NCBI GenBank assembly: GCA_963850305.1
Contig: CAWKKR010000007.1
Coordinates: forward strand, 1,024,001 to 1,088,000
Source: an uncultured delta proteobacterium
GTDB lineage: Bacteria; Myxococcota_A; Polyangia; Polyangiales; Polyangiaceae
Direction: 5' to 3'
Length of the DNA stretch: 64,000 bases
The notes beneath the pieces were generated by a model. That model was given only the letters and a program-made list of their open reading frames with translations. It had not been told where the DNA came from and made no database searches. Shown here piece by piece: positions 1-64,000 of the stretch (positions within the stretch are counted from its first letter, which is position 1; each line of letters starts with the position of its first letter). Both the position numbers and the translations under genes were made by a program.

Positions 1-2
1 AG

Positions 3-167
3 GTCGATTCGAGCTCGACGCGGCAGGTCGGTGGGACCGGACTCGGCCTCTCCATCGTGAAGCGGCTCGTGCAAGGGCACGATGGTCGAGTCCACATCGA
101 GGACAACAAGCCTCAAGGCACGACGTTCGTCGTGACCCTGCCGTGCCGTCGCAGCACCCTGTCGTGA
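3..167 (+). CDS. Sensor histidine kinase, C-terminal HATPase fragment (5' end outside window)
   Basis: Frame 3 reads VDSSSTRQVGGTGLGLSIVKRLVQGHDGRVHIEDNKPQGTTFVVTLP, with the G2 box GTGLGL and the G3 box GTTFxV. Stop TGA at 165-167. Confidence 0.9.
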   Translation, partial: VDSSSTRQVGGTGLGLSIVKRLVQGHDGRVHIEDNKPQGTTFVVTLPCRRSTLS

Positions 168-1159
168 AGCGTTCGCGGAAGCGGTCGGAGCTCCCTCCCG
201 AAGATCGGCTGGTCGAACATCTCGCGCGTTCTTTCGGTTCGGCGTGCGCTCACGAAGGGGTTCTGGTCGGTATTGGCGACGATGCTGCCGTTCTTCGCCA
301 CGGGAAGGGCCGGCTCGTCTGGACAATCGACACGTCTGTCGAGGGGGTGCATTTCGAACGAAGATGGTTGTCGCTCGCGGAAGTCGGCGCCCGTTCGTTT
401 CACGCCGCGGTGAGCGACGTAGCTGCGATGGGGGCGCGCCCGATCGCGGCGCTATCCAACGTCGCCGTTCCGGCCGCGCTCGGCGAGCGCGCGATCCGCG
501 CCATAGCGTCAGGGCAGACGAGGGCATCGAGGGAGCTTGCGTGTCCGGTCGTCGGTGGCAATTCGTGTCGTGCGCGAGAGATCAGCGTCACCACGACGGT
601 TCTCGGCGAGGTGGCGAAGGCCTTGACGCGCGATGGAGCTCGGGCCGGTGACGATATCTGGCTCCATGGCGACGTCGGGCTCGCCGCGGCGGGTTTGCTC
701 TGTTTACGGGAACCGGCGCGTGTGGCTGAGATGGGCCGAGCGTCGCGACGAGCCGTCGCGGCTTGCATCCATGCCTGGCGGCGACCTCAGGCGCTCCTGG
801 CAGAAGGCCGCGCGCTCCGCGGCCGCGCGCACGCCCTCATCGACGTCTCGGACGGACTCGCGACGGACGCGGCGCGCATCGGTCGCGCAAGCGACGTCCG
901 CATCGTACTTGAAGAGACCCTGATTCGTGCCGTACTGCGCCCCGAGCTGATTGCCGTCTCCGACCTGCTGGGAGTCGATGCCCTCACGCTCGCGCTGGCG
1001 GGGGGTGAAGACTACGCACTCATTGCGACCGGTCGCACCAAACCGCTCGCTGGTTTTGCCAGGCGCATCGGGCGTATCGAGAAAGGGCGCGGGCTACGTC
1101 TCGAAATGTCCGGCGGCCGCACGCGACCCGTGCCGCGCGGCTTCGACCACTTCGATTGA
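164..1159 (+). CDS. thiL: Thiamine-monophosphate kinase
   Basis: Motifs GIGDDAA, DTSVEGVHF, SDVAAMGA, IDVSDGL, GGEDY and C-terminal GFDHF. GTG at 164 overlaps the upstream stop (GTGA); the ORF track starts at 143. Confidence 0.93.
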   Translation: MKRSRKRSELPPEDRLVEHLARSFGSACAHEGVLVGIGDDAAVLRHGKGRLVWTIDTSVEGVHFERRWLSLAEVGARSFHAAVSDVAAMGARPIAALSNVAVPAALGERAIRAIASGQTRASRELACPVVGGNSCRAREISVTTTVLGEVAKALTRDGARAGDDIWLHGDVGLAAAGLLCLREPARVAEMGRASRRAVAACIHAWRRPQALLAEGRALRGRAHALIDVSDGLATDAARIGRASDVRIVLEETLIRAVLRPELIAVSDLLGVDALTLALAGGEDYALIATGRTKPLAGFARRIGRIEKGRGLRLEMSGGRTRPVPRGFDHFD

Positions 1160-1177
1160 CGCAGAGCGCCCGCCGAC

Positions 1178-1422
1178 GCTGATGGCGAAGACCGCGGGGT
1201 CAGATCGGCGGGCAAGGCGCGGAGGCGTACGAAGGTACGCCGAGCACCGAGAGCGTCGAGATGGCCCCGTGCTCGAAGCCAGGGGGGAGACGGAGTCAGC
1301 GAAGTGCTGATGGCGAAGACCGCGGGGTCAGATCGGCGGGTAAGGCGCGGAGGCGTACGAAGGTACGCCGAGCACCGAGAGCGTCGAGATGGCCCCGTGC
1401 TCGAAGCCATCAGCACTTCGCT
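1178..1422. repeat. Tandem pair of ~104-bp palindromic REP/MITE-like elements between convergent thiL and nrdJ
   Basis: 1178-1281 and 1306-1409 are near-identical (128-bp period). The second copy is bounded by a 17-bp inverted repeat, AGCGAAGTGCTGATGGC (1298-1314) / GCCATCAGCACTTCGCT (1406-1422). Internal hairpin GGCGTAC-GAAG-GTACGCC. Confidence 0.85.
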
Positions 1423-4400
1423 CAGGAGCAGCCCATGGAGTTGCCGCAGTTCAGACACTTGTAGCAGGCGCCGTTCCGAACCGTGATGTGCCCGCATCCG
1501 TCGCAAACCGGAGCATCGCCCATCATCTCCTCGAGTTGTGCGTCGAGCGCACCGCGCTGGCTCCCGGCGCTGGTCGTCGAAGACGCTTTTTCCTGGAGTC
1601 GGGGCGCCTCAACGGTTCCCGCGGGCTCCTGGAAGCGTGGGGTCATCGGATCATCGATGGCAGCCGTGGGGGCCAAGCTAAAGCTCGTCCCCGTCGATTC
1701 CGCGGGCTGAACCTGTGCGAAGTCGTATCGCTTCAGATATTCGACGCCCAGGACCCGGAAGATGTAATCGACGATGGACGTCGCGAACTTCAGATTCGGA
1801 TGCCCCTCGACCACGCCGTGCGGCTCGAAGCGAGTGAACGTGTATTGCTCGACGTACGTCTCGAGCGGTACGCCGTACTGAAGCCCGATGGATACGGCCA
1901 TGGCGAAACAGTTCATCAGAGAACGAAACGCCGCGCCTTCCTTGTGCATGTCGATGAAGATCTCGCCGAGAGCACCGTCATCGTATTCGCCGGTGCGCAA
2001 GAACACCTTGTGTCCCCCGACACGCGCCTCTTGGGTGAAACCGCGCCGCTTCGTGGGCAATCGAACCCGCCCGCCAGCGGGACGCGCCGAGGTCGCGAGA
2101 GCGGCGCTCGTCCGCGCGGAAGCCTGGCCTTCCTCGGGAGTGGCACTGTCGCCGCTCGACGTGCTGAGCGGCTGTGAAGCCTTGCACCCATCACGGTAGA
2201 GCGCGACGGCCTTCAACCCGAGCCGCCAACCCTCTTCGTAAATCTGGCGGACGTCGTCGGTCGTCGCCTCGTTTGGCAGGTTTACGGTCTTGCTGATGGC
2301 ACCGGAGAGAAACGGCTGCGCAGCGGCCATCATCCGAATGTGGGCCATTGGTGCCAGGAACCGCTTGCCCGTGCGACCGCAGCGGTTCGCGCAATCGAAC
2401 ACGGCTTGGTGATCGTCTCGCAGGTAGGGCGCGCCCTCAATCGTCATGCGACCGATGATCACGTCATTCGCTTCCTCGATCTGAGTTGCCGGGAACCCGA
2501 GGTGCTTCAGGAGCGAGAACCCCGGCTTGGACATCGACGTGGCGCTCACGCCGAGGCGTTCGTACGTTTCTTTGCCGAGCACCCATGGTGCAAACGCGAG
2601 GTGCAAGTCGAACACGCCAGGAATGGCGTCTTCCACCTTTTCGAGATCGTCTTCAGTGAGGCCGGCGGCCTTCAAGGTTCCGCGGTTCACGTGCGGCGCG
2701 CCGAGAAGCGTGTTCGTTCCCGACACGTATGCGACGATCTCTTGCACTTCGGCTTCCGAGTAGCCGAGCTTGCTGAGTGCGTTGGGTACGGACTGATTGA
2801 CGATCTTGAAGTAACCCCCGCCCGCGAGTTTCTTGAATTTTACGAGCGCGAAGTCAGGCTCGATGCCCGTGGTGTCGCAGTCCATCAGGAGGCCAATCGT
2901 GCCAGTCGGCGCGAGGACGGTTGCCTGCGCATTGCGGAAACCGTGGGCCTCGCCCAGGTGGACGACATCGTTCCAATCTTCCACTGCGGCGCGCCACAGT
3001 GCGTCCGGACAGGCGTCTCGATGAATGGCGTACGCCGCTTCCTGGTGCATTCGCATCACGCGAAGCATGGGCTCGCGATTTTTTGCGTAGCCCTCGAACG
3101 GGCCCTTCGATGCGGCAATGAGCGCACTCGTACGGTAGGCGTGCCCGCACAGGATCGCCGTCAAAGCACCGGCGACGGCGCGCCCTTTTTCCGAGTCGTA
3201 CGGAATGCCGAGCAACATGAGCAGTGTTCCGAGGTTCGCGTAGCCGAGTCCGAGCGGACGGTAGTCGTGCGAGTTCTTGGCGATGGGCTGCGTCGGGTAA
3301 GCCGAAAGGTCCACCAAGATCTCCTGGGCCAGGAAGAACACCGCGACTGCGTGACGGTACCCCTCGACGTCGAAAACGCCGTCCGCGCTCAGGAACTTCG
3401 TCAAGTTCAGCGATGCGAGGTTGCACGCTGAGTTGTCGAGGAACATGTACTCGGAGCAAGGATTCGACGCGTTGATGCGCGCGGTGTTCGGGCACGTGTG
3501 CCACCGATTGATCGTCGTGTCGTATTGAAGACCGGGGTCTGCACAGCGCCACGCCGCGTCCGCAATCATGTTCCAGAGATCGCTCGCGTTGTACGTGTCG
3601 ATGACTTCACCCGTCGTGCGCGCGCGTGTCTCCCACTGGCCGCCCGCGAGAGCGAGTTTCATGAAGTCGTCCGTCACTCGAATCGAGTTGTTCGAGTTCT
3701 GGCCGCTGACGGTCTTGTAAGCGTCGCCGTTGAAGTCCGCGTCCATCCCCGAGTCGATCAGGATCTGCGCCTTGCGTTCCTCGCGCACCTTCCACTGGAT
3801 GAAGTCCGCGATCTCGGGATGATCCATGTCCAGGCAGACCATCTTGGCGGCGCGCCGCGTGGTGCCGCCACTCTTCGTCGAACCCGCGGCGCGGTCGAAC
3901 ACCTCGAGGAAGCTCATGAGTCCGCTCGAGGTCCCTCCACCTGAAAGCTTCTCTTGTCGCCCGCGGATGCAGCTGAAGTTCGTCCCAGTGCCCGACCCGT
4001 ACTTGAAGAGGCGCGCCTCGGCCTTCATGAGGTCGTAAATCGACATCAAGTCGTCTTTTGCTTCCTGGATGAAGCATGCCGAGCACTGCGGACGAGCATA
4101 GGCGTTCGCCGTTTCCGTTATCTGGTCGGTCGATGGGCTCCAGGCCCAGTTGCCTCCGGAGCCCTCGATGCCGTACTCGTGGAAGAGTCCGCAGTTGAAC
4201 CATACGGGGGAGTTGAATGCCCCGAACTGGTTTACGAGGAGATAGGAGAGCTCGTCTTCGAACGCGTCGGCGTCTTTCTTCGTCGCGAAGTATCCGCCGA
4301 ACTGCTCGCCCGCCGTACGAATCGTGTGTGCGATGCGCGTCACGACCTGGCGCACGCTCGTCTCGCCCTTCTTGGGATCGCCGTTTATCCCGGCCTTCCT

Positions 4401-4691
4401 GAAATACTTCGAGACGACGATGTCGGTCGCCAGCTGGGACCATCCGGAAGGGATCTCTGCTCCCTCCATCTTGAAGACGACCGAGCCATCGGGATTGTTG
4501 ATGACGCTGCGGCGGCGCTCCCAGACGACCTCGTCGAGCGGTGCAACCCCGGCGGTGCTGTAGCGACGGTCGACGACGATGCCTTTGCGCTTCTTAGCGC
4601 GCTGTTTGGCATCTGCTCCGGTGGCCTGAGACGCTTGTCCCTGAGCACTCTTCATCGATCTGACCTGCCCCACGATCTCTGATTGCGCCAT
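1422..4691 (-). CDS. nrdJ: Vitamin B12-dependent (class II) ribonucleotide reductase
   Basis: Motifs [38 protein letters not shown] and YRDGCK, plus a C-terminal TSCPD-like region and CxxC..CxxC zinc ribbon. ATG at 4691 follows GGAGG. Confidence 0.95.
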
Positions 4692-4974
4692 TTTTCCTGC
4701 CTCCGTCCACAAAAGTGGGGACACACTTCCCCGCTGGAACCCGACGGCCACGCCGCCCTCCGTACACACACCTGGGTCGTTTGGCTGGTCGTGAGACCCG
4801 CCCTGCTTCTTTGCCCGGTGGATGGGGCGCCAAACGGCGCTCCACCTTCGAGACCTGGACTACCCGCGAACTACCCTGACCGACGACTCCGCTTTCTCTG
4901 TCGCGCAGTGATTTCCGATTAACGAAGTGACCTGCTTCGATGATCAGGCGTCAACCGAGCGAGCTGCCTTCGTA

Positions 4975-5021
4975 CCCCAACTTATTGGGCGGCGACAAGA
5001 AAAAACCACTACAGATAGGGA
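4975..5021. promoter_or_regulatory. Tandem NrdR boxes upstream of nrdJ
   Basis: CCCCAACTTATTGGGC (4975-4990) and CCACTACAGATAGGGA (5006-5021) resemble the NrdR consensus acaCwAtATaTwGtgt. They start 31 bp apart, the typical tandem spacing, upstream of an RNR gene. Confidence 0.8.
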
Positions 5022-5193
5022 AGTCCTCACAAACACTGAACAATCCTGCACCGTCTCCACAGGGTCTTCGGCGGCGCCTCGAGCTGAACGCAAGCTCTCC
5101 CCCGAGAGCCCTCAATCTCTCCCGCGGGTAGCCACGGTTTATCCCCAGGAAGCGAGCGTTTCGACCCGCCGCCGGGTGCGAGGGCATAGGAAA

Positions 5194-5268
5194 GGGGGCC
5201 TTGGCTGCCTTGCCCCCGCGGCTCGCTTCGCGACCGCTCCCCCGCCGCCTTCGGCGCGCTCGCTGCGC
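5194..5268. repeat. Dispersed GC-rich REP-like repeat, copy 1
   Basis: GGGGGCCTTGGCTGCCTTGCCCCCGCGGCTCGCTTCGCGACCGCTCCCCCGCCGCCTTCGGCGCGCTCGCTGCGC is nearly the reverse complement of 58174-58248. Confidence 0.85.
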
Positions 5269-5338
5269 TCGCGTAGTTCCGCGGCTCTTTGATCCCTCGG
5301 GGACGACGTGCTCGTCGATGCGGAACTACTAGGAAGCT

Positions 5339-6571
5339 CTACGCCGCATGAGGTTTGATCTCGACTTCGCAGCCGAGGTCGGTCAAGCGGCGGACGAGGC
5401 GTTTGATGGTCTTGCTCTGGTCGCGGCGGTCGAAGTGATGGGGTCCGAGGTCGCGGTAGGGAGTGCCGTCGCGGAGCATGTAGAAGGCGGCGGTGAGCAT
5501 CGATGCGGCGACGGCCAAGATCGCCTTCTTTGCTCCACGGCGGGACTTGAGCCGGAGAAACTGGGCTCGAAGGTAGCTTTCCTTCGTGCGCACCGCGGCC
5601 CAGGCGGATGTGACGAGCGTCGTCTTGAGCCAGTTGGCGCTCTTGCGGACGCGCGTCGAGCGACGCTTGCCGGCGCTCTCGTCGTTGCGGGGGCAGAGGC
5701 CGGCCCAGGACACGAGGTGTCCCGCAGACGGGAAGCGCGACATGTCGACGCCGATCTCCGCCACGATCACGTTCGCGACGATGTCACTCACTCCCGGCAT
5801 CGTCGTCAGGATCTCGGCGTGCGCCCGGATCGGCTCCAGCGCTTTTCCCGCAGCTGCATCGATCTCGGCCAGGGCCCCTTCGAGCGAGCCGATGACGCCG
5901 AGATGCAGCTTCAGCATGGCTCGGTGATGAGGGGTAACCCGCCCGCGCAGCGCTTCGATCAAGTCGGCCCTCTTCTTGCGCGCGGTACCGACCGCGAGAT
6001 CGGCAAGGCGCTCGGGGTCATCTTCTCCGGCGATGAGAGCGGCGAGCATCGCCCGGCCGCTGGTCCCGAGCACGCTGGACAGGACGCTCGCGACCTTGAT
6101 GTTCGAGTCCTCGAGCGTTTTCTGTATGCGCAGCGTGTGCTGGGCGATTTCTCGCACGAGCTGCTTGCGCGTTCGAGTGAGATCGCGCAGCTCCTGGATT
6201 CGCGCAGGAGGCACGAAACTGCTGCGGATCAGCCCGTGCGCGAGCAGATCGGCGATCCACGTCGCGTCGTTCACGTCGGTCTTGCGCCCTGGCACGTTGC
6301 GAATGTGCTGGGCGTTCGCGAGCACGAGTTCGAAGCTCCCTTCGAGCATGTGCCAGACCGGCTTCCAGTACACGCCGGTGGCCTCCATCGCCACGTGGGT
6401 CACGCCGTGCTCCTCGAGCCATTCCGCCAGCTCGAAGAGGCTACGTGTGGTCGTGCCGAACGTTCGGACCTCGCGCCGCGTTGGTTCGCTGACGCAGCGC
6501 ACGCAGGCAACGACGCTATCCTTGTGGACGTCGAGGCCCGCGCAACGGGGATACATGACTTCCATGACCAT
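5339..6571 (-). CDS. IS110-family transposase/recombinase (RuvC-like DEDD domain plus Tnp domain)
   Basis: GLDVHKD, MEATGVYWKP and KTDVNDA supply the DEDD residues; SWAGLCPRNDESAGK is the C-terminal catalytic-Ser region. AGGAGG RBS precedes the start. Confidence 0.97.
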   Translation of the reverse strand: MVMEVMYPRCAGLDVHKDSVVACVRCVSEPTRREVRTFGTTTRSLFELAEWLEEHGVTHVAMEATGVYWKPVWHMLEGSFELVLANAQHIRNVPGRKTDVNDATWIADLLAHGLIRSSFVPPARIQELRDLTRTRKQLVREIAQHTLRIQKTLEDSNIKVASVLSSVLGTSGRAMLAALIAGEDDPERLADLAVGTARKKRADLIEALRGRVTPHHRAMLKLHLGVIGSLEGALAEIDAAAGKALEPIRAHAEILTTMPGVSDIVANVIVAEIGVDMSRFPSAGHLVSWAGLCPRNDESAGKRRSTRVRKSANWLKTTLVTSAWAAVRTKESYLRAQFLRLKSRRGAKKAILAVAASMLTAAFYMLRDGTPYRDLGPHHFDRRDQSKTIKRLVRRLTDLGCEVEIKPHAA

Positions 6572-6584
6572 CTCCTCCTTTCGG

Positions 6585-6815
6585 CGCGTCGAGAGGAGCC
6601 CTCGTCATCGAAGTCTACTAGGCGTGCTCCCGGATCTTTCGACCCGCGGTCACAATTCGGGGTGCTCGCAGGGCTCCGGGTCCATCTACTGAACGGGTTC
6701 TTGGCACCAAGTCACGGCCGACCTCGTTCCCGACGCCGCGGCAGGATACACTCGACTCCACCGTCCACGCGACGACCCGAGCTTCATGCTTCGGGGAAGG
6801 CGCTCTCGCCGATGG
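6585..6815 (-). ncRNA. Putative bridge RNA of the IS110 element (boundaries approximate)
   Basis: Non-coding left end with exact junction copies: CATCTACTGA 6683-6692 = 6817-6826, and CTACTAGG 6615-6622 = 5326-5333. Each lies inside a short stem (ACCCG/CGGGT and GGAGC/GCTCC). Confidence 0.65.
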
Positions 6816-6837
6816 GCATCTACTGAGCCTGCCGAGA

Positions 6838-8442
6838 TCAGGTGCCTTCGACGCGCGGGAGCTCGATGGCGGCTGTCGGATCCTGGGGGATGGTGGTTTT
6901 CGTGACGAACTCGTGTTCGGCGTCGACGATCTTGACCGTGCCGAAATGGCTGAGGGGCTTCCCGAGCCGTGCAGCGTCGCCTGCGACGACGATGAGCGCT
7001 TGGTTCTGTTTGAAATACTGACTCGAAAATTCGAAGACGTTGTTCTTCGTGATGCCGCGAACCGCCTCGCGGTACGTGTCGTAGTAATCGACCGGTAAGT
7101 CGAACACGCCCAGATCGCTCGTGAGGCTCGCGATCGAGGACACCGTGTCGACGCCGACGAGGAACACGTCCGACAGATAGTGCGTCGCGATCTCGACCTC
7201 GTCGTCCGTCGGCGGCGCCTTGCCGATCGCGTCGAAGTGAGAAAGGAGCGCGTCGAGAGTGAGCCCGGCCTTGGCCGTCTGCGTCCCTGCGGACAGGACG
7301 ATCGGCACGGGCCCGTGAGCGAGCGGTTCGACCGTCGAGCGTGTGCTGTACGCGAGCGATTGCTTCTCACGCACATCGAGGAACAAGCGTCCCGCAACGC
7401 CGCCGCCGAGGATCTGGTTCGTCACGCGAAGAGCGGGCCATTCGGGGCTTTTCCGCTCGGGCCCAAGTGTCGCGACGAAGACGTCCGCCTGCGGACTCGC
7501 CGGTCTATCGACGAGGAAAACCACGGGCGCGGGCGGGCGCGGGAGCGGAGGTGCAAAAACCGGCGCGTCGGGCGCATCGCCGGACCACGTCCCGAAGGCG
7601 CGCTTGGCTTCGTCGCTGGCCGTCTTCTCATCCACGTCACCGGCGAGGACGAGGAATGCGTTCTTGGCGGTGAACTGGCGCTTGTGCCAGTCCTTGCAGT
7701 CGGCGAGACGTATCCCATCAATCTCCTTCGCCGTCGCGTCGTACCGCGAGTAGGGGTGCACGCTCGTGGGCAGGTCGAAAAGTTCGCGGTAAAGCACCAT
7801 CGACGCGACCCAGCCCCCGCTGGTGCGGGCGAGGCTCGAGACGCGGTCCATTTCGCGCCGCTTCAGCTTCTGGAATTCGCCGAAGTCGAACCGTGGCTTC
7901 AGCGCGACCGCCGCGAGGATGTCCATCGCTTCCGGGAAGTGGTCCTTCGTGACCGCCATCGTGATGCGTGTGGAGTCGCGATCCGTCGTGACGTCGAGAT
8001 CCGACCCGAGCGACTCGGCCGCGTCGAGGAGCGCACGACTCGGCCACTTGCCGGCACCACCGGCCTTGAGCAACTCGCCCGCGACCGCCGCGAGTCCTGG
8101 CTTCGAACCGTCCGTCGCCGAGCCGCTCCTCACCACCAGCTCGAGCTGTACGAGCGGTAGAGCGTGTCGCTCCACGATTCGCACGAGAAGTCCCTTGTCC
8201 AGGGTCACGTCCTTCACGGCCGGGAACTTCCAGTCGGGGGTCACACCCGGCGGGGGAACGGTGGCGAGCGGATCGGGCGCCGTCGCCGTCGGTGCGACCG
8301 GAGGGACCGCGCTTGCCACCGGCGGGGAAGCAGGTGTCGGCGGCGCTGCCGGCGGCCGCGAGGGCGCTGCCGAACAGCCCGTGAGCATCAACGTTGCGGC
8401 GACCCGTCGAAAGGTCGAGGCGGTCGTGGGCCAGCGTCTCAT
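6838..8442 (-). CDS. M16 family peptidase, non-catalytic subunit, probable lipoprotein
   Basis: Lipobox LTGC, Pro-rich linker, M16 motifs (PGLA, LGGGVAGRLFLDVREKQSLAYS), no HXXEH. Overlaps the stop of its partner gene. Confidence 0.88.
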   Translation of the reverse strand: MRRWPTTASTFRRVAATLMLTGCSAAPSRPPAAPPTPASPPVASAVPPVAPTATAPDPLATVPPPGVTPDWKFPAVKDVTLDKGLLVRIVERHALPLVQLELVVRSGSATDGSKPGLAAVAGELLKAGGAGKWPSRALLDAAESLGSDLDVTTDRDSTRITMAVTKDHFPEAMDILAAVALKPRFDFGEFQKLKRREMDRVSSLARTSGGWVASMVLYRELFDLPTSVHPYSRYDATAKEIDGIRLADCKDWHKRQFTAKNAFLVLAGDVDEKTASDEAKRAFGTWSGDAPDAPVFAPPLPRPPAPVVFLVDRPASPQADVFVATLGPERKSPEWPALRVTNQILGGGVAGRLFLDVREKQSLAYSTRSTVEPLAHGPVPIVLSAGTQTAKAGLTLDALLSHFDAIGKAPPTDDEVEIATHYLSDVFLVGVDTVSSIASLTSDLGVFDLPVDYYDTYREAVRGITKNNVFEFSSQYFKQNQALIVVAGDAARLGKPLSHFGTVKIVDAEHEFVTKTTIPQDPTAAIELPRVEGT

Positions 8443-9869
8443 TTGGTTTTCTCCTTCGCCTTGCCGGAATCAGCCGTGTTCGATGGCTCCACGATCACGG
8501 TGCTCGCCTTGTCCTTCGTCAGGTATTTCCGCACGGCGTCCCTGACTTGCGCGCCCGTGACGGCCTTGAAGCGTGAGACTTCGCGCGAGAGCAGACGCGC
8601 GTCGCCCCAGAACAGCTCGAACTCCCCGAGCTCGGTGGCGCGATGCAGATTGGACTCGAGCCCGAACAGGAACTGCGAGGAGATGCGCGTCTTGGCCTTG
8701 GCGAGCTCCTCCGCGGTCGGGGCCGTGGTTGCCAGACGGGCGATCTCGGAGTCGAGGACCGCATCGACACCCTTTGGCTTCGCGCTGTCGCTGAGCACCG
8801 CCTGAATGACGAAGAAGTCCGGGCCGCGCTGGTCGTTGGTCCAGACGGCCACGTTTTGTGCCTTGGAATCCGTCCGCACCAGGCGCTGGTAAAGCCGCGA
8901 GCTCTCGCCGTCTCCGAGGATGTACGCCGCGACCTCGAGCGCATAGTGCTCCGGTGTCCGATCCGGTGGGATGACCCAGCCCTTCAGCACCGCCGGCGTT
9001 TGCGCGTTCGTATCCGTCACCTCCGCTTGTCGGGGCGCTGTCTGCGGGGGAAGGGGGGGCGGGCCGTAAACCGGTGGCTTCTTCTGGTTCGCGCCGATGC
9101 CGCCGAAGTCCTCGCGCACGAGACGCATGGCCTCGTCCGGGTCGAAATCGCCCGCGATCGTGAGAACGGCATTTTCAGGCGAATAATACTCCTGGTGGAA
9201 GGCCGCGACCTGTCCGAACTTCGCGGCGTCGAGATCCGCCATCGACCCGATCGGGTCGTGCTCGTAGGGAAAGTAACCCTGGAAGGCGAGTGCGCGGAGC
9301 TTGATCAGGCCCTCGGCGTAGGCCTGATTCGAGACGCGCATCCGGTATTCTTCCTCGACCACCGCGCGTTGATTTTCGACGTTGGCGGGCGTGACGGCGA
9401 GGCTCTTCATGCGATCGGCCTCGAGGAACAAGGCGACGGGCAACTCGCTCGAAGGCAGCATCTCGAAGTAGTTCGTGCGATCCGTGCCCGTCGTGCCGTT
9501 CAGGGTTCCGCCGCGCGCGGTGATGAGCTTGAAGTGTTCGCCCTTCGCGACGTGTCCGCTTCCCTGGAACATCATGTGCTCGAACAGGTGCGCGAAGCCG
9601 CTCTTGCCCGGCTCTTCGTTCCGCGAGCCGACGTCGTACGTCACGCAGACCGCGACGTTCGGCGCGTCGTGGTCGACGTTGAGAACGACGCGCAGGCCGT
9701 TCTCCAGCATCACGCGCTGGATGGACAGCGCGAGATCCCCCGTCCCGGAGTCCGATGGTGACGGAACGGCAGCCTTCGCCGACGGGGCTCCGGCAAGCCG
9801 CACCCCCGCGACCATGCCGGCGATGACGGGCGCAAAGAGCCGAGCTTTCGAGCGTGATGGATGCGTCAC
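8439..9869 (-). CDS. M16 family zinc peptidase, catalytic subunit
   Basis: GFAHLFEHMMFQGS (HXXEH), NGTTGTDRTNY, VVEEEYR. Confidence 0.93.
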   Translation of the reverse strand: MTHPSRSKARLFAPVIAGMVAGVRLAGAPSAKAAVPSPSDSGTGDLALSIQRVMLENGLRVVLNVDHDAPNVAVCVTYDVGSRNEEPGKSGFAHLFEHMMFQGSGHVAKGEHFKLITARGGTLNGTTGTDRTNYFEMLPSSELPVALFLEADRMKSLAVTPANVENQRAVVEEEYRMRVSNQAYAEGLIKLRALAFQGYFPYEHDPIGSMADLDAAKFGQVAAFHQEYYSPENAVLTIAGDFDPDEAMRLVREDFGGIGANQKKPPVYGPPPLPPQTAPRQAEVTDTNAQTPAVLKGWVIPPDRTPEHYALEVAAYILGDGESSRLYQRLVRTDSKAQNVAVWTNDQRGPDFFVIQAVLSDSAKPKGVDAVLDSEIARLATTAPTAEELAKAKTRISSQFLFGLESNLHRATELGEFELFWGDARLLSREVSRFKAVTGAQVRDAVRKYLTKDKASTVIVEPSNTADSGKAKEKTK

Positions 9870-9976
9870 TTCAGGTGGTCTCCGTCTGTCCTACTTGTGC
9901 CTACATACCCTAAAGTGGAACGCGGATGTTGTCGCGTCGCGGCTGCTCTGTAAATCTGTGAGTCGCTCGCAGAGCC

Positions 9977-11554
9977 ATGCGCACCCTCCAGGAGATCCAG
10001 CCGGGCCAGACCCTCGGACGGTACGAATTTCTCGTTCCGATCGCCGAAGGCGGAATGGCGTCCGTCTGGGCGGCGCGACTCAAAGGTTCGCGCGGCTTCT
10101 CGAAGACCGTCGCGGTGAAGACGATGCTGCCGAGCGTGTCGGACGACCCGCAGTTCGAGCAAATGTTCCTCGACGAGGCGCAGCTCGCAGCACGCATTCG
10201 GCACCCGAACGTCGTCGAGATCCTGGATCTCGGAGAAGAAGAAGAGGTTCTCTACCTGGTGATGGAATGGGTGGATGGCGAGCCCCTGTCGAATCTGCGG
10301 CGGGCGGCCGCAAAGCAAGGAGGGATCCCTCGTTCCATCGCCGTCCGCTGCGTTGCCGACGCTTGTGCGGGGCTTCACGCGGCACACGAGCTGAAAGACG
10401 AGACAGGCCAGCTCGTCGGTCTGGTCCATCGCGACATTTCTCCGCAGAACATCCTCGTCACGTTCGACGGCGTCGTGAAGATCGTCGACTTCGGAGTCGC
10501 CAAGGCCGCGGGCAGATCTGCCGGGCAAACGACCGCCGGTCAGGTCAAGGGGAAGCCGCCATACATGTCGCCCGAACAGGCCCTCGGGGAGCCGGTCGAT
10601 CGACGCACGGACGTTTTTGCGCTCGGAATCATCCTTTATCAGCTGACGACGGGAAAGCACCCATTCCGGGGGGAGAGCGACCTCGTGACGCTGCAGAACA
10701 TCGTCTCGGACCGGCCGATCGTACCCCCTCGCGCGCACGACAAGCAGTACCCCCGCGGGCTCGAAGCGCTCGTCATGAAGGCGCTCGATCGCAAGCGCGA
10801 GCTGCGCTTTCAGTCCTGCGCGGAGCTCGAGGGGGCCATCGACGAGATCTTCGGCACGGAGATCACGCGCGCTCGGACCGAGGACGTGGGCAAGTTCGCA
10901 CGCGAGATGCTCGGGTCAAGAGGCGAGCTGCGACGAAAGGCGCTCACCGATTCCATCCGCGCCGCGGACGAACGAAGCGCCGGTCGCGGAAGCCTCGCGG
11001 GCGTACCGAAGTCGCTCGGCTCGCTCACACCGGCGACCGGCACGCACCGCGCGATCGACGGAGTGGGTTCGACGGACGTTCCGGGCGCGGGTACCGGGAC
11101 GGACCCGCATGGTCACCCGATAACGCCGTTCGGCGCGACGATCCCTGCGCCGATCGGACCGAAGGGGCGTCGGCTTCCCTTCGCGCTGGCGGGAGCCGCG
11201 ATTCTGGCCGTCGTCGTCGGCGCACTCTTCGCGATGAAGCCCGGGTCGCGACCCGAGGGCTCGCCCGCAGCCGGCGGTCCCGTCGCGAGCGCGTCGAGCC
11301 CCGTCGAAGCGCCTCCGCCCGTGGCGAGCGTTGCGTCGGCGCCGACCGTGATCTCCGAGCCGGAAGCGACGCCTTCGGCAACCGCGGTCGCTCCCTCCGT
11401 CGAACCACCGCACAGGAAGCCTGCCCGGCGAGTCGCGCATTTCGTCGTGCCTCCGCGAGCTGGGCCGGTTGCGTCGAAACCCGTTCCAGCACTGCATGAG
11501 GCGAAGACCAAGACGGGCTTCGTGCCACCCCCGGTGTCGGATCCTGGCTTCTGA
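9977..11554 (+). CDS. Hanks-type Ser/Thr protein kinase with a transmembrane segment
   Basis: IAEGGMASV, VAVK, HRDISPQN, DFGVAK, YMSPEQ, DVFALG; a hydrophobic segment and Pro-rich tail follow. Confidence 0.96.
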   Translation: MRTLQEIQPGQTLGRYEFLVPIAEGGMASVWAARLKGSRGFSKTVAVKTMLPSVSDDPQFEQMFLDEAQLAARIRHPNVVEILDLGEEEEVLYLVMEWVDGEPLSNLRRAAAKQGGIPRSIAVRCVADACAGLHAAHELKDETGQLVGLVHRDISPQNILVTFDGVVKIVDFGVAKAAGRSAGQTTAGQVKGKPPYMSPEQALGEPVDRRTDVFALGIILYQLTTGKHPFRGESDLVTLQNIVSDRPIVPPRAHDKQYPRGLEALVMKALDRKRELRFQSCAELEGAIDEIFGTEITRARTEDVGKFAREMLGSRGELRRKALTDSIRAADERSAGRGSLAGVPKSLGSLTPATGTHRAIDGVGSTDVPGAGTGTDPHGHPITPFGATIPAPIGPKGRRLPFALAGAAILAVVVGALFAMKPGSRPEGSPAAGGPVASASSPVEAPPPVASVASAPTVISEPEATPSATAVAPSVEPPHRKPARRVAHFVVPPRAGPVASKPVPALHEAKTKTGFVPPPVSDPGF

Positions 11555-11600
11555 GTATCTTCCGTGTCCGCACCAAGACCATGAACAAGCCGGAGAGTCG

Positions 11601-12632
11601 ATGAACCGTCGCGTGTCCGAACAGAGGCTGATGAGGGTCGGCGCCAGCGCCGCATTGAGCGTCGCAGTGGGGCTCGGCGTCGCCACGGTTGCCGAGCCCG
11701 TTTACGCGCAGAGTCAGCAGGATCTCGAGCGTGCGCGGTCCCTGTTCGGCGAGGGCTTGAGTCTCGAGGCGGCGGGAAACTGGGCGGCGGCGCTGTCGAA
11801 GTTCGAGGACGTGGGCAGGGTCAAGCTCACGCCTCAGGTTCGGTTCCACGCGGCGCGCTGCAACGAACAGCTCGGTCGATTGAGCGAAGCCCTCGGCGAC
11901 TATCGGCTGGCCGAGTACGAGGCCGGGCAAGAGGGGTTGTCGGATCTCTCCGCCATCACCCAGGCGCGCCAGGCTCTCGAGATGCGCATTCCGAAGCTCG
12001 TGATCCGGCGAGGCAAGGGCGCGGAGACGGCCCATATCCAGCTGGACGGTGTGGATCTCGGCGAGGCTCAGATAGGACAGCCCGTCCCGGTCGACCCAGG
12101 CCCTCACACCGTGACCGCGCGCTTGACCGCGGACCGGCAATTTCAACAGTCCACCCTGGTGAAGGAGAGCGAAACGGCGCAGATCGTCCTGGTCGCGCCG
12201 GCGGCCCTCGTGACTCAAGGTGCGCCTGCATCGGCTCCAGTCGTCGCCGCGGCGTCTGCACCGATGTCAGACCAAGGCGCCTCTCCGGAGGCGAGCCACG
12301 CCTCGCCATTGCCGTGGATAGCCGGCGGCGTCGGCGTCGCGGGTCTCGGCGCGGCTGGAGCGTTTTTCCTGATGCGATCGAGCGAAAAGAGCGACCTCGA
12401 CGCCGTCTGCCGCGGAGACGTCTGTCCGAAGTCCGCGGAGAACGATCAGACCAAGGGTCAGCTCTACTCGACCCTGTCGGCGGTCTCGCTCGGCGTGGGC
12501 GTGGTGGGCCTTGGCGTCGCCACGTACCTGTTCGTGAGCCAGCCCTCGGGCGGCGATCACGTAGCCTTCGTTCCGATCGACGTCGCGGCGGGTCCTGGCG
12601 GCGGCTCCGTCACCGTCCGCGGCAGATTCTGA
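11601..12632 (+). CDS. Signal-peptide TPR/PEGA-like protein with C-terminal membrane segments
   Basis: Signal peptide, TPR-like helices (ARSLFGEG..WAAALSKF..ARCNEQLGRLSEALGDY), PEGA-like VDPGPHTV, hydrophobic C-terminus ending GRF. Confidence 0.75.
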   Translation: MNRRVSEQRLMRVGASAALSVAVGLGVATVAEPVYAQSQQDLERARSLFGEGLSLEAAGNWAAALSKFEDVGRVKLTPQVRFHAARCNEQLGRLSEALGDYRLAEYEAGQEGLSDLSAITQARQALEMRIPKLVIRRGKGAETAHIQLDGVDLGEAQIGQPVPVDPGPHTVTARLTADRQFQQSTLVKESETAQIVLVAPAALVTQGAPASAPVVAAASAPMSDQGASPEASHASPLPWIAGGVGVAGLGAAGAFFLMRSSEKSDLDAVCRGDVCPKSAENDQTKGQLYSTLSAVSLGVGVVGLGVATYLFVSQPSGGDHVAFVPIDVAAGPGGGSVTVRGRF

Positions 12633-12637
12633 GTTAC

Positions 12638-14683
12638 CTACGGCGTGGCCTGGCAGCAAACCGTCACGGGTCCGGTCGGTGACGGCTGTCCCTGCGGGTT
12701 GCTCGCCGTCGCGGTGCAGACTGGCCCCGCATTCAAATATTTGTACGAGCGCGTGTCCTGCTCGGTCTTCACGCCGCCACAGCCGGCGGAGCTGAATATC
12801 TGGGTCGGGTCCGCCGGGACTTCCGTGCAGGCGTTCACCTTGCTGAAGTCCAGCGTCGTGGCGCCCGCCGTGCAAGCGTTGTCGGTGTAGGTCGTGATGG
12901 TGCCGCCGCAGCCGACGCTGCACGAGCACGCGGTGCACGAGCGACCTTCCGTCACACCTTGATAATACTGTTCGGCGGGACCTGGCTCCTCCGTCGGGTA
13001 GTCGCTCGGACACGTCTGGATCCCTGAGCGCCAGATACAGAGTGGCGCGCCGAACGGCGCCGCGGGCTTGGGCACGCAAAGCCCACCGCTCGAACAGCCG
13101 CCACCCGTCGTCACGCTCGTCGAGCACCCGACCACGTCGGTAGTCCAGCTCGTCGAAGGGAATGCCGGCGTCCCCTGCGTCGCGGTGCAGCTTCCGTGGA
13201 CGTACGCCCCGGGTGCCTTTTCGAGCAGCGCGCTCTCCGCGCTCGGCGTCGCCTCGCAGAGGCCGAACGTCTGGCACTCGGTCGTCGAAGTGTTCGGGGC
13301 GAACGGTTGCGGGTTCCACGGACTCTGATTCGTGCACGTCTTCGATGTATCGAAGATGAACGTGAGGTCGTCGCAATAGGACGACGGGGCCGTCGTGCAG
13401 CCGCACGCGGGACAGGCGTTGCCCGGCGGCGGAACGACGAGCCCGCTATTCGCGACGAAGGCGTTCCCAGGAAAGCCGCCCGCTGCCCCACAGCTCGGAT
13501 CGGTGCCGGCCGCGCCCGACCAGAGCGCGATGGGACCGTTCCAGCCCGCGGGGGTCGTCCCGCAGGTGTAGCCCGCGGTGCAATCCGGATCCGCGCAGTC
13601 GACGAGGTTATCGCCGTCGTCATCCACGCCGTTCTGGCAGTTCTCGACGAGCTTCTTGCAAGCGCTGTTCACGCAGGCGTAGCCGGACGCGCAGGGTTTG
13701 CCGCAACCATTGCAATTCTGGTTGTCGTTCGTCGGGTTCACGCACGTGGAGGACGCGCCAGTCCCGCATGCGATGAACGGGAAAGAGCAACTTGCCTCGC
13801 AGTTGCCTCCGGCGCAAACCTCGCTGGAGGTCTTGCAGTTCGTCGAGCAGTTGCCGCAGTACTGATCGTTGCTGCTCGTATCCACGCACTGGCCGTCACA
13901 GCGGGTGAGCCCGTGGCAATCCACCAGGCACTGGCTGCCTTCGCACACGAACCCGGCCGGGCACGGCCTGTTGCAGTCCTGACAGTTATTCTCGTCGCTC
14001 GTCGTGTCCACGCAGACGCCGGTCGTCGTCCCTGTCGGCACGCACAGCTTCAGAGTGCCGGCGCAGGGCGGCGCGCAGGCCGTCTTGGTGCCCCCATCTG
14101 CCTCGTGGGTGGTGCATACGTCGGAACCCGTGCACCTGGCGTCGCAATCCCCACAATTGTTCTTGTCGCTCAGCAGATCGACGCATGCGCCGCTGCAATC
14201 GGTCAGACCGACTCCACAATGTGGCCCCGAGTCCATGGCGCCCGCTCCCGCTCCCGCCTCCACGGCTTCGCCGCCTCCGCTCCCGCCCGAGCCCGCGTCC
14301 ATTCGTCGCACGCCGCCCTCGCGTTTGCCGGCCGTGGTGCCGCCCTCGCCAAACACGCCCCCGCCCCCGAGCCCGCCCCCCGAGCTGCCGGCGAAACCTG
14401 CCGCGCCGGAACCGCCCGCAGAAGCGTCCGCACCGCTGGTCGCATTCCCGCCGGAGCCCGCGTCCTTCTTCCCCTTGCCGTAAAAGACGCTGTCGTCGAC
14501 GAACGTGTGGTCCGGAAAGCCGCAGCTTTCAGCCATCACGACGGTCCCGAGCGTCAGGAGACCGAGCGCGATCCCTCTTTTAAGCACCTTCGAGCGCACG
14601 GCGGACAAAGTGCGCCCAGGATAACACGGTCGCATGACGCGGCGGTTTCGATCGATTCCAGCGTTCGCCCGGGTCTCGCGCAC
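12638..14683 (-). CDS. Cysteine-rich repeat surface protein, probable lipoprotein (start uncertain)
   Basis: Signal ending AESC, Gly-rich linker, repeated CVDxxSDxxNCGxC units, and a CQNGVDDDGDNLVDCADPDC motif. Confidence 0.8.
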   Translation of the reverse strand: MRETRANAGIDRNRRVMRPCYPGRTLSAVRSKVLKRGIALGLLTLGTVVMAESCGFPDHTFVDDSVFYGKGKKDAGSGGNATSGADASAGGSGAAGFAGSSGGGLGGGGVFGEGGTTAGKREGGVRRMDAGSGGSGGGEAVEAGAGAGAMDSGPHCGVGLTDCSGACVDLLSDKNNCGDCDARCTGSDVCTTHEADGGTKTACAPPCAGTLKLCVPTGTTTGVCVDTTSDENNCQDCNRPCPAGFVCEGSQCLVDCHGLTRCDGQCVDTSSNDQYCGNCSTNCKTSSEVCAGGNCEASCSFPFIACGTGASSTCVNPTNDNQNCNGCGKPCASGYACVNSACKKLVENCQNGVDDDGDNLVDCADPDCTAGYTCGTTPAGWNGPIALWSGAAGTDPSCGAAGGFPGNAFVANSGLVVPPPGNACPACGCTTAPSSYCDDLTFIFDTSKTCTNQSPWNPQPFAPNTSTTECQTFGLCEATPSAESALLEKAPGAYVHGSCTATQGTPAFPSTSWTTDVVGCSTSVTTGGGCSSGGLCVPKPAAPFGAPLCIWRSGIQTCPSDYPTEEPGPAEQYYQGVTEGRSCTACSCSVGCGGTITTYTDNACTAGATTLDFSKVNACTEVPADPTQIFSSAGCGGVKTEQDTRSYKYLNAGPVCTATASNPQGQPSPTGPVTVCCQATP

Positions 14684-14756
14684 CTTTGCCTACCCGTGCT
14701 CCGGTCCGCCGCGTGTGCGCTCCCGCCGGGTCCGTCAGGGCTCAGAACGACGCATC

Positions 14757-14840
14757 GCTCGGCCCGAATCGGACGTTGCTCGGCTCGAGTCGGTGGTTGC
14801 TCAGCTCGAGTCGGTGGTTGCTCGGCCCGAGTCGGACATT
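14757..14840. repeat. Four tandem 21-bp repeats in a divergent intergenic region
   Basis: GCTCGGCCCGAATCGGACGTT / GCTCGGCTCGAGTCGGTGGTT / GCTCAGCTCGAGTCGGTGGTT / GCTCGGCCCGAGTCGGACATT. Confidence 0.9.
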
Positions 14841-14992
14841 GCGCAGCGTGAGGAGGCCCGCTCCACGACTGAGTCACCGGCCCTTCGCCGATCATTTGAT
14901 GGTGGCGCGGCCGTGGCTCGTAGCATTGTACGGACTAAAGCCGATCAGTCGATGAGGCCCGCCAGATCTGGCGTCACGACGGGAAGGGACGG

Positions 14993-16942
14993 ATGGCAGA
15001 AGGAGCGCTTCTCTGGGAACCGACGGCCGAGGTCGAGGGTCGAAGCCGAGTTCGTCATTACATGCGATGGCTGGAAGCGAAGATCGGACGTCGCTTCGTT
15101 TCGTACGACGAGCTGTGGCGGTGGTCGGTTACCGAGCTCGAGAGTTTCTGGGCGACCCTCTGGGAGTATTTCGACGTGCGATCGCGCTCGCCCTACGAAC
15201 GCGTTCTCTCGTCGCGAGCCATGCCGGGGGCGGAATGGTTTCCCGGCGCGACGTTGAACTACGCGGAGCACTCCCTACGTTACGAGGGGTCGGGAACGGC
15301 CGTCCTGTTTCGATCGGAAGACGGTCGCGGGGGGCAGCTGACGCGGGACGCACTCCGAGACGCCGTCGTGCGCGCCCGCGCCGGGCTCTCGCGCCTCGGA
15401 GTGAGGCGAGGGGACCGGGTCGCGGCGATCTTGCCCAACGGTCCGGAAGCGGTGATCGCGTTTCTGGCGACGGCAAGCCTCGGCGCGATCTGGTCATGCG
15501 CCGCTCCCGAGTTCGGGGTGGAGGCCGTGCTCGATCGGTTCCGGCAGATCGCGCCGAAGGTTCTCATCGGCGTCGACGGCTACCTGTACGGCGGCAAAGC
15601 TTTCGAGCGCAGCGCCGAGCTCGAAAAGATCGCCCAAGGATTACCGTCGACGGAGCACGTGGTGCTGGTCTCGAAGCTGGGCGGTTCCGTCGAGGGCTCG
15701 ATCGCGTGGAGCGAACTGCTCGCCACACCGACGTCGCTCGAGTTCGAGGCCGTGCCGTTCGCCCATCCGCTGTGGATTCTTTATTCCTCGGGGACCACCG
15801 GGCTCCCGAAGCCGATCGTTCAGGGGCACGGCGGGATTCTTCTCGAGCACCTGAAGGCGCTGGCTCTTCACTGCGACCTCGGTGAAAAGGACCGCTTCTT
15901 CTGGTTTTCGACCACCGGCTGGATGATGTGGAACTTCCTGGTCAGCGGTCTCACCGTAGGCGCGACGATCGTTCTCTACGACGGCAACCCGGGGCATCCG
16001 GACCTGTCGGCGCTGTATCGATTTGCGGATGAAGAGCGCGTGACCTATTTCGGGACGAGCGCGTCGTTCCTGCTCGCGTGCAAGAAGGCGGCGATCGTAC
16101 CGAAGAAGCTGGCGAACCTCGACGCACTTCGCGCGATTGGTTCAACCGGTTCGCCGCTGCCCTCCGACGGTTTCGAGTGGGTCTACGACAATGTGAAGCG
16201 CGACGTGCTCCTCGGCTCGATCGCAGGCGGCACGGATGTCTGTACGGCGTTCGTGGGCTCGTGTCCGCTTCTGGCCGTTCATTCCGGGGAGATCCAGTGC
16301 CGGGCGCTCGGGGCAAAAGTGGAAGCGTTCGACGACAGTGGAAGGTCCCTTCTCGGGGAAGTCGGCGAGCTCGTCGTGACCGAGCCGATGCCGTCCATGC
16401 CGCTCTACTTCTGGAACGACCCTGACGGAACGCGGCTCCGCGAGAGCTACTACTCGGAATTCCCGGGTGTGTGGCGCCACGGCGACTGGATCCGGATCAC
16501 GCCGCGAGGCTCGTGCGTGATTTACGGTCGCTCGGATTCGACCCTCAATCGCGGCGGAGTGCGAATGGGCACCGCCGAATTTTATCGGGTCGTGGAGGCG
16601 CTGCCGGACGTACTGGATTGCTTGGTGGTCGACACGGGCTCGCTCGAGCGAGAAGGTAAGCTATGGCTTTTCGTCGTCCCTGTCGCACCCACGCTCGGCG
16701 AGGATGCAATCCGGAGAATTCGCTCCGCGCTGCGCGCGTCCGTCTCGCCGCGACACGTCCCGGACGAGATCATCGGTATTCACGACGTCCCCCGGACGCT
16801 GAGTGGAAAAAAGCTCGAGGTGCCCGTGAAGCGCATCCTCATGGGAGTACCGCCCGAGCGCGCGGTGAATCCGGGCACGCTCGCGAATCCAGACGCCATG
16901 CGCGAAGTGCTTGACGCCGCGCGCCTCATCCGAGGGAATTGA
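14993..16942 (+). CDS. Acetoacetate-CoA ligase
   Basis: [79 protein letters not shown]. Confidence 0.92.
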
Positions 16943-16951
16943 GGTGCGCCC

Positions 16952-17869
16952 TCATGTGGCGCTTGCCGTCGTGATGCGCTTCCTCGCGATCTGGCATGCA
17001 AGCGGACTGATGTCGATGCCGACGGAACGGCGGCCGAGACGTTCCGCGGCCACCACGGTCGTGCCCGACCCGCACATCGGATCCAGAACCCGGCTCTGTG
17101 GCGACGTCGCTGCCCTCAGGATTCGGTCCAGGAGCGTGAGCGGCTTCTGGGTCGGATAACCCGTCGTTTCTCGGGTCAAGGGGGTGTTCGCGTTCATCGC
17201 CGGGCAATCCGTCCAGACGCTGCCGAGACGACGGCCCTGGTCCGCGTAGTATCGATACGCCTTCCCGCCGATCACGCGCTCACGATACCTTCGGCCCGAA
17301 GGGTCTTCGTTCTGAAAATGCATCCGGAGGCTCGTGTCCGCGAAGGGTTCGCGCAGTGCCGGGTCGGAGGCGTTCCAGAGCATCTCTCCGCGCGAATACA
17401 CGAGGATGGTCTGATGCGTGACGCTCGGCCCCTTGACGCGTCGCGCGCCATTTCCGGGGACCCAGACGATCTCGCCTCGAAAGGCGACGCGGCCGAAGAC
17501 GCGATCCGCCATCACCTTGACGTCATGGACCGCGCGAAAGTCGAGATGGAGAAACAGGCTTCCTCCGGAAGTCATGGTGTCACGCACGCCCGCGAGCCGC
17601 GGTTCGAGCATGGTCAGAAACGAGTCGAGGCCGCCCCAGGCGTCCTTGTAAGCGACTGGCCCCTTGGTCCGCTCCCCCGAACCTTGCCTCGCAGCGCGTG
17701 TCCCGCCCGCGTTGAACGGGGGATCGACGTACACGAGGTCGAACGGACCGCCTGCCGCCGACATGGCGTCAGGGAGCCGCTCCAGGCAGTCGCCCTCGAG
17801 GATCGTGGCGCGCTTCGGTTTCGCGGCGCTGTGCGGCTTGGCAGAGCGGGCTTCACCCCGACGGCTCAC
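16952..17869 (-). CDS. Orphan site-specific DNA methyltransferase (N6-A/N4-C, beta class)
   Basis: Motif IV DPPF near the N-terminus, YPTQKP, and motif I LDPMCGSGTT near the C-terminus. No adjacent endonuclease. Confidence 0.9.
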   Translation of the reverse strand: MSRRGEARSAKPHSAAKPKRATILEGDCLERLPDAMSAAGGPFDLVYVDPPFNAGGTRAARQGSGERTKGPVAYKDAWGGLDSFLTMLEPRLAGVRDTMTSGGSLFLHLDFRAVHDVKVMADRVFGRVAFRGEIVWVPGNGARRVKGPSVTHQTILVYSRGEMLWNASDPALREPFADTSLRMHFQNEDPSGRRYRERVIGGKAYRYYADQGRRLGSVWTDCPAMNANTPLTRETTGYPTQKPLTLLDRILRAATSPQSRVLDPMCGSGTTVVAAERLGRRSVGIDISPLACQIARKRITTASAT

Positions 17870-18692
17870 CGTTCGACTCCAGCGCTGTGACGACGGGCGG
17901 ATCGCGGTCGATTTCCCCGTAGAGCGCGTCTTCGGACTGACGTAGATTCGGAAAGGGGGGGAGCCACTCCCAGCGTGGACCGCCGCCTTCGCAGCCGAGC
18001 ACCGCCTCGTCGGGCGTGCACGCGACGCGGAGGTGGATGTGGTCGTCGTGCTTCAAGCTGTCACTCGGCTGCATGAGGACCGTTTCCGCGCGCCACACGA
18101 GTTCGTCCGGCTCGCCGCGGGCGCGCGCGTAGTCGATCAGCAGGGCTTCGACGTCGCGTGAACAGAACATCCACTCCACGTTGGTCACGCCGAGGAGCGT
18201 CTTCACGAGGAGCCACTCCCGGGGCACGTCCAGGCGAACGAAGGTGTCCGTGCCTTCGATCGGAGCAAGACCATCCGGTCCCATCGGGATGAACCCCGGA
18301 TTTCGCACGGGCGTCCCGTCGAGGGTCGTGACGAACCAAGGCAGATCGACGTCGCGCCCCGTGCGGTGTGATTCGTGGCGCGCGATCCTTCCGCCGGTCC
18401 TGGCGGACAGATCGCCGACGGTAAGCGGCGCCCCCCCGGGGATCTCGTCATGAACGGTCCGCGCGGCGACCTCGACGGCGCGTACGAGCCGAGGATTTCC
18501 CCAATGGTTCGCGCCGAACTTGCGATAGCGCACGAATCCAACACCCTGCACCGGGAGTTCCTCGGCGATGGTGAGGACGCCGTGATACGGCGCACCGACG
18601 GATCCGGCCAGTCCGGGTGCGAGCGGGCTCGGGGTTCCGAAGCAACCGACGCACATTGCCGCGCCCGCGAGGACGCCCGCAAGGCACCTCAC
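17853..18692 (-). CDS. Penicillin-insensitive murein endopeptidase (MepA-like) lipoprotein
   Basis: GDLSARTGG, HESHRTGRDVD and HDDHIHLR (LAS-type Zn motifs); lipobox VGC. GTG start overlaps the plsB stop. Confidence 0.85.
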   Translation of the reverse strand: MRCLAGVLAGAAMCVGCFGTPSPLAPGLAGSVGAPYHGVLTIAEELPVQGVGFVRYRKFGANHWGNPRLVRAVEVAARTVHDEIPGGAPLTVGDLSARTGGRIARHESHRTGRDVDLPWFVTTLDGTPVRNPGFIPMGPDGLAPIEGTDTFVRLDVPREWLLVKTLLGVTNVEWMFCSRDVEALLIDYARARGEPDELVWRAETVLMQPSDSLKHDDHIHLRVACTPDEAVLGCEGGGPRWEWLPPFPNLRQSEDALYGEIDRDPPVVTALESNGEPSG

Positions 18693-21304
18693 TCGGGAAC
18701 CTCGCGATCGATCGAGGCCACCACGAGGGCTTCGGCAGCACGCACCGCCTCTGCGGTGGGAGTGACGAGCTCGAGCTTTCCGTCGACGTTTCGGATGACT
18801 CCCTGATCGAGCAAGGACGCGAAAGCGTTCTTGAGCGTAGGCTGACTGACGGCTTCGGGGCGCTCCACTTCTCCAGTGAAGAACATGCGGTGGCCCGTGT
18901 GCAAGGTCTTCCTGACGAGCTCGCGCTCGGGCATGGGCCCCTTGAGCAGTGCGCCGAGTCCGCGCGCGGCGACTCGATACGCCTCGAGGAAGTTTCGGAC
19001 GAATGCCGCGTAGGTGAGGAGCCACTCACGGCCACTCCAGCCGAGCCGTCCGGGTCCGGGCGAAAGCTGCCCTCGGTCGTCCGTCACCACCTCGCCGGCG
19101 CGCTGCATGCGGAGGAGGGTCTCGTCGAAGATCTCCGCGAACGGCGCGTCGGCGCGGAATCGAAACTCGTGCTTGAAGAGACGCGAAAGCTTTTGCACCC
19201 GGTCGCGGACGCCGTCCCGGGACATCGGCGAACCCGGGTTGGCGAGCATGGCGACCGAGACCAGGCTCCGTTCGACGAAGAAGTGCACGATCATGTTCTT
19301 CGACGTGTCGAGCTCGAGGCGCTTGGAGTCCGGGATCGTGTAGATCGTACCGGGACCAACGGTATGGGGCCGGGCTTCGGTGTCGACGTCCGCGGGTGCG
19401 TGGGCTTCGATCAGGTCCGCGTCCGTGAAGAGTTGCGCCGCTTCGCGGATGGCCTCGGGCCTGAGATTACCGGAGGACGTCGCCATGCTCGGGGTCATTC
19501 GCGCGCCGAGCTCACAGAGCACCGTCACTAGGCGCCCACAGCGCTCGACCAACTCGTCGTGCGGAAGGCCCCGGTAGCCGTGCGAGAGCAGAGCAAGGGC
19601 CGTGATCGATCCCGGCGTGGCCGCCGTGACGCGATTGATCTCGTCCATGACGCGGTTGCCCAGCCGTGTGACGACGGCGCGTCGCTGCGCGGGGCGGAGA
19701 TCCGTTTTGCGAGGCAACCCGAGATCGTCCCGGAGGTCGTCGAGCGTCAGGATGGTCCCGAATTGAAGATTGATACGGCCGTAGCGGTGCCGCAGAACGT
19801 CCGTGGACCGGAGCAGGCCGGCGGCGTCCTCTTTGACCTTTTCACCGCCCGAGAGCTCGCGACCGTACGCTCCGGTCTCCACGATGCGTTCGTAGCCAAT
19901 ACTGATGGGCACGAAGCACGCCTGACGTTGCGGGACCGACAGCGCGGCTTCGACGATCATGCCGAGCAGGCCGAATTTCGGCGCCAGGAGCTTTCCCGTC
20001 CGGCTTCGTGCCCCCTCGACGAAGAGCTCGATCGGAAACCCGTCGCGGATCAGCCGGCGGATGTACGTATCGACGACGGAAGAGTAGAGCCGGTCTCCCT
20101 TGAACGATCGGCGGATGAAGAAGGCGCCGGCGCGACGGAAAATCGGACCGAGCGGAAAGAACGACAGGTTGTCTCCCGCCGCGATGAGCGGAAGCTGGAT
20201 GTTCTCGTCGTTGAAGACGTAGCTGAGGATCAAGAAATCGATGTAGCTCTTGTGGCTCGGGAGCAGCACGACGGAGCCCTCTTTGCTCGCTTCGCGCACG
20301 CGATCGAGTCCCTCGCGATCGACGTCGATCCCCGCGTAGATCCGATGGAACACGCGGTCGAGGAGCATCGCCAGGGCGCCGATCGTGGCGCCGTCCGGGA
20401 CGGCCTGGAGCTTCCGGAGCATCCCGAGCGCCTTCTCCGTGAGATCGAGTCGATTCTCGGCTGGCGTTTCGGCAAGCTGCTTGATCGTCGCCTGGAGTTT
20501 CGGACTCCGGACGAGCTCTTCACGAACGCGGTCAGGGGGTTTTTCTGCGGGGCCAATGACACTCCGGCGTTCTCGCTCGAGGCGTCTGAGGACGGCATAA
20601 ACAATCCGGCGAACGTGGTTCTCGTCGGAGGTCGCGGGGGCCGTGTCCAGGTACGCGCGCAGGTCGAGTGGCTCACCCGCCTTGAGCTCCACGTGCCGGT
20701 AGTTCGCGAGGAACTGCCCGACGGTGCGCACCGGGCTCGGCCATTCTCGGGGGCCTAGCAGGAAGTCGAGCGCGCGGGTGCCGCGAGTGTCGGGTCGTTT
20801 CGTCCACACGAACACTTGCGGCAAGAGCAGGATCCGGTGCGACGGATTGGCGCGCTGCACGTCGAGCAGCGTGCGGATGAGCTCATCGCCCTCTTTCAAG
20901 CCCCGTCCGCCCGTCGCGCCCGTCGCGACGTCGAGAACTCCCGGTGGTCGTTTCAGAAACAGGGCAGCAGAGCCGCCATTCTCGATTGCGTTCCGGAGCT
21001 GGGCCGCAGGTGAGCCTGAAGGCCCCGGAATGAATGCCTTCATGAATCCCTGACCCATCCAGGCGCCCAGGTCATTCGCGAATTTGATCTCCGGGAGACC
21101 GAAGCGTTGAGTCAGGCGATCGAGCGCCAGGAAGTCGACGAAGTTGAGGTTTCGAAGCACGTAAACGACCGTCCCGCCCGCGGCGAGCCCGCGCACCGAG
21201 CGCATCCACGCTTCATCGACCTGGATGGAGTCGAAGAACTTGCTGTAGACGGCTTGAAGTGCGAGCGTGGGCCGATAAGTCGTGCTGGTCGCGCGTTTCG
21301 CCAT
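18689..21304 (-). CDS. plsB: Glycerol-3-phosphate acyltransferase
   Basis: PSHKSYIDF (HX4D), AAGDNL, GAFFIRRSF, FVEGARSRTGKLL, PISIGYE. Confidence 0.9.
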   Translation of the reverse strand: MAKRATSTTYRPTLALQAVYSKFFDSIQVDEAWMRSVRGLAAGGTVVYVLRNLNFVDFLALDRLTQRFGLPEIKFANDLGAWMGQGFMKAFIPGPSGSPAAQLRNAIENGGSAALFLKRPPGVLDVATGATGGRGLKEGDELIRTLLDVQRANPSHRILLLPQVFVWTKRPDTRGTRALDFLLGPREWPSPVRTVGQFLANYRHVELKAGEPLDLRAYLDTAPATSDENHVRRIVYAVLRRLERERRSVIGPAEKPPDRVREELVRSPKLQATIKQLAETPAENRLDLTEKALGMLRKLQAVPDGATIGALAMLLDRVFHRIYAGIDVDREGLDRVREASKEGSVVLLPSHKSYIDFLILSYVFNDENIQLPLIAAGDNLSFFPLGPIFRRAGAFFIRRSFKGDRLYSSVVDTYIRRLIRDGFPIELFVEGARSRTGKLLAPKFGLLGMIVEAALSVPQRQACFVPISIGYERIVETGAYGRELSGGEKVKEDAAGLLRSTDVLRHRYGRINLQFGTILTLDDLRDDLGLPRKTDLRPAQRRAVVTRLGNRVMDEINRVTAATPGSITALALLSHGYRGLPHDELVERCGRLVTVLCELGARMTPSMATSSGNLRPEAIREAAQLFTDADLIEAHAPADVDTEARPHTVGPGTIYTIPDSKRLELDTSKNMIVHFFVERSLVSVAMLANPGSPMSRDGVRDRVQKLSRLFKHEFRFRADAPFAEIFDETLLRMQRAGEVVTDDRGQLSPGPGRLGWSGREWLLTYAAFVRNFLEAYRVAARGLGALLKGPMPERELVRKTLHTGHRMFFTGEVERPEAVSQPTLKNAFASLLDQGVIRNVDGKLELVTPTAEAVRAAEALVVASIDREVPE

Positions 21305-21341
21305 GAGATGGCCGCGCGACCTTACCGAGAGCTGACCCTCC

Positions 21342-22737
21342 GTGACAGGCCGAGCGACGTGGCTCCTTCTCGTACTAGTGTCGTCGCTGTTGCCGTCGGC
21401 GTGCAAGCGCGCTGTCTCCCGGGTGGCGAAGCCGGTCTCCCAGGTGGTCCCATCGGACTCTGCCGCACCGCCGCCGTCCCCGCCCGAGGAGCGCTGCGTC
21501 CCGGGCGAGCGCGGGCTCTTCTCGCTCGGGCACCCGACGCGCCCCAGGGTCGGCGACGAGCTGGATGATGACGGGGTCGAGCTGCCGTTCGCTCCGGAGG
21601 TCGGTTCTGCGACGGCGTTTACGGGTGGCTTCGCAGTCGGGGCCCTGGAGCCGGACCGGAAGTCGACGAACGCCGTGCTTGTCGTGTTCTCCTTGTCGCC
21701 TCCCGGCGGAAAAAAGATAGACCTCGGAGCGGTCCACGGCGACGTCTTGCCGCCGAGCGTTGCGGGGGAAGCCGGCTTCCTGGTCGCCGCCGTGCCCGAC
21801 GGTGCGCCTAATGGAGCGCTCCTCCGCCTGGTCCGCGTCGACGACCCGACCGGATCTGCCCGGATCACGTGGGGTGCGGTCACGCAGGTTCCGCGTAATG
21901 ACTCGGACGTCTATGCAATCGACGTGGCGGGGACCACGGGTCTCCTCGCGTGGGACGCATGGGACTCCGGCGGAGATCACGGCATCATTCGCGCGGTCTC
22001 CTTTGCATCCATGGACATCATGAAGACGAGCCCGCCCGTCGTGTGGTCCGACGCGCACGATGACGCGGAGGGGCCGATGCTCGCAGCTCGGACGGGGGGA
22101 TTCTGGGCGGCATGGATCGTCAACGTGAAACGCGCCCCGTCCAGGAAGGAGCGGGACGAATCCACGGGTGCCCCGGAAGTCGTCGACATGGGGCCGCGGT
22201 ACGTGATGCTGGCGCCCCTCGATGAACTCGGGCGCCCGAGCGGAACTCCCGAAGCCGTGACGCCCAAAGACGGGCACGTTACCGGTTTCGATTCTCGCGT
22301 CACTCCCCGACGGAAGTGCGATGGTGGCCTGGCGCGACGATCTGACGGCCCCGGGAACGCCCGGCGGCGTCGTGCACCTGGTGGTCGCGCGGCAAGGGGG
22401 GACGGTCGAGTCGCGAGTCGTCGCCAACGATGACGTGACCGTGGGCACGCCGTCGTTGCTCGTCGATGCGACGCCGACCAGCGAAGTGGCCGGATGGCTC
22501 GAGCTCACCGACGAAGCGGACGCCGCCAGACTCGCCGCACTCGACGGGGATGCGCGCGTCGTCGATACGCTCGGCGTCGAACGCAACGTCGGCACCGGCC
22601 AGGCCCTTGCCGTTCGCGGAGGGCGCGTGCTCGTTGCGTGGCCGCGCGGAAAGGGTGTTGAGTTCGGTGTCCTTGCATGCAACAAGGGACGCGGCGGCGC
22701 TCCGGCGCCCGGCGCCGGCGGGAACCCCGTGCCGTGA
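21342..22737 (+). pseudogene. Hypothetical lipoprotein interrupted by a single-base frameshift (pseudogene or sequencing error)
   Basis: Lipobox-like PSAC. ORFs 21342-22433 and 22321-22737 join into ~464 aa if one T at 22292/22293 is removed (GFD-LASLPDGSAMVAW). Confidence 0.7.
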
Positions 22738-22739
22738 CC

Positions 22740-23357
22740 CTACTCGACGATCCTGATTCCAGGGCCCCCTCGTGGGCGGGTCATGCCGAGGGTAGACGCC
22801 ACACTCTCGGCTTGCTTTTTCCCGAGGAACACCTCGACCAGATGCAGCGCCGCGTCCATCGCGCCGAGCGGCGTCGCTGCCGTGAGGGCCTTGCCGGCCT
22901 CGCGGAACCGGGAATCTCCGTCCGCACGTGCCGTCGGGGCAAGCTCTGCCAGGCGTTCCTCGACGTCGCCCCGGACCGAGACGTCGAGGCCGTCGAGCAC
23001 GCCCGCCTTCGCGAAGGGTAACACGCCGTTCCCGATTCCGACCAGTCGAGTTGCCGAAGCGGACACCGCTCGGAGCCAGGCAATCAGCCGATCGTCGGTC
23101 AGAGCCCGGCGCGCGCCGTATCCGCCGGGTACGACGACAACCTCCGGGGCCGGACAGTCGTCGAGGGGACCGGCGTTCAAGGGAAGCTGATTGCGCGTTG
23201 CAACGAGCCCCGGGACGGACGAGACCGTGAACAGCTTGAAGGGACGAAAGTTCCAGTTCCGCCCGGCAGTGGTCCAGACGGAGACCGGTCCGGCGACGTC
23301 CAGAATCTCGACCTCGTCGAACAACACGATCGCGACGGAGCGGGAACTCGTCCGCAT
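22740..23357 (-). CDS. DJ-1/PfpI family protein
   Basis: VAIVLFDEVEILDVAGP, VVVPGGYG, MDAALHLV. The usual nucleophile Cys position reads GIGNG. Confidence 0.85.
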   Translation of the reverse strand: MRTSSRSVAIVLFDEVEILDVAGPVSVWTTAGRNWNFRPFKLFTVSSVPGLVATRNQLPLNAGPLDDCPAPEVVVVPGGYGARRALTDDRLIAWLRAVSASATRLVGIGNGVLPFAKAGVLDGLDVSVRGDVEERLAELAPTARADGDSRFREAGKALTAATPLGAMDAALHLVEVFLGKKQAESVASTLGMTRPRGGPGIRIVE

Positions 23358-23443
23358 TCACCTCCACGGTACCCGATGACGCATCGGACCACCCGAAAAG
23401 CGGCGTCCCGCCAAAAACTCGAGACCGCGCTCGGTTCTCAAGC

Positions 23444-24208
23444 TCAGGGGAAGGGCGCTGCCTTGACCGGGGCGAGCCTCACCCGCGGCTGCAAGAACCG
23501 GTCGATGTAGCCGCTGAGGGCCACAGTGCCGCTCGCGTTAGTCGTCACCTGGATCGCGCTCGTGCCGTTCAGGTGCCAGCCTTCGGTCAAGGTGTCGAAC
23601 TTGTACGTCGAAAGCGGCGGAAGCGTCACGGACCTGAAGTCCGTCGACGAGAGGTTCGAGAAGTCGATCTCGAACGGGTAATCGCTCTGGCTCGTGACGA
23701 CCATGACGACGCGAAGGGTGCCGTTCAAGTAGGGCACGCGATAGGAGCCGCCCGTGAAGACGCTGCCTCCCGTCGAGAACAGTGCCCCTCCGTACTGCAC
23801 GTACGTTTGAAATACGGACTGGTCGGTCTCCGCGGTCGACTGGAGAAGGATGGTACCGTACCCGCCCGCGAAGGCCGAATTCAGCAGGTTGACGTCGTGC
23901 TCGACGGTTGCCTCTGCCGGGACGTTGACGGTGCTGACGAGGACGGGTGCTGCGGCCGTATGTGTCGTATCCGTCGTCTTGTCGCCGACGTAATAGATCT
24001 GCACCGTGACGGGGTTCACGTCGGTGGTGAGCGTCACCGTTGCAGATAGCGTGTCCACCAGATTGATGATCGTATTGTCCGCGAACTGCGACTTCTGCGT
24101 GACCGCTCCGATGGCGTCGTTGCCCGGAGCTTCCGTGCCCGACAGATCTTGTCCCCCGGAGCAGCCCGCCAAGAGTGCGAGACTGGCGATCAGCGTGTAC
24201 GACCTCAT
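23444..24208 (-). CDS. Hypothetical beta-rich lipoprotein
   Basis: MRSYTLIASLALLAGC lipobox, AGGAGG RBS, typical high-GC3 codon usage. Confidence 0.75.
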   Translation of the reverse strand: MRSYTLIASLALLAGCSGGQDLSGTEAPGNDAIGAVTQKSQFADNTIINLVDTLSATVTLTTDVNPVTVQIYYVGDKTTDTTHTAAAPVLVSTVNVPAEATVEHDVNLLNSAFAGGYGTILLQSTAETDQSVFQTYVQYGGALFSTGGSVFTGGSYRVPYLNGTLRVVMVVTSQSDYPFEIDFSNLSSTDFRSVTLPPLSTYKFDTLTEGWHLNGTSAIQVTTNASGTVALSGYIDRFLQPRVRLAPVKAAPFP

Positions 24209-24496
24209 GTGCTTCCTCCTTATGTGACGTGCCGAGCGCAAAGATCGGCAGACTTCACAATCTTCCCGTTCGGGGCGATGGCCAAGAACATTCGAAGGCG
24301 CACCTTCGCTTCGCGAAGTAGGCGCACGTCCGTGCATTCGAGGGACGTGTGGCCGTTCGAAGATCCGGTATGAATCAGGCCAGATCGTCATGCGCTGGAG
24401 CGTCGAACCTGAGATACTCACCCACAGGAAGCGCGACACTCACACGCCGTCGCTTTGGTGTTGGGAAATGTGTGCTCCGGTACGCGCTTCTCGCGA

Positions 24497-25513
24497 TCAC
24501 ACGTGTGGATTCCAACACGCGACGCGATGCCCGCTGCCCCGATCGGTCTCGCGAAGCCGGGGGAGCTCGACGTTGCAGGTTCCGGCGAGGGCGCGCGGAC
24601 ATCGGGGATGAAACGCGCAGCCACGCGGCGGGTCCAGCGCATCTCCCGGCTCACCGTCGAGCACGATTTGGAGCTTCTTTCGGGAGGGAAGCGCGGTCGG
24701 GGTCGCGCTGATCAGCGCCCGTGTGTATGGGTGGAGTCGCCGCTCGAACAACGAGGCAGTCGGACCGGTTTCCACGATCCGTCCGAGGTACATCACCGCG
24801 ACGCGCTGGCTCATGAATTCCACGACCCGGAGGTCGTGCGAGACGAAGAGATACGAGAGCGCCAGCTCTTCCTGGAGGTCGAGCAGAAGATTCACCACCC
24901 GCGCCTCGACGGAAGGGTCGAGGGCGCTGACGGGGTCGTCGCAAACGATGAAGCTCGGTTCCGCGGCAAGCGCGCGAGCAATTCCGATTCGCTGTCGTTG
25001 ACCCCCGCTGAATTCGTGGGGGCGACGGTGCATGTCATCCGGGCGCAACCCCACCTTTTCCAGCAATGCGGTCACGCGGGCATCGATGGCCCCTCGATCG
25101 GTGACCAGGCGATGAACGCGGATCGCCTCCGCAATCGTGTTGCCCGCTGTCATCCGCGGATCGAGTGAAGCGTTCGGGTCTTGAAAGATGATCTGCATGC
25201 GCCTCCGGAGTGGGCGGACTTCATGCTCCGTCTTCCGGGTGATCTCGACGCCGTCGAACACGACGCGCCCGACGGTGGGTTCGACGAGACCAAGGATGGT
25301 CCGGGCAAGCGTCGTCTTGCCCGAGCCACTTTCGCCGACCAGGCCGAGGGTCTCCCCCCGTCGAACGTAAAGCGAAACGTCATTCACGGCGCGCAGCAGG
25401 TTCTTCCCCGAGAGCGGAGAGGTTCGAACCTCGAATACCTTCGTCAACCGATCGACACGGAGGAGCGGTGCTGCGCGGTCCGGCAATCGACCATCGTCGT
25501 CGGCGAGGGTCAC
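24497..25513 (-). CDS. Oligopeptide/dipeptide ABC ATP-binding protein (OppF-like)
   Basis: GESGSGKTT, FSGGQRQRIGIARAL, CDDPVSALD, HPYT, C-terminal GCAFHPRC. Confidence 0.92.
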   Translation of the reverse strand: MTLADDDGRLPDRAAPLLRVDRLTKVFEVRTSPLSGKNLLRAVNDVSLYVRRGETLGLVGESGSGKTTLARTILGLVEPTVGRVVFDGVEITRKTEHEVRPLRRRMQIIFQDPNASLDPRMTAGNTIAEAIRVHRLVTDRGAIDARVTALLEKVGLRPDDMHRRPHEFSGGQRQRIGIARALAAEPSFIVCDDPVSALDPSVEARVVNLLLDLQEELALSYLFVSHDLRVVEFMSQRVAVMYLGRIVETGPTASLFERRLHPYTRALISATPTALPSRKKLQIVLDGEPGDALDPPRGCAFHPRCPRALAGTCNVELPRLRETDRGSGHRVACWNPHV

Positions 25514-26517
25514 GCGCTGGGGCTCCCGAAATGACAGCGCACGCTCCGACCCGGAGAGAGCTCGGTCATCGCAGGTTCTGCGTCGCGGCAGCGATCATTC
25601 CCGTCCACGCCCGATTGTCTCAGCGAGCAGCGTTCCGCGAACCGGCAGCCGCCCCCGAGCCGAGCCAGATCCGGGGCGGTCCCGGCGATGGCGTGCAGGC
25701 GCCGCGGACGGCCACCCGGTGGTGTGCGAGCGTTGAGGCCGCTCGCGAGTAGCTCCCTCGTATACGGATGTCGTGGGTCGAAAAAAATGGATTCGACCGG
25801 AGCCGACTCCACTACTCGACCGGCATAAACGATCACTACTTCGCTGGCAAACTCTGCCACGACCCCGAGATCGTGGGTGATGAACAGGATTGCCATGCCG
25901 AGTTCGGCCTGCAGCCGCTTCAGGAGCTCCAGCACTTGCGCTTGACTGGATACGTCGAGCGCCGTGGTGGGCTCGTCCGCGATGAGCAGGGCGGGGCGAC
26001 ACGCAAGTGCCATAGCGAGCATCACGCGTTGCCGCATCCCATCCGACAGCTCGTGTGGATACGCATCGGCTCGAGCCTCGGGCGTGGAAATACCGACGCT
26101 CGCCAGCAACTCGATCGCGCGCTTGCGCGCACCGCTACGAGTTTCAGGCTGGTGGAGACGGATGACCTCCGCAATCTGGGATCCGACCGAATAGACGGGG
26201 TTCAGCAGCTCCTTCGGTTCCTGGAAGACCATGGAGATCCCGGGGCCCCGAACCGCCCCGAGCTCCCGGTCGGACATCGCCAGGAGGTTGGAACCTGCGA
26301 ACGAGACTTCCCCGCGTTCGATGGATCCCGACGGCGACGCAATGAGTCGCAAGATCGACAGGGCGATGACGCTCCTGCCCGAGCCGCTCTCTCCCACCAG
26401 CGCGACGGTCGTGCCCGGATTCACGTCGAACGAAACCCCGTCGACGGCCCGCAAGGGGCCTCTGCCCGTGTCGAAGCGCACGGTGAGGTCCCGCACCCGG
26501 AGCAACGGCGCATTCAT
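25510..26517 (-). CDS. Oligopeptide/dipeptide ABC ATP-binding protein (OppD-like)
   Basis: GESGSGRSV, YPHELSDGMRQR, ADEPTTALD, HPYT, GCRFAERC. Confidence 0.92.
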   Translation of the reverse strand: MNAPLLRVRDLTVRFDTGRGPLRAVDGVSFDVNPGTTVALVGESGSGRSVIALSILRLIASPSGSIERGEVSFAGSNLLAMSDRELGAVRGPGISMVFQEPKELLNPVYSVGSQIAEVIRLHQPETRSGARKRAIELLASVGISTPEARADAYPHELSDGMRQRVMLAMALACRPALLIADEPTTALDVSSQAQVLELLKRLQAELGMAILFITHDLGVVAEFASEVVIVYAGRVVESAPVESIFFDPRHPYTRELLASGLNARTPPGGRPRRLHAIAGTAPDLARLGGGCRFAERCSLRQSGVDGNDRCRDAEPAMTELSPGRSVRCHFGSPSA

Positions 26518-26541
26518 GCGACGACGTTACCACGCGCCCCG

Positions 26542-27192
26542 CTACCGGTTCGGGTCCGACAGATACACATCCAGGCGCGGCGGGGCGCCGCCGCCGAGGC
26601 CCGTGAGGAGCGCCACCTCGTCGCCACCCGCTCGTGCAGTGACGGCAATGCCCGAATCACTTTCGCGGCGGGCGAGGGATCGAACGATCTCCGTGACGTC
26701 GACTCGCGCCAGCATCGCCGGGCCCGCTCGCGCAAAACCCCTGGCTTCGGGGGCCAGCAAGGGTGGACGCACCCCTGCGGCGATCCGTTCGGGCGACCAG
26801 GGAGCTCCCAGGGTCCAGACCGAAAGCGCGACGTCGTCGGAGGCGGGCATTGTATCCGGGGACGGTTCGAGGAGAAGGAAAGCCGCCGCCACATGGCCCC
26901 TGGGCTTCCAGTTCGAATCGAACTCGAGATAGAGAACCGAGCTACGCCGGCCCCCCAGCAGGACCGTCGCCGCCCGCTCGCCACCGTCTCCTCCCACGGT
27001 TTCGATGATCGGTTCGAGCACGATTCGACGCACCTGTGCCGGAACGGGCTCGAAGCCGGCCGTGACGCATCGGTCGGCAAGACACTCGTGCCCCTTCCCG
27101 CACGTCTCGCCGAGGCAGGGGTTGCCGAGCGGCGAACATCCGAGCGCGGTCAGCGCTACGAAGAGCAGCGATGTCGAGCGGAACCCAGTCAC
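26542..27192 (-). CDS. Hypothetical lipoprotein
   Basis: GTG start giving lipobox ALGC, a short Cys cluster, then a beta-rich domain; co-oriented with its neighbours. Confidence 0.6.
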   Translation of the reverse strand: MTGFRSTSLLFVALTALGCSPLGNPCLGETCGKGHECLADRCVTAGFEPVPAQVRRIVLEPIIETVGGDGGERAATVLLGGRRSSVLYLEFDSNWKPRGHVAAAFLLLEPSPDTMPASDDVALSVWTLGAPWSPERIAAGVRPPLLAPEARGFARAGPAMLARVDVTEIVRSLARRESDSGIAVTARAGGDEVALLTGLGGGAPPRLDVYLSDPNR

Positions 27193-27233
27193 GGTGCCTC
27201 GAGTCTTGCTCGTTGATCCGCCGGCGACAACGC

Positions 27234-30200
27234 TCACCGCCTCCGCCGCCGTCGTTCGAGCACGGCTTCGGCGCTCGTCGGCCTGGACGGCGGTGGGGCG
27301 TCCGGGTCTCCGTGAGGCAACGATGGCGCCGGAGGCTCCCCGGTTCCCGGCCATCGTCGTGACGCGACCGACAGGAGCAGAGAAAAGGCACCTGCGACGA
27401 CGAGCCACGGCGTGAGAGGACGGGTCGCGTGGCCCGGCTCCGGACGATCGAGAAAGAGTCGACCCACATTCGACAGCGTCTTGCCGCCCGTCGTCCGCGC
27501 GATCCGCGAGAGCGTTCCGCGATCGGTTCCTCCGGAGAGTTCGTCACCGGCCGACAGGTAGGCGCCCGCTGTACCGACCACTGAATTGGTCATATCGTCG
27601 CGCACGACCGTGAGGTATGCGCCTGGATGTGGCAGACGCACCTTTGCGGAAAACGAACCGGGGCCGTCGGCTTGCATGGGCGCGCGACTCGAGAAGCCTT
27701 TCGGGCCGGCGACGAACGCAGTGAGGCCATGAAGGGCGTCGTCGTTTGCCGTCCTCGTCGTGTCCCGCAGGAAAAGCGAGCCCGATGACGCATCCGCTTC
27801 GAGTGCGATCCCCGAGTCGTCGGGGCGCCGGGCGAGGACGCGACCGAGTTCCCCAAAGAGTCGGGCTGCGTCGCGCCAGTTCACCCAGGACGCTCCCCAT
27901 TTTCCACCGTAGTCGCTGGTGAACGCGCTGACGCGTCCGAGACCGACGGACCACGTCGCGAGCAGGGGGTCGCCGTCTGCCGCGAGCAGCGGGACCGTGG
28001 CTCGGAGTTTCGGCATGGTCACGACGTAGCCGGAGAGCAAGGGTGCCAGGGAGAAGTCGATTCCCCGCGTGAACGGGCTCGGGGCGCCCGGCGCCGCCCG
28101 AAACGGCATCTCCCGGAGCGCGTCTCCGCGTGCGAGCGTCGTCTCTTCCGCGAAGACGGCCGGAAGCCGGCTGGCGTCTTCGATGAGGTAGAAGCGGCCT
28201 CGGCCTTCGCGCGAAAGGCGTTCGAGGGCGGCGAAATCCTTGCCTCGACCGAGAGCAACGACGCTCGTCGTGATGCCTCGGTCGACTGCCGCGCGGGTCA
28301 TTGCGTCAGCCCGCTCCCTGTTTTCGGCATCGTCGCCGTCGGCAAACAGGAGGAGGTGCTTCGTCTCTACGGGCTGCCCGTCGAGCGCAGCGTACGCGGC
28401 CATCAATGCCACGTCGATGAAAATGCCGCCCCCACCAGGCCCTGCTTGCCGGATGCGATGTTCGACGTCGGCGGCATCCGTCAGTTGCGCAAGCGGGACG
28501 GTCCACCTTGCGTCTGTATCGACGTGCTCGACGCCGATACGATCGATGGCTCCCAGCAGCGCCGCAGAGCGGGCAGCGGCTTCATTGGCCAGAGCGAGTT
28601 TCGTTTCACCCCCGGCAGACGCAGACATCGAACCCGAAGAGTCAATCGCGATGACTTCGGCCAGGCGTGCGCGCCGTTGCTCGTTCGGCACCTCGAAAGC
28701 GACCGGGCTCACCTCCTCGACGGGGGTCTTCGCGTAACCGCCGGGCCCCAGGCTTCGGTCTCCGCCGAACAACATGAGGCCGCCTCCGAGATCGCGGACG
28801 CCGGACCCCAGCGCAGCCATCTGAGATACCGAAAGATCTTCGGCCGGGACGTTGCCCAGGACGACGAGGTCGGGGGCACCGAACTCGTCGAGCCCTAAAG
28901 GGGCCTCGGTCGCGGATTTGACATCCACCTCGAACCCTGCCGCCAGAAGCGCTGCTCGGATGGGTGTCGCGCGCGCAAGGTTGCCCTCGAGTAGCAGCGC
29001 GCGCGCCCGATCTCCGACGCGAACGAAGACGGATGCGCCGTCGTCCTCGGGGACGGAGTCGGATGCCGGGTCCTTTGGCCTCAGGTTCACATCGTAGCGG
29101 TGCAACCCCCCTCCGTCCGCGCGTTCGCGGATCCAGAATACGTCGGCGCCCGCGTGCAGGACGCGGCGGCCCTGGCTTCGCGGCGTTCCGTCCCTGTCGA
29201 CGCGAATCTCCACCTCGGTGTCTCGCGTCGCCTCGGTTGTCACGCGTAGGTCGATCGATTCATTTTCCGCTGCGTGTCGAGGGGCCTTCAGTGACACGAG
29301 CCGAACGTTCGGCGCGGGACGTCGCTCCCGCGGAACCACGTCCACGGGGATCCCAGCGAGCGCCGCCGCGAGCGCCGCATCGTCGGTGTCGCCGCGCGTC
29401 GCATCGCCGTCGCTCACGAGAACGATGCGGGCGCCGTCGCCGCGCGGAACCGCTGCGAGTGCGCGGCGGATCCCTGCCGCGATGTCCGTTCCGTCTCGAT
29501 TCACGATGGCTCGCGCGGAGGCGCCGCCGCCTCCACGTGGGTGAAGAGGTTCCTCGAGCGCCGCATCCGAGCCGAACGCGACGACCCCGAGCTGGTCTCC
29601 GGGCTTCATGCGCTGCTCGGCCCGCTGGATCTCTCCGTCGATGGTCGGCCCCTGGACGAGATCCATGCTGCGACTCCGATCGACGGCGACGACGATCGAC
29701 AGGCGATCGAAGCCCACGACCAGCAGTGGTCCCGCCAAAGCGATCCCCAGAATCAGTGCCGCCAAAATGGATGCTGTGTCGACCATGGCGCGACGCACGA
29801 GGTGCGGCGCAGCGGGTGCCAGAAACGCCACCACGGCTGCGAAGGTTGCGCTCGCTACGGCGACGAGCGTCCACAGGGGACGCTCGAACGTCAACCAGTG
29901 AGCGTCGGGCGAGTCACGGGTGAGGACGGCGTAGGTCGCCACCGCGATGCCGATCATGACGAGGGTGGAGCCGACGGTGAGCGACGGCACCGACGTCACT
30001 CTCGGTCTGCGACGACGCATGAACCATAGCGACTCCGCCAGAATGCACGAGAGGGCCAGGACCAACAGAAATGGACTTGCGTCGGAGCCTTCGCGCGGTT
30101 CCGAAGGAAAGGTGGCATTCGTGAAAGCCGCGGAGGGGCTTGAAGTTGCGGGAACGTGGCGAAGGTCGCTTTCAACGCCGGGTTCCAAATTGACCGCCTT

Positions 30201-31878
30201 CGACGCGATGACGATTCCGTCGGGGCCCAGCGCTTCGTAGATGCCGGCCTTGGATACGGGCGGCTCGATTGCGACACCATCCACGGCTCGCGCCCGGACG
30301 TCGCCCGACGGGCCACGAATCGTGACCATCGACGTGCCTGACGCGACAGGGATGCGGAGAATGTCGTCCGTCCACGCGGGCGACCCCAGCGCCCGCTGGC
30401 GATCCGAGCGCGCGAGCTCGGCGATGTTCCGGACGAAGAGGACGAACGAAACTCGAAGCGGCCAATCACTTTCGGTCGGATCGAAGGAGACGAGCGTCCC
30501 CGTGCGGCCGGCTAATGACAGATCCGAGAATCAATGGGGTCTCGCCGGAGGTGAGGAGGGCCGCCATCCGCGGAGCGACGAGCGAACGCGCGAGGTGCAC
30601 GTGCAGGTCGGACAGAGCTAGAAATCGAAACCGTGGGTCCCGATCCGACCAGGTGGTAATTGGCGGGTCGCGCACCACGTCGCCCACGCCGACACCGAGG
30701 CAGTCTCCCGGCGGCGGGTCGATAACCAGGAGATCCGCGAGAGGCGGGGCTACGGGGCACACGCCGACACTCACGACCAGGGCACCTTCGGGTACGCGCG
30801 CCGAATCCAGTGCACCCGGCGGTGCCTCGAACAACTCGACGCCGGGATCCGCTGCGAGCGCGCGTCGCAGCCAGGGGCCGCGGCCGGGCGGGGTGATGAC
30901 GACCGGGAGCGTAGGGCCCGGCGGGAGCAGGGCGAACGCCCGATCGTCGACGGCGAGCGCATCGCTGGGCGTCACATCGACGAGGATTCCTTTGCCCGTG
31001 TCCTTCGGCTGGACGGTGAACGAGAGAGTCGCGTAGGCGCGCCCGCCCGGCTCGATGTCGAGTTCCCGTGAACCGAGGAGGTCGCCTCTGGCAGAGCGCA
31101 CCGACACGAGGCGTGTCGTGTGACGCGCGCCGAAGTTCCGTGCCGCAACGAAGACGCTCGCCTCGTCGTCATGCGAGCTCGGATCCGACGTTCGACGAAC
31201 CGTCACTCCGTCGATCCCGACGTTGTCGTCGAAATTGCCAACGCGGACGATTTGGGTCGGCGCGCGGTCGGTGAAGGGTACATCGCCGTTCACGTCGGTA
31301 ACCACGACGACGCGCCGCGAGCCTGCGCCCTTGCCGAGCCTGTCCAGCGCTAGCACGAGGGCACTCGGAAGGTCCGAATGTCCCTCGCGCACGCGAAGTC
31401 GATCCACCATTCGACCGAGCGTTCCCCGGTCACGCGTGAAGGCACCAAGAGGGGCGGGCTCCGCCGCTGCGTCGACGATCGCCGCCTCGGTGCGCGCGGG
31501 CAGGCGACCGAGGTAGTCGTGAATCCACGCGCGGGCGAGCTCGAAACGGATCGCGCCATTCGTGGTGGCCGCCATCGAGGCGCTGGTGTCGACGACGATG
31601 ACGACGCGATCGTCCACGGGCGACCCCCCACGACGCACGGGGCCCGACAGCGCGAGCGCCAAGAAGACCAAGGTGACGCCCTCGAAGAAAAACGTCACGT
31701 CCAGCAAGACCCGCCGCAGCGAGCTCGTCGCAGCCCTGTCGTCCACGGCCGCGCGAAACAAAACCAGGGACGAGACGACCCGGCGCGTGCGTCTCGAGCG
31801 AAGGAAATAGAGCGCCGCCAGGGGTCCGAGCAGCGCGAGGAGACAGAGCCCGCTAGGATTGCTCAGCGCGAACGGCAC
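27234..31878 (-). CDS. Large BatA/vWA + vWA-GATase-like-vWA membrane protein with one frameshift near 30530
   Basis: N-terminal BatA-like FALSNPSGLCLLALLGPLAALYFLR; three MIDAS-like motifs (DTSASM, DRSRSM, DSSGSM); GGGLMLFGGDRSLGPGGY and GLGRVSAFTSD. ORFs 30466-31953 and 27234-30329 join into ~1547 aa if one base at 30529/30530 is removed. Confidence 0.8.
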
Positions 31879-32530
31879 GGGTTCTTTGCCACGCCGCGTA
31901 CGACGCTGCTCGGTCCGCCCGGATCGAGGCGAGACGCCGGTCGATTTCGGCAACCCCCACCCGCTGGATCGTCTTCAGGTTCGTTCGCGCGATGCGTTCG
32001 CGCAACGAGAGCGTCTCCTCGCGCGTGAAATCGAACTGACCCATCTGGGAGGGGTCGACGAACGCCGTGCCGTCCTGGAAACCCTCCCGGACGCGGTCGA
32101 GCGCGCTAACGCGCACGAGTTGAATCGTCGGATCGGGGGTTCGCCGCAGAAACGGAACCAACCGCTCGGCGTGCACGAGGTCCGGAGTCGCCTCGGGGTG
32201 AAACGCCGCCATCGCGAAGGGTGCCATGCCCGTCTCGTAGCGCCCGGTGTCGAGTGTCACCAGGTTCGCCACGAAACGCTCGAACTCCGCTCTCGTCACT
32301 GTGACGTTCGGAAAGAGGATGAGAGCGATTTCGCAGCTCCGGTCCGTCGAAACCTCGGCGGCGAGTCGAAGCGGCTCTGCAGCATCGAGCTCGGACGTCA
32401 GAACGACGCGCTCCGTGACGTGACCATCCAGGCGCGCCCGTTCGGCCCAGGGGCAGAGCTTCAGGGCTTCGACGATCTCCACCTCGTACCGGCGGTAAAT
32501 CCGTATCGCTTCCCGGCTGAGAGGATCCAT
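31853..32530 (-). CDS. DUF1415-like protein
   Basis: VEALKLCPWA, MAAFHP, RRTPDPTIQLVR and ERIARTN resemble DUF1415 motifs. Confidence 0.65.
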   Translation of the reverse strand: MDPLSREAIRIYRRYEVEIVEALKLCPWAERARLDGHVTERVVLTSELDAAEPLRLAAEVSTDRSCEIALILFPNVTVTRAEFERFVANLVTLDTGRYETGMAPFAMAAFHPEATPDLVHAERLVPFLRRTPDPTIQLVRVSALDRVREGFQDGTAFVDPSQMGQFDFTREETLSLRERIARTNLKTIQRVGVAEIDRRLASIRADRAASYAAWQRTRAVRAEQS

Positions 32531-32607
32531 GAAGCCTCGAGTCTAGACCCGGCGTTCGGCTGGGTCGACCCGGGCGATCAACGGGTTGGCCCGGACCGGC
32601 TAGGGGC

Positions 32608-33483
32608 TCAATCGATGCCCCGGGCCACGAACCGGCGGAGGATACCGGCGAGCAACTCGTTCGACGCGGCGCGCACGTACACCGCGCCGCGTGAGCGCGA
32701 AAACCTCCGGAGCGCTTCAATCGAAGCCGAGAGACGCGCGCGGTACGCTTCGAGTGTCGATGCATCCGCGGTGACGGCGAGTGTCGCGCCCGTCTCGGCG
32801 TCCTCGAGCCACATGTCTCCTTCGAGCCGAGGGTCGAGTTCCTCCGCGGCCAGGATCTGTACGAGGGCGACGTCATGGCCGTTGAAGGCAGCGCGCTCGA
32901 GCTCCGTGAGGAATGGCCCGTCATCCAGAAAGTCGCTGATCACGACCAGCATCCCCGGTCGACCCGACGTGGCGACGGCGCGTCGGACCGACTCGCCGAG
33001 ATTGACTGCGCCGCGCGGCGAGAGCCCAGACAGATTCCGGAGCACGGCGCCGAGGGTCCCGCAACGGCCGTCGTCGGAAAAGGTCGAGCCGCAATGGCCT
33101 CCGAGGACCATGAGCTGTGCTCGCTCCGACGCGGCAAGCGCCAGGTACGCGGCGGAAGCGGCCACCCGAGTGGCCGTGTCGAGCTTCGATGGTTCCCCGA
33201 AGGCAAGAGATCTGGACGCATCCACGAGGATGCGTACGATCGCATCGTCGTCGGCGCGATGCCGTTTCATGAAGGGTTGGCCCGTTCGGGCAAATGCCGC
33301 CCAGTCCACCCGCCCCACGTCGTCGCCCGGGGCATACGGCCCATGCTCCTCGAATTCCGAGCCGCCGCCGCGACGACTCCCGGTGCGGCTTCCGGTGCCA
33401 CCGGACCGCGCTTTCGGGCGAAGCGAACGGGCGAGGGCCTCCAGCTCGCGAGCGAATGCGGGATCCAATAGTGCGGCCGTCAC
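32608..33483 (-). CDS. DUF58 family protein (MoxR-associated, vWA-like)
   Basis: GGGSEFEEHGPYAPGDDVGRVDWAAFAR, LVDASRSL, VVISDFLD. GTG start overlaps the upstream stop. Confidence 0.9.
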   Translation of the reverse strand: MTAALLDPAFARELEALARSLRPKARSGGTGSRTGSRRGGGSEFEEHGPYAPGDDVGRVDWAAFARTGQPFMKRHRADDDAIVRILVDASRSLAFGEPSKLDTATRVAASAAYLALAASERAQLMVLGGHCGSTFSDDGRCGTLGAVLRNLSGLSPRGAVNLGESVRRAVATSGRPGMLVVISDFLDDGPFLTELERAAFNGHDVALVQILAAEELDPRLEGDMWLEDAETGATLAVTADASTLEAYRARLSASIEALRRFSRSRGAVYVRAASNELLAGILRRFVARGID

Positions 33484-35084
33484 GACGCCTCGCGCCCCAG
33501 TCCCGCCGGCTGGTCTTCGCTCCGTATGCGGTCGTCGAGCGCCGCGTGGTCGCTGCGTTCCGCCGCGGAGAGGACTCCGAGACGTCGGGCGCCGAGGATA
33601 CCCAGGGCAAGCCCGACTACGCCCCACGTGACGACCGCCACCTCGCCAGCGCGGAGAGCCGTGTGGGCAGTCGAAGCGCCGTCGAGTTCGTTCAGGATGG
33701 CAAAGATGTAAAAGGGAGACGGCGCTGCCGTGACGAACGACGAGCTCGTCGTGGGCTCGGTCAGGCCGAGTATGGCCGTGACGAAGAGCGGTCCCGCCGC
33801 AGCAACGAAGACTGCCAGTGCCAGGACGGCGCGTGGCGACGAGAGCCTTGGGAAGGTTGCACGAGCGAACACGGCAGAGCCCGTCAGAAATCCGAAAAAG
33901 CCAACCCCGTAGGCCGCGAACATCGCGGTCCACGTTCGGTGCGCGGAGTCCCAACCAGCGAAGCCGCGGTCGCTCGAGATACTCGAGCCAGCGAGCGCGA
34001 CCTGTGCGATCGTATTCGTCGCGACGAGAGTGAACGCCGAGCGGGCCAGTCCGGGGCCAAAGAAGCGTCGCGCGGCCGAAGCGCGTTCGCGGGCCCACGT
34101 CGCGGCGACCCTTCGTGACGGCGCGCTCGGGTCCGCGGCGAGGAGAAAGAGCGTCAACAATGACAGCGCGCTCGATACTGCCAGAGCGGCGACGGTGAAC
34201 TCACAGCGCGAGGAGGGCTTTGCGATGGACGAGACGAAGAGCCCCATTCCGACGATGAGCGTCTGAGCCAGCAGGAACCACCGCTTCAACCCGCTCGAAC
34301 GGTCGTCGTTGGCGTCCGAGAGATTCGCGACCGTCACGGCGCGAAAGAGTCCGGCGAGAATGACGGTCACGCCCGCCGGGAGAAGCACGAGGTACCCCAG
34401 ATACTCGAGACCGACGTCGACACGCGCGTAGGCGGTGGGTAACCACACCGGTATGCCGTCTCCCAGATTCGGCCAGCGTTCGTGTGCGGCCACTGACAGG
34501 CCCACGCCGAGTCCCAGGTACGTGATCATGGAACCTACGACCGCCAGCGGCATCGTGACGAGAAGGGCGACCGTGGGAGTCTTTGCGGCGGAGCTCACGG
34601 CCAATCCGAAGCCGATCGCCAGCGTCGCGAAGACACCCAAAAGGAGAAACGCCGCGATCACCTCCATGGGCGTCACGCCGCCGAACAGGAAGGGGAGGAC
34701 GCCCACTGGTGCGAGGGCAACCAGATAGAGACCGATATAGGTCAGCGACGCGAGAAATTTCCCGAGCGCCACGTCGCGCGGCGCAATCCCCGTCATGACG
34801 ACGGCTTCCCAGGTGCGGCCCGCACGCTCGCTGGCAATGGTCAGCGCGGCAACGCCCGGCGCCATCAATGCGACGACCGCGAAGGCGAGCGAAAAGAACG
34901 TCTGGAACAGCACGCTGCCCACCTCTGCGGGCGGCGTCGTGACGCTCGCCATGCCCCCCACCGCGCAGACCATCAAGCCCAGAACGGCCGTGACGGCGGC
35001 AAGAATGACGGGTGTTCGAGTGAGACGCGCCGCCTGGCGCATCTCACGAGCCCAGACCGGATTCGGCGTGGAGGGACCGATCAT
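33480..35084 (-). CDS. ABC-2 type permease
   Basis: NPVWAREMR, TIASERAGRTWE and GKFLA; many transmembrane segments; adjacent to an ABC ATPase. Confidence 0.85.
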   Translation of the reverse strand: MIGPSTPNPVWAREMRQAARLTRTPVILAAVTAVLGLMVCAVGGMASVTTPPAEVGSVLFQTFFSLAFAVVALMAPGVAALTIASERAGRTWEAVVMTGIAPRDVALGKFLASLTYIGLYLVALAPVGVLPFLFGGVTPMEVIAAFLLLGVFATLAIGFGLAVSSAAKTPTVALLVTMPLAVVGSMITYLGLGVGLSVAAHERWPNLGDGIPVWLPTAYARVDVGLEYLGYLVLLPAGVTVILAGLFRAVTVANLSDANDDRSSGLKRWFLLAQTLIVGMGLFVSSIAKPSSRCEFTVAALAVSSALSLLTLFLLAADPSAPSRRVAATWARERASAARRFFGPGLARSAFTLVATNTIAQVALAGSSISSDRGFAGWDSAHRTWTAMFAAYGVGFFGFLTGSAVFARATFPRLSSPRAVLALAVFVAAAGPLFVTAILGLTEPTTSSSFVTAAPSPFYIFAILNELDGASTAHTALRAGEVAVVTWGVVGLALGILGARRLGVLSAAERSDHAALDDRIRSEDQPAGLGREAS

Positions 35085-36112
35085 TCGTCCCCGGCTTTCG
35101 TGACCTCGAGGAAGATGCGCTCGAGTTCGGCTCGTTCCGGTTCGACCGCGATGATCCCGGCGCCCGAGTCCACCAGTCTACGAACGACTTCGGCGACCAG
35201 ACGTTCGTCCCGGTCGTGGGTCACGGCGACCAGGCCGTCTGAGCTGGCGCTGGCCGAGACGACGCCCGCTATGTTCCGGACGAGGGGCAAGACGTCGGCG
35301 GCTTCGCCGAGAATCCGAATTCTGACGCGCGCGCACCGCGATGCCACCTCCGTGACGCGCGGTGCAGTTTCGTCAGCGGCCGGCCGGGACGTCTCGTCAG
35401 GCTTCTCTTCTCCCGGGCGAGTGCCGAGCCGTGCAGCAATGTCGCCGATGGGTCCCGCGACGAGCAGACGGCCTTTATCGATGATGCCGATGGAGGTGCA
35501 CACATCGTCGAGTTCCGCGAGAATGTGGCTCGATAACAGGATCGTCTTCCCCAGGTTTCGTAGCTCGAGGAGCAGGTCCCGCATGTCGATCCGCGCTCGC
35601 GGGTCGAGGTCGCTCGCCGGCTCGTCCAGGACGAGTACGCTCGGTTCGTGGAGGAGCACACGCGAGAGGCCGAGCCGCTGCCGCATGCCTTTGCTCAGCG
35701 TCGCGACGAGGCGCTCTTGCCAATCGCCGAGGCCTGTCAGCTCGATGGCTGCCTCGACCGGTCGCGGGCCGCGAACGCCGGCTGCGGCCGCGAAGAACTC
35801 CAGATATTCGCGCACCGTTATGCGTTCATAGACGCCTGCGTGATCGGGCATGTATCCGACGACCCGGCGGACCGAGGTGGGGTCCGCGATGGCGTCGATA
35901 CCCTCGATCTCTACCCTTCCCGACGTCGGTTCGAGCAGCGTCGACAGGATTCGAATGGTCGTCGTCTTGCCGGCGCCGTTCGGTCCGATGAAGCCGAATA
36001 TCTCGCCTCTGGGCACGTCGACGGAGAGGTCGTCGATCGCCACGGCGGGGCCGAAGCGATGCGTGACGTGACGCAAGCGGATCGCGGGGGCGTCCGTCGT
36101 CGAGATCGTCAT
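35081..36112 (-). CDS. ABC transporter ATP-binding protein (exporter type)
   Basis: GPNGAGKTT, LSKGMRQR, LDEPASDLD, SSHIL. Confidence 0.95.
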   Translation of the reverse strand: MTISTTDAPAIRLRHVTHRFGPAVAIDDLSVDVPRGEIFGFIGPNGAGKTTTIRILSTLLEPTSGRVEIEGIDAIADPTSVRRVVGYMPDHAGVYERITVREYLEFFAAAAGVRGPRPVEAAIELTGLGDWQERLVATLSKGMRQRLGLSRVLLHEPSVLVLDEPASDLDPRARIDMRDLLLELRNLGKTILLSSHILAELDDVCTSIGIIDKGRLLVAGPIGDIAARLGTRPGEEKPDETSRPAADETAPRVTEVASRCARVRIRILGEAADVLPLVRNIAGVVSASASSDGLVAVTHDRDERLVAEVVRRLVDSGAGIIAVEPERAELERIFLEVTKAGDE

Positions 36113-38118
36113 GGCACCTCTTGGTCGCCGACGACGCGAACGAGTTCACGATCGCGATCGATGACGAGCCCCGTGTCATCGGTCGCGCCGTCGCCGCCGT
36201 CGAGCGCGGCGATGAGGACGGTCGCGCCGGCTGGCCAGAAATCCGTCTCCTCGACGCCGGACTCCAGTGCGGACCACGCGTCCCCGAGGCCAATGCTCGT
36301 GGTGTTCATGATCGCCTCGAAGGGAGAGGTCTCGAGGCGGTGCCGGACGAATGGGGGAGGCATCCCTGGCGCGAGCGCTCCGACGGCTGCGGCAGGAGGC
36401 GCGCCCAGCGCCCGGCCCGCTGCGATCTCGACGGTGGCGCCCGGTTCGACTCGCGGGAAATAGCGGAGGTCGTCTCCTGGCGCGCGCACCACGACGCCGA
36501 CGAGCGCGCGAGAAAGGTGGTTTTCGATCCGATCGGCGTTCACGTCGATCACTCCGTCCAGATTCGTGAACGCGTCTTCGCGAACGACGAGCGTGGCCCA
36601 GGGAGTACCTCGGAGATCCACGAGCTTCGCGGGGCCGCGATCCAGGACCAAGGTGCGCTCGACGTTTGGCGCCGCAGCGACATCCAGCAAACCCGAACCA
36701 TCCGCCGCCGAGACCCGGAGCGAGGCGGCCGACGACGCGAACAGGCTTCGAAAACGGCTGATCGCGCAGCGGTTCGCGCCGCTGCCGCATTCGACGAAGG
36801 AAAGCCGCCGCGCCCGAGCGCGCCCGCCTTTTGCCACGGCGCCGATGAGCACGATGAGTGCCAGCGCGCCCGTCGACCAGAATGAGAGCTCGACGATCGC
36901 ACCGAGGGGCGTATTCCGCCTTGCGGCTCGCCGGAAGGTGAGGGGAAGAGCGACCAGCGAGTACGCGAGCAGGACGAGGGCGGCCAGCGTGATCGCCCAG
37001 CGATGGGTCTCGTTCGGGTCGAGCAAGCGCCGCACCGGGTCGATGTGTCCATAATCGTAGCCGAATTCATCCCCGAGAGCGACGCGGGTTCGCCGCTCCG
37101 TTGCTTGCCTGACGAGATCGACGATCGATCTTCGCACCCACGGGTCGTCCACGAATGCGGGCGACACCGGGTCGAACGCTAGGAGATGAACCTCACCCAA
37201 GCCGCGTGTGGCAGCGGCGCCGAAGCGGGTCGGATGCAATGTGGCTCCCGTGAACCCGACCAGGCGCGACGCCACGTCGGTGCCCGGAAGCACGTGAAGA
37301 GTGGAGAAGTAGGAGGGCGGGGGCACGTCGTTCGCCTTCGCGTCGGGCTGGTTCGCCACCAGGAAGTCGCCGAACGGCGCAGGGTCGAACCGGGTGACGA
37401 CCGCCGCCGCAGAACCAACGAGGTTCACGATCGCCGGGCTCGCGAGATCGGTGGGGCGCGACACGGCAATGGCGAGCGTGCCCCCTCCGAGTACCCAGTC
37501 GCCAAGAGCGTCGCGCGTCGTCGTCGTCATTCCGGCGAGTACCGCGCTGTCTGCGAGAACCACCGTTGCCGCTCCGTACCCCAGCGCGCGCGTTGGCAGC
37601 AGCAGCTCCCCCGACGCCGGCTCCGACGTTGCGTGCGTCACGGCCAGGTCCAGGCCTTCTGCGGGCTCCCATGAACCCACGTCGGCGAGAGCGGCGACGC
37701 GTTCGTCGCGAAGTGCGGTCCGGAGTCGCTCCGTCCGTCCGAGATCGAACAGGAGCGGGGCGGGGCTCGGAGGGCTCGGAATGGAGAACCGCGCCATTTC
37801 TACGCCGTCGTCGTTGCGCGCGACGGCTTCCAGACTCCCGCCCAGCACGCGATGCCACGAGAGCTCGAGAGCCACGCGCTCGCCGGGAGCCACGGCAAAT
37901 GTGCCCAGAGCGCGACCGCCGGAACTGTCGGTGAGCGCGACCGTGCCCTTTTCGGAGACGTCAGATGCTCCGCGCACCGTCACGGCGTACGATGACCAGC
38001 CGCGCGCCGCGGGAGCTTCGGCCCCGAGAATCGGGGTAACGGCTATCGCGACGGGGTTCGCGGATGCGACACTCCCCCACAACGCGATGGCAGCGACCCC
38101 GCGTCCGATGCGGCTCAC
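36109..38118 (-). CDS. Hypothetical membrane protein of the MoxR cluster
   Basis: Signal peptide, GATase-like ALGDWVLGGGTL and GLGEVHLLAFD, two TM helices; coupled to neighbours by 4-bp overlaps. Confidence 0.7.
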   Translation of the reverse strand: MSRIGRGVAAIALWGSVASANPVAIAVTPILGAEAPAARGWSSYAVTVRGASDVSEKGTVALTDSSGGRALGTFAVAPGERVALELSWHRVLGGSLEAVARNDDGVEMARFSIPSPPSPAPLLFDLGRTERLRTALRDERVAALADVGSWEPAEGLDLAVTHATSEPASGELLLPTRALGYGAATVVLADSAVLAGMTTTTRDALGDWVLGGGTLAIAVSRPTDLASPAIVNLVGSAAAVVTRFDPAPFGDFLVANQPDAKANDVPPPSYFSTLHVLPGTDVASRLVGFTGATLHPTRFGAAATRGLGEVHLLAFDPVSPAFVDDPWVRRSIVDLVRQATERRTRVALGDEFGYDYGHIDPVRRLLDPNETHRWAITLAALVLLAYSLVALPLTFRRAARRNTPLGAIVELSFWSTGALALIVLIGAVAKGGRARARRLSFVECGSGANRCAISRFRSLFASSAASLRVSAADGSGLLDVAAAPNVERTLVLDRGPAKLVDLRGTPWATLVVREDAFTNLDGVIDVNADRIENHLSRALVGVVVRAPGDDLRYFPRVEPGATVEIAAGRALGAPPAAAVGALAPGMPPPFVRHRLETSPFEAIMNTTSIGLGDAWSALESGVEETDFWPAGATVLIAALDGGDGATDDTGLVIDRDRELVRVVGDQEVP

Positions 38119-39164
38119 GAGCCGCCTCGGGCGACGCGTTCCACTGCGTCCGGACGAGCCTTCACGGCTTCGAGGACGGCGCGGACTATGGCGTCAGGGG
38201 TCACGCCGTCGGCATCCCCCTCGAAGCTGCGGATGAGCCGATGCCGGAGCGACGGCAAGGCGACCCGCGCGACATCCGCGAGCGAAGCCTGCGCGCGCCC
38301 ATCGAAGAGCGCAGCCGCCTTCGCCGCGAGAACGAGTGCCTGCGCTCCCCGGACGCTCGCTCCGTAACGGACCGCTCGCTTCACGATCTCCGGTGCCTCA
38401 GGGCGACGAGGATCCGTCGCTGCAACGAGGCGCGCTGCGTAGCGTAGGACCGGCTCGGAGACCGCGATCTCGCGGCATAGCTCGCGGAGGTCTAGCAAGT
38501 CGGCGCGCGTGAGGACGCGGCCCGGTCGATCCGCGGCCAGGGCAGTCGTTCGTCCGAGGATCCGAACGAGCTCGTCCTCCGATGGCGAATCGACGAGCAC
38601 CTTGAGCAAAAATCGATCGAGCTGCGCTTCGGGTAGCGGATAGGTCCCCTCCATCTCGATGGGATTTTCCGTTGCCAGGACCATGAACGGTTCTTCGAGC
38701 TCGTGACGCGTACCCGCGATCGTCACGGCGTGCTCCTGCATCGCCTCGAGCAAGGCGCTCTGCGTCTTCGGCGGCGCTCGATTGATCTCATCAGCGAGCA
38801 CGAGCTGACCGAACACCGGGCCCCGATGGAGCTCGAAGGCGCCGCTCGGGCGACCTCCGGCATCGAGGACCAGCACGTTCGTCCCGACGACGTCGCTCGG
38901 CATGAGATCCGGCGTGAACTGGATCCGGGAAAATCGAAGATCGAGGCAAGCCGCGAGCGTCCGAACGAGCAGCGTCTTGCCGAGGCCCGGCGCACCTTCC
39001 AGTAGCACGTGTCCCCCAGCAACGAGCGACCACAATACTTCTTCGACGACCGTCGCCTGGCCGACGATAACGCTCGCGATTGCCGCTCCCAGATCTGCGC
39101 CGGCGCGCCTTGCTCGCTCGACGCGATCGAGCCCGCCGGAAACGCCGAACATTTTTCGGATCAT
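38115..39164 (-). CDS. moxR: MoxR family AAA+ ATPase
   Basis: LLEGAPGLGKT, RIQFTPDLMPSD, DEINRAPPKTQSALLEAMQE, NPIEMEGTYPLPEAQLDRF. Confidence 0.96.
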   Translation of the reverse strand: MIRKMFGVSGGLDRVERARRAGADLGAAIASVIVGQATVVEEVLWSLVAGGHVLLEGAPGLGKTLLVRTLAACLDLRFSRIQFTPDLMPSDVVGTNVLVLDAGGRPSGAFELHRGPVFGQLVLADEINRAPPKTQSALLEAMQEHAVTIAGTRHELEEPFMVLATENPIEMEGTYPLPEAQLDRFLLKVLVDSPSEDELVRILGRTTALAADRPGRVLTRADLLDLRELCREIAVSEPVLRYAARLVAATDPRRPEAPEIVKRAVRYGASVRGAQALVLAAKAAALFDGRAQASLADVARVALPSLRHRLIRSFEGDADGVTPDAIVRAVLEAVKARPDAVERVARGGS

Positions 39165-39183
39165 AGTACGGCGTTGGCTGGGA

Positions 39184-40929
39184 TCACGGCGCGAAATAAC
39201 GGCTGACTTGTTCCCTGTAGTCCTTCGGGACGTCCGACCGCTCGACCGCGTCTATCTCGCCTGGGGCAACTGCCCTGAGTGCCGCGCCGCCGCCCTCCTT
39301 CGCGGTGCGCGGGCGCTGCGGTGGTGACGAGCCGGGTGCGGGTCCTTCCGGAATGCCTCCTGTGGCTGTCGTTCGAACCAGAGCCGGGAGAGTCGCGCTC
39401 ATGACCACGGGCGTATCGCCTCCGTGCGAACCCCGCTCACCGCCGGGGTCCGACTTTCCGGAGCTGGAGTCACCGACCGCTGGGGCATCCGGCTGGCTCT
39501 CACCGCCGAGCGGGCCCGACTCGTTCGCCCCTTCACTGACCGCGCGCGCTGCATCCCCAACACCGATCGCCGCGATGGCGAGCGCTCGCGCTCGGAGGCT
39601 CGAGTGCGCGGGCCGTCCCGCTGCGATGTCCTTCAGCTGCTGCTCGAGTGACGCGCGTGCCTGTTCGTTCGATAGGGCATTCAACAGACGATCGAGCTCC
39701 GCCGCCGACATCTCGGCGTCGGATTGCATGCCCTGGCTCGATCGGCGCAAGGCATCCGACAGCCGTAGTCGTTCGCCGGGAGTCAGGCGGTCCACCGCAT
39801 CGGCGAGCGCCTTCGCGAGAGCGTCGGAGTTTTCCGTCGGATTGCGTTCGAGATGCTCGAGTTGCCGGGCGACCTCCCTGCTCGAGGCGCCCTCGAGCAG
39901 GTGCGCGAGCCGTCGCAAGGAAGCGTCGGCGGATGCGCGTCGTCTCAGGAGCCGTCCTTGTTCCTCGAGCACGCGGGCCACATCCTCGGCGCCTTGTTTG
40001 TGGGCTGCGGCTGCAGCTCGGGCAAGCGCGTCTCGCGCCGCCGTCCGCGCCGCAGCCTCCGTAGAGTTCGCGAGATTCGAAAACTCCCGATCCATTGCGA
40101 CCAGGTCACTCGTTGCGAGGGCTCTCGCTGCGTCCGAGGTTTCACGCGTGCCGGCCAGCGCATGAGCCGCCGCTTCGAATCCCGCGTGGTTCCTTCCTGC
40201 CGTCAGGCGCTCTTGCTCGTACGTGACACCCTCGCGGAGCTTCTCCAGGCCATCGAGGGCTTCTCTCGAATCAAGACCGTACCGCGCTTTCCGTTCGAGC
40301 GCCCGGGCCGAAGTCGCCAGCGCGTCGAGCCGTTCGCGCTCCTCGGAGTCCACGGCTTCGAGCGTCTGGAGAGCCTCGACTCGACGCAAGCCGTCCAGTG
40401 CACTCGCAGCAATGACCGGGGCCCTTCGAGGTAGGACCGAGACGGCGAAATGCGGCTGATGCTGGGGGAGTAGACTCATGCCCGCAACGGCCACCACGAG
40501 CACGGGCACCAGCACGTGCGCTCTGCGCCAGATGGCGGGAAGTACGCTGTCAGCCGGGGCGCCGTCGATCGCGGAGCAGGCCGCAGCGATGACCGCCCGA
40601 GCCATTTCGTCGTCTCGGTCGGCACATTCGATCGCCGTGGTGATGGCTTCGTGACTCACGAGGCGGGAGTCGAGAAAGAGCGCCACGTCCGCGTCCGTCC
40701 AGGTTGCGTTCGTCAGGACCCCGAGCAGGATTCCGACCAGCATGCTTGCCAGTGCCGCGTCGAGCCACTCCGGTCTCCCGGTGATTCGCAGCGCGAGGGC
40801 GGTCAAAGACCCCAAGAGCAGACCTGCGGTGGCGCCGTCCAGGGCTCTCCGCAGCAGGAGCGCCGCGCGAACCCGCGCCGCCTCCCGGTTGAAGAATCGC
40901 GTGAAAGCCGCGCTGGACACGCCGATCAA
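39184..40929 (-). CDS. Hypothetical membrane-anchored coiled-coil protein
   Basis: N-terminal TM helices, long helical region, Gly/Ser-rich tail, and C-terminal VPKDYREQVSRYF, an ending typical of MoxR-cluster partners. Confidence 0.7.
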   Translation of the reverse strand: MIGVSSAAFTRFFNREAARVRAALLLRRALDGATAGLLLGSLTALALRITGRPEWLDAALASMLVGILLGVLTNATWTDADVALFLDSRLVSHEAITTAIECADRDDEMARAVIAAACSAIDGAPADSVLPAIWRRAHVLVPVLVVAVAGMSLLPQHQPHFAVSVLPRRAPVIAASALDGLRRVEALQTLEAVDSEERERLDALATSARALERKARYGLDSREALDGLEKLREGVTYEQERLTAGRNHAGFEAAAHALAGTRETSDAARALATSDLVAMDREFSNLANSTEAAARTAARDALARAAAAAHKQGAEDVARVLEEQGRLLRRRASADASLRRLAHLLEGASSREVARQLEHLERNPTENSDALAKALADAVDRLTPGERLRLSDALRRSSQGMQSDAEMSAAELDRLLNALSNEQARASLEQQLKDIAAGRPAHSSLRARALAIAAIGVGDAARAVSEGANESGPLGGESQPDAPAVGDSSSGKSDPGGERGSHGGDTPVVMSATLPALVRTTATGGIPEGPAPGSSPPQRPRTAKEGGGAALRAVAPGEIDAVERSDVPKDYREQVSRYFAP

Positions 40930-41043
40930 CCTAGCGCATGGCGCCCCGGCCGGCTCCGGCTGGGCGGCTCAAAACGTCGAGTCGACCCGGGCGATCCCCG
41001 GAGTTAGTCTCCGCGAGACCCGACCGAGGAGTAAGGCCCGATC

Positions 41044-41940
41044 ATGAGTTCCACGAAAATCACCGTCCCGGCCATCCGTGATCGCAAGGCGAAGGGCCCG
41101 AAACTCGCAGTTCTCACTGCATACGACGCGACCATGGCGCGGCTCCTCGACGACGGCGGAGCAGACGTGCTTCTCGTGGGGGATTCGCTCGGAATGGTCG
41201 TTCAAGGGCACGCGAATACGCTCTCCGTCACCCTGGACGAAATGGCCTATCATGCGCGTGCGGTGGCACGAGTGACGCGGCGCGCGCACGTCGTCGCGGA
41301 TATGCCTTTCATGAGCGCGCAGGTATCGACTGAGAAAGCGCTAGAGTCCGCCGGCCGATTGGTAAAGGAAGGAGGTGCCGAGTCCGTGAAAGTAGAAGGA
41401 GGTGTCGCGATGGCCGAGACCGTCCGGCGGATCGTTGGCGCCGGGATCCCCGTAATGGGTCACGTGGGTTTGACCCCGCAGTCCATCCATGCGTTCGGCG
41501 GCTTTCGCGTTCAGGGCAAGGGCGAGGACGCGGCGGCGCGCGTGCTGCAAGACGCCAAGGCGATCGAACAAGCCGGCGCATATGCGATCGTGCTCGAGGC
41601 GATGCCGGCCGATCTCGCCAGGCGTATCACCGAGACCGTCGACGTGCCGACGATCGGGATCGGGGCCGGTCCGCATTGTGACGGGCAAGTGCTCGTTTGC
41701 TACGACTTTCTAGGGATGTTCCGCGACATACAGCCCAAGTTCGTCAAGCGGTACGCGGAGCTCGGAGCGGCCGTAGTTGGTGCGGCGCGCGCCTATGTCG
41801 CCGAGGTGCAGAGCGGCGCATTTCCGGAGGACCAGCACAGCTTCGGCATGGCATCGCCGAAGACCGTCGGTGAGCCCACGGGAGAGAAGGCGCGGATCGA
41901 AGGCGCGCCGCCGCAATACGGCCCAGCCGACGAGAGCTGA
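41044..41940 (+). CDS. panB: 3-methyl-2-oxobutanoate hydroxymethyltransferase
   Basis: [51 protein letters not shown]. Confidence 0.97.
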
Positions 41941-42043
41941 GCTCGCGACGCTCCGGCGGGAGCGCTAAGGTGACGAGCCGCTTCACGCCGAACGGATCCT
42001 CTGTTACCCGAACGAACGGGCGCCGACCCGCGCCATTACCCCC

Positions 42044-43315
42044 ATGTCACATCCCAGCATCGACGTGGATGCCCTCAAGGCGTCCGGACCCGACCTCGAG
42101 CGCCGCTACGAGGGCTTCAAATCGAAGAAGTTCTCCCTCGACATGACGCGCGGCAAGCCGTGCGCCGAGCAACTCGATCTTGCGAACGGATTACTGACAA
42201 TCCTCGGTCCCGCGGACTACAAGGCGGCCGACAGAACCGATTGCCGGAACTACGGCGGCCTGGACGGCTTGCCGGAGGCGAAGAGCCTGTTCGCGGCTTT
42301 CATGGAGGTCTCACCGTCGGAGATCCTCGTCGGTGACAACTCGAGCCTCGCGCTGATGCACGACACCGTTGCCCGTGGTCTGTCGCATGGTGTGCCCGGT
42401 GGTGAGGCGCCGTGGTCGCGCGCGCCTGCGAAGTTTCTATGCCCGGCCCCGGGATACGATCGCCACTTTGCCGTCTGTGAACACTTCGGCGTGGAGATGG
42501 TGAACGTGGACATGACCGACGAAGGTCCGGACATGGATCGCGTCGAGGCGCTCGTCGCCGACGATCCGTCCGTGAAGGGGATCTGGATCGTTCCCAAGTA
42601 TGGCAATCCCACGGGAGTCACTTGCTCGGCGCGCCTGGTCGAGGTGCTCGCGAAAATGAAGACTGCGGCGAAGGACTTCCGGATCTTCTGGGACAACGCC
42701 TACGCCCACCACCACCTGACGGACTCGCCGCCCGCGCTCGCCGACATTCTCGAGGCGTGCAAGCGCGCCGGAAACCCGGACCGCGTACTGCTGTTCGGTT
42801 CGACGTCCAAGGTCTCGTATGCGGGTGCCGGCATCGCCGTCATGGCGGGCAGCGAAAAGAACATCGGTTGGATCCGCTCACATCGTTCCAAGTCCACGAT
42901 CGGACCCGACAAGCTGACCCAGCTCCGGCACGTCCGGTTCTTCAAGGACATGGACGGCGTGCGTGAACACATGAAAAAGCACGCGGCGATCCTCAAGCCG
43001 AAGTTCGACGCGGTCGATCGCGTTCTCCGCCGGGAGCTCGCCGGAAAGGGCCTCGCCGCGTGGACGCGGCCCCTGGGTGGCTATTTCGTGAGCCTGGATA
43101 CCCTCGGAGGACTTGCCCGGGCCGTCGTCAAGATGGCGGCCGACGTCGGTGTGAAGCTGACGGAGGCGGGGGCGACGTATCCGTACGGCAAGGACCCGCG
43201 GGATCGCAACATCCGCATCGCGCCGTCGCTCCCGAAGCTGCCGGAGATAGAAGCGGCGATGGAAGTGGTCGCCGTGTGCGTGCAGCGGGCGTCCCTGCAA
43301 AAGCTCACGGGGTGA
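42044..43315 (+). CDS. PLP-dependent aminotransferase (actinobacterial aspartate aminotransferase-like)
   Basis: [43 protein letters not shown] (PLP Lys), [21 protein letters not shown]. Confidence 0.85.
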
Positions 43316-44205
43316 TCGTGTCGAGCCCGCCCCGCGTCGTGCGATCGGCGTCCGAGTTTCGAGCCGCGATGGATGCGGCTCGGGCCACGGACGGTAGCGT
43401 GGCGCTGGTTCCGACCATGGGCGCGCTTCACGACGGGCATCGCGCGTTGATGCGAGAGGCACGTCGGCGCGCGCCGTACGTGGCGGTGACCATTTTCGTG
43501 AACCCTACCCAGTTCGCTCCCGGGGAGGATCTCGATCGTTACCCGCGGGACGTCGAAGGGGATGTCGAGAAGTGTGCGGCAGAGGGTGTCTCCGTGGTTT
43601 TCGCGCCGGGCGTTTCCGACATGTATCCTCCGCACGAACGCACTCGAGTGTCCGTTTCCGGGCTCACCTCGCACCTCTGCGGCGCGACGCGCCCCGGGCA
43701 CTTCGACGGCGTCGCCACGATCGTGACGAAGTTGTTCGCCCTGGCCGGCCCTGCCGTGGCGGTGTTTGGTCGCAAGGATTACCAACAACTCCAGGTCGTC
43801 CGCCGTCTTGGTCGTGACCTCATGCTTCCGATCGAGGTGATCGGGCACCCGACCGTGCGCGAGCACGATGGTCTGGCACTTTCGTCGCGCAACGCGTTCC
43901 TCTCGCCAGAAGAGCGAGCTCGTGCGCTTGCGATTCCGGGCTCGCTTGCAAGCGCAACGCGTGCGTTCACGACGGGCGAGCGCTCCGTGCTGGCACTCAC
44001 GGAGCCGGTGAGGCGAGCGCTCGCTGAGGCGGGCCTTCGTGTCGACTACGTGTCGCTCGCCGACGCCGACGACCTGACTCCGTTCGAGACCCGCTCTCGG
44101 ATCGGGGATCGCGCGTTGCTCGCCGTCGCCGCCTTTGCCGGCAATACACGCCTCATCGACAACGTCGTCTTGGGCGAGGACGCGCCGCCCGCGGCACTCG
44201 CATGA
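43312..44205 (+). CDS. panC: Pantoate-beta-alanine ligase
   Basis: [52 protein letters not shown] overlaps the upstream stop. Confidence 0.96.
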
Positions 44206-44837
44206 CCCGCGGTCGCTTCATCGTGCTCGAGGGCATCGACGGTTCGGGAACGACCACTCAGGCGAAGCGCTTGACCGAAGAGCTGGCGCGCCGGGGGAGA
44301 TCGGTGGTCGCCACGTGGGAGCCTTCGACCGGCCCCGTCGGGCAATTGATCCGCCGCGCGCTTCGCCACGAGCTTGCGCGGGACGACGGTGGACAGCGTG
44401 AGCTGTCGTGGGAGACGCTGGCGCTGCTCTTCGCCGCCGACCGCGCGGATCACGTCGAGTCCGTGATACGGCCGGCCCTCGACGCCGGGCTCATCGTCGT
44501 GTCCGATCGTTACGATCTGTCGAGTCTCACGTATCAATCGCTCACGGCTCCGGAACCAGATGGGGCGCTCGCATGGATCCGGACTCTGAATGCTCGCGCG
44601 GTACGTCCCGACCTGACCCTCGTCCTCGACGTCGCGGGCGACGTGGCCGAGGTACGACGAGCTTCGCGCGGGGGCCCGGCAGAGCTGTTCGAGGTGACGG
44701 AGTTGCAGCGCCGGCTCGCGGCGCTCTATACGCGCGCCGAACGGCTGGTGCCGGCGGATCGGTTGGTGCACGTCGTCGACGGAGAGCCGGACGTCGTGTT
44801 CGGGGCCGTCCTTCGCTCGGTCCTCGAGATCATCTGA
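44202..44837 (+). CDS. tmk: Thymidylate kinase
   Basis: [41 protein letters not shown]. Confidence 0.95.
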
Positions 44838-44920
44838 GGCCTTACGCTCGCGAGCCGCACGACCTGGCGGAAGGCGGCGGAAAATTTGCCCGGCCGGCGA
44901 TGGTCTCCCATAGTGGGGTC

Positions 44921-45466
44921 GTGAAACGAGTTCTCATGCTGGGCGCCGTACTCGCGATCGGCTGCGGCGGGAATCTGATGGATGAGCCGGTGACCACGGT
45001 GGATCGCATCTCGATGGACCAGCCGCTGCCCCCCAGGGACGTCCCGCCGCGGGGCGCGCTGCTTCGTACGGACGTGAACGCGGCCATCGACAGGGGGCTC
45101 GGCTACTTTCTCCAGCGGGTCTCGGTCGATCCGGACGTCGTCGACGGCAAGTTCCAGGGTTTTCGGATCGTCCAGCTACGTCCGCCCGACTATTGGCGGG
45201 GCGTCGATCTCAAGCCCGGCGACATCGTCACACAGGTGAATGGGATGTCCATCGAACGAGACATCGATGCGTATCAGGCATTTCAGGCGCTCCGCGCTGC
45301 ACCCGCGCTCAAGGTGAGCTTTCTGCGCGGCGGATCGGCTCGAGAGCTCGTGATGTCGATCGTCGACCCGGGCGCTAAGAACATGCCGCCGCAAACGGCT
45401 CCAAAAGGGGTTGCTCCGGTGGCCGCGCCGAAGGCCACGCCGCAGCAACAAACCAGTCCGAGCTGA
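44921..45466 (+). CDS. PDZ-domain lipoprotein (GspC C-terminal-like)
   Basis: Lipobox AIGC; GKFQGFRIVQL and LKPGDIVTQVNG form a PDZ motif. Confidence 0.7.
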   Translation: MKRVLMLGAVLAIGCGGNLMDEPVTTVDRISMDQPLPPRDVPPRGALLRTDVNAAIDRGLGYFLQRVSVDPDVVDGKFQGFRIVQLRPPDYWRGVDLKPGDIVTQVNGMSIERDIDAYQAFQALRAAPALKVSFLRGGSARELVMSIVDPGAKNMPPQTAPKGVAPVAAPKATPQQQTSPS

Positions 45467-45487
45467 TCTCTCGAAGCGGCAGGAGCG

Positions 45488-46396
45488 CTAACTCCAGACG
45501 CCCGTCAACCACCCCTTGCGGTGTTCGACCCGGCCGTGCACCACGTCCTCGAAGTGCCGCTTCAGCTTCGACGTCACGGGACCCGGCTTGCCGTCTCCGA
45601 TCGTACGGCGATCTACCGAGCCGACGGGCGTGACTTCGGCGCCGGTACCGCACAGGAAGATCTCGTCCGCGACATAGAGCTCGGTGCGGCCGATGACGCG
45701 TTCTTGGACGGAGAGCCCGAGGTCTTCCGTCGCCAGAGCGATCAGGGATCGTCGCGTGATGCCGTCCAGGTTGTCTTCCGTCGAGGGAGGACTCACGAGG
45801 ACGCCGTCGCGCACGAGAAAGAGATGTTCCGCGCTTCCCTCGGAGACAGAGCCACGCTCGGTGAGCAAGATCGCTTCGTCGAAGCCGTTGTCGACGGCTT
45901 CTCGCCGCGCGAGCGCGCTATTGAGATATGCAGCCGTCGGTTTCGCCCGCGCCGGGATCGCGTTGTCCCCGATGCGGCGCCACGACGAGACGCAGACATT
46001 GATGCTCTCCTTGTCGATGTAGCGCTTGAGCGGCAAGCAGTAGACACAGAGCTTGCTGTCTTCGGGCTTCAACACAGGGGACAGCTCCACGGAGCCGCTG
46101 AAGACCATCGGGCGCACGTAGACGTCGTGATGCACTTCATTGCGACGCAGCACTTCGACGACGATGTCCTTCAAGCGGGCAGGCTCCACCGTGAGCGACA
46201 GAAAAAGGAGTCTTGCCGAACGATCGAGGCGCTGAACGTGCTGGTCCAATCGGAACACGAACACTTGTCGGCCGTCGTCCGCAAGATAGCCGCGGATGCC
46301 TCCGAAACAACCGAGGCCGTAGTTGAGCCCGCGCGAGCGGACGCTGATCTTGGCGTCTGCGTCGTCGACGAAGCGTCCGTCGATGTAAGTAATCAT
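45488..46396 (-). CDS. ilvE: Branched-chain amino acid aminotransferase
   Basis: LNYGLGCFGGIRGY, AKPTAAYLNS, SEGSAEHLF, LDGITR, FLCGTGAEVTP. Confidence 0.93.
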   Translation of the reverse strand: MITYIDGRFVDDADAKISVRSRGLNYGLGCFGGIRGYLADDGRQVFVFRLDQHVQRLDRSARLLFLSLTVEPARLKDIVVEVLRRNEVHHDVYVRPMVFSGSVELSPVLKPEDSKLCVYCLPLKRYIDKESINVCVSSWRRIGDNAIPARAKPTAAYLNSALARREAVDNGFDEAILLTERGSVSEGSAEHLFLVRDGVLVSPPSTEDNLDGITRRSLIALATEDLGLSVQERVIGRTELYVADEIFLCGTGAEVTPVGSVDRRTIGDGKPGPVTSKLKRHFEDVVHGRVEHRKGWLTGVWS

Positions 46397-46435
46397 AGCG
46401 CACCCGCTATAGCAGCCGCCTCGGCCGGGCTCCGA

Positions 46436-47308
46436 CTACTTCGTGAAGTCAACGGAAGCGCCCGTCTGAAAGTCGAAGCGCATCTCGCCCGAGGTGGGCC
46501 CCCCGTCGAAGTGTCGGGAGCGGACTCGGTGAAGGGCCATCCGTCCGGTCCCGGTGCCGCTGAAGGCGTCCGCGGGCACGGTCCCCGAACCGGAGTCGCG
46601 GAACGTACAGGTCACGCTGGGGCTACCGTCGTACGCAAGGAACTCCACGTAGACGAGGTCGGCACCGTCACCGGCTCCCCACGTGATCTCCGCCGGGGTT
46701 CCGGTGTGTATCTCCGTCAGATCCGCGATCGGCGTTCCGGCGAACTGGATGTTCGCGAGAGAGCGTGGCGCGTCCGCGGTAGCGTGGAGCCCGGGGATCG
46801 ACGACGATCCGGTCGTCGTGAATACGTAAGGGACGGCGGGCGGGAGCGCGGCACTCGCACGATCGCGCGTCGTGTAGAGGACACCCGAGGCAAAACCACC
46901 GACGGTCGGGAATGCATGAGGCACGAGTGGCGTTGGAGTCGGAGAACCCGAGGCCGTGATCGCCACGTCGCCCGCTTCACGAAATTCGAGTGCACCCTGG
47001 GAAGGCAAGGGTGGCTCGATGTCGTCTTGATCGCTGCTCTGACAGGTGTCTATCGGCGGCAGATCGAGCGTGGCTCCTGCCGCGCTGAGCGCGCGCGACG
47101 GGTCCGAGAACGCGGGTACACTCACGAAGCGTGCTATCGCGCTTGCGTTCGCCTGGCCGTCCGCGGCGGCCGGGTCAGTCCGATCGACGGCCACGAGCGC
47201 GAGCATCTTTCCGTGATCCGTCTCACCGCTCGCCGACGGCGGCTCGTTGGCGCAGCCGACGCTGGCCAGGCCGACGCAGAAGAAGACGAACAAGAGTTTC
47301 CGGCCCAT
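46436..47308 (-). CDS. Hypothetical lipoprotein
   Basis: Lipobox SVGC; intact ORF with typical codon usage. Confidence 0.7.
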   Translation of the reverse strand: MGRKLLFVFFCVGLASVGCANEPPSASGETDHGKMLALVAVDRTDPAAADGQANASAIARFVSVPAFSDPSRALSAAGATLDLPPIDTCQSSDQDDIEPPLPSQGALEFREAGDVAITASGSPTPTPLVPHAFPTVGGFASGVLYTTRDRASAALPPAVPYVFTTTGSSSIPGLHATADAPRSLANIQFAGTPIADLTEIHTGTPAEITWGAGDGADLVYVEFLAYDGSPSVTCTFRDSGSGTVPADAFSGTGTGRMALHRVRSRHFDGGPTSGEMRFDFQTGASVDFTK

Positions 47309-47392
47309 GGTGAACGCGCTTTCATCCTAGGCGGGGCAGTCATCTCCCGCAAGGCGCGCGACCGAGAACGCGCTTCATAAGCGCACAAGGAC

Positions 47393-48220
47393 TCAGAATC
47401 TGCCGACGAGCGCCCCCGCCGGCACGATCGTGACGGCGGACAGTGTCGCGTCGCGGTGACCAGGGGTTCCTGAACCACCAGGGAAATCAGCGCCGACCTG
47501 CACGGTTTGATAAGCCGCCTCGAGCTCGAAGGCTGCCCAGACGGGCTCGAGACCCACGGCGAATCCGACGAGGCCGCCTCCGTACCAGCGCGTTCCAGTG
47601 ACGCTTGCGCTGTCCGTGCCGGTCGTGAGCGGAAACGCGGCCCTGGCTCGCTCCATCCCGACGCGCGCGCCGGCCCACGCCTGCACGACGGCAGGCGAGC
47701 TGCGCCACCCCACGAGAACGGGAATGTCGAAGCCAAATCCGCTGGCGGATGAATCGCTCGCGTCACCGGTCAAGCGGCCGGCGGTCTCGCCGGTGTCCGT
47801 GGAATGGGAGCCCGGGCCCAGGAAGACCGCCGAGGCGCCTGCGCCGACACTGAACGCAAGCGTGTCCGTGCCGAAGGCGTGGCGTGCATCGACGCGAACC
47901 GTGCGGCCCGTGTAGGTGAGCCCGCCTTCGTTGTTTCCCTGGATACCCGCGCGTGCGCTAACGAAGGGCGCGACGCCGGAGGTGAGAGACGCATGCGTCG
48001 CCGCTTGCTCGACGAACGCTTGTTCTGGGTCCGCCACTCGGGTCGAGGTCCGGGCCGCGGTGACGAACTGTCCGCTCATGCCAGCGCCGCCCGCGACGGT
48101 GCCCGGGGGCAGCACGTGCGCCGGATGAAGCAAGGGTGCTCCACCGCCGCACGCGACGGCGAGGCACGCCACGCTTCCGAGCGAAACCCGGCGAGCAAGC
48201 GCCATCGTCGGCGGCGTCAT
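47393..48220 (-). CDS. Hypothetical lipoprotein or outer-membrane beta-rich protein
   Basis: Lipobox AVAC, amphipathic beta strands, C-terminal Phe. Confidence 0.65.
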   Translation of the reverse strand: MTPPTMALARRVSLGSVACLAVACGGGAPLLHPAHVLPPGTVAGGAGMSGQFVTAARTSTRVADPEQAFVEQAATHASLTSGVAPFVSARAGIQGNNEGGLTYTGRTVRVDARHAFGTDTLAFSVGAGASAVFLGPGSHSTDTGETAGRLTGDASDSSASGFGFDIPVLVGWRSSPAVVQAWAGARVGMERARAAFPLTTGTDSASVTGTRWYGGGLVGFAVGLEPVWAAFELEAAYQTVQVGADFPGGSGTPGHRDATLSAVTIVPAGALVGRF

Positions 48221-48311
48221 AGCTCAGGACGCGGCCCGATTCCATCGGACGTCCGACGGACGGGTTTCAGGGTGCCTTTCCCGGAGAAGGCCGCTACATT
48301 CCCGCCGCTTC

Positions 48312-48881
48312 ATGAACCTTCAGCCCTGGCGCCTGCTCCCGCTTCTGGCCGCACTCTCGGCCGGCTGCCAGCCGAAGATCGGCGACTCGTGCACGCAGAA
48401 CACGGACTGTTCCGCCGACGGGACCCGGTTTTGCGAACCGAATATGCCCGACGGCTACTGCACGATCTTCAACTGCGAGCCCAACACCTGTCCGGACGAG
48501 GCCGTGTGCGTGGCGTACCAGAGCGTGCTCTCGACCAAGCCGGAGTGCGCGGACCAGCTCGACCAGCGGCTCGAGAGAACGTTTTGCATGCGGAACTGTT
48601 CGTCGAACGGCGATTGTCGTGCCGGGTACGCGTGTATCGATCTGGGAGTACCGAACCCCTGGGGCGCGGTTGTCGTGGACGGATATTCACCGAACACCAA
48701 GGTTTGCACGGTCGCCCTGACCGCTCTCGCGTCGGAGCCAGAGCCGGGTTCGGCGGAGGTCTGCTCGCCGCCCGTCGACGCGTCCTTCCCGCCAGTCCTC
48801 GACGCGGCGCCCGACGGATTCGTCGAGGTTCCCGACGCGGCGAGCCGCGACGCAGGCTTGGATGCACGGGCCCATCGATGA
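48312..48881 (+). CDS. Small Cys-rich lipoprotein
   Basis: Lipobox SAGC; IGDSC, PDGYCT and FCMRNCSSNGDCRAGYAC. Confidence 0.75.
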   Translation: MNLQPWRLLPLLAALSAGCQPKIGDSCTQNTDCSADGTRFCEPNMPDGYCTIFNCEPNTCPDEAVCVAYQSVLSTKPECADQLDQRLERTFCMRNCSSNGDCRAGYACIDLGVPNPWGAVVVDGYSPNTKVCTVALTALASEPEPGSAEVCSPPVDASFPPVLDAAPDGFVEVPDAASRDAGLDARAHR

Positions 48882-48915
48882 CCGCCTCGCAACGGGGGAG
48901 CGAAGAGAGCCGTTC

Positions 48916-50022
48916 ATGGGTTCCGAGAGGAGCGTGAACGCATTCGGTCTGGCGCCGCTTCCGCGGTCGCTCGGGGCCGCGCTTCGCGACGTGCGCGACC
49001 CGAAAGCCGCGGTTCGACGTTCCTCGGTGGAAGATCTCGTCCGTCACGCAACCGGCCAGGGGAAGGAACAAGCCGTCCAGGCGCTGGTCGGGGCGCTGCG
49101 CTCGGACGTCTCCGCTGACGTGCGAGGGGCGGCGGCCCTCGCCCTGGCAGATGCGCACGTTGCTGGCTGCTCGGAAGCGCTCGTCGCCGCGGTGAAGGAC
49201 TCGCATCTTCACGTCCGTCAGATGGCGATGATCGCTCTCGGGGAGCTCGGGTCGCCCGATGACGTCGAGGTGATGGAGGTCGTGGAGCGGCTGCTCCAAG
49301 ACGAGGCGGCGGCTCTGCGGTTTCAGGCGCTGATAGCGAGCTCGCGTCTCTTCGGACCTCGCGCCGAACGCGCGCTCCTTCGCGGCCTCACGGACGTGGA
49401 TCCGGAGGTTCGACACGTCGCCTTGCGTTTGCTCGAGGAACTCGGTGCCGTGGACGGAGGGATGGTCAAGGCGGCGCCGGAGGTCCTGACCGCAGCTCGG
49501 CGAGCCCTCCGCGATTCAGACGGCCGAGTCCGCGCCGCGGCAGCGATTCTCATCGGTCGCGGAGGGGACACGTCGTCCGCGAGCGCGCTCGCGGAGGTCG
49601 TCGCGGATACGTCGGGCACGGTCGACCCGGACGACGAGCAAACCGCCATTGCGCTCGTCGGTGAGCTCGGCATTCGCGAGGCGATCCCCGGACTCGAGCG
49701 ACGGGCATACGGACGCTTCGGCATCGGCGGTGGGCGCTATGCGTACGACGCGCGAATCTCCCTCGCGCTCCTAGGCGACGCGCGAGCGCGTGCGGGCATT
49801 CTGCGGGGTCTGAACGGCTGGACGCGCGACTCGCGCACCCTCTCCGTCGTCGCGGCGGGAAAGGCCCGGCTCGTCGAGGCCCGCGCGATCATCGAGGAAA
49901 TGCGCGGCCGCGACGGGCGCGCCGACCCCGGAGCCGTGACCGAAGCCCTGGCCGCTCTCGACCGGGCGTCGCGTTCGCCCGCGAACGGCCCGCGCCGTGG
50001 TATCGAAAGACGTCCGGCATGA
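48916..50022 (+). CDS. HEAT-repeat protein (start uncertain)
   Basis: Repeated DxxxxVRxxAxxAL units. Confidence 0.85.
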   Translation: MGSERSVNAFGLAPLPRSLGAALRDVRDPKAAVRRSSVEDLVRHATGQGKEQAVQALVGALRSDVSADVRGAAALALADAHVAGCSEALVAAVKDSHLHVRQMAMIALGELGSPDDVEVMEVVERLLQDEAAALRFQALIASSRLFGPRAERALLRGLTDVDPEVRHVALRLLEELGAVDGGMVKAAPEVLTAARRALRDSDGRVRAAAAILIGRGGDTSSASALAEVVADTSGTVDPDDEQTAIALVGELGIREAIPGLERRAYGRFGIGGGRYAYDARISLALLGDARARAGILRGLNGWTRDSRTLSVVAAGKARLVEARAIIEEMRGRDGRADPGAVTEALAALDRASRSPANGPRRGIERRPA

Positions 50023-51101
50023 GCTCCGCTCCCGAAAGTGCGCGACGAGAGCCCGCGCTCGGCTTGCTTCGGGTGCTGCGAGACGACGGTCGCACCAATC
50101 CCGCGACCGATCCGTTCCTCGCACCCGAGAGTCTCCTCGCGATGCATCGCGAGATGTGTCGAGCTCGAGCGCTGGACAGGGCGCTCATCGCGCTGCAGAG
50201 GCAGGGGCGCGTCGGGTATCACAGCGCGGCAATGGGGCAGGAAGCGGTACCCGTGGGCACGGCGTTCGCGGTCGAGAGCAGCGATTGGGTCTTCCCTGCT
50301 CTGCGCGAAGGGGCCCTGCTCCTGGCACGCGGGTTCCCCCTCGCCCGGTACCTCGCGCAGGCGTTCGGCACGGCCGAGGATGCGCAGAAGGGACGCCAGA
50401 TGCCGGGTCACGCGGGTGCGCGATCATTCAACCTCGTCTCCTCGTCGAGCTCCGTCGCGTCGCAGCTGCCGCAGGCCGTGGGCGCCGCGATGGCGGCGAG
50501 GAAGGCCGGCTCGCGCTCGATCACGATCGGTTTCGTCGGCGACGGCGGAACCAGCTCGCCCGATTTCCACGCCGCGCTCAACTTCGCCGGCGTGTTCCGC
50601 GCCCCGTGCGTCGTGATCTGCCAGAACAACCAGTGGGCCATCAGCACCCCGACGAGCCGTCAGACCGCGTCGGAGACGTTTGCGATCAAGGCCGTCGCTT
50701 ACGGGGTACCGGGCGTCCGCGTGGACGGCAACGATATCCTTGCGGTACATCGAGCGGTCGTCGATGCGCGCGTGCGCGCCGTCGCCGGGGGCGGCCCGAC
50801 GCTCATCGAGTGCGTCACGTATCGCATGAGCGCTCATTCCACGAGCGACGATCCTTCGCGCTACGAAGCCCCTGCCGAGCGTGAAGCCTGGGCCGCGCGC
50901 GACCCCATCGAACGCTTCCGACGGCATCTAGAGTACCTCGGCATCGTGGATCAATCGACGGAGGCGAGCCTTGCAGCGCAGATCGACGCCGATATATCGA
51001 AGGCAGTCACCGCGGCGGAAGCGGGGGCGCGCCCCGACCGGTCCACCTTGTTCGACGACGTTTACGCCAATCGGCCATGGCACCTGGCCGAGCAAGCATG
51101 A
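50019..51101 (+). CDS. 2-oxoacid dehydrogenase E1 alpha subunit (TPP-dependent)
   Basis: LQRQGRVG, GQEA, KGRQMPGH, GDGGTS..NNQWAIS TPP motif, VDGND, YRMSAHSTSDDPSRY. Confidence 0.93.
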   Translation: MSSAPESARREPALGLLRVLRDDGRTNPATDPFLAPESLLAMHREMCRARALDRALIALQRQGRVGYHSAAMGQEAVPVGTAFAVESSDWVFPALREGALLLARGFPLARYLAQAFGTAEDAQKGRQMPGHAGARSFNLVSSSSSVASQLPQAVGAAMAARKAGSRSITIGFVGDGGTSSPDFHAALNFAGVFRAPCVVICQNNQWAISTPTSRQTASETFAIKAVAYGVPGVRVDGNDILAVHRAVVDARVRAVAGGGPTLIECVTYRMSAHSTSDDPSRYEAPAEREAWAARDPIERFRRHLEYLGIVDQSTEASLAAQIDADISKAVTAAEAGARPDRSTLFDDVYANRPWHLAEQA

Positions 51102-51120
51102 ATGAAATGAGCACTCTCGC

Positions 51121-52530
51121 ATGACGACGAAGGCTTATGACGCGGTGGTCCTCGGCGGCGGCCCCGGTGGCTACGTGTGCGCGATTCGTCTGGGCCAGCT
51201 CGGCGTGAAGACGGCGTGCATCGAGAGCGACGAGCTCGGCGGCGTATGTCTCAACTGGGGCTGCATCCCGTCCAAGGCGCTGATCAGCGCTGCTCACCTC
51301 TACGAGAAGTCGGCGACGGCGTCCGAGATCGGCATCGTCATCGACGGGATTCGTCTCGACCCGAACGCGCTCCAGGACTGGAAGAACAAGATCGTCAAGA
51401 AGCTGACGTCGGGGGTTCGCACGCTGCTGAAGGCGAACGGCGTCGACGTCATCGAAGGTCGCGGGCGTCTCGTGGCGAGAGACGTCGTCGAGGTCTCGAG
51501 CGCGAGCGGCGCTACGGTGCGCGTCTCGGCGACGAAGGGCGTCGTCATCGCGACCGGCTCGGCGACGATCGAGCTTCCCGGCTTCCCCTTCGACGGGGAG
51601 ACGGTCTTCGGAGCTCGCGAGGCAGTGAGCTTGAGGCGCGTCCCGAAGCGCCTCGTCGTCATCGGCGGCGGCGTCATCGGGCTCGAGCTCGGTATGGCCT
51701 ACCAGAAGTTCGGGAGCGAGCTCACCGTCATCGAGCTCACGGACTCCATCCTTCCGGGCATCGACCGCGAATGCGTCAAGGTCGTCGAGCGCCGGATGAA
51801 AAAGCTCGGCGCGACCCTCCTGACGAGCGCCCGGGCCGAACGAGCGGAGAGACGCCCCGACGGCAGCGCGGTCGTGCACGTTGCAACGGGCGACGGGGCG
51901 CAGGCGCTCCCGTGCGATGCGGTACTCGTCGCCGTGGGCATGAAGCCGCGCTCGCGGGGCATCGGGCTCGAAGAGCAGGGCGTGGCCATCGACGCGAGGG
52001 GGTTCGTCACGACGAACGAGCGGGCGGAGACGAACGTCGCCGGCATCTTCGCGATAGGCGACGTCGCCGGGATGCCGATGCTCGCTCACAAGGCGATGAA
52101 AGAGGGCGAGGTCTGCGCCGAGGTCATCGCGGGGCAGGCTTCGGCCAAGGACTGGGTCACGGTGCCGTCGATCATCTTCACAGATCCGGAGGTGGCGAGC
52201 GTCGGAGTGTCCGAAGAAGCCGCCCAGGTCGCCGGTCAGGCCGTGACGATAGGCAGGTTTCCCTTCGCGGCCCTCGGACGCGCGATGTCGATCCGGGAGA
52301 CGGACGGTATCGCCAAGGTGGTCTCCGACGGCGCGGGTCGCATTCTCGGTATCCATCTGGTCGGCCCGTCTGCAAGCGACCTGATCAGCGAAGCAGTCCT
52401 CGCGCTGGAGATGGCTGCCACGACGGAAGACGTGGCTCTGTCGATGCATCCCCATCCGACTCTCGGGGAAGGCCTCATGGAAGCCTCGGCTGCGTCGCTC
52501 GGGAAAGCCATTCACGTCGTGAACCGCTGA
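51121..52530 (+). CDS. lpdA: Dihydrolipoamide dehydrogenase
   Basis: GGGPGGY, GGVCLNWGCIPSK, GGGVIGLE, HPHPTLGE. Confidence 0.97.
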   Translation: MTTKAYDAVVLGGGPGGYVCAIRLGQLGVKTACIESDELGGVCLNWGCIPSKALISAAHLYEKSATASEIGIVIDGIRLDPNALQDWKNKIVKKLTSGVRTLLKANGVDVIEGRGRLVARDVVEVSSASGATVRVSATKGVVIATGSATIELPGFPFDGETVFGAREAVSLRRVPKRLVVIGGGVIGLELGMAYQKFGSELTVIELTDSILPGIDRECVKVVERRMKKLGATLLTSARAERAERRPDGSAVVHVATGDGAQALPCDAVLVAVGMKPRSRGIGLEEQGVAIDARGFVTTNERAETNVAGIFAIGDVAGMPMLAHKAMKEGEVCAEVIAGQASAKDWVTVPSIIFTDPEVASVGVSEEAAQVAGQAVTIGRFPFAALGRAMSIRETDGIAKVVSDGAGRILGIHLVGPSASDLISEAVLALEMAATTEDVALSMHPHPTLGEGLMEASAASLGKAIHVVNR

Positions 52531-52675
52531 GCGCCGGCGGCCCCCAGCGGCGCGGGCAATGGAGGCCCATGGGGCGCTACCGGTGGGGTCGCTTCCCGCG
52601 TGGCTTGGCCGGGACCTCCGGGGGCGGGTAGTTTGCCCCTGTCGTCCGAGGCTCGGCCGTGTGAAGCTTCGGGAC

Positions 52676-53404
52676 ATGGGGCTCTTCGATCGAATGAGCC
52701 GAGCCGCTTCGGCCAACTTCAACGCGCTCGTCGCGAAGCTCGAGGATCCTCGGAAGGAGATCGAGCTCACCATTCGCGAGATGGAGGACCTCGTGCGGTC
52801 GGCGCGGCAGGAGATCGTCCGCACGATCGCGTCGGAGAAACAGGCGCGCAAGCGCATCGATGACCTGGCACCGGAGATTGCGCGGTGGGAGAGGAGAGCC
52901 GAGCTCGCCGTCGAGCACGGCGATGACGACCTGGCGCGCGAAGCTCTCCGCCAGAAGCGGCGTCTAGTCGCCGAGGGCGAACGCGCCGAAGCGCTGCGCA
53001 AGGAGCATCTCGCCATCGCGCTGGACCAGCGCGCGGAGCTCGAGCGCATGGAGCGGACCGTCGTCGACGTGAAAGGGAAGAAAGGTCTCCTCGCGGCGAA
53101 GGTCGGACAGGCGCGGTCCGTCGGGGGCCCCGAGGGACTCGGCGCGCGACCCGGCGCCGACGCCTTCGGCGAGTTCCGGCGCATGGAGGACCAGATCGAG
53201 GGCGTCGAAGCCGCCATCGCCGCGGACCGCGAGGTGCGCGATCTGCTCGGCGCGAAGTCATCTCCCGCGGGCCTCACCGGCGACGAGGTCGAAGCCAAGT
53301 TCCGCGAGCTCGAGCGCGGCGCGCCCGATGTGAAGCCCAAGCCGGACGACGTCGATGACGAGCTCACGGCGCTCAAGACCAGGATCCGCGTCGGGCCGGG
53401 ATGA
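52676..53404 (+). CDS. pspA: PspA/IM30 family protein
   Basis: MGLFDRMSR..ANFNALVAKLEDP, WERRAELAV..GDDDLAREAL, long coiled coil, C-terminal VDDELTALK. Confidence 0.9.
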   Translation: MGLFDRMSRAASANFNALVAKLEDPRKEIELTIREMEDLVRSARQEIVRTIASEKQARKRIDDLAPEIARWERRAELAVEHGDDDLAREALRQKRRLVAEGERAEALRKEHLAIALDQRAELERMERTVVDVKGKKGLLAAKVGQARSVGGPEGLGARPGADAFGEFRRMEDQIEGVEAAIAADREVRDLLGAKSSPAGLTGDEVEAKFRELERGAPDVKPKPDDVDDELTALKTRIRVGPG

Positions 53405-55734
53405 CCGAGCGTCTCGTCGTCTGCTTCCGTTCACCCGAGCTCGTCATCGAGCCGCGCGCGTACCTTTCGGCTGCCCACACGGTCGTCGAGCGGGCGCTCG
53501 GAATGGGCGGCCGTCTCATCGCGTGGGGTGCGACCGTTCACGCCTTCTCGTTCGACCCTGACGCTCTCGCGGCCGGCATCGAGCTCTGTCTGGCGGTGCT
53601 CCGCGAAGCGACGCCGGGCAAGGAGCATGGCGTCGGGATCAGCGCGGGTTCCCTCGAAGACGCGAAAGAGCCCGGCGCGAACGTCACCTTGACCTGGGGT
53701 TACCCCCTCGTCTGCTCGACCGCGCTGGCTCGCGCAGCGCGACCCGGGGAGATCCTGGTCGATCCGACCGTGGGCGCCGCGAAGCGGGGCGAGCTCCTGA
53801 CCGTCGGTTCGCGCGTCGGGGTGTACGGCACGCTCCGGATGCGAGGGCTCTTGCTCGACGTGAAGCACCCGTGGCGCACCTCGCTCGCCGCCACGGGTGG
53901 CGTCGCTCGGCCGGCGCTGGTCGGTGACCTGCTCGACGTCGAGGCGCCGCCGGGGACCATCACGTTCGTGCGCGCGGGCCGCGGGTTCGGCGGGTCGCGG
54001 ATGCTCGAGCGCATCGAGCAAGCGCTCGAGCCGGCGCGTGTTCTCCACGTGACGCCGCATCCGTTCGGCGAGCCGCTCGGCGCGCTCCGGCGTGCGATGC
54101 TCCGCGCCGTCACGATGGGACACGCCCCGTTGAATCTGAGCGGGGAAGCCGGGCACTCGCTCGACGCGCTCCTGGCGGGTGAGGGGCTCGACCCGGACTC
54201 GAGCGCGGATTTGCTCGTCGCGTGGCTCACGCCCGACTCGGTGCACGACCCGCGCGGCGCGCTGATCCTGGACGATGCCGCCGAGATCGACGCCGACACG
54301 CTGGAGACGGTCGAGCGCGCGGCCGCGGTTGCGGCCGATGCCTTCCGAGTCGTGGCTCGTCTCGGCGAGGCGGAGCCGGTTCCGTTGCCGCTCACCGGGC
54401 TCCGCGTGGCGCACACGACGCAGGTCGTCCGCCTATCGCACGAGGATGCGATGCAACTTGCCGGCGCCTGCACGGGGCGCGAGCTCTCCATGGAGATCCG
54501 GGAGAGCTGGGCCACGCGGGGCGGGCATGTCCCGCTCGCCGTCGTCGAGTCGGTCCGGGAAGCAGTGGAGGCAGGAGAGCTCGTCTGGGAAGACGGTGCG
54601 GCGATCGTCCGGCAGCGGTCATCCGGCACATCGGGCGCGCGTCCGCCGAAGTACTGGGTGAGAAAACGCCTGTCGCATCAGCCGGACGACGCGCGGCGGG
54701 TCCTCGAGGCGCTGGCCATCCTGGGAGGGCAGGCGGAGAGCCGCGATCTCGCGGACGTCATCGCGCGGCGCGCCGATCTGAAGCTCGACACGGAAGCGTC
54801 GGTGGCCGTCCTCATCGCCGCAGGGTGGGTCCAGCGGCTGAAGCCCGACGTCATCGCTCTCGCGGGCGCGACGCATCGGGACGCCATCCTCGCGACGCTC
54901 GAAGAGCGGGACTTTCAGATGTTTCATCGCGCGGCGGGAGAGATGTTCGCGCGGCGCGAGCGGCCGCTCTCCGCGGCCATCGCGACGGTGCACCTGGTGC
55001 TCGCGAGCGATCCCGTCCGCGCCACCGAGGTTGGCAAGCTCGCCGCGGGAGCGGCGCGCGCGATGGGCCTCGAACGGACCGCGGACGCTTTCGACGACTT
55101 TGCCGAGCGCGGTAACCTGGGGCCGCTCTCGACGCGCAATCTCTTCACCCCCCAGCTCGAAGCGGCGCGCGCGACGCCGAGCGTCTGGCCCGCCGCGCTG
55201 CGTTCGTCCGTGCCGCCGCCGGGTCTCGAGGTCGACGACGGCGGAGAGGACGAAGAGCCCCCGCCGAGCGGCGTCGCGCCGACCGATGGTATCCCGCGAG
55301 CGCGCGCGTCCGAGCCGCCGAGCGCGGCCGTCGCGGCCCTGCGCACCGGCGACCTCGAAGCGGTGGACCGCATGGCGGTGCAGCTTCGCGTGGACGAGGG
55401 GCGCACCGCGCTCGCGGAGCGCCTCCAGGCGATGGCGCACATTGCCCGCGGCGAGACAGGCGACGCGATACGCCGCCTACGCGAAGCCGCCGAGCAGGCG
55501 CGAAAGTCCGGCTCCCGTGACCGCTGCCGTGCGAATCTCGCGCTCGGGGTCGCGCTCGCGGCGGCGAGCCGTCACGAGGAGGCGCTCCTCGAGACCCTCG
55601 ACGCGCTGGCTCGGGCGCGCGAGATGGCCGACGCCAAGGGCGAGCGCGCCTGCGTCACCTTCCTCGGCCAGCTCGCGGCGACCGTCGGACACCACGACGC
55701 CGCGGAAGCGTGGGCTTCGCTCGTCGCCACGTGA
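53401..55734 (+). CDS. Hypothetical protein with degenerate class III cyclase-like, STAND ATPase-like and TPR-like regions
   Basis: GVGISAG and ALARAARPGEILVD; GRGFGGSRML; LILDDAAEIDADT; GGHVPLAVVE; C-terminal helical repeats. ATGA overlap with pspA. Confidence 0.6.
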   Translation: MTERLVVCFRSPELVIEPRAYLSAAHTVVERALGMGGRLIAWGATVHAFSFDPDALAAGIELCLAVLREATPGKEHGVGISAGSLEDAKEPGANVTLTWGYPLVCSTALARAARPGEILVDPTVGAAKRGELLTVGSRVGVYGTLRMRGLLLDVKHPWRTSLAATGGVARPALVGDLLDVEAPPGTITFVRAGRGFGGSRMLERIEQALEPARVLHVTPHPFGEPLGALRRAMLRAVTMGHAPLNLSGEAGHSLDALLAGEGLDPDSSADLLVAWLTPDSVHDPRGALILDDAAEIDADTLETVERAAAVAADAFRVVARLGEAEPVPLPLTGLRVAHTTQVVRLSHEDAMQLAGACTGRELSMEIRESWATRGGHVPLAVVESVREAVEAGELVWEDGAAIVRQRSSGTSGARPPKYWVRKRLSHQPDDARRVLEALAILGGQAESRDLADVIARRADLKLDTEASVAVLIAAGWVQRLKPDVIALAGATHRDAILATLEERDFQMFHRAAGEMFARRERPLSAAIATVHLVLASDPVRATEVGKLAAGAARAMGLERTADAFDDFAERGNLGPLSTRNLFTPQLEAARATPSVWPAALRSSVPPPGLEVDDGGEDEEPPPSGVAPTDGIPRARASEPPSAAVAALRTGDLEAVDRMAVQLRVDEGRTALAERLQAMAHIARGETGDAIRRLREAAEQARKSGSRDRCRANLALGVALAAASRHEEALLETLDALARAREMADAKGERACVTFLGQLAATVGHHDAAEAWASLVAT

Positions 55735-55842
55735 CGGCCGACCGCCGTGCGTCCGAAGAGCGAGAGCGCGCTTCGAATCCGCACCAACAAAATCTCCTGG
55801 AGGACGGCCATCGCGCCCGCAAGGACGGGGCCCCTCGCTCCG

Positions 55843-57225
55843 TCATGCCGGACAGATGGGACGTCCGGCGCCGCAGACCGAGTGCTGGCCGTCCGGGTCG
55901 ATCATGCAATTGGCGCTCGAGCAATCCGCGTCGCTCCGGCATCCGGTGTCCGGGTAGACGCAATAGAGGCCGAGCGGGATGTCGCAGCAGCCGCCGCTGA
56001 CGGGCGCGCAGATCCCTCCTGCTGCCGCCGTGCAATCCGTATCCCGCTGGCACCCGGCGCTCACGCACATCCGGACCTTGCGCTCGAAGGTGCCCGCTGG
56101 TGCGCAGATAGACCCTTTCTCGCAGTCGGCATTCGAGCTGCACTCGTCGGACGCGCAGACGTTACCGCCCAGCACCGCGACGCCATTGCACGACGGTGCG
56201 ATGGGACCCGGGTAACACGTTCCAGCCTTGCAATCCGCAGTAGTGCAGCAGGCGTCAGTGGGCGCTCCGAAGTCGCAGGACGTCGCAGGGGGATAGGTTG
56301 TCGCACAGACGCGATAGCCGCCGGGTGTGACCTCGACGCAGTGTCCCCCGGGGCAATCGGCGGCGTTGCCGAGAGTGCAATCGCCCGACTGATTGCCGGC
56401 GCCCCCCAATCCGCCAGCGCCCGTGCCGCCGCTGCCGACAGTGCCGCCGTTCCCGACAGTGCCGCCGTTCCCGACAGTGCCGCCGTTCCCGACAGTGCCG
56501 CCGCTGCCGACAGTGCCGCCGCTGCCGACAGTGCCGCCGTTCCCGACAGTGCCGCCGTTCCCGACAGTGCCGCCGTTCCCGACAGTGCCGCCGTTCCCGA
56601 CAGTGCCGCCGTTCCCGACAGTGCCGCCGTTCCCGACAGTGCCGCCGTTCCCGACAGTGCCGCCGTTCCCGACAGTGCCGCCGCTGCCGATTGCGCCGCC
56701 GTTCCCGCCACTGCCGCCGCCGCCACCGCTGCCGCCGCTGCCGCCACTGCCGCCGCTGCCGCCACTGCCGCCACTGCCGCCGCTGCCGCCACTGCCGCCA
56801 CTGCCGCCACTGCCGCCACTGCCGCCGCTGCCGCCACTGCCGCCGCTGCCGCCACTGCCGCCGCTGCCGCCACGTGCCGCCGCTGCCGACAGTGCCGCCG
56901 CTGCCGACAGTGCCGCCGCTGCCGACAGTGCCGCCGCTGCCGACAGTGCCGCCGCTGCCGACAGTGCCGCCGCTGCCACAGTGCCGCCACTGCCGCCGTT
57001 CCCGCCACTGCCGCCACTGCCACCGCTGCCGCCGTACCCGATGACGCTCGTCGCTCCGCCCGCGCCGTGGGTTCCCCCCGCGCTCGCGTCACCCGCGACG
57101 CCCGCGTCCTCGGAGTTGAACAGCGACGGCGCCGTCCCCGAACAGCCGATCACCACGAGCGCAAAGCAAAGCCCCAATCTCGTCACACTGAGATTGTTCC
57201 GCCTCCGGGCAAATTGCGCAACCAA
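55843..57225 (-). CDS. Gly-rich tandem-repeat lipoprotein with a Cys-rich C-terminal domain (start uncertain)
   Basis: Lipobox VIGC, GGS and GNGGTV repeats, C-terminal CxxxxDC motifs. Confidence 0.75.
56423..57035. repeat. Coding VNTR made of 18-bp (G[N/S]GGTV) and 9-bp (GGS) tandem units
   Basis: About 15 copies of GTGCCGCCG(T/C)T(C/G)CCGACA, then CTGCCGCC(A/G) runs, then about 6 more 18-bp units. Confidence 0.95.
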
Positions 57226-57375
57226 GTCGGCCCACGAGGCGCTTCGGCGCCGGGATACGGGCGGGAATGTGAAGGGAGATGCCGCGGGACAGGGCGTCGA
57301 AGTTCCCGGCGAACGCGCCGCCGAACTTCAACAGATCTGGCCCGATGCCCTCTCTCGGGCCTGGTGCAGTTCCGG

Positions 57376-58092
57376 TCACTGCGCTCGTCGAGTGTCGGCC
57401 CGGTCGTCCCGCGGCGCGTCGAGCATCGCTTCGTGGGCACGACGCCGCTCGCGACGCAGGTTCGCGTCGCCCTCCGCGTCGCGGTGCTCGCGGTTGGCCT
57501 CGGCGCGCGACGGCGAGTTGCGACGGATCCACGCGGCGCGCCGCACGACGACATCGAGGAGTGCCGCCGCGAGGACGACCGCGAGCGCTTCCCCCGCGAT
57601 ACGGGCCAGCACCGTCCCCGCGACGGCGAGGGAGCCCTCACTGGACCCAATGGCTCGCGCGAGATCCGGCGCCGAAGCGACGAGCCCGTCCAGCTCGACT
57701 CCGACGAGCGCGACGGTCACGACGACGCTGCGGGCGGCGTCATAGACACGCAGGCCGTCGAGCAACGCCGCGCGCTTCGCTCTCGACCTTCGCATTGCCA
57801 TCACTCCGCCCGTCTGGGCGACGCCGATGACGAGTGCGGTCGCCGCGGCGGCCACGATGATCGGTGCGGCGAGCATCGCGACGTCCAGGGTGACGGCGTG
57901 CATCGACACGGCTCGGCCCTCGAGAGCGTCGCGCAGTCGCTCTCGAAACCGCGCGGCGATCGCCACACCGAGTGTCGGCGCGGCGACGATTGCGATCCCG
58001 AGCGACACCGAACGCACGAGCATCCCCGACACGGGAACGTCTCCTGCGCGGAGAGCGCGTCGCAGGCGCTCGAGGGACGGAGAGCCGGACAT
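57376..58092 (-). CDS. Truncated FlhB/EscU (SctU)-like export switch protein, membrane domain only
   Basis: N-terminal PSLERLRRALRAGDVPVS and C-terminal SRAEANREHRDAEGDANLRRERRRAHEAM match FlhB/YscU landmarks. No NPTH domain follows. Confidence 0.7.
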   Translation of the reverse strand: MSGSPSLERLRRALRAGDVPVSGMLVRSVSLGIAIVAAPTLGVAIAARFRERLRDALEGRAVSMHAVTLDVAMLAAPIIVAAAATALVIGVAQTGGVMAMRRSRAKRAALLDGLRVYDAARSVVVTVALVGVELDGLVASAPDLARAIGSSEGSLAVAGTVLARIAGEALAVVLAAALLDVVVRRAAWIRRNSPSRAEANREHRDAEGDANLRRERRRAHEAMLDAPRDDRADTRRAQ

Positions 58093-58170
58093 GAGGGTGG
58101 TGTCCTAAGTTGCCTGGGCGCTATCGTAGGGCGGTGACCAACCCGCTTGGTCCAGCCAATTCACGGCCCG

Positions 58171-58355
58171 CTCGCGCAGCGAGCCCGCCGAAGGCGGCAG
58201 GGGAGCGGTCGCGTAGCGAGCCGCGGGGGCAAGGCAGGCAAGGCCCCCCCGGGACCCAACCTGCCCGCCGAAGGCGGCAGGGGGAGCGGTTGCGAAGCAA
58301 GCCGAGATGTGATGGGGTGGCACCCAACCCGCCCGCTGAAGGCGGCAGGGGGAGC
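58171..58355. repeat. Cluster of GC-rich REP-like repeats
   Basis: Three copies of GCCCGC(C/T)GAAGGCGGCAGGGG(G)AGC near 58183, 58263 and 58331. 58174-58248 is an inverted copy of 5194-5268. Confidence 0.85.
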
Positions 58356-58408
58356 AAGAGTGTCGCCTCGCGTTCCGGGGTTCGGCCGACGGCTCGGTCT
58401 CGATCGGA

Positions 58409-58858
58409 TCACGAATCGACGACCGTGACCTCGTCTTCCTTTTCCGCGCCCTCGGTCACGTTGAGTAGCTCGTCGACGAGACTCCCGAAGACGTCGCCGA
58501 GCGTCGAAGCGCCCTGAAGTTCGAACGGGACGGACCAGCCGCTCACCGAGACGAGCGTCGCGCCACGGACGTCCGGTAGTGGAAACTTCAGGGTGCACAC
58601 GGCCCGCGTGCGAATGCTCACGGCCAGCTCGGAGAGGGGTTTGGAGACGAGTGTTCGCGCTCGCTCGAGCTCTGCGCGCAAGGCGACGGCCGAGACCGTG
58701 ACTTTGCCATGCACGAGCGCCTCTCCCAGCGCGTGGATCGCGATGAACTCGCCGGGCGTACCGCCCTCCAGGTGATACTGGACGTTGTCCCTGAGCATCG
58801 CGTACAGGATCCACCTCCGCTCGAAGCTGCCGCGCGGTCCGACGAACGTCAGGCTCAT
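58409..58858 (-). CDS. Hypothetical protein
   Basis: 149-aa ORF with ATG start, typical codon bias and globular composition. Confidence 0.65.
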   Translation of the reverse strand: MSLTFVGPRGSFERRWILYAMLRDNVQYHLEGGTPGEFIAIHALGEALVHGKVTVSAVALRAELERARTLVSKPLSELAVSIRTRAVCTLKFPLPDVRGATLVSVSGWSVPFELQGASTLGDVFGSLVDELLNVTEGAEKEDEVTVVDS

Positions 58859-58928
58859 GCGCTAAGAGTAGCCCCATCCTCCGCTCGCGTCGCGCCCGTC
58901 AATGGCCGTAGTGTTCGTGCCATGTTAG

Positions 58929-60140
58929 ATGACAGCGTGTGAACCGCTCGCTCGTTCTGTGGCTTGGAATCGCCCCTTGAAGCGTCCCCTGATCGAGCTC
59001 TCGACGCACGCTTCCGTCCGCGAGATCGGAGAGCCTTCGTGGCAGTCGCTGGTGACGGACGAGACGCCGCCGTTCCTGTCCTGGACGTTCCTCGACGTGC
59101 TCGAGCGAACGGGCTGTGTCGATGCCGAGCGCGGCTGGCAGCCGTGTCACGTGGTGCTGAGGAGGGACGGAGCCCTCGTGGCGGCGGCGCCCGCTTACGT
59201 GAAGGGCAACAGCGAGGGGGAGTTCGTCTTCGATCAGGGCTGGGCTAACTTCGCGGAGGGCCGGCTCCGGATCCCTTATTACCCGAAGCTCGTCGTGGCA
59301 GTGCCGTTCACGCCGGCGACCGGACCGAGGCTGCTCGTCAAGCCTGGCGAGGACGAGGCGGAGTTGCTCCGGGCATTCGCGAAGGGCCTCGTCCAGCTCT
59401 CGGAGCAGCTACCGGTCTCGAGCGCGCACGTCCTGTTTCCGACCGTGGAACAGACCACTCCGATGGTCGAACAGGGGCTCGCGCATCGCTCCGGGATTCA
59501 GTACCACTTCAAGAACGACGGCTACGCCACATTCGACGATTTCCTCGGGCGCTTCACGTCGAAGAGGCGAAACCAGATCCGTCGCGAGATGCGCGCTCCG
59601 GACGAGCAAGGCGTCGAGCTCGTCGCGCTGGGCGGGGAGGAGCTCGGTCCGGAGCTCATCGATTTTCTCTACGACTTCTATCTCTCGACGGTGAACAAGT
59701 ACGTCTGGGGCCGGCAGTATCTGAACCGAGCGTTCTTCGAGGAGCTCTGTGCACGCGCGCCCGCGTCCGTGCTGGTCGTCCTCGCTAGGGAGCGAGCGAG
59801 CAGGAAGGCCATCGCGGGCGCGTTCAATCTGCTCGGCAAGCGAGCGCTCTACGGGAGGTACTGGGGCGCGACCGCGGAGCTACCCTTTTTGCATTTCAAC
59901 GTCTGCTACTACAAGGGCATCGCCGAGTGCATCGAACGAAGGCTCTCGCTCTTCGAGCCTGGCGCCGGCGGGGAGCACAAGCTCGCCCGCGGGTTCGAAC
60001 CGACGATGACCCACAGCGTGCATCATCTCGTCGATCGCCGTCTCAATGCCGCCGTGCGCGACTTCGTCTGGCGCGAGCGTGAAGCGATCCAGCAGCACCT
60101 CGCCGAGTACGCCGCCGACCCGGTCGTGAAGCGGGTCTAG
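58929..60140 (+). CDS. GNAT/FemAB-like protein (DUF482 family); start uncertain
   Basis: SEGEFVFDQGWA, YYPKLVVAVPFTPATGPR, LYGRYWG, FLHFNVCYYKGI, FEPGAGGEHKLARGF. Confidence 0.9.
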   Translation: MTACEPLARSVAWNRPLKRPLIELSTHASVREIGEPSWQSLVTDETPPFLSWTFLDVLERTGCVDAERGWQPCHVVLRRDGALVAAAPAYVKGNSEGEFVFDQGWANFAEGRLRIPYYPKLVVAVPFTPATGPRLLVKPGEDEAELLRAFAKGLVQLSEQLPVSSAHVLFPTVEQTTPMVEQGLAHRSGIQYHFKNDGYATFDDFLGRFTSKRRNQIRREMRAPDEQGVELVALGGEELGPELIDFLYDFYLSTVNKYVWGRQYLNRAFFEELCARAPASVLVVLARERASRKAIAGAFNLLGKRALYGRYWGATAELPFLHFNVCYYKGIAECIERRLSLFEPGAGGEHKLARGFEPTMTHSVHHLVDRRLNAAVRDFVWREREAIQQHLAEYAADPVVKRV

Positions 60141-60153
60141 GTCCGCGACCCTG

Positions 60154-60822
60154 TCACCGCACGACGGCAAAGCGCCAGCCGAACGTCACGAGCGCCGCGG
60201 CGCGGGCGCGCTCGGCATCCTTGCCGAAAGGGTCGTCCCAGCGGAGCACGCACCGGGCGCCGAGCCACGGCCCTTCCGACCACGCCGCGAGCGGCACGCC
60301 GAACCCGAGGGACGTCTCGATGCCCCGAGCGTCGCCGAATGTGCCGCCCTTCGGTTCGCGAAGGTAGCCGCCGAGCGAGAGCGAGATCGAGTCGACGGCG
60401 AGGTCGAGCACGCTCGACGCGCCTTCCATGTCGTTCGACCAGCGCGGGAGGAACGCCGGACGGAGGTCCACGCCGAGCGAGGCGAGCCGCGCCGAGCCGA
60501 GCACGGTGCCGCCGAGCGAGTCCACGAAGCCGGCGTAGATGCCCGCGGTCGAGAAGTAGTGGATGGACGTGAGCAGCGCCGCGCCCGTACCGTCCCGGGC
60601 GAGCTCCGCGCCGCCGTCGAGCGCGACGTCGAAGAATCCGTCGAAGCGCCCGTACACGCCGTCGTTCCTCCAGATCGTGTCGTCGGGTTTCACCTCGCCC
60701 GGCAGATGGCTCGTCGTCACGTGGCCCGGCTGCCACCCGGGCTCGGCGGGCTCGGCGCGCGCCGGCGACGCGCCGCCGATCGCCGTCAGAGCCGCGAGCG
60801 CGACGAGCGGGGCGCGCGTCAT
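60154..60822 (-). CDS. Hypothetical secreted or outer-membrane protein
   Basis: Signal peptide ending ARA, DGVYGRFDG, amphipathic strands. ATG overlaps the stop of the HD gene. Confidence 0.65.
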   Translation of the reverse strand: MTRAPLVALAALTAIGGASPARAEPAEPGWQPGHVTTSHLPGEVKPDDTIWRNDGVYGRFDGFFDVALDGGAELARDGTGAALLTSIHYFSTAGIYAGFVDSLGGTVLGSARLASLGVDLRPAFLPRWSNDMEGASSVLDLAVDSISLSLGGYLREPKGGTFGDARGIETSLGFGVPLAAWSEGPWLGARCVLRWDDPFGKDAERARAAALVTFGWRFAVVR

Positions 60823-62111
60823 GCTCCGAACAGAGGCGCGAGCGGCTCGCGCAGCTCGGGCGGAAAGATCAGGCGCACGCGCCGCAGGCATTCGCCCCGG
60901 AGGCGGCCCAGTAACACGGACACCTCGCTCGGCTTCATCGACGGACGCCCCGGGAACACGACGCGGAGCTGGTCGCTCGTGTCGTCGAACGGGTAGTCCC
61001 GGGCGACATCCAGATCGACATAGTAGTCCGGGTCGAACCCGTTCGCGGCCGCGATGGCACGGGCCGACTCGTAGAGCTCCCGGCTCGGCCCTTCTTCGCG
61101 CGCGTCGCCGTAGAGCTCGTGGGTCTTGAAGAGGCGGCGCGCATAGAGTCGGTCCGCGAAGTCCCGGACGATGGGATCCGCGACGGTTCGCCAGCTGCTC
61201 ATCGCCGTCCAGAGCGTGTTGTCGTCGAGGTCCAGATACTCGGAAAGCGGCGCTTCCCCACCTCGCGCGATGGACTCGAGCGCCTTCGGGACCGCCGGGA
61301 GCCGCGCCCCCTCGGCGAGCAGCTCGGACACTCGACCGAGGAGACGCGCCATCATCCACTCGCTCGCCCGGCTCGTCTTGTGGAAATACACATGCTGGAA
61401 CATGAAGAGCCGTCCCAGGATGAACGACTCGATCGCCGGCAAGCCCTTCGCCCCGTCGATGGCGAGGCCCGGCGCCTCGCCGTCCGCGCGCGGCTCGCCG
61501 AAGCGTAGACTCCGGAGGAGCCACCCGAGATCGAACATGCCGTACTCGACGCCCGTCGAGTAAGCGTCGCGGAGCAGATAGTCGCACCGGTCCACGTCGA
61601 AGGTCCCCGACACCATGTGGGCGAGATACGTGAGCCGGTGCCGGCCGTGCACGAGCTCGTTCACGCGCGACGGAAGCCCGGGATCGTTCTCCGAGAGCAC
61701 GCGGTGCACCTCGGTGGACGGGTCCATGAGGATGCGCGTCGTCCACTCCTCGTGGCTCGGTCCGCCGGGGACCGCTTCCTCGAAGAGATGCGAGAAAGGG
61801 CCGTGACCGACGTCATGGAGTAGCGCGGCCGCGGCGGCATCACGAGCGCGCTCCGTCGTCATCCGCTGCCAGAACGGAAGCACGTGGTCGATCTCCTGGA
61901 GCCGCCGGATGAACCGCGTCATCACGTGCGCCGCGCCGATGGCGTGGGAGAATCGAGTGTGCTCGGCCCCTGGATACGCGAACGACGTGAGCCCGAGCTG
62001 ACGGATGCGCCGGAGTCGCTGCACCTCCCGCGTCGCAAGCAGCGCTGGGATAATCGAGTACTCGTCCGACTCGAAGGAAACGAGCCCATGAACGGGGTCC
62101 CGCAGAATCAT
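60819..62111 (-). CDS. HD-superfamily phosphohydrolase (dNTP triphosphohydrolase-like)
   Basis: RDPVHG, QRLRRIRQLG, HTRFSHAIG, ALLHDVGHGPFSH, DVDRCDYLLRD, VYFHKT. Confidence 0.92.
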   Translation of the reverse strand: MILRDPVHGLVSFESDEYSIIPALLATREVQRLRRIRQLGLTSFAYPGAEHTRFSHAIGAAHVMTRFIRRLQEIDHVLPFWQRMTTERARDAAAAALLHDVGHGPFSHLFEEAVPGGPSHEEWTTRILMDPSTEVHRVLSENDPGLPSRVNELVHGRHRLTYLAHMVSGTFDVDRCDYLLRDAYSTGVEYGMFDLGWLLRSLRFGEPRADGEAPGLAIDGAKGLPAIESFILGRLFMFQHVYFHKTSRASEWMMARLLGRVSELLAEGARLPAVPKALESIARGGEAPLSEYLDLDDNTLWTAMSSWRTVADPIVRDFADRLYARRLFKTHELYGDAREEGPSRELYESARAIAAANGFDPDYYVDLDVARDYPFDDTSDQLRVVFPGRPSMKPSEVSVLLGRLRGECLRRVRLIFPPELREPLAPLFGA

Positions 62112-62519
62112 CGTCGCTCTTCTATTCGTGAAGCTCGCGTGGAGCGAATCCGAGTTTCGGACGCGCAACGACCTCGTGCACGTATGACCCGGGTCGGTCG
62201 TGACCCGCTGGAAACTGAGTAGTCACTGGGGCCGTGACTCCACCGCACTGCGTGGACACTCGCACTCGAATTCATTGGAAAATCGGCTTGAAGGACGGCT
62301 GCGTAGAATTCCGCGAAGGCCACGCGCGGGCGTGCAACTTTGCAAGGTGAAGGGTGTACGATCATTTCACACTGGTGCACTTTCGACAGATCGGTGGAAA
62401 TTTCGCGGGGGTGCATGCGAGACACGGCGAATAAATAGCCGGGCTCGGGGGTTGCGAAGAAAGGTCATTCACGTTACGTCCGTAATTGGGCGAGATTCGC
62501 TCAGGCAAGGTTGGGTGAG

Positions 62520-64000
62520 ATGTCGAAGGTACGCAGGAACATGGAGCCGAGTGGAGGGCGGTCGCGTGCGATTGGCCTGACCGAGGTTCTCCGGGTCCTG
62601 CCGGACCGGGAAATCAGCTCTCTCGTGGATCGCCTCGGGATCCACATCGACGCCGCGAAGCGTATAGACATCCCGTCCCAGGTTGCGCGCTCGCTCGTAT
62701 CGACGCCCGAGCTCCGGGACCTCTCACACTTCCCGGGCCCGACGCGGGAGCTCGTGCACCGCATCTCGGAGGCGAGGGGTGTGCTCTTCGTGAAGACGCT
62801 CCCGCCCGCGGTCGAGTCGCTCGTGGCGCGCGGCATCGTCTACGCGCGAGCGGCGGACGGTGGCGCGGAGCTCATCCTGCCCATCGCGTTTCTGCTCCAG
62901 CTCCGCCCCTGGGAAGGGGAAGATCCGCGCGGGGTGCGTGCCCTGCTCGCGCAAACGTCGAACGAGGTCGCGGGCACGATCGCGGCGCATTACCTCGGTC
63001 GCCCGGCCACGCCGCCGGTCGTTCTCGGTCTGGAAGCGGCGTGGACGGCGCTCACCGATCCGGAACGCCTCACCGCGGAGCTCGACGGTCTCGCGCCGCT
63101 CGAGCGCAAGCTCCTCCAGGCCGTGGAAGACGTCGGGGGTGAAGTGGACACGGAAGAGTTGCTCGATCTCGAGCGCGAACCGATGCGTCTCCGGGGCGCG
63201 TCGGGCGCGACTCCGTCGCGGCGCGGCGTCGGCTTTGCCCTCGAGAGGCGCGGCTTCCTCGTCCCGATACACCCGAACCGTCACATCATCCCGACCGAAG
63301 TGAGCGCGATCATCAGCGCGCGCCGTCACGAGGAGCGCGAGGCACGCCGTCGCGAGATCCGCACCTTCGTCCTCGGAGAAGATCATGCGCCGCGCCGCGC
63401 GCGGTTCGCTCAGGATCCGGCCGTGCTCGCCCTCGCGATGGCCCTCGCCGTCCGCGAGCCGAACGTCGAGGTGCGGATCGGCGTCGGCACTCCGCGCTCG
63501 TTCGTGTCGAAGCTCGCGGCTCGTTTCGGGCGGGACGCGGAAGCCGTCGCGCTCGTGGCCGCGCTGAGTCGCGCGAGCGGGCTCTGGGATCCGTCCGCCG
63601 CGGTCGCGAGCTCACCGCCCGGCTCGGAGCACGTCGCGGAGCTCGGTGAACTCCTGTTCCGCGCGTGGCGCCGCGGCGGCGCGTGGGACGAGGCGCGCCC
63701 TGACGGAGAGATGCTCCGCGTCGGCACCGAGACGCGAGAGGCGAGCGTCGTGGGCGTCGTTCGAGAGATGTTGCTCGAGGCGCTGCAAGAGCTCGGAGAA
63801 GGGCGCTGGGTCCCGTGGGAAGCCGTCGCGGGCTTCGTGCGCACCGACAGCCGCACGCCCGGCATCAACCGTCTCGTCGAACGATGGGCCCAAAGGTCGT
63901 CCATCGAACCGATGACCGTCTCGGAGATTGCCCATCGAATCACGTTCGAGAGCCTACACGTCCTCGGCGTCGTTGACCTCGGGGACGTGGACGACGATGG
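62520..64000 (+). CDS. Large hypothetical protein, runs off the window end
   Basis: Open frame from ATG 62520 (or 62541) reading RAIGLTEVLRVLPDREISSLVDRLGIHIDAAKRIDIPSQVAR, with high-GC3 codons and no stop noticed. Confidence 0.75.
   Translation, partial: MSKVRRNMEPSGGRSRAIGLTEVLRVLPDREISSLVDRLGIHIDAAKRIDIPSQVARSLVSTPELRDLSHFPGPTRELVHRISEARGVLFVKTLPPAVESLVARGIVYARAADGGAELILPIAFLLQLRPWEGEDPRGVRALLAQTSNEVAGTIAAHYLGRPATPPVVLGLEAAWTALTDPERLTAELDGLAPLERKLLQAVEDVGGEVDTEELLDLEREPMRLRGASGATPSRRGVGFALERRGFLVPIHPNRHIIPTEVSAIISARRHEEREARRREIRTFVLGEDHAPRRARFAQDPAVLALAMALAVREPNVEVRIGVGTPRSFVSKLAARFGRDAEAVALVAALSRASGLWDPSAAVASSPPGSEHVAELGELLFRAWRRGGAWDEARPDGEMLRVGTETREASVVGVVREMLLEALQELGEGRWVPWEAVAGFVRTDSRTPGINRLVERWAQRSSIEPMTVSEIAHRITFESLHVLGVVDLGDVDDD

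What the first reader, a model, noticed from the sequence alone, without database searches (positions are those of the whole stretch)
5326..6826. IS110 element whose non-coding left end carries copies of both its junctions: candidate bridge-RNA recombinase with readable guides
Seen: read on the minus strand, the left junction is GGCTC-AGTAG-ATGCCC and the right junction is TTCCT-AGTAG-TTCCGC. The ~250-nt region upstream of the transposase contains first TCAGTAGATG (6683-6692, identical to the left junction) and then CCTAGTAG (6615-6622, identical to the right end plus core), each inside a short stem. CCGAATT (6654-6660) is a 5/7 candidate for the right-target guide. Established: IS110 recombinases such as IS621 use a non-coding bridge RNA with a target-binding loop followed by a donor-binding loop. 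Inference: this is a myxobacterial member with an AG/TAG-type core, target about CTCAGTAGTTCC and circle junction CCTAGTAGATGC. I could not find a convincing right-donor guide, so the loop design may differ from IS621.
Basis: partly seen in the sequence, partly recalled or inferred. Interest (0 to 1): 0.85.

Follow-up and report, generated by a model that had tools for sequence, protein, structure and literature searches.

The report
Mirror-order bridge RNA with mini-parasite
This is a real RNA-guided jumping gene of a known family, but its target-reading guides lie in the opposite order to the textbook case, and a small protein-less element appears to borrow its machinery and has even jumped into the guide RNA gene itself.

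Summary
Observation confirmed. The 1.5-kb IS110 element (8 near-identical copies in the genome) has a 2-nt AG core. Its leader encodes a conserved two-loop bridge-type RNA (predicted 6736-6586) whose guides covary with the junctions across homologues: 6692-6688 tracks the left target, 6621-6617 the right end. That order is the mirror of IS621 and matches IS1111-group RNAs, although the RNA lies upstream as in the IS110 group. 6685-6684 behave as handshake bases. No programmable second donor guide was found; a 5-bp inverted repeat (+34/-5) covaries between the ends instead, with the same geometry as ISPpu9. The right flank in 7 of 8 copies is a ~130-bp non-autonomous element (59 copies) with IS-type ends. 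It prefers the guide's target and has inserted into the guide itself in 2 of 8 copies. Closest precedent: ISPpu9/MITEPpu9. This scan noted reversed guide order earlier on other DNA. No RNA or activity data. New variant of a known kind.

The parts
6822..6826 (-). Left target arm (host DNA, TCAGT), 12 nt after the stop of an M16 peptidase gene
   Evidence: 7 of 8 copies have TC before AGTAG, the eighth is offset by 3 nt; covaries with RNA 6692-6688
6820..6821 (-). Left core AG (CT on the non-coding strand)
   Evidence: present at both ends in 8 of 8 copies; neighbours vary with the guides in homologues while AG stays
6781..6819 (-). Left-end module: first bases AT, small hairpin, and pentamer GAAGC (6785-6781) 34 nt after the core
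   Evidence: pentamer is the reverse complement of the right-end pentamer in 46 of 57 loci, in four variants; same layout in the ISPpu9 A box (by eye)
6743..6748 (-). Conserved -10-like hexamer (TATCCT); inferred internal promoter starting the RNA near 6736
   Evidence: TAnnnT at this offset in 60 of 77 loci, 0 of 77 in a control window; no full sigma-70 consensus found; function inferred
6586..6736 (-). Predicted bridge RNA (~151 nt): outer stem 6736-6728/6594-6586 enclosing a target loop and a donor loop
   Evidence: 37 pairs on 40 homologues: 90% of cells paired, 26 pairs with changes on both sides, 0 of 500 shuffles as high, slid controls 33-56%; expression not shown
6710..6716 (-). Right-target guide (6716-6712) plus core-facing CT, on the 5' side of the target loop
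   Evidence: complement of right-flank bases 1-3: 80 of 141 against 36 expected in 47 loci; holds after collapsing to 16-35 clusters
6684..6692 (-). Left-target guide TCAGT, core AG and two handshake-type bases (AT); also the site where a mini-element sits in 2 of 8 IS copies
   Evidence: kappa 0.83-1.0 with left-flank bases -5..-1, n=52; 6685 and 6684 equal the element's first two bases in 73 of 77 each; insertions
6654..6660 (-).
   Evidence: no covariation with the right flank or with the element's left end; 6656 is an invariant A facing a base that is T in 69 of 77 loci
6615..6622 (-). Donor guide matching the element's right end plus core
   Evidence: kappa 0.66-0.88 for 6621-6617 with right-end bases -5..-1, n=67-68
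6572..6579 (-). Ribosome-binding-site-like AGGAGGAG
   Evidence: sequence
5339..6571 (-). IS110-family DEDD recombinase, 410 aa; D14, E63, D99, D102 and S299 align with the IS621 catalytic residues
5328..5337 (-). Right end: pentamer GCTTC (5337-5333) and donor arm CTAGT (5332-5328)
   Evidence: identical in 8 of 8 copies
5326..5327 (-). Right core AG
5188..5325 (-). Non-autonomous mini-element: IS-like 45-nt head, palindromic body, IS-like right end (here without its own right core)
   Evidence: 59 heads in the genome; head aligns by eye with left ends of IS homologues; pentamer at +34/35 in 27 of 27 parsed complete copies

Best explanation
An active bridge-RNA IS110 element of the ISPpu9/ISArsp3-like branch. 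An RNA of about 150 nt, made from an internal promoter in the left end (inferred), binds the recombinase (inferred from the family). Its first loop reads the target, with the right-target guide on the 5' side and the left-target guide on the 3' side (shown by covariation). Its second loop reads the element's right end (shown). Read on the non-coding strand, the geometry is that of IS621: CT core, guide then core then handshake bases. So the recombination sites are mirrored relative to the gene, and first-strand cleavage should fall on the non-coding strand (inferred). The left end is read mostly without RNA programming, through a fixed module and a 5-bp inverted repeat, probably by protein (inferred). 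Any DNA that carries that module and the right end can be moved. A ~130-bp mini-element does so and spread to about 59 sites. Each insertion creates the best match in the genome to the IS target loop, so the IS lands in front of it and the pair can later travel together. Because the guide is a DNA copy of the left target plus core, the RNA gene is itself a half-matched target and has been hit.
For: Guide-junction covariation. Compensatory RNA structure. Conserved -10-like hexamer 7 nt before the outer stem. Catalytic residues intact, 8 copies differing at 10 of about 1500 columns. It is the only PF01548 family in the genome, and no Y1/RAYT transposase was found (genome 95% complete). Solo mini-elements follow TC in 19 of 46 cases against 44 of 2734 background AGTAG sites. 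Of 68 TCAGTAG sites, the 11 best matches to the right-target guide are all mini-element left junctions (3.5 of 5, against at most 2.5 for the 43 others). Identical 125-bp inserts lie in the guide of two IS copies with AGTAG on both sides. ISPpu9 has an AG core, the same end geometry and IS+mini modules with circles shown by experiment. Half-match insertion has been reported for IS621.
Against: No expression, binding, circle or empty-site evidence for this element. The single-sequence fold is not significant, and RNAalifold recovered only part of the proposed structure, with other pairs in the target loop. The right-target guide is loose (about 55% matches at three positions). In this genome the right flanks of 18 complete mini-elements do not match it (1,5,3,7,9 of 18). 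The 11 top-ranked sites are one repeated sequence, so that ranking is a single observation. The IS's own first base (A) mismatches the invariant A at 6656. The core-facing bases of the 5' target guide are CT in only 44 of 82 loci. Full-length mini-elements also occur in two congeners where no close recombinase was found, so most copies may predate this IS.
Confidence: 0.75

Rival explanations
1. IS621-order RNA, with CCGAATT as right-target guide aimed at the repeat head.
For: CCGAATT can pair with AG-TTCCG of the repeat head in this one element.
Against: No covariation with the right flank in 60 loci. It lies inside the donor-loop stems. A different segment does covary.
Confidence: 0.05
2. 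IS and mini-element are neighbours in 7 of 8 copies only because one composite unit was copied (or homogenised by recombination), not because the IS repeatedly targets mini-element heads.
For: IS-adjacent heads are closer to each other than random sets (2 of 20000), share diagnostic variants, and one head variant follows the IS haplotype 3 against 4. ISPpu9 makes such composite circles.
Against: The window's mini-element lacks a right core, and at least two other IS-adjacent arrays lack a clean right end. Heads differ by up to 9% while IS copies differ by under 1%. A 95%-identical IS from another metagenome contig also precedes a mini-element (L071). Not exclusive with the best explanation.
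Confidence: 0.35
3. The repeat is a REP/REPIN-type or DDE-MITE element spread by another enzyme, with a 5-bp target duplication, and the IS merely uses it as a target.
For: Palindromic body with a GTAG...CTAC hairpin. 70 of 192 body units are not near a detected head. 3 of 9 complete copies with a variant left 5-mer show the same variant on the right.
Against: No Y1 transposase in the genome. No terminal inverted repeats. 4 of those 9 have the consensus on the right, and 12 of 24 consensus-left copies differ on the right, which is unlike a duplication. The head is homologous to IS left ends and keeps the +34/35 pentamer. Insertion sites match the RNA guide.
Confidence: 0.12

Closest known systems
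ISPpu9 / MITEPpu9 (ssr9) of Pseudomonas putida (PMC12288879; abstract, Introduction, first parts of Results and Discussion, supplement passages read)
   Same: IS110 group, AG core, 43-nt left box with a hairpin and short right box, non-autonomous module downstream of tnp in most copies plus solo and tandem copies, native promoter in the left end. Its A and B' boxes carry a complementary pentamer at +35 and -5 (my reading by eye). Its cluster representative shares the TGVYW, GRKxDV and WxGLCP motifs (by eye).
   Different: No guides are mapped in that paper (0 hits for 'LTG' or 'binding loop'). MITEPpu9 encodes an sRNA and has 8 copies; here there are 59 palindrome-filled copies, and insertions into the guide itself.
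IS621 bridge recombinase (PMC11208160, PMC11208158, PMC13626964; passages read)
   Same: RNA upstream of tnp, target loop then donor loop, 2-nt core, handshake bases 3' of a core-pairing guide, DEDD plus Ser active site.
   Different: Mirror polarity: core CT on the non-coding strand and top-strand complement 5' of the bottom-strand guide. About 5+3 target bases rather than 7+2. One programmable donor arm. Extra hairpin in the donor loop. Distant protein (E 1e-12).
IS1111-group seekRNAs, e.g. ISEc11, ISPa11, ISKpn4 (PMC11187229; passages and one Results section read)
   Same: Order of target matches: top-strand complement first, bottom-strand match second; asymmetric sub-terminal inverted repeat.
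   Different: Their non-coding region is usually downstream of tnp, their repeats are 7-17 bp and their proteins 330-350 aa. Here the RNA is upstream, the repeat is 5 bp and 34 nt from the left core, and the protein is 410 aa.

Membership tests
IS110 family bridge recombinases | RuvC-like DEDD domain plus Transposase_20 domain with catalytic Ser | tested here: met
IS110 family bridge recombinases | Short core at both ends, no target-site duplication or terminal inverted repeats | tested here: met
   AG core in 8 of 8 copies; flanking bases follow the guides
IS110 family bridge recombinases | Structured non-coding RNA whose loops covary with target and donor | tested here: met
IS110 family bridge recombinases | RNA is expressed, binds the recombinase and is needed for recombination; circular intermediate | not testable with these tools
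   only DNA contigs were available
IS621-type (IS110 group) bridge RNA | RNA upstream of the recombinase gene | tested here: met
IS621-type (IS110 group) bridge RNA | Left guide (bottom-strand pairing) 5' of right guide; CT core on the coding strand | tested here: not met
   order reversed and core AG
IS621-type (IS110 group) bridge RNA | Four programmable guides | tested here: not met
   three covary; none found for the element's left end in 77 loci, whose first two bases are nearly invariant
IS621-type (IS110 group) bridge RNA | Handshake bases | tested here: met
   target loop: 73 of 77 at each position; donor loop: no covariation, first base A in 59 of 60
IS1111 group | Top-strand complement precedes bottom-strand match | tested here: met
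IS1111 group | Long non-coding region downstream of tnp, 7-17 bp sub-terminal repeats, 330-350 aa protein | tested here: not met
   253-nt leader, 13-nt right end, 5-bp repeat, 410 aa
ISPpu9-like branch | AG core, A/B-box geometry, shared protein motifs | tested here: inconclusive
   all agree by eye; no alignment or tree with ISPpu9 itself was run
MITEPpu9-type non-autonomous IS110 module (mini-element) | Both IS-type ends, no transposase, solo, tandem and IS-linked copies | tested here: met
   46 solo, 6 tandem, 7 IS-linked
MITEPpu9-type non-autonomous IS110 module (mini-element) | Mobilised in trans by the IS recombinase | tested here: inconclusive
   indirect only: site preference and insertion into the guide
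REP/REPIN with RAYT | Associated Y1 transposase | tested here: not met
   0 PF01797 matches in a 95%-complete genome

The most novel reading that the evidence does not exclude
A large branch of IS110 elements (48-95% identity, many phyla, probably including ISPpu9) uses a three-guide, mirror-polarity bridge RNA. It cuts the non-coding strand first and recognises one donor arm through a hairpin-spaced inverted repeat instead of RNA. This looseness lets mini-elements hijack it, turn into its preferred landing pads and disable its guide by inserting into it: a natural record of self-targeting that may limit IS spread.
Probability: 0.35. Interest if true: 0.8.

Novelty: new variant of a known kind. 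Interest (0 to 1): 0.58.

Why it matters
The published rule (PMC11187229) ties guide order to family: reversed order in the IS1111 group (RNA downstream), IS621 order in the IS110 group (RNA upstream). This branch combines an upstream RNA with the reversed order, so anyone reprogramming it, or ISPpu9 if it is confirmed as kin, by IS621 rules would edit the wrong bases. The map of three guides, handshake bases, promoter and minimal ends (about 45 nt left, 12 nt right, as the mini-element shows) makes it directly testable. The inserts in the guide are genomic evidence for half-match insertion in nature. The short, loose target makes it a poor precision tool but a good model for relaxed recognition.

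Tried and rejected
Rfam: no relevant match in 4500-7500. Single-sequence RNA fold: uninformative. 5-bp target duplication and TAG core: rejected. An early idea that loop 1 binds the left junction through a right-donor guide at 6654-6660: rejected, no covariation. A pseudoknot between GGTGC and GCACC: no compensatory changes seen by eye in A1, not pursued. Sigma-70 scan: no full promoter. Sequencing runs: no RNA holder listed; four DNA contig sets of one study showed no joint across the element and no circle junction, and contigs cannot show absence. Orthologous peptidase loci in congeners were too diverged, or shown at the wrong end, to give an empty site. Dropped rows: of 122 homologue loci, 104 leaders (window included) had at least 230 nt upstream; 89 were distinct; L144 and L066 were dropped as unalignable, L048 also, L054. 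The window's own row was mis-parsed; it was excluded from the quoted 47-locus figure and corrected. 31 of 90 raw repeat heads were discarded as false hits. Paper searches for 'IS110 + bridge RNA + AG core' and 'IS110 + bRNA + AG dinucleotide' gave 0 papers; two searches listed none describing reversed order with an upstream RNA. [quoted passage not shown] S12 of 2026.10.21.760802, which shows deviating bridge-RNA models) could not be seen and may already show this layout.

Full report
Observation. The ORF at 5339-6571 is an IS110 recombinase by Pfam and NCBIfam cut-offs, with the DEDD and Ser residues aligned to IS621. The genome holds 8 copies, which are its only PF01548 matches and differ at 10 of about 1500 columns. 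All 8 begin AGTAG-ATGCCC and end TTCCT-AGTAG. The left flanks are unrelated; 7 of 8 right flanks are a dispersed repeat and one is unique DNA, which fixes the right end.

Homologues. Scans of genome and metagenome collections gave 41 and 80 loci (the latter kept the best 80 of 204). With one congener locus and the window, 104 leaders were long enough, 89 were distinct and 87 were used. They come from many phyla, and relatives also occur on proteobacterial plasmids. Junctions were parsed from fixed end motifs without using the guides (left junction in 52, right end in 68, right flank in 64). Each DNA position was then scanned against every RNA column. Left-flank bases -5 to -1 equal RNA 6692-6688 (kappa 0.83-1.0). 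Right-end bases -5 to -1 equal 6621-6617 (0.66-0.88). The AG between them does not vary in most loci, so the core is AG (AT in a Dehalococcoidia group).

Guide order. The best signals for the right flank form a complementary diagonal at 6712, 6713 and 6714 (kappa 0.55, 0.42, 0.40), upstream of the left-target guide. After removing a tight Acidobacteria group and three loci next to repeats or tandems, 80 of 141 bases match against 36 expected, with a permutation maximum of 57. With loci collapsed to 35, 22 or 16 scaffold clusters the excess stays about twofold, 0 of 3000 permutations each. The two bases 3' of the left guide's AG equal the element's first two bases in 73 of 77 loci each, including 4 A/A and 7 C/C cases. 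This is what IS621 handshake guides do (PMC11208158, passages) if the DNA is read on the other strand. The element is thus IS621 in mirror image relative to its gene. PMC11187229 (passages) reports this order for IS1111-group RNAs and the opposite for the IS110-group element tested.

RNA structure and ends. A model with an outer stem, a target loop and a donor loop is supported on 40 homologues: 90% of cells paired, 26 of 37 pairs with changes on both sides, above all shuffled and slid controls. The short inner and closing stems vary little, so they are weakly tested; RNAalifold found only the long stems, and the window sequence alone folds no better than shuffles. A TAnnnT hexamer precedes the outer stem in 60 of 77 loci (0 of 77 in a control window), which suggests a start near 6736. 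No RNA column covaries with the element's left end beyond the handshake bases. Instead, a pentamer 34 nt inside the left end is the reverse complement of one 5 nt inside the right end in 46 of 57 loci. The ISPpu9 A and B' boxes show the same spacing (supplement passage, by eye), and its cluster representative shares the branch's protein motifs (by eye).

The repeat. It has 59 heads: 46 solo, 6 tandem and 7 behind an IS. The head resembles IS left ends and keeps the pentamer at +34/35 in 27 of 27 parsed complete copies (6 of 33 not parsed); the match to the right pentamer is perfect in 7 and 4 of 5 in 16. The body is palindromic and often tandemly expanded. The end copies the IS right end. The flanking 5-mers do not behave as a duplication, although 3 of 9 variant cases agree on both sides, which I cannot explain. 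Solo copies follow TC in 19 of 46 cases against 1.6% of background sites, as the left-target guide predicts. Their right flanks do not follow the present right-target guide, which fits half-match insertion or older guides; that guide differs even among homologues of 93-95% identity. In two IS copies an identical 125-bp mini-element sits in the left-target guide with AGTAG on both sides; one insertion later copied is as likely as two. Full-length relatives of 90-93% occur in two congeners (only five candidates per genome were scored). No Y1 transposase was found.

Why IS and repeat are neighbours. Mini-element left junctions are the best target-loop matches among 68 TCAGTAG sites, and the window's mini-element lacks a right core, which favours insertion of the IS at an existing head. 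Shared variants among IS-linked heads favour later movement as a unit, as shown for ISPpu9, or homogenisation. Both probably happened.

Comparison and verdict. It works like IS621 and belongs to the IS110 family, but it fails the IS621-type tests for guide order and four guides, and the IS1111 tests for RNA position and repeat length. The IS+mini-module arrangement is known from ISPpu9, and half-match insertion from a preprint (10.64898/2026.08.31.748434, abstract and one section). Also read without finding this layout: 10.1101/2025.10.25.684509 (abstract, first part of Results, passages), PMC13626964, 10.64898/2026.08.14.744561, 10.1101/2025.05.14.653916 and 10.1101/2024.06.21.599552 (passages), and 10.64898/2026.10.21.760802 (two sections and passages; it reports many deviating bridge-RNA models in a supplement I could not see). 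Four searches found no paper on reversed order with an upstream RNA, but unseen figures may show it. Unchecked notes of this scan report reversed order in other genomes; I saw them after reaching my reading. Everything about expression and activity is inferred. New variant of a known kind; interest 0.58.

Noticed in passing
window:1178-1409: 128-bp unit repeated 1.8 times at 99% identity between the end of ORF 143-1159 and the class II ribonucleotide reductase gene; a recent duplication or an assembly artefact.
   Followed up: no
window:56423-57031: 18-bp tandem repeat, about 34 copies, probably a low-complexity coding tract.
   Followed up: no
G000, e.g. C5:298941 and C8:864850: The ~70-bp palindromic body unit of the mini-element expands to arrays of 8 or more; 70 of 192 units genome-wide are not near a detected head, and similar units occur in other genera of the family. 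Possibly an older REP-like repeat captured between IS ends.
   Followed up: partly
L035-L038, L059: Dehalococcoidia homologues with an AT core; tandem IS-IS junctions appear in L036 and L038.
   Followed up: partly
L039, L041, L046, L119, L121-L123, L126-L131: An Acidobacteria-type group shares long conserved sequence on both flanks and matches its right-target guide over 6-8 nt, so it targets a conserved repeat or another element.
   Followed up: partly
L116:1-20: A mini-element-like right end directly precedes the left junction of a 94%-identical IS, the reverse arrangement to the window.
   Followed up: partly
G000:C8:864889-866097: This IS copy has an extra base near the end of the recombinase gene and a left junction offset by 3 nt; the extra base may be a sequencing error.
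   Followed up: no
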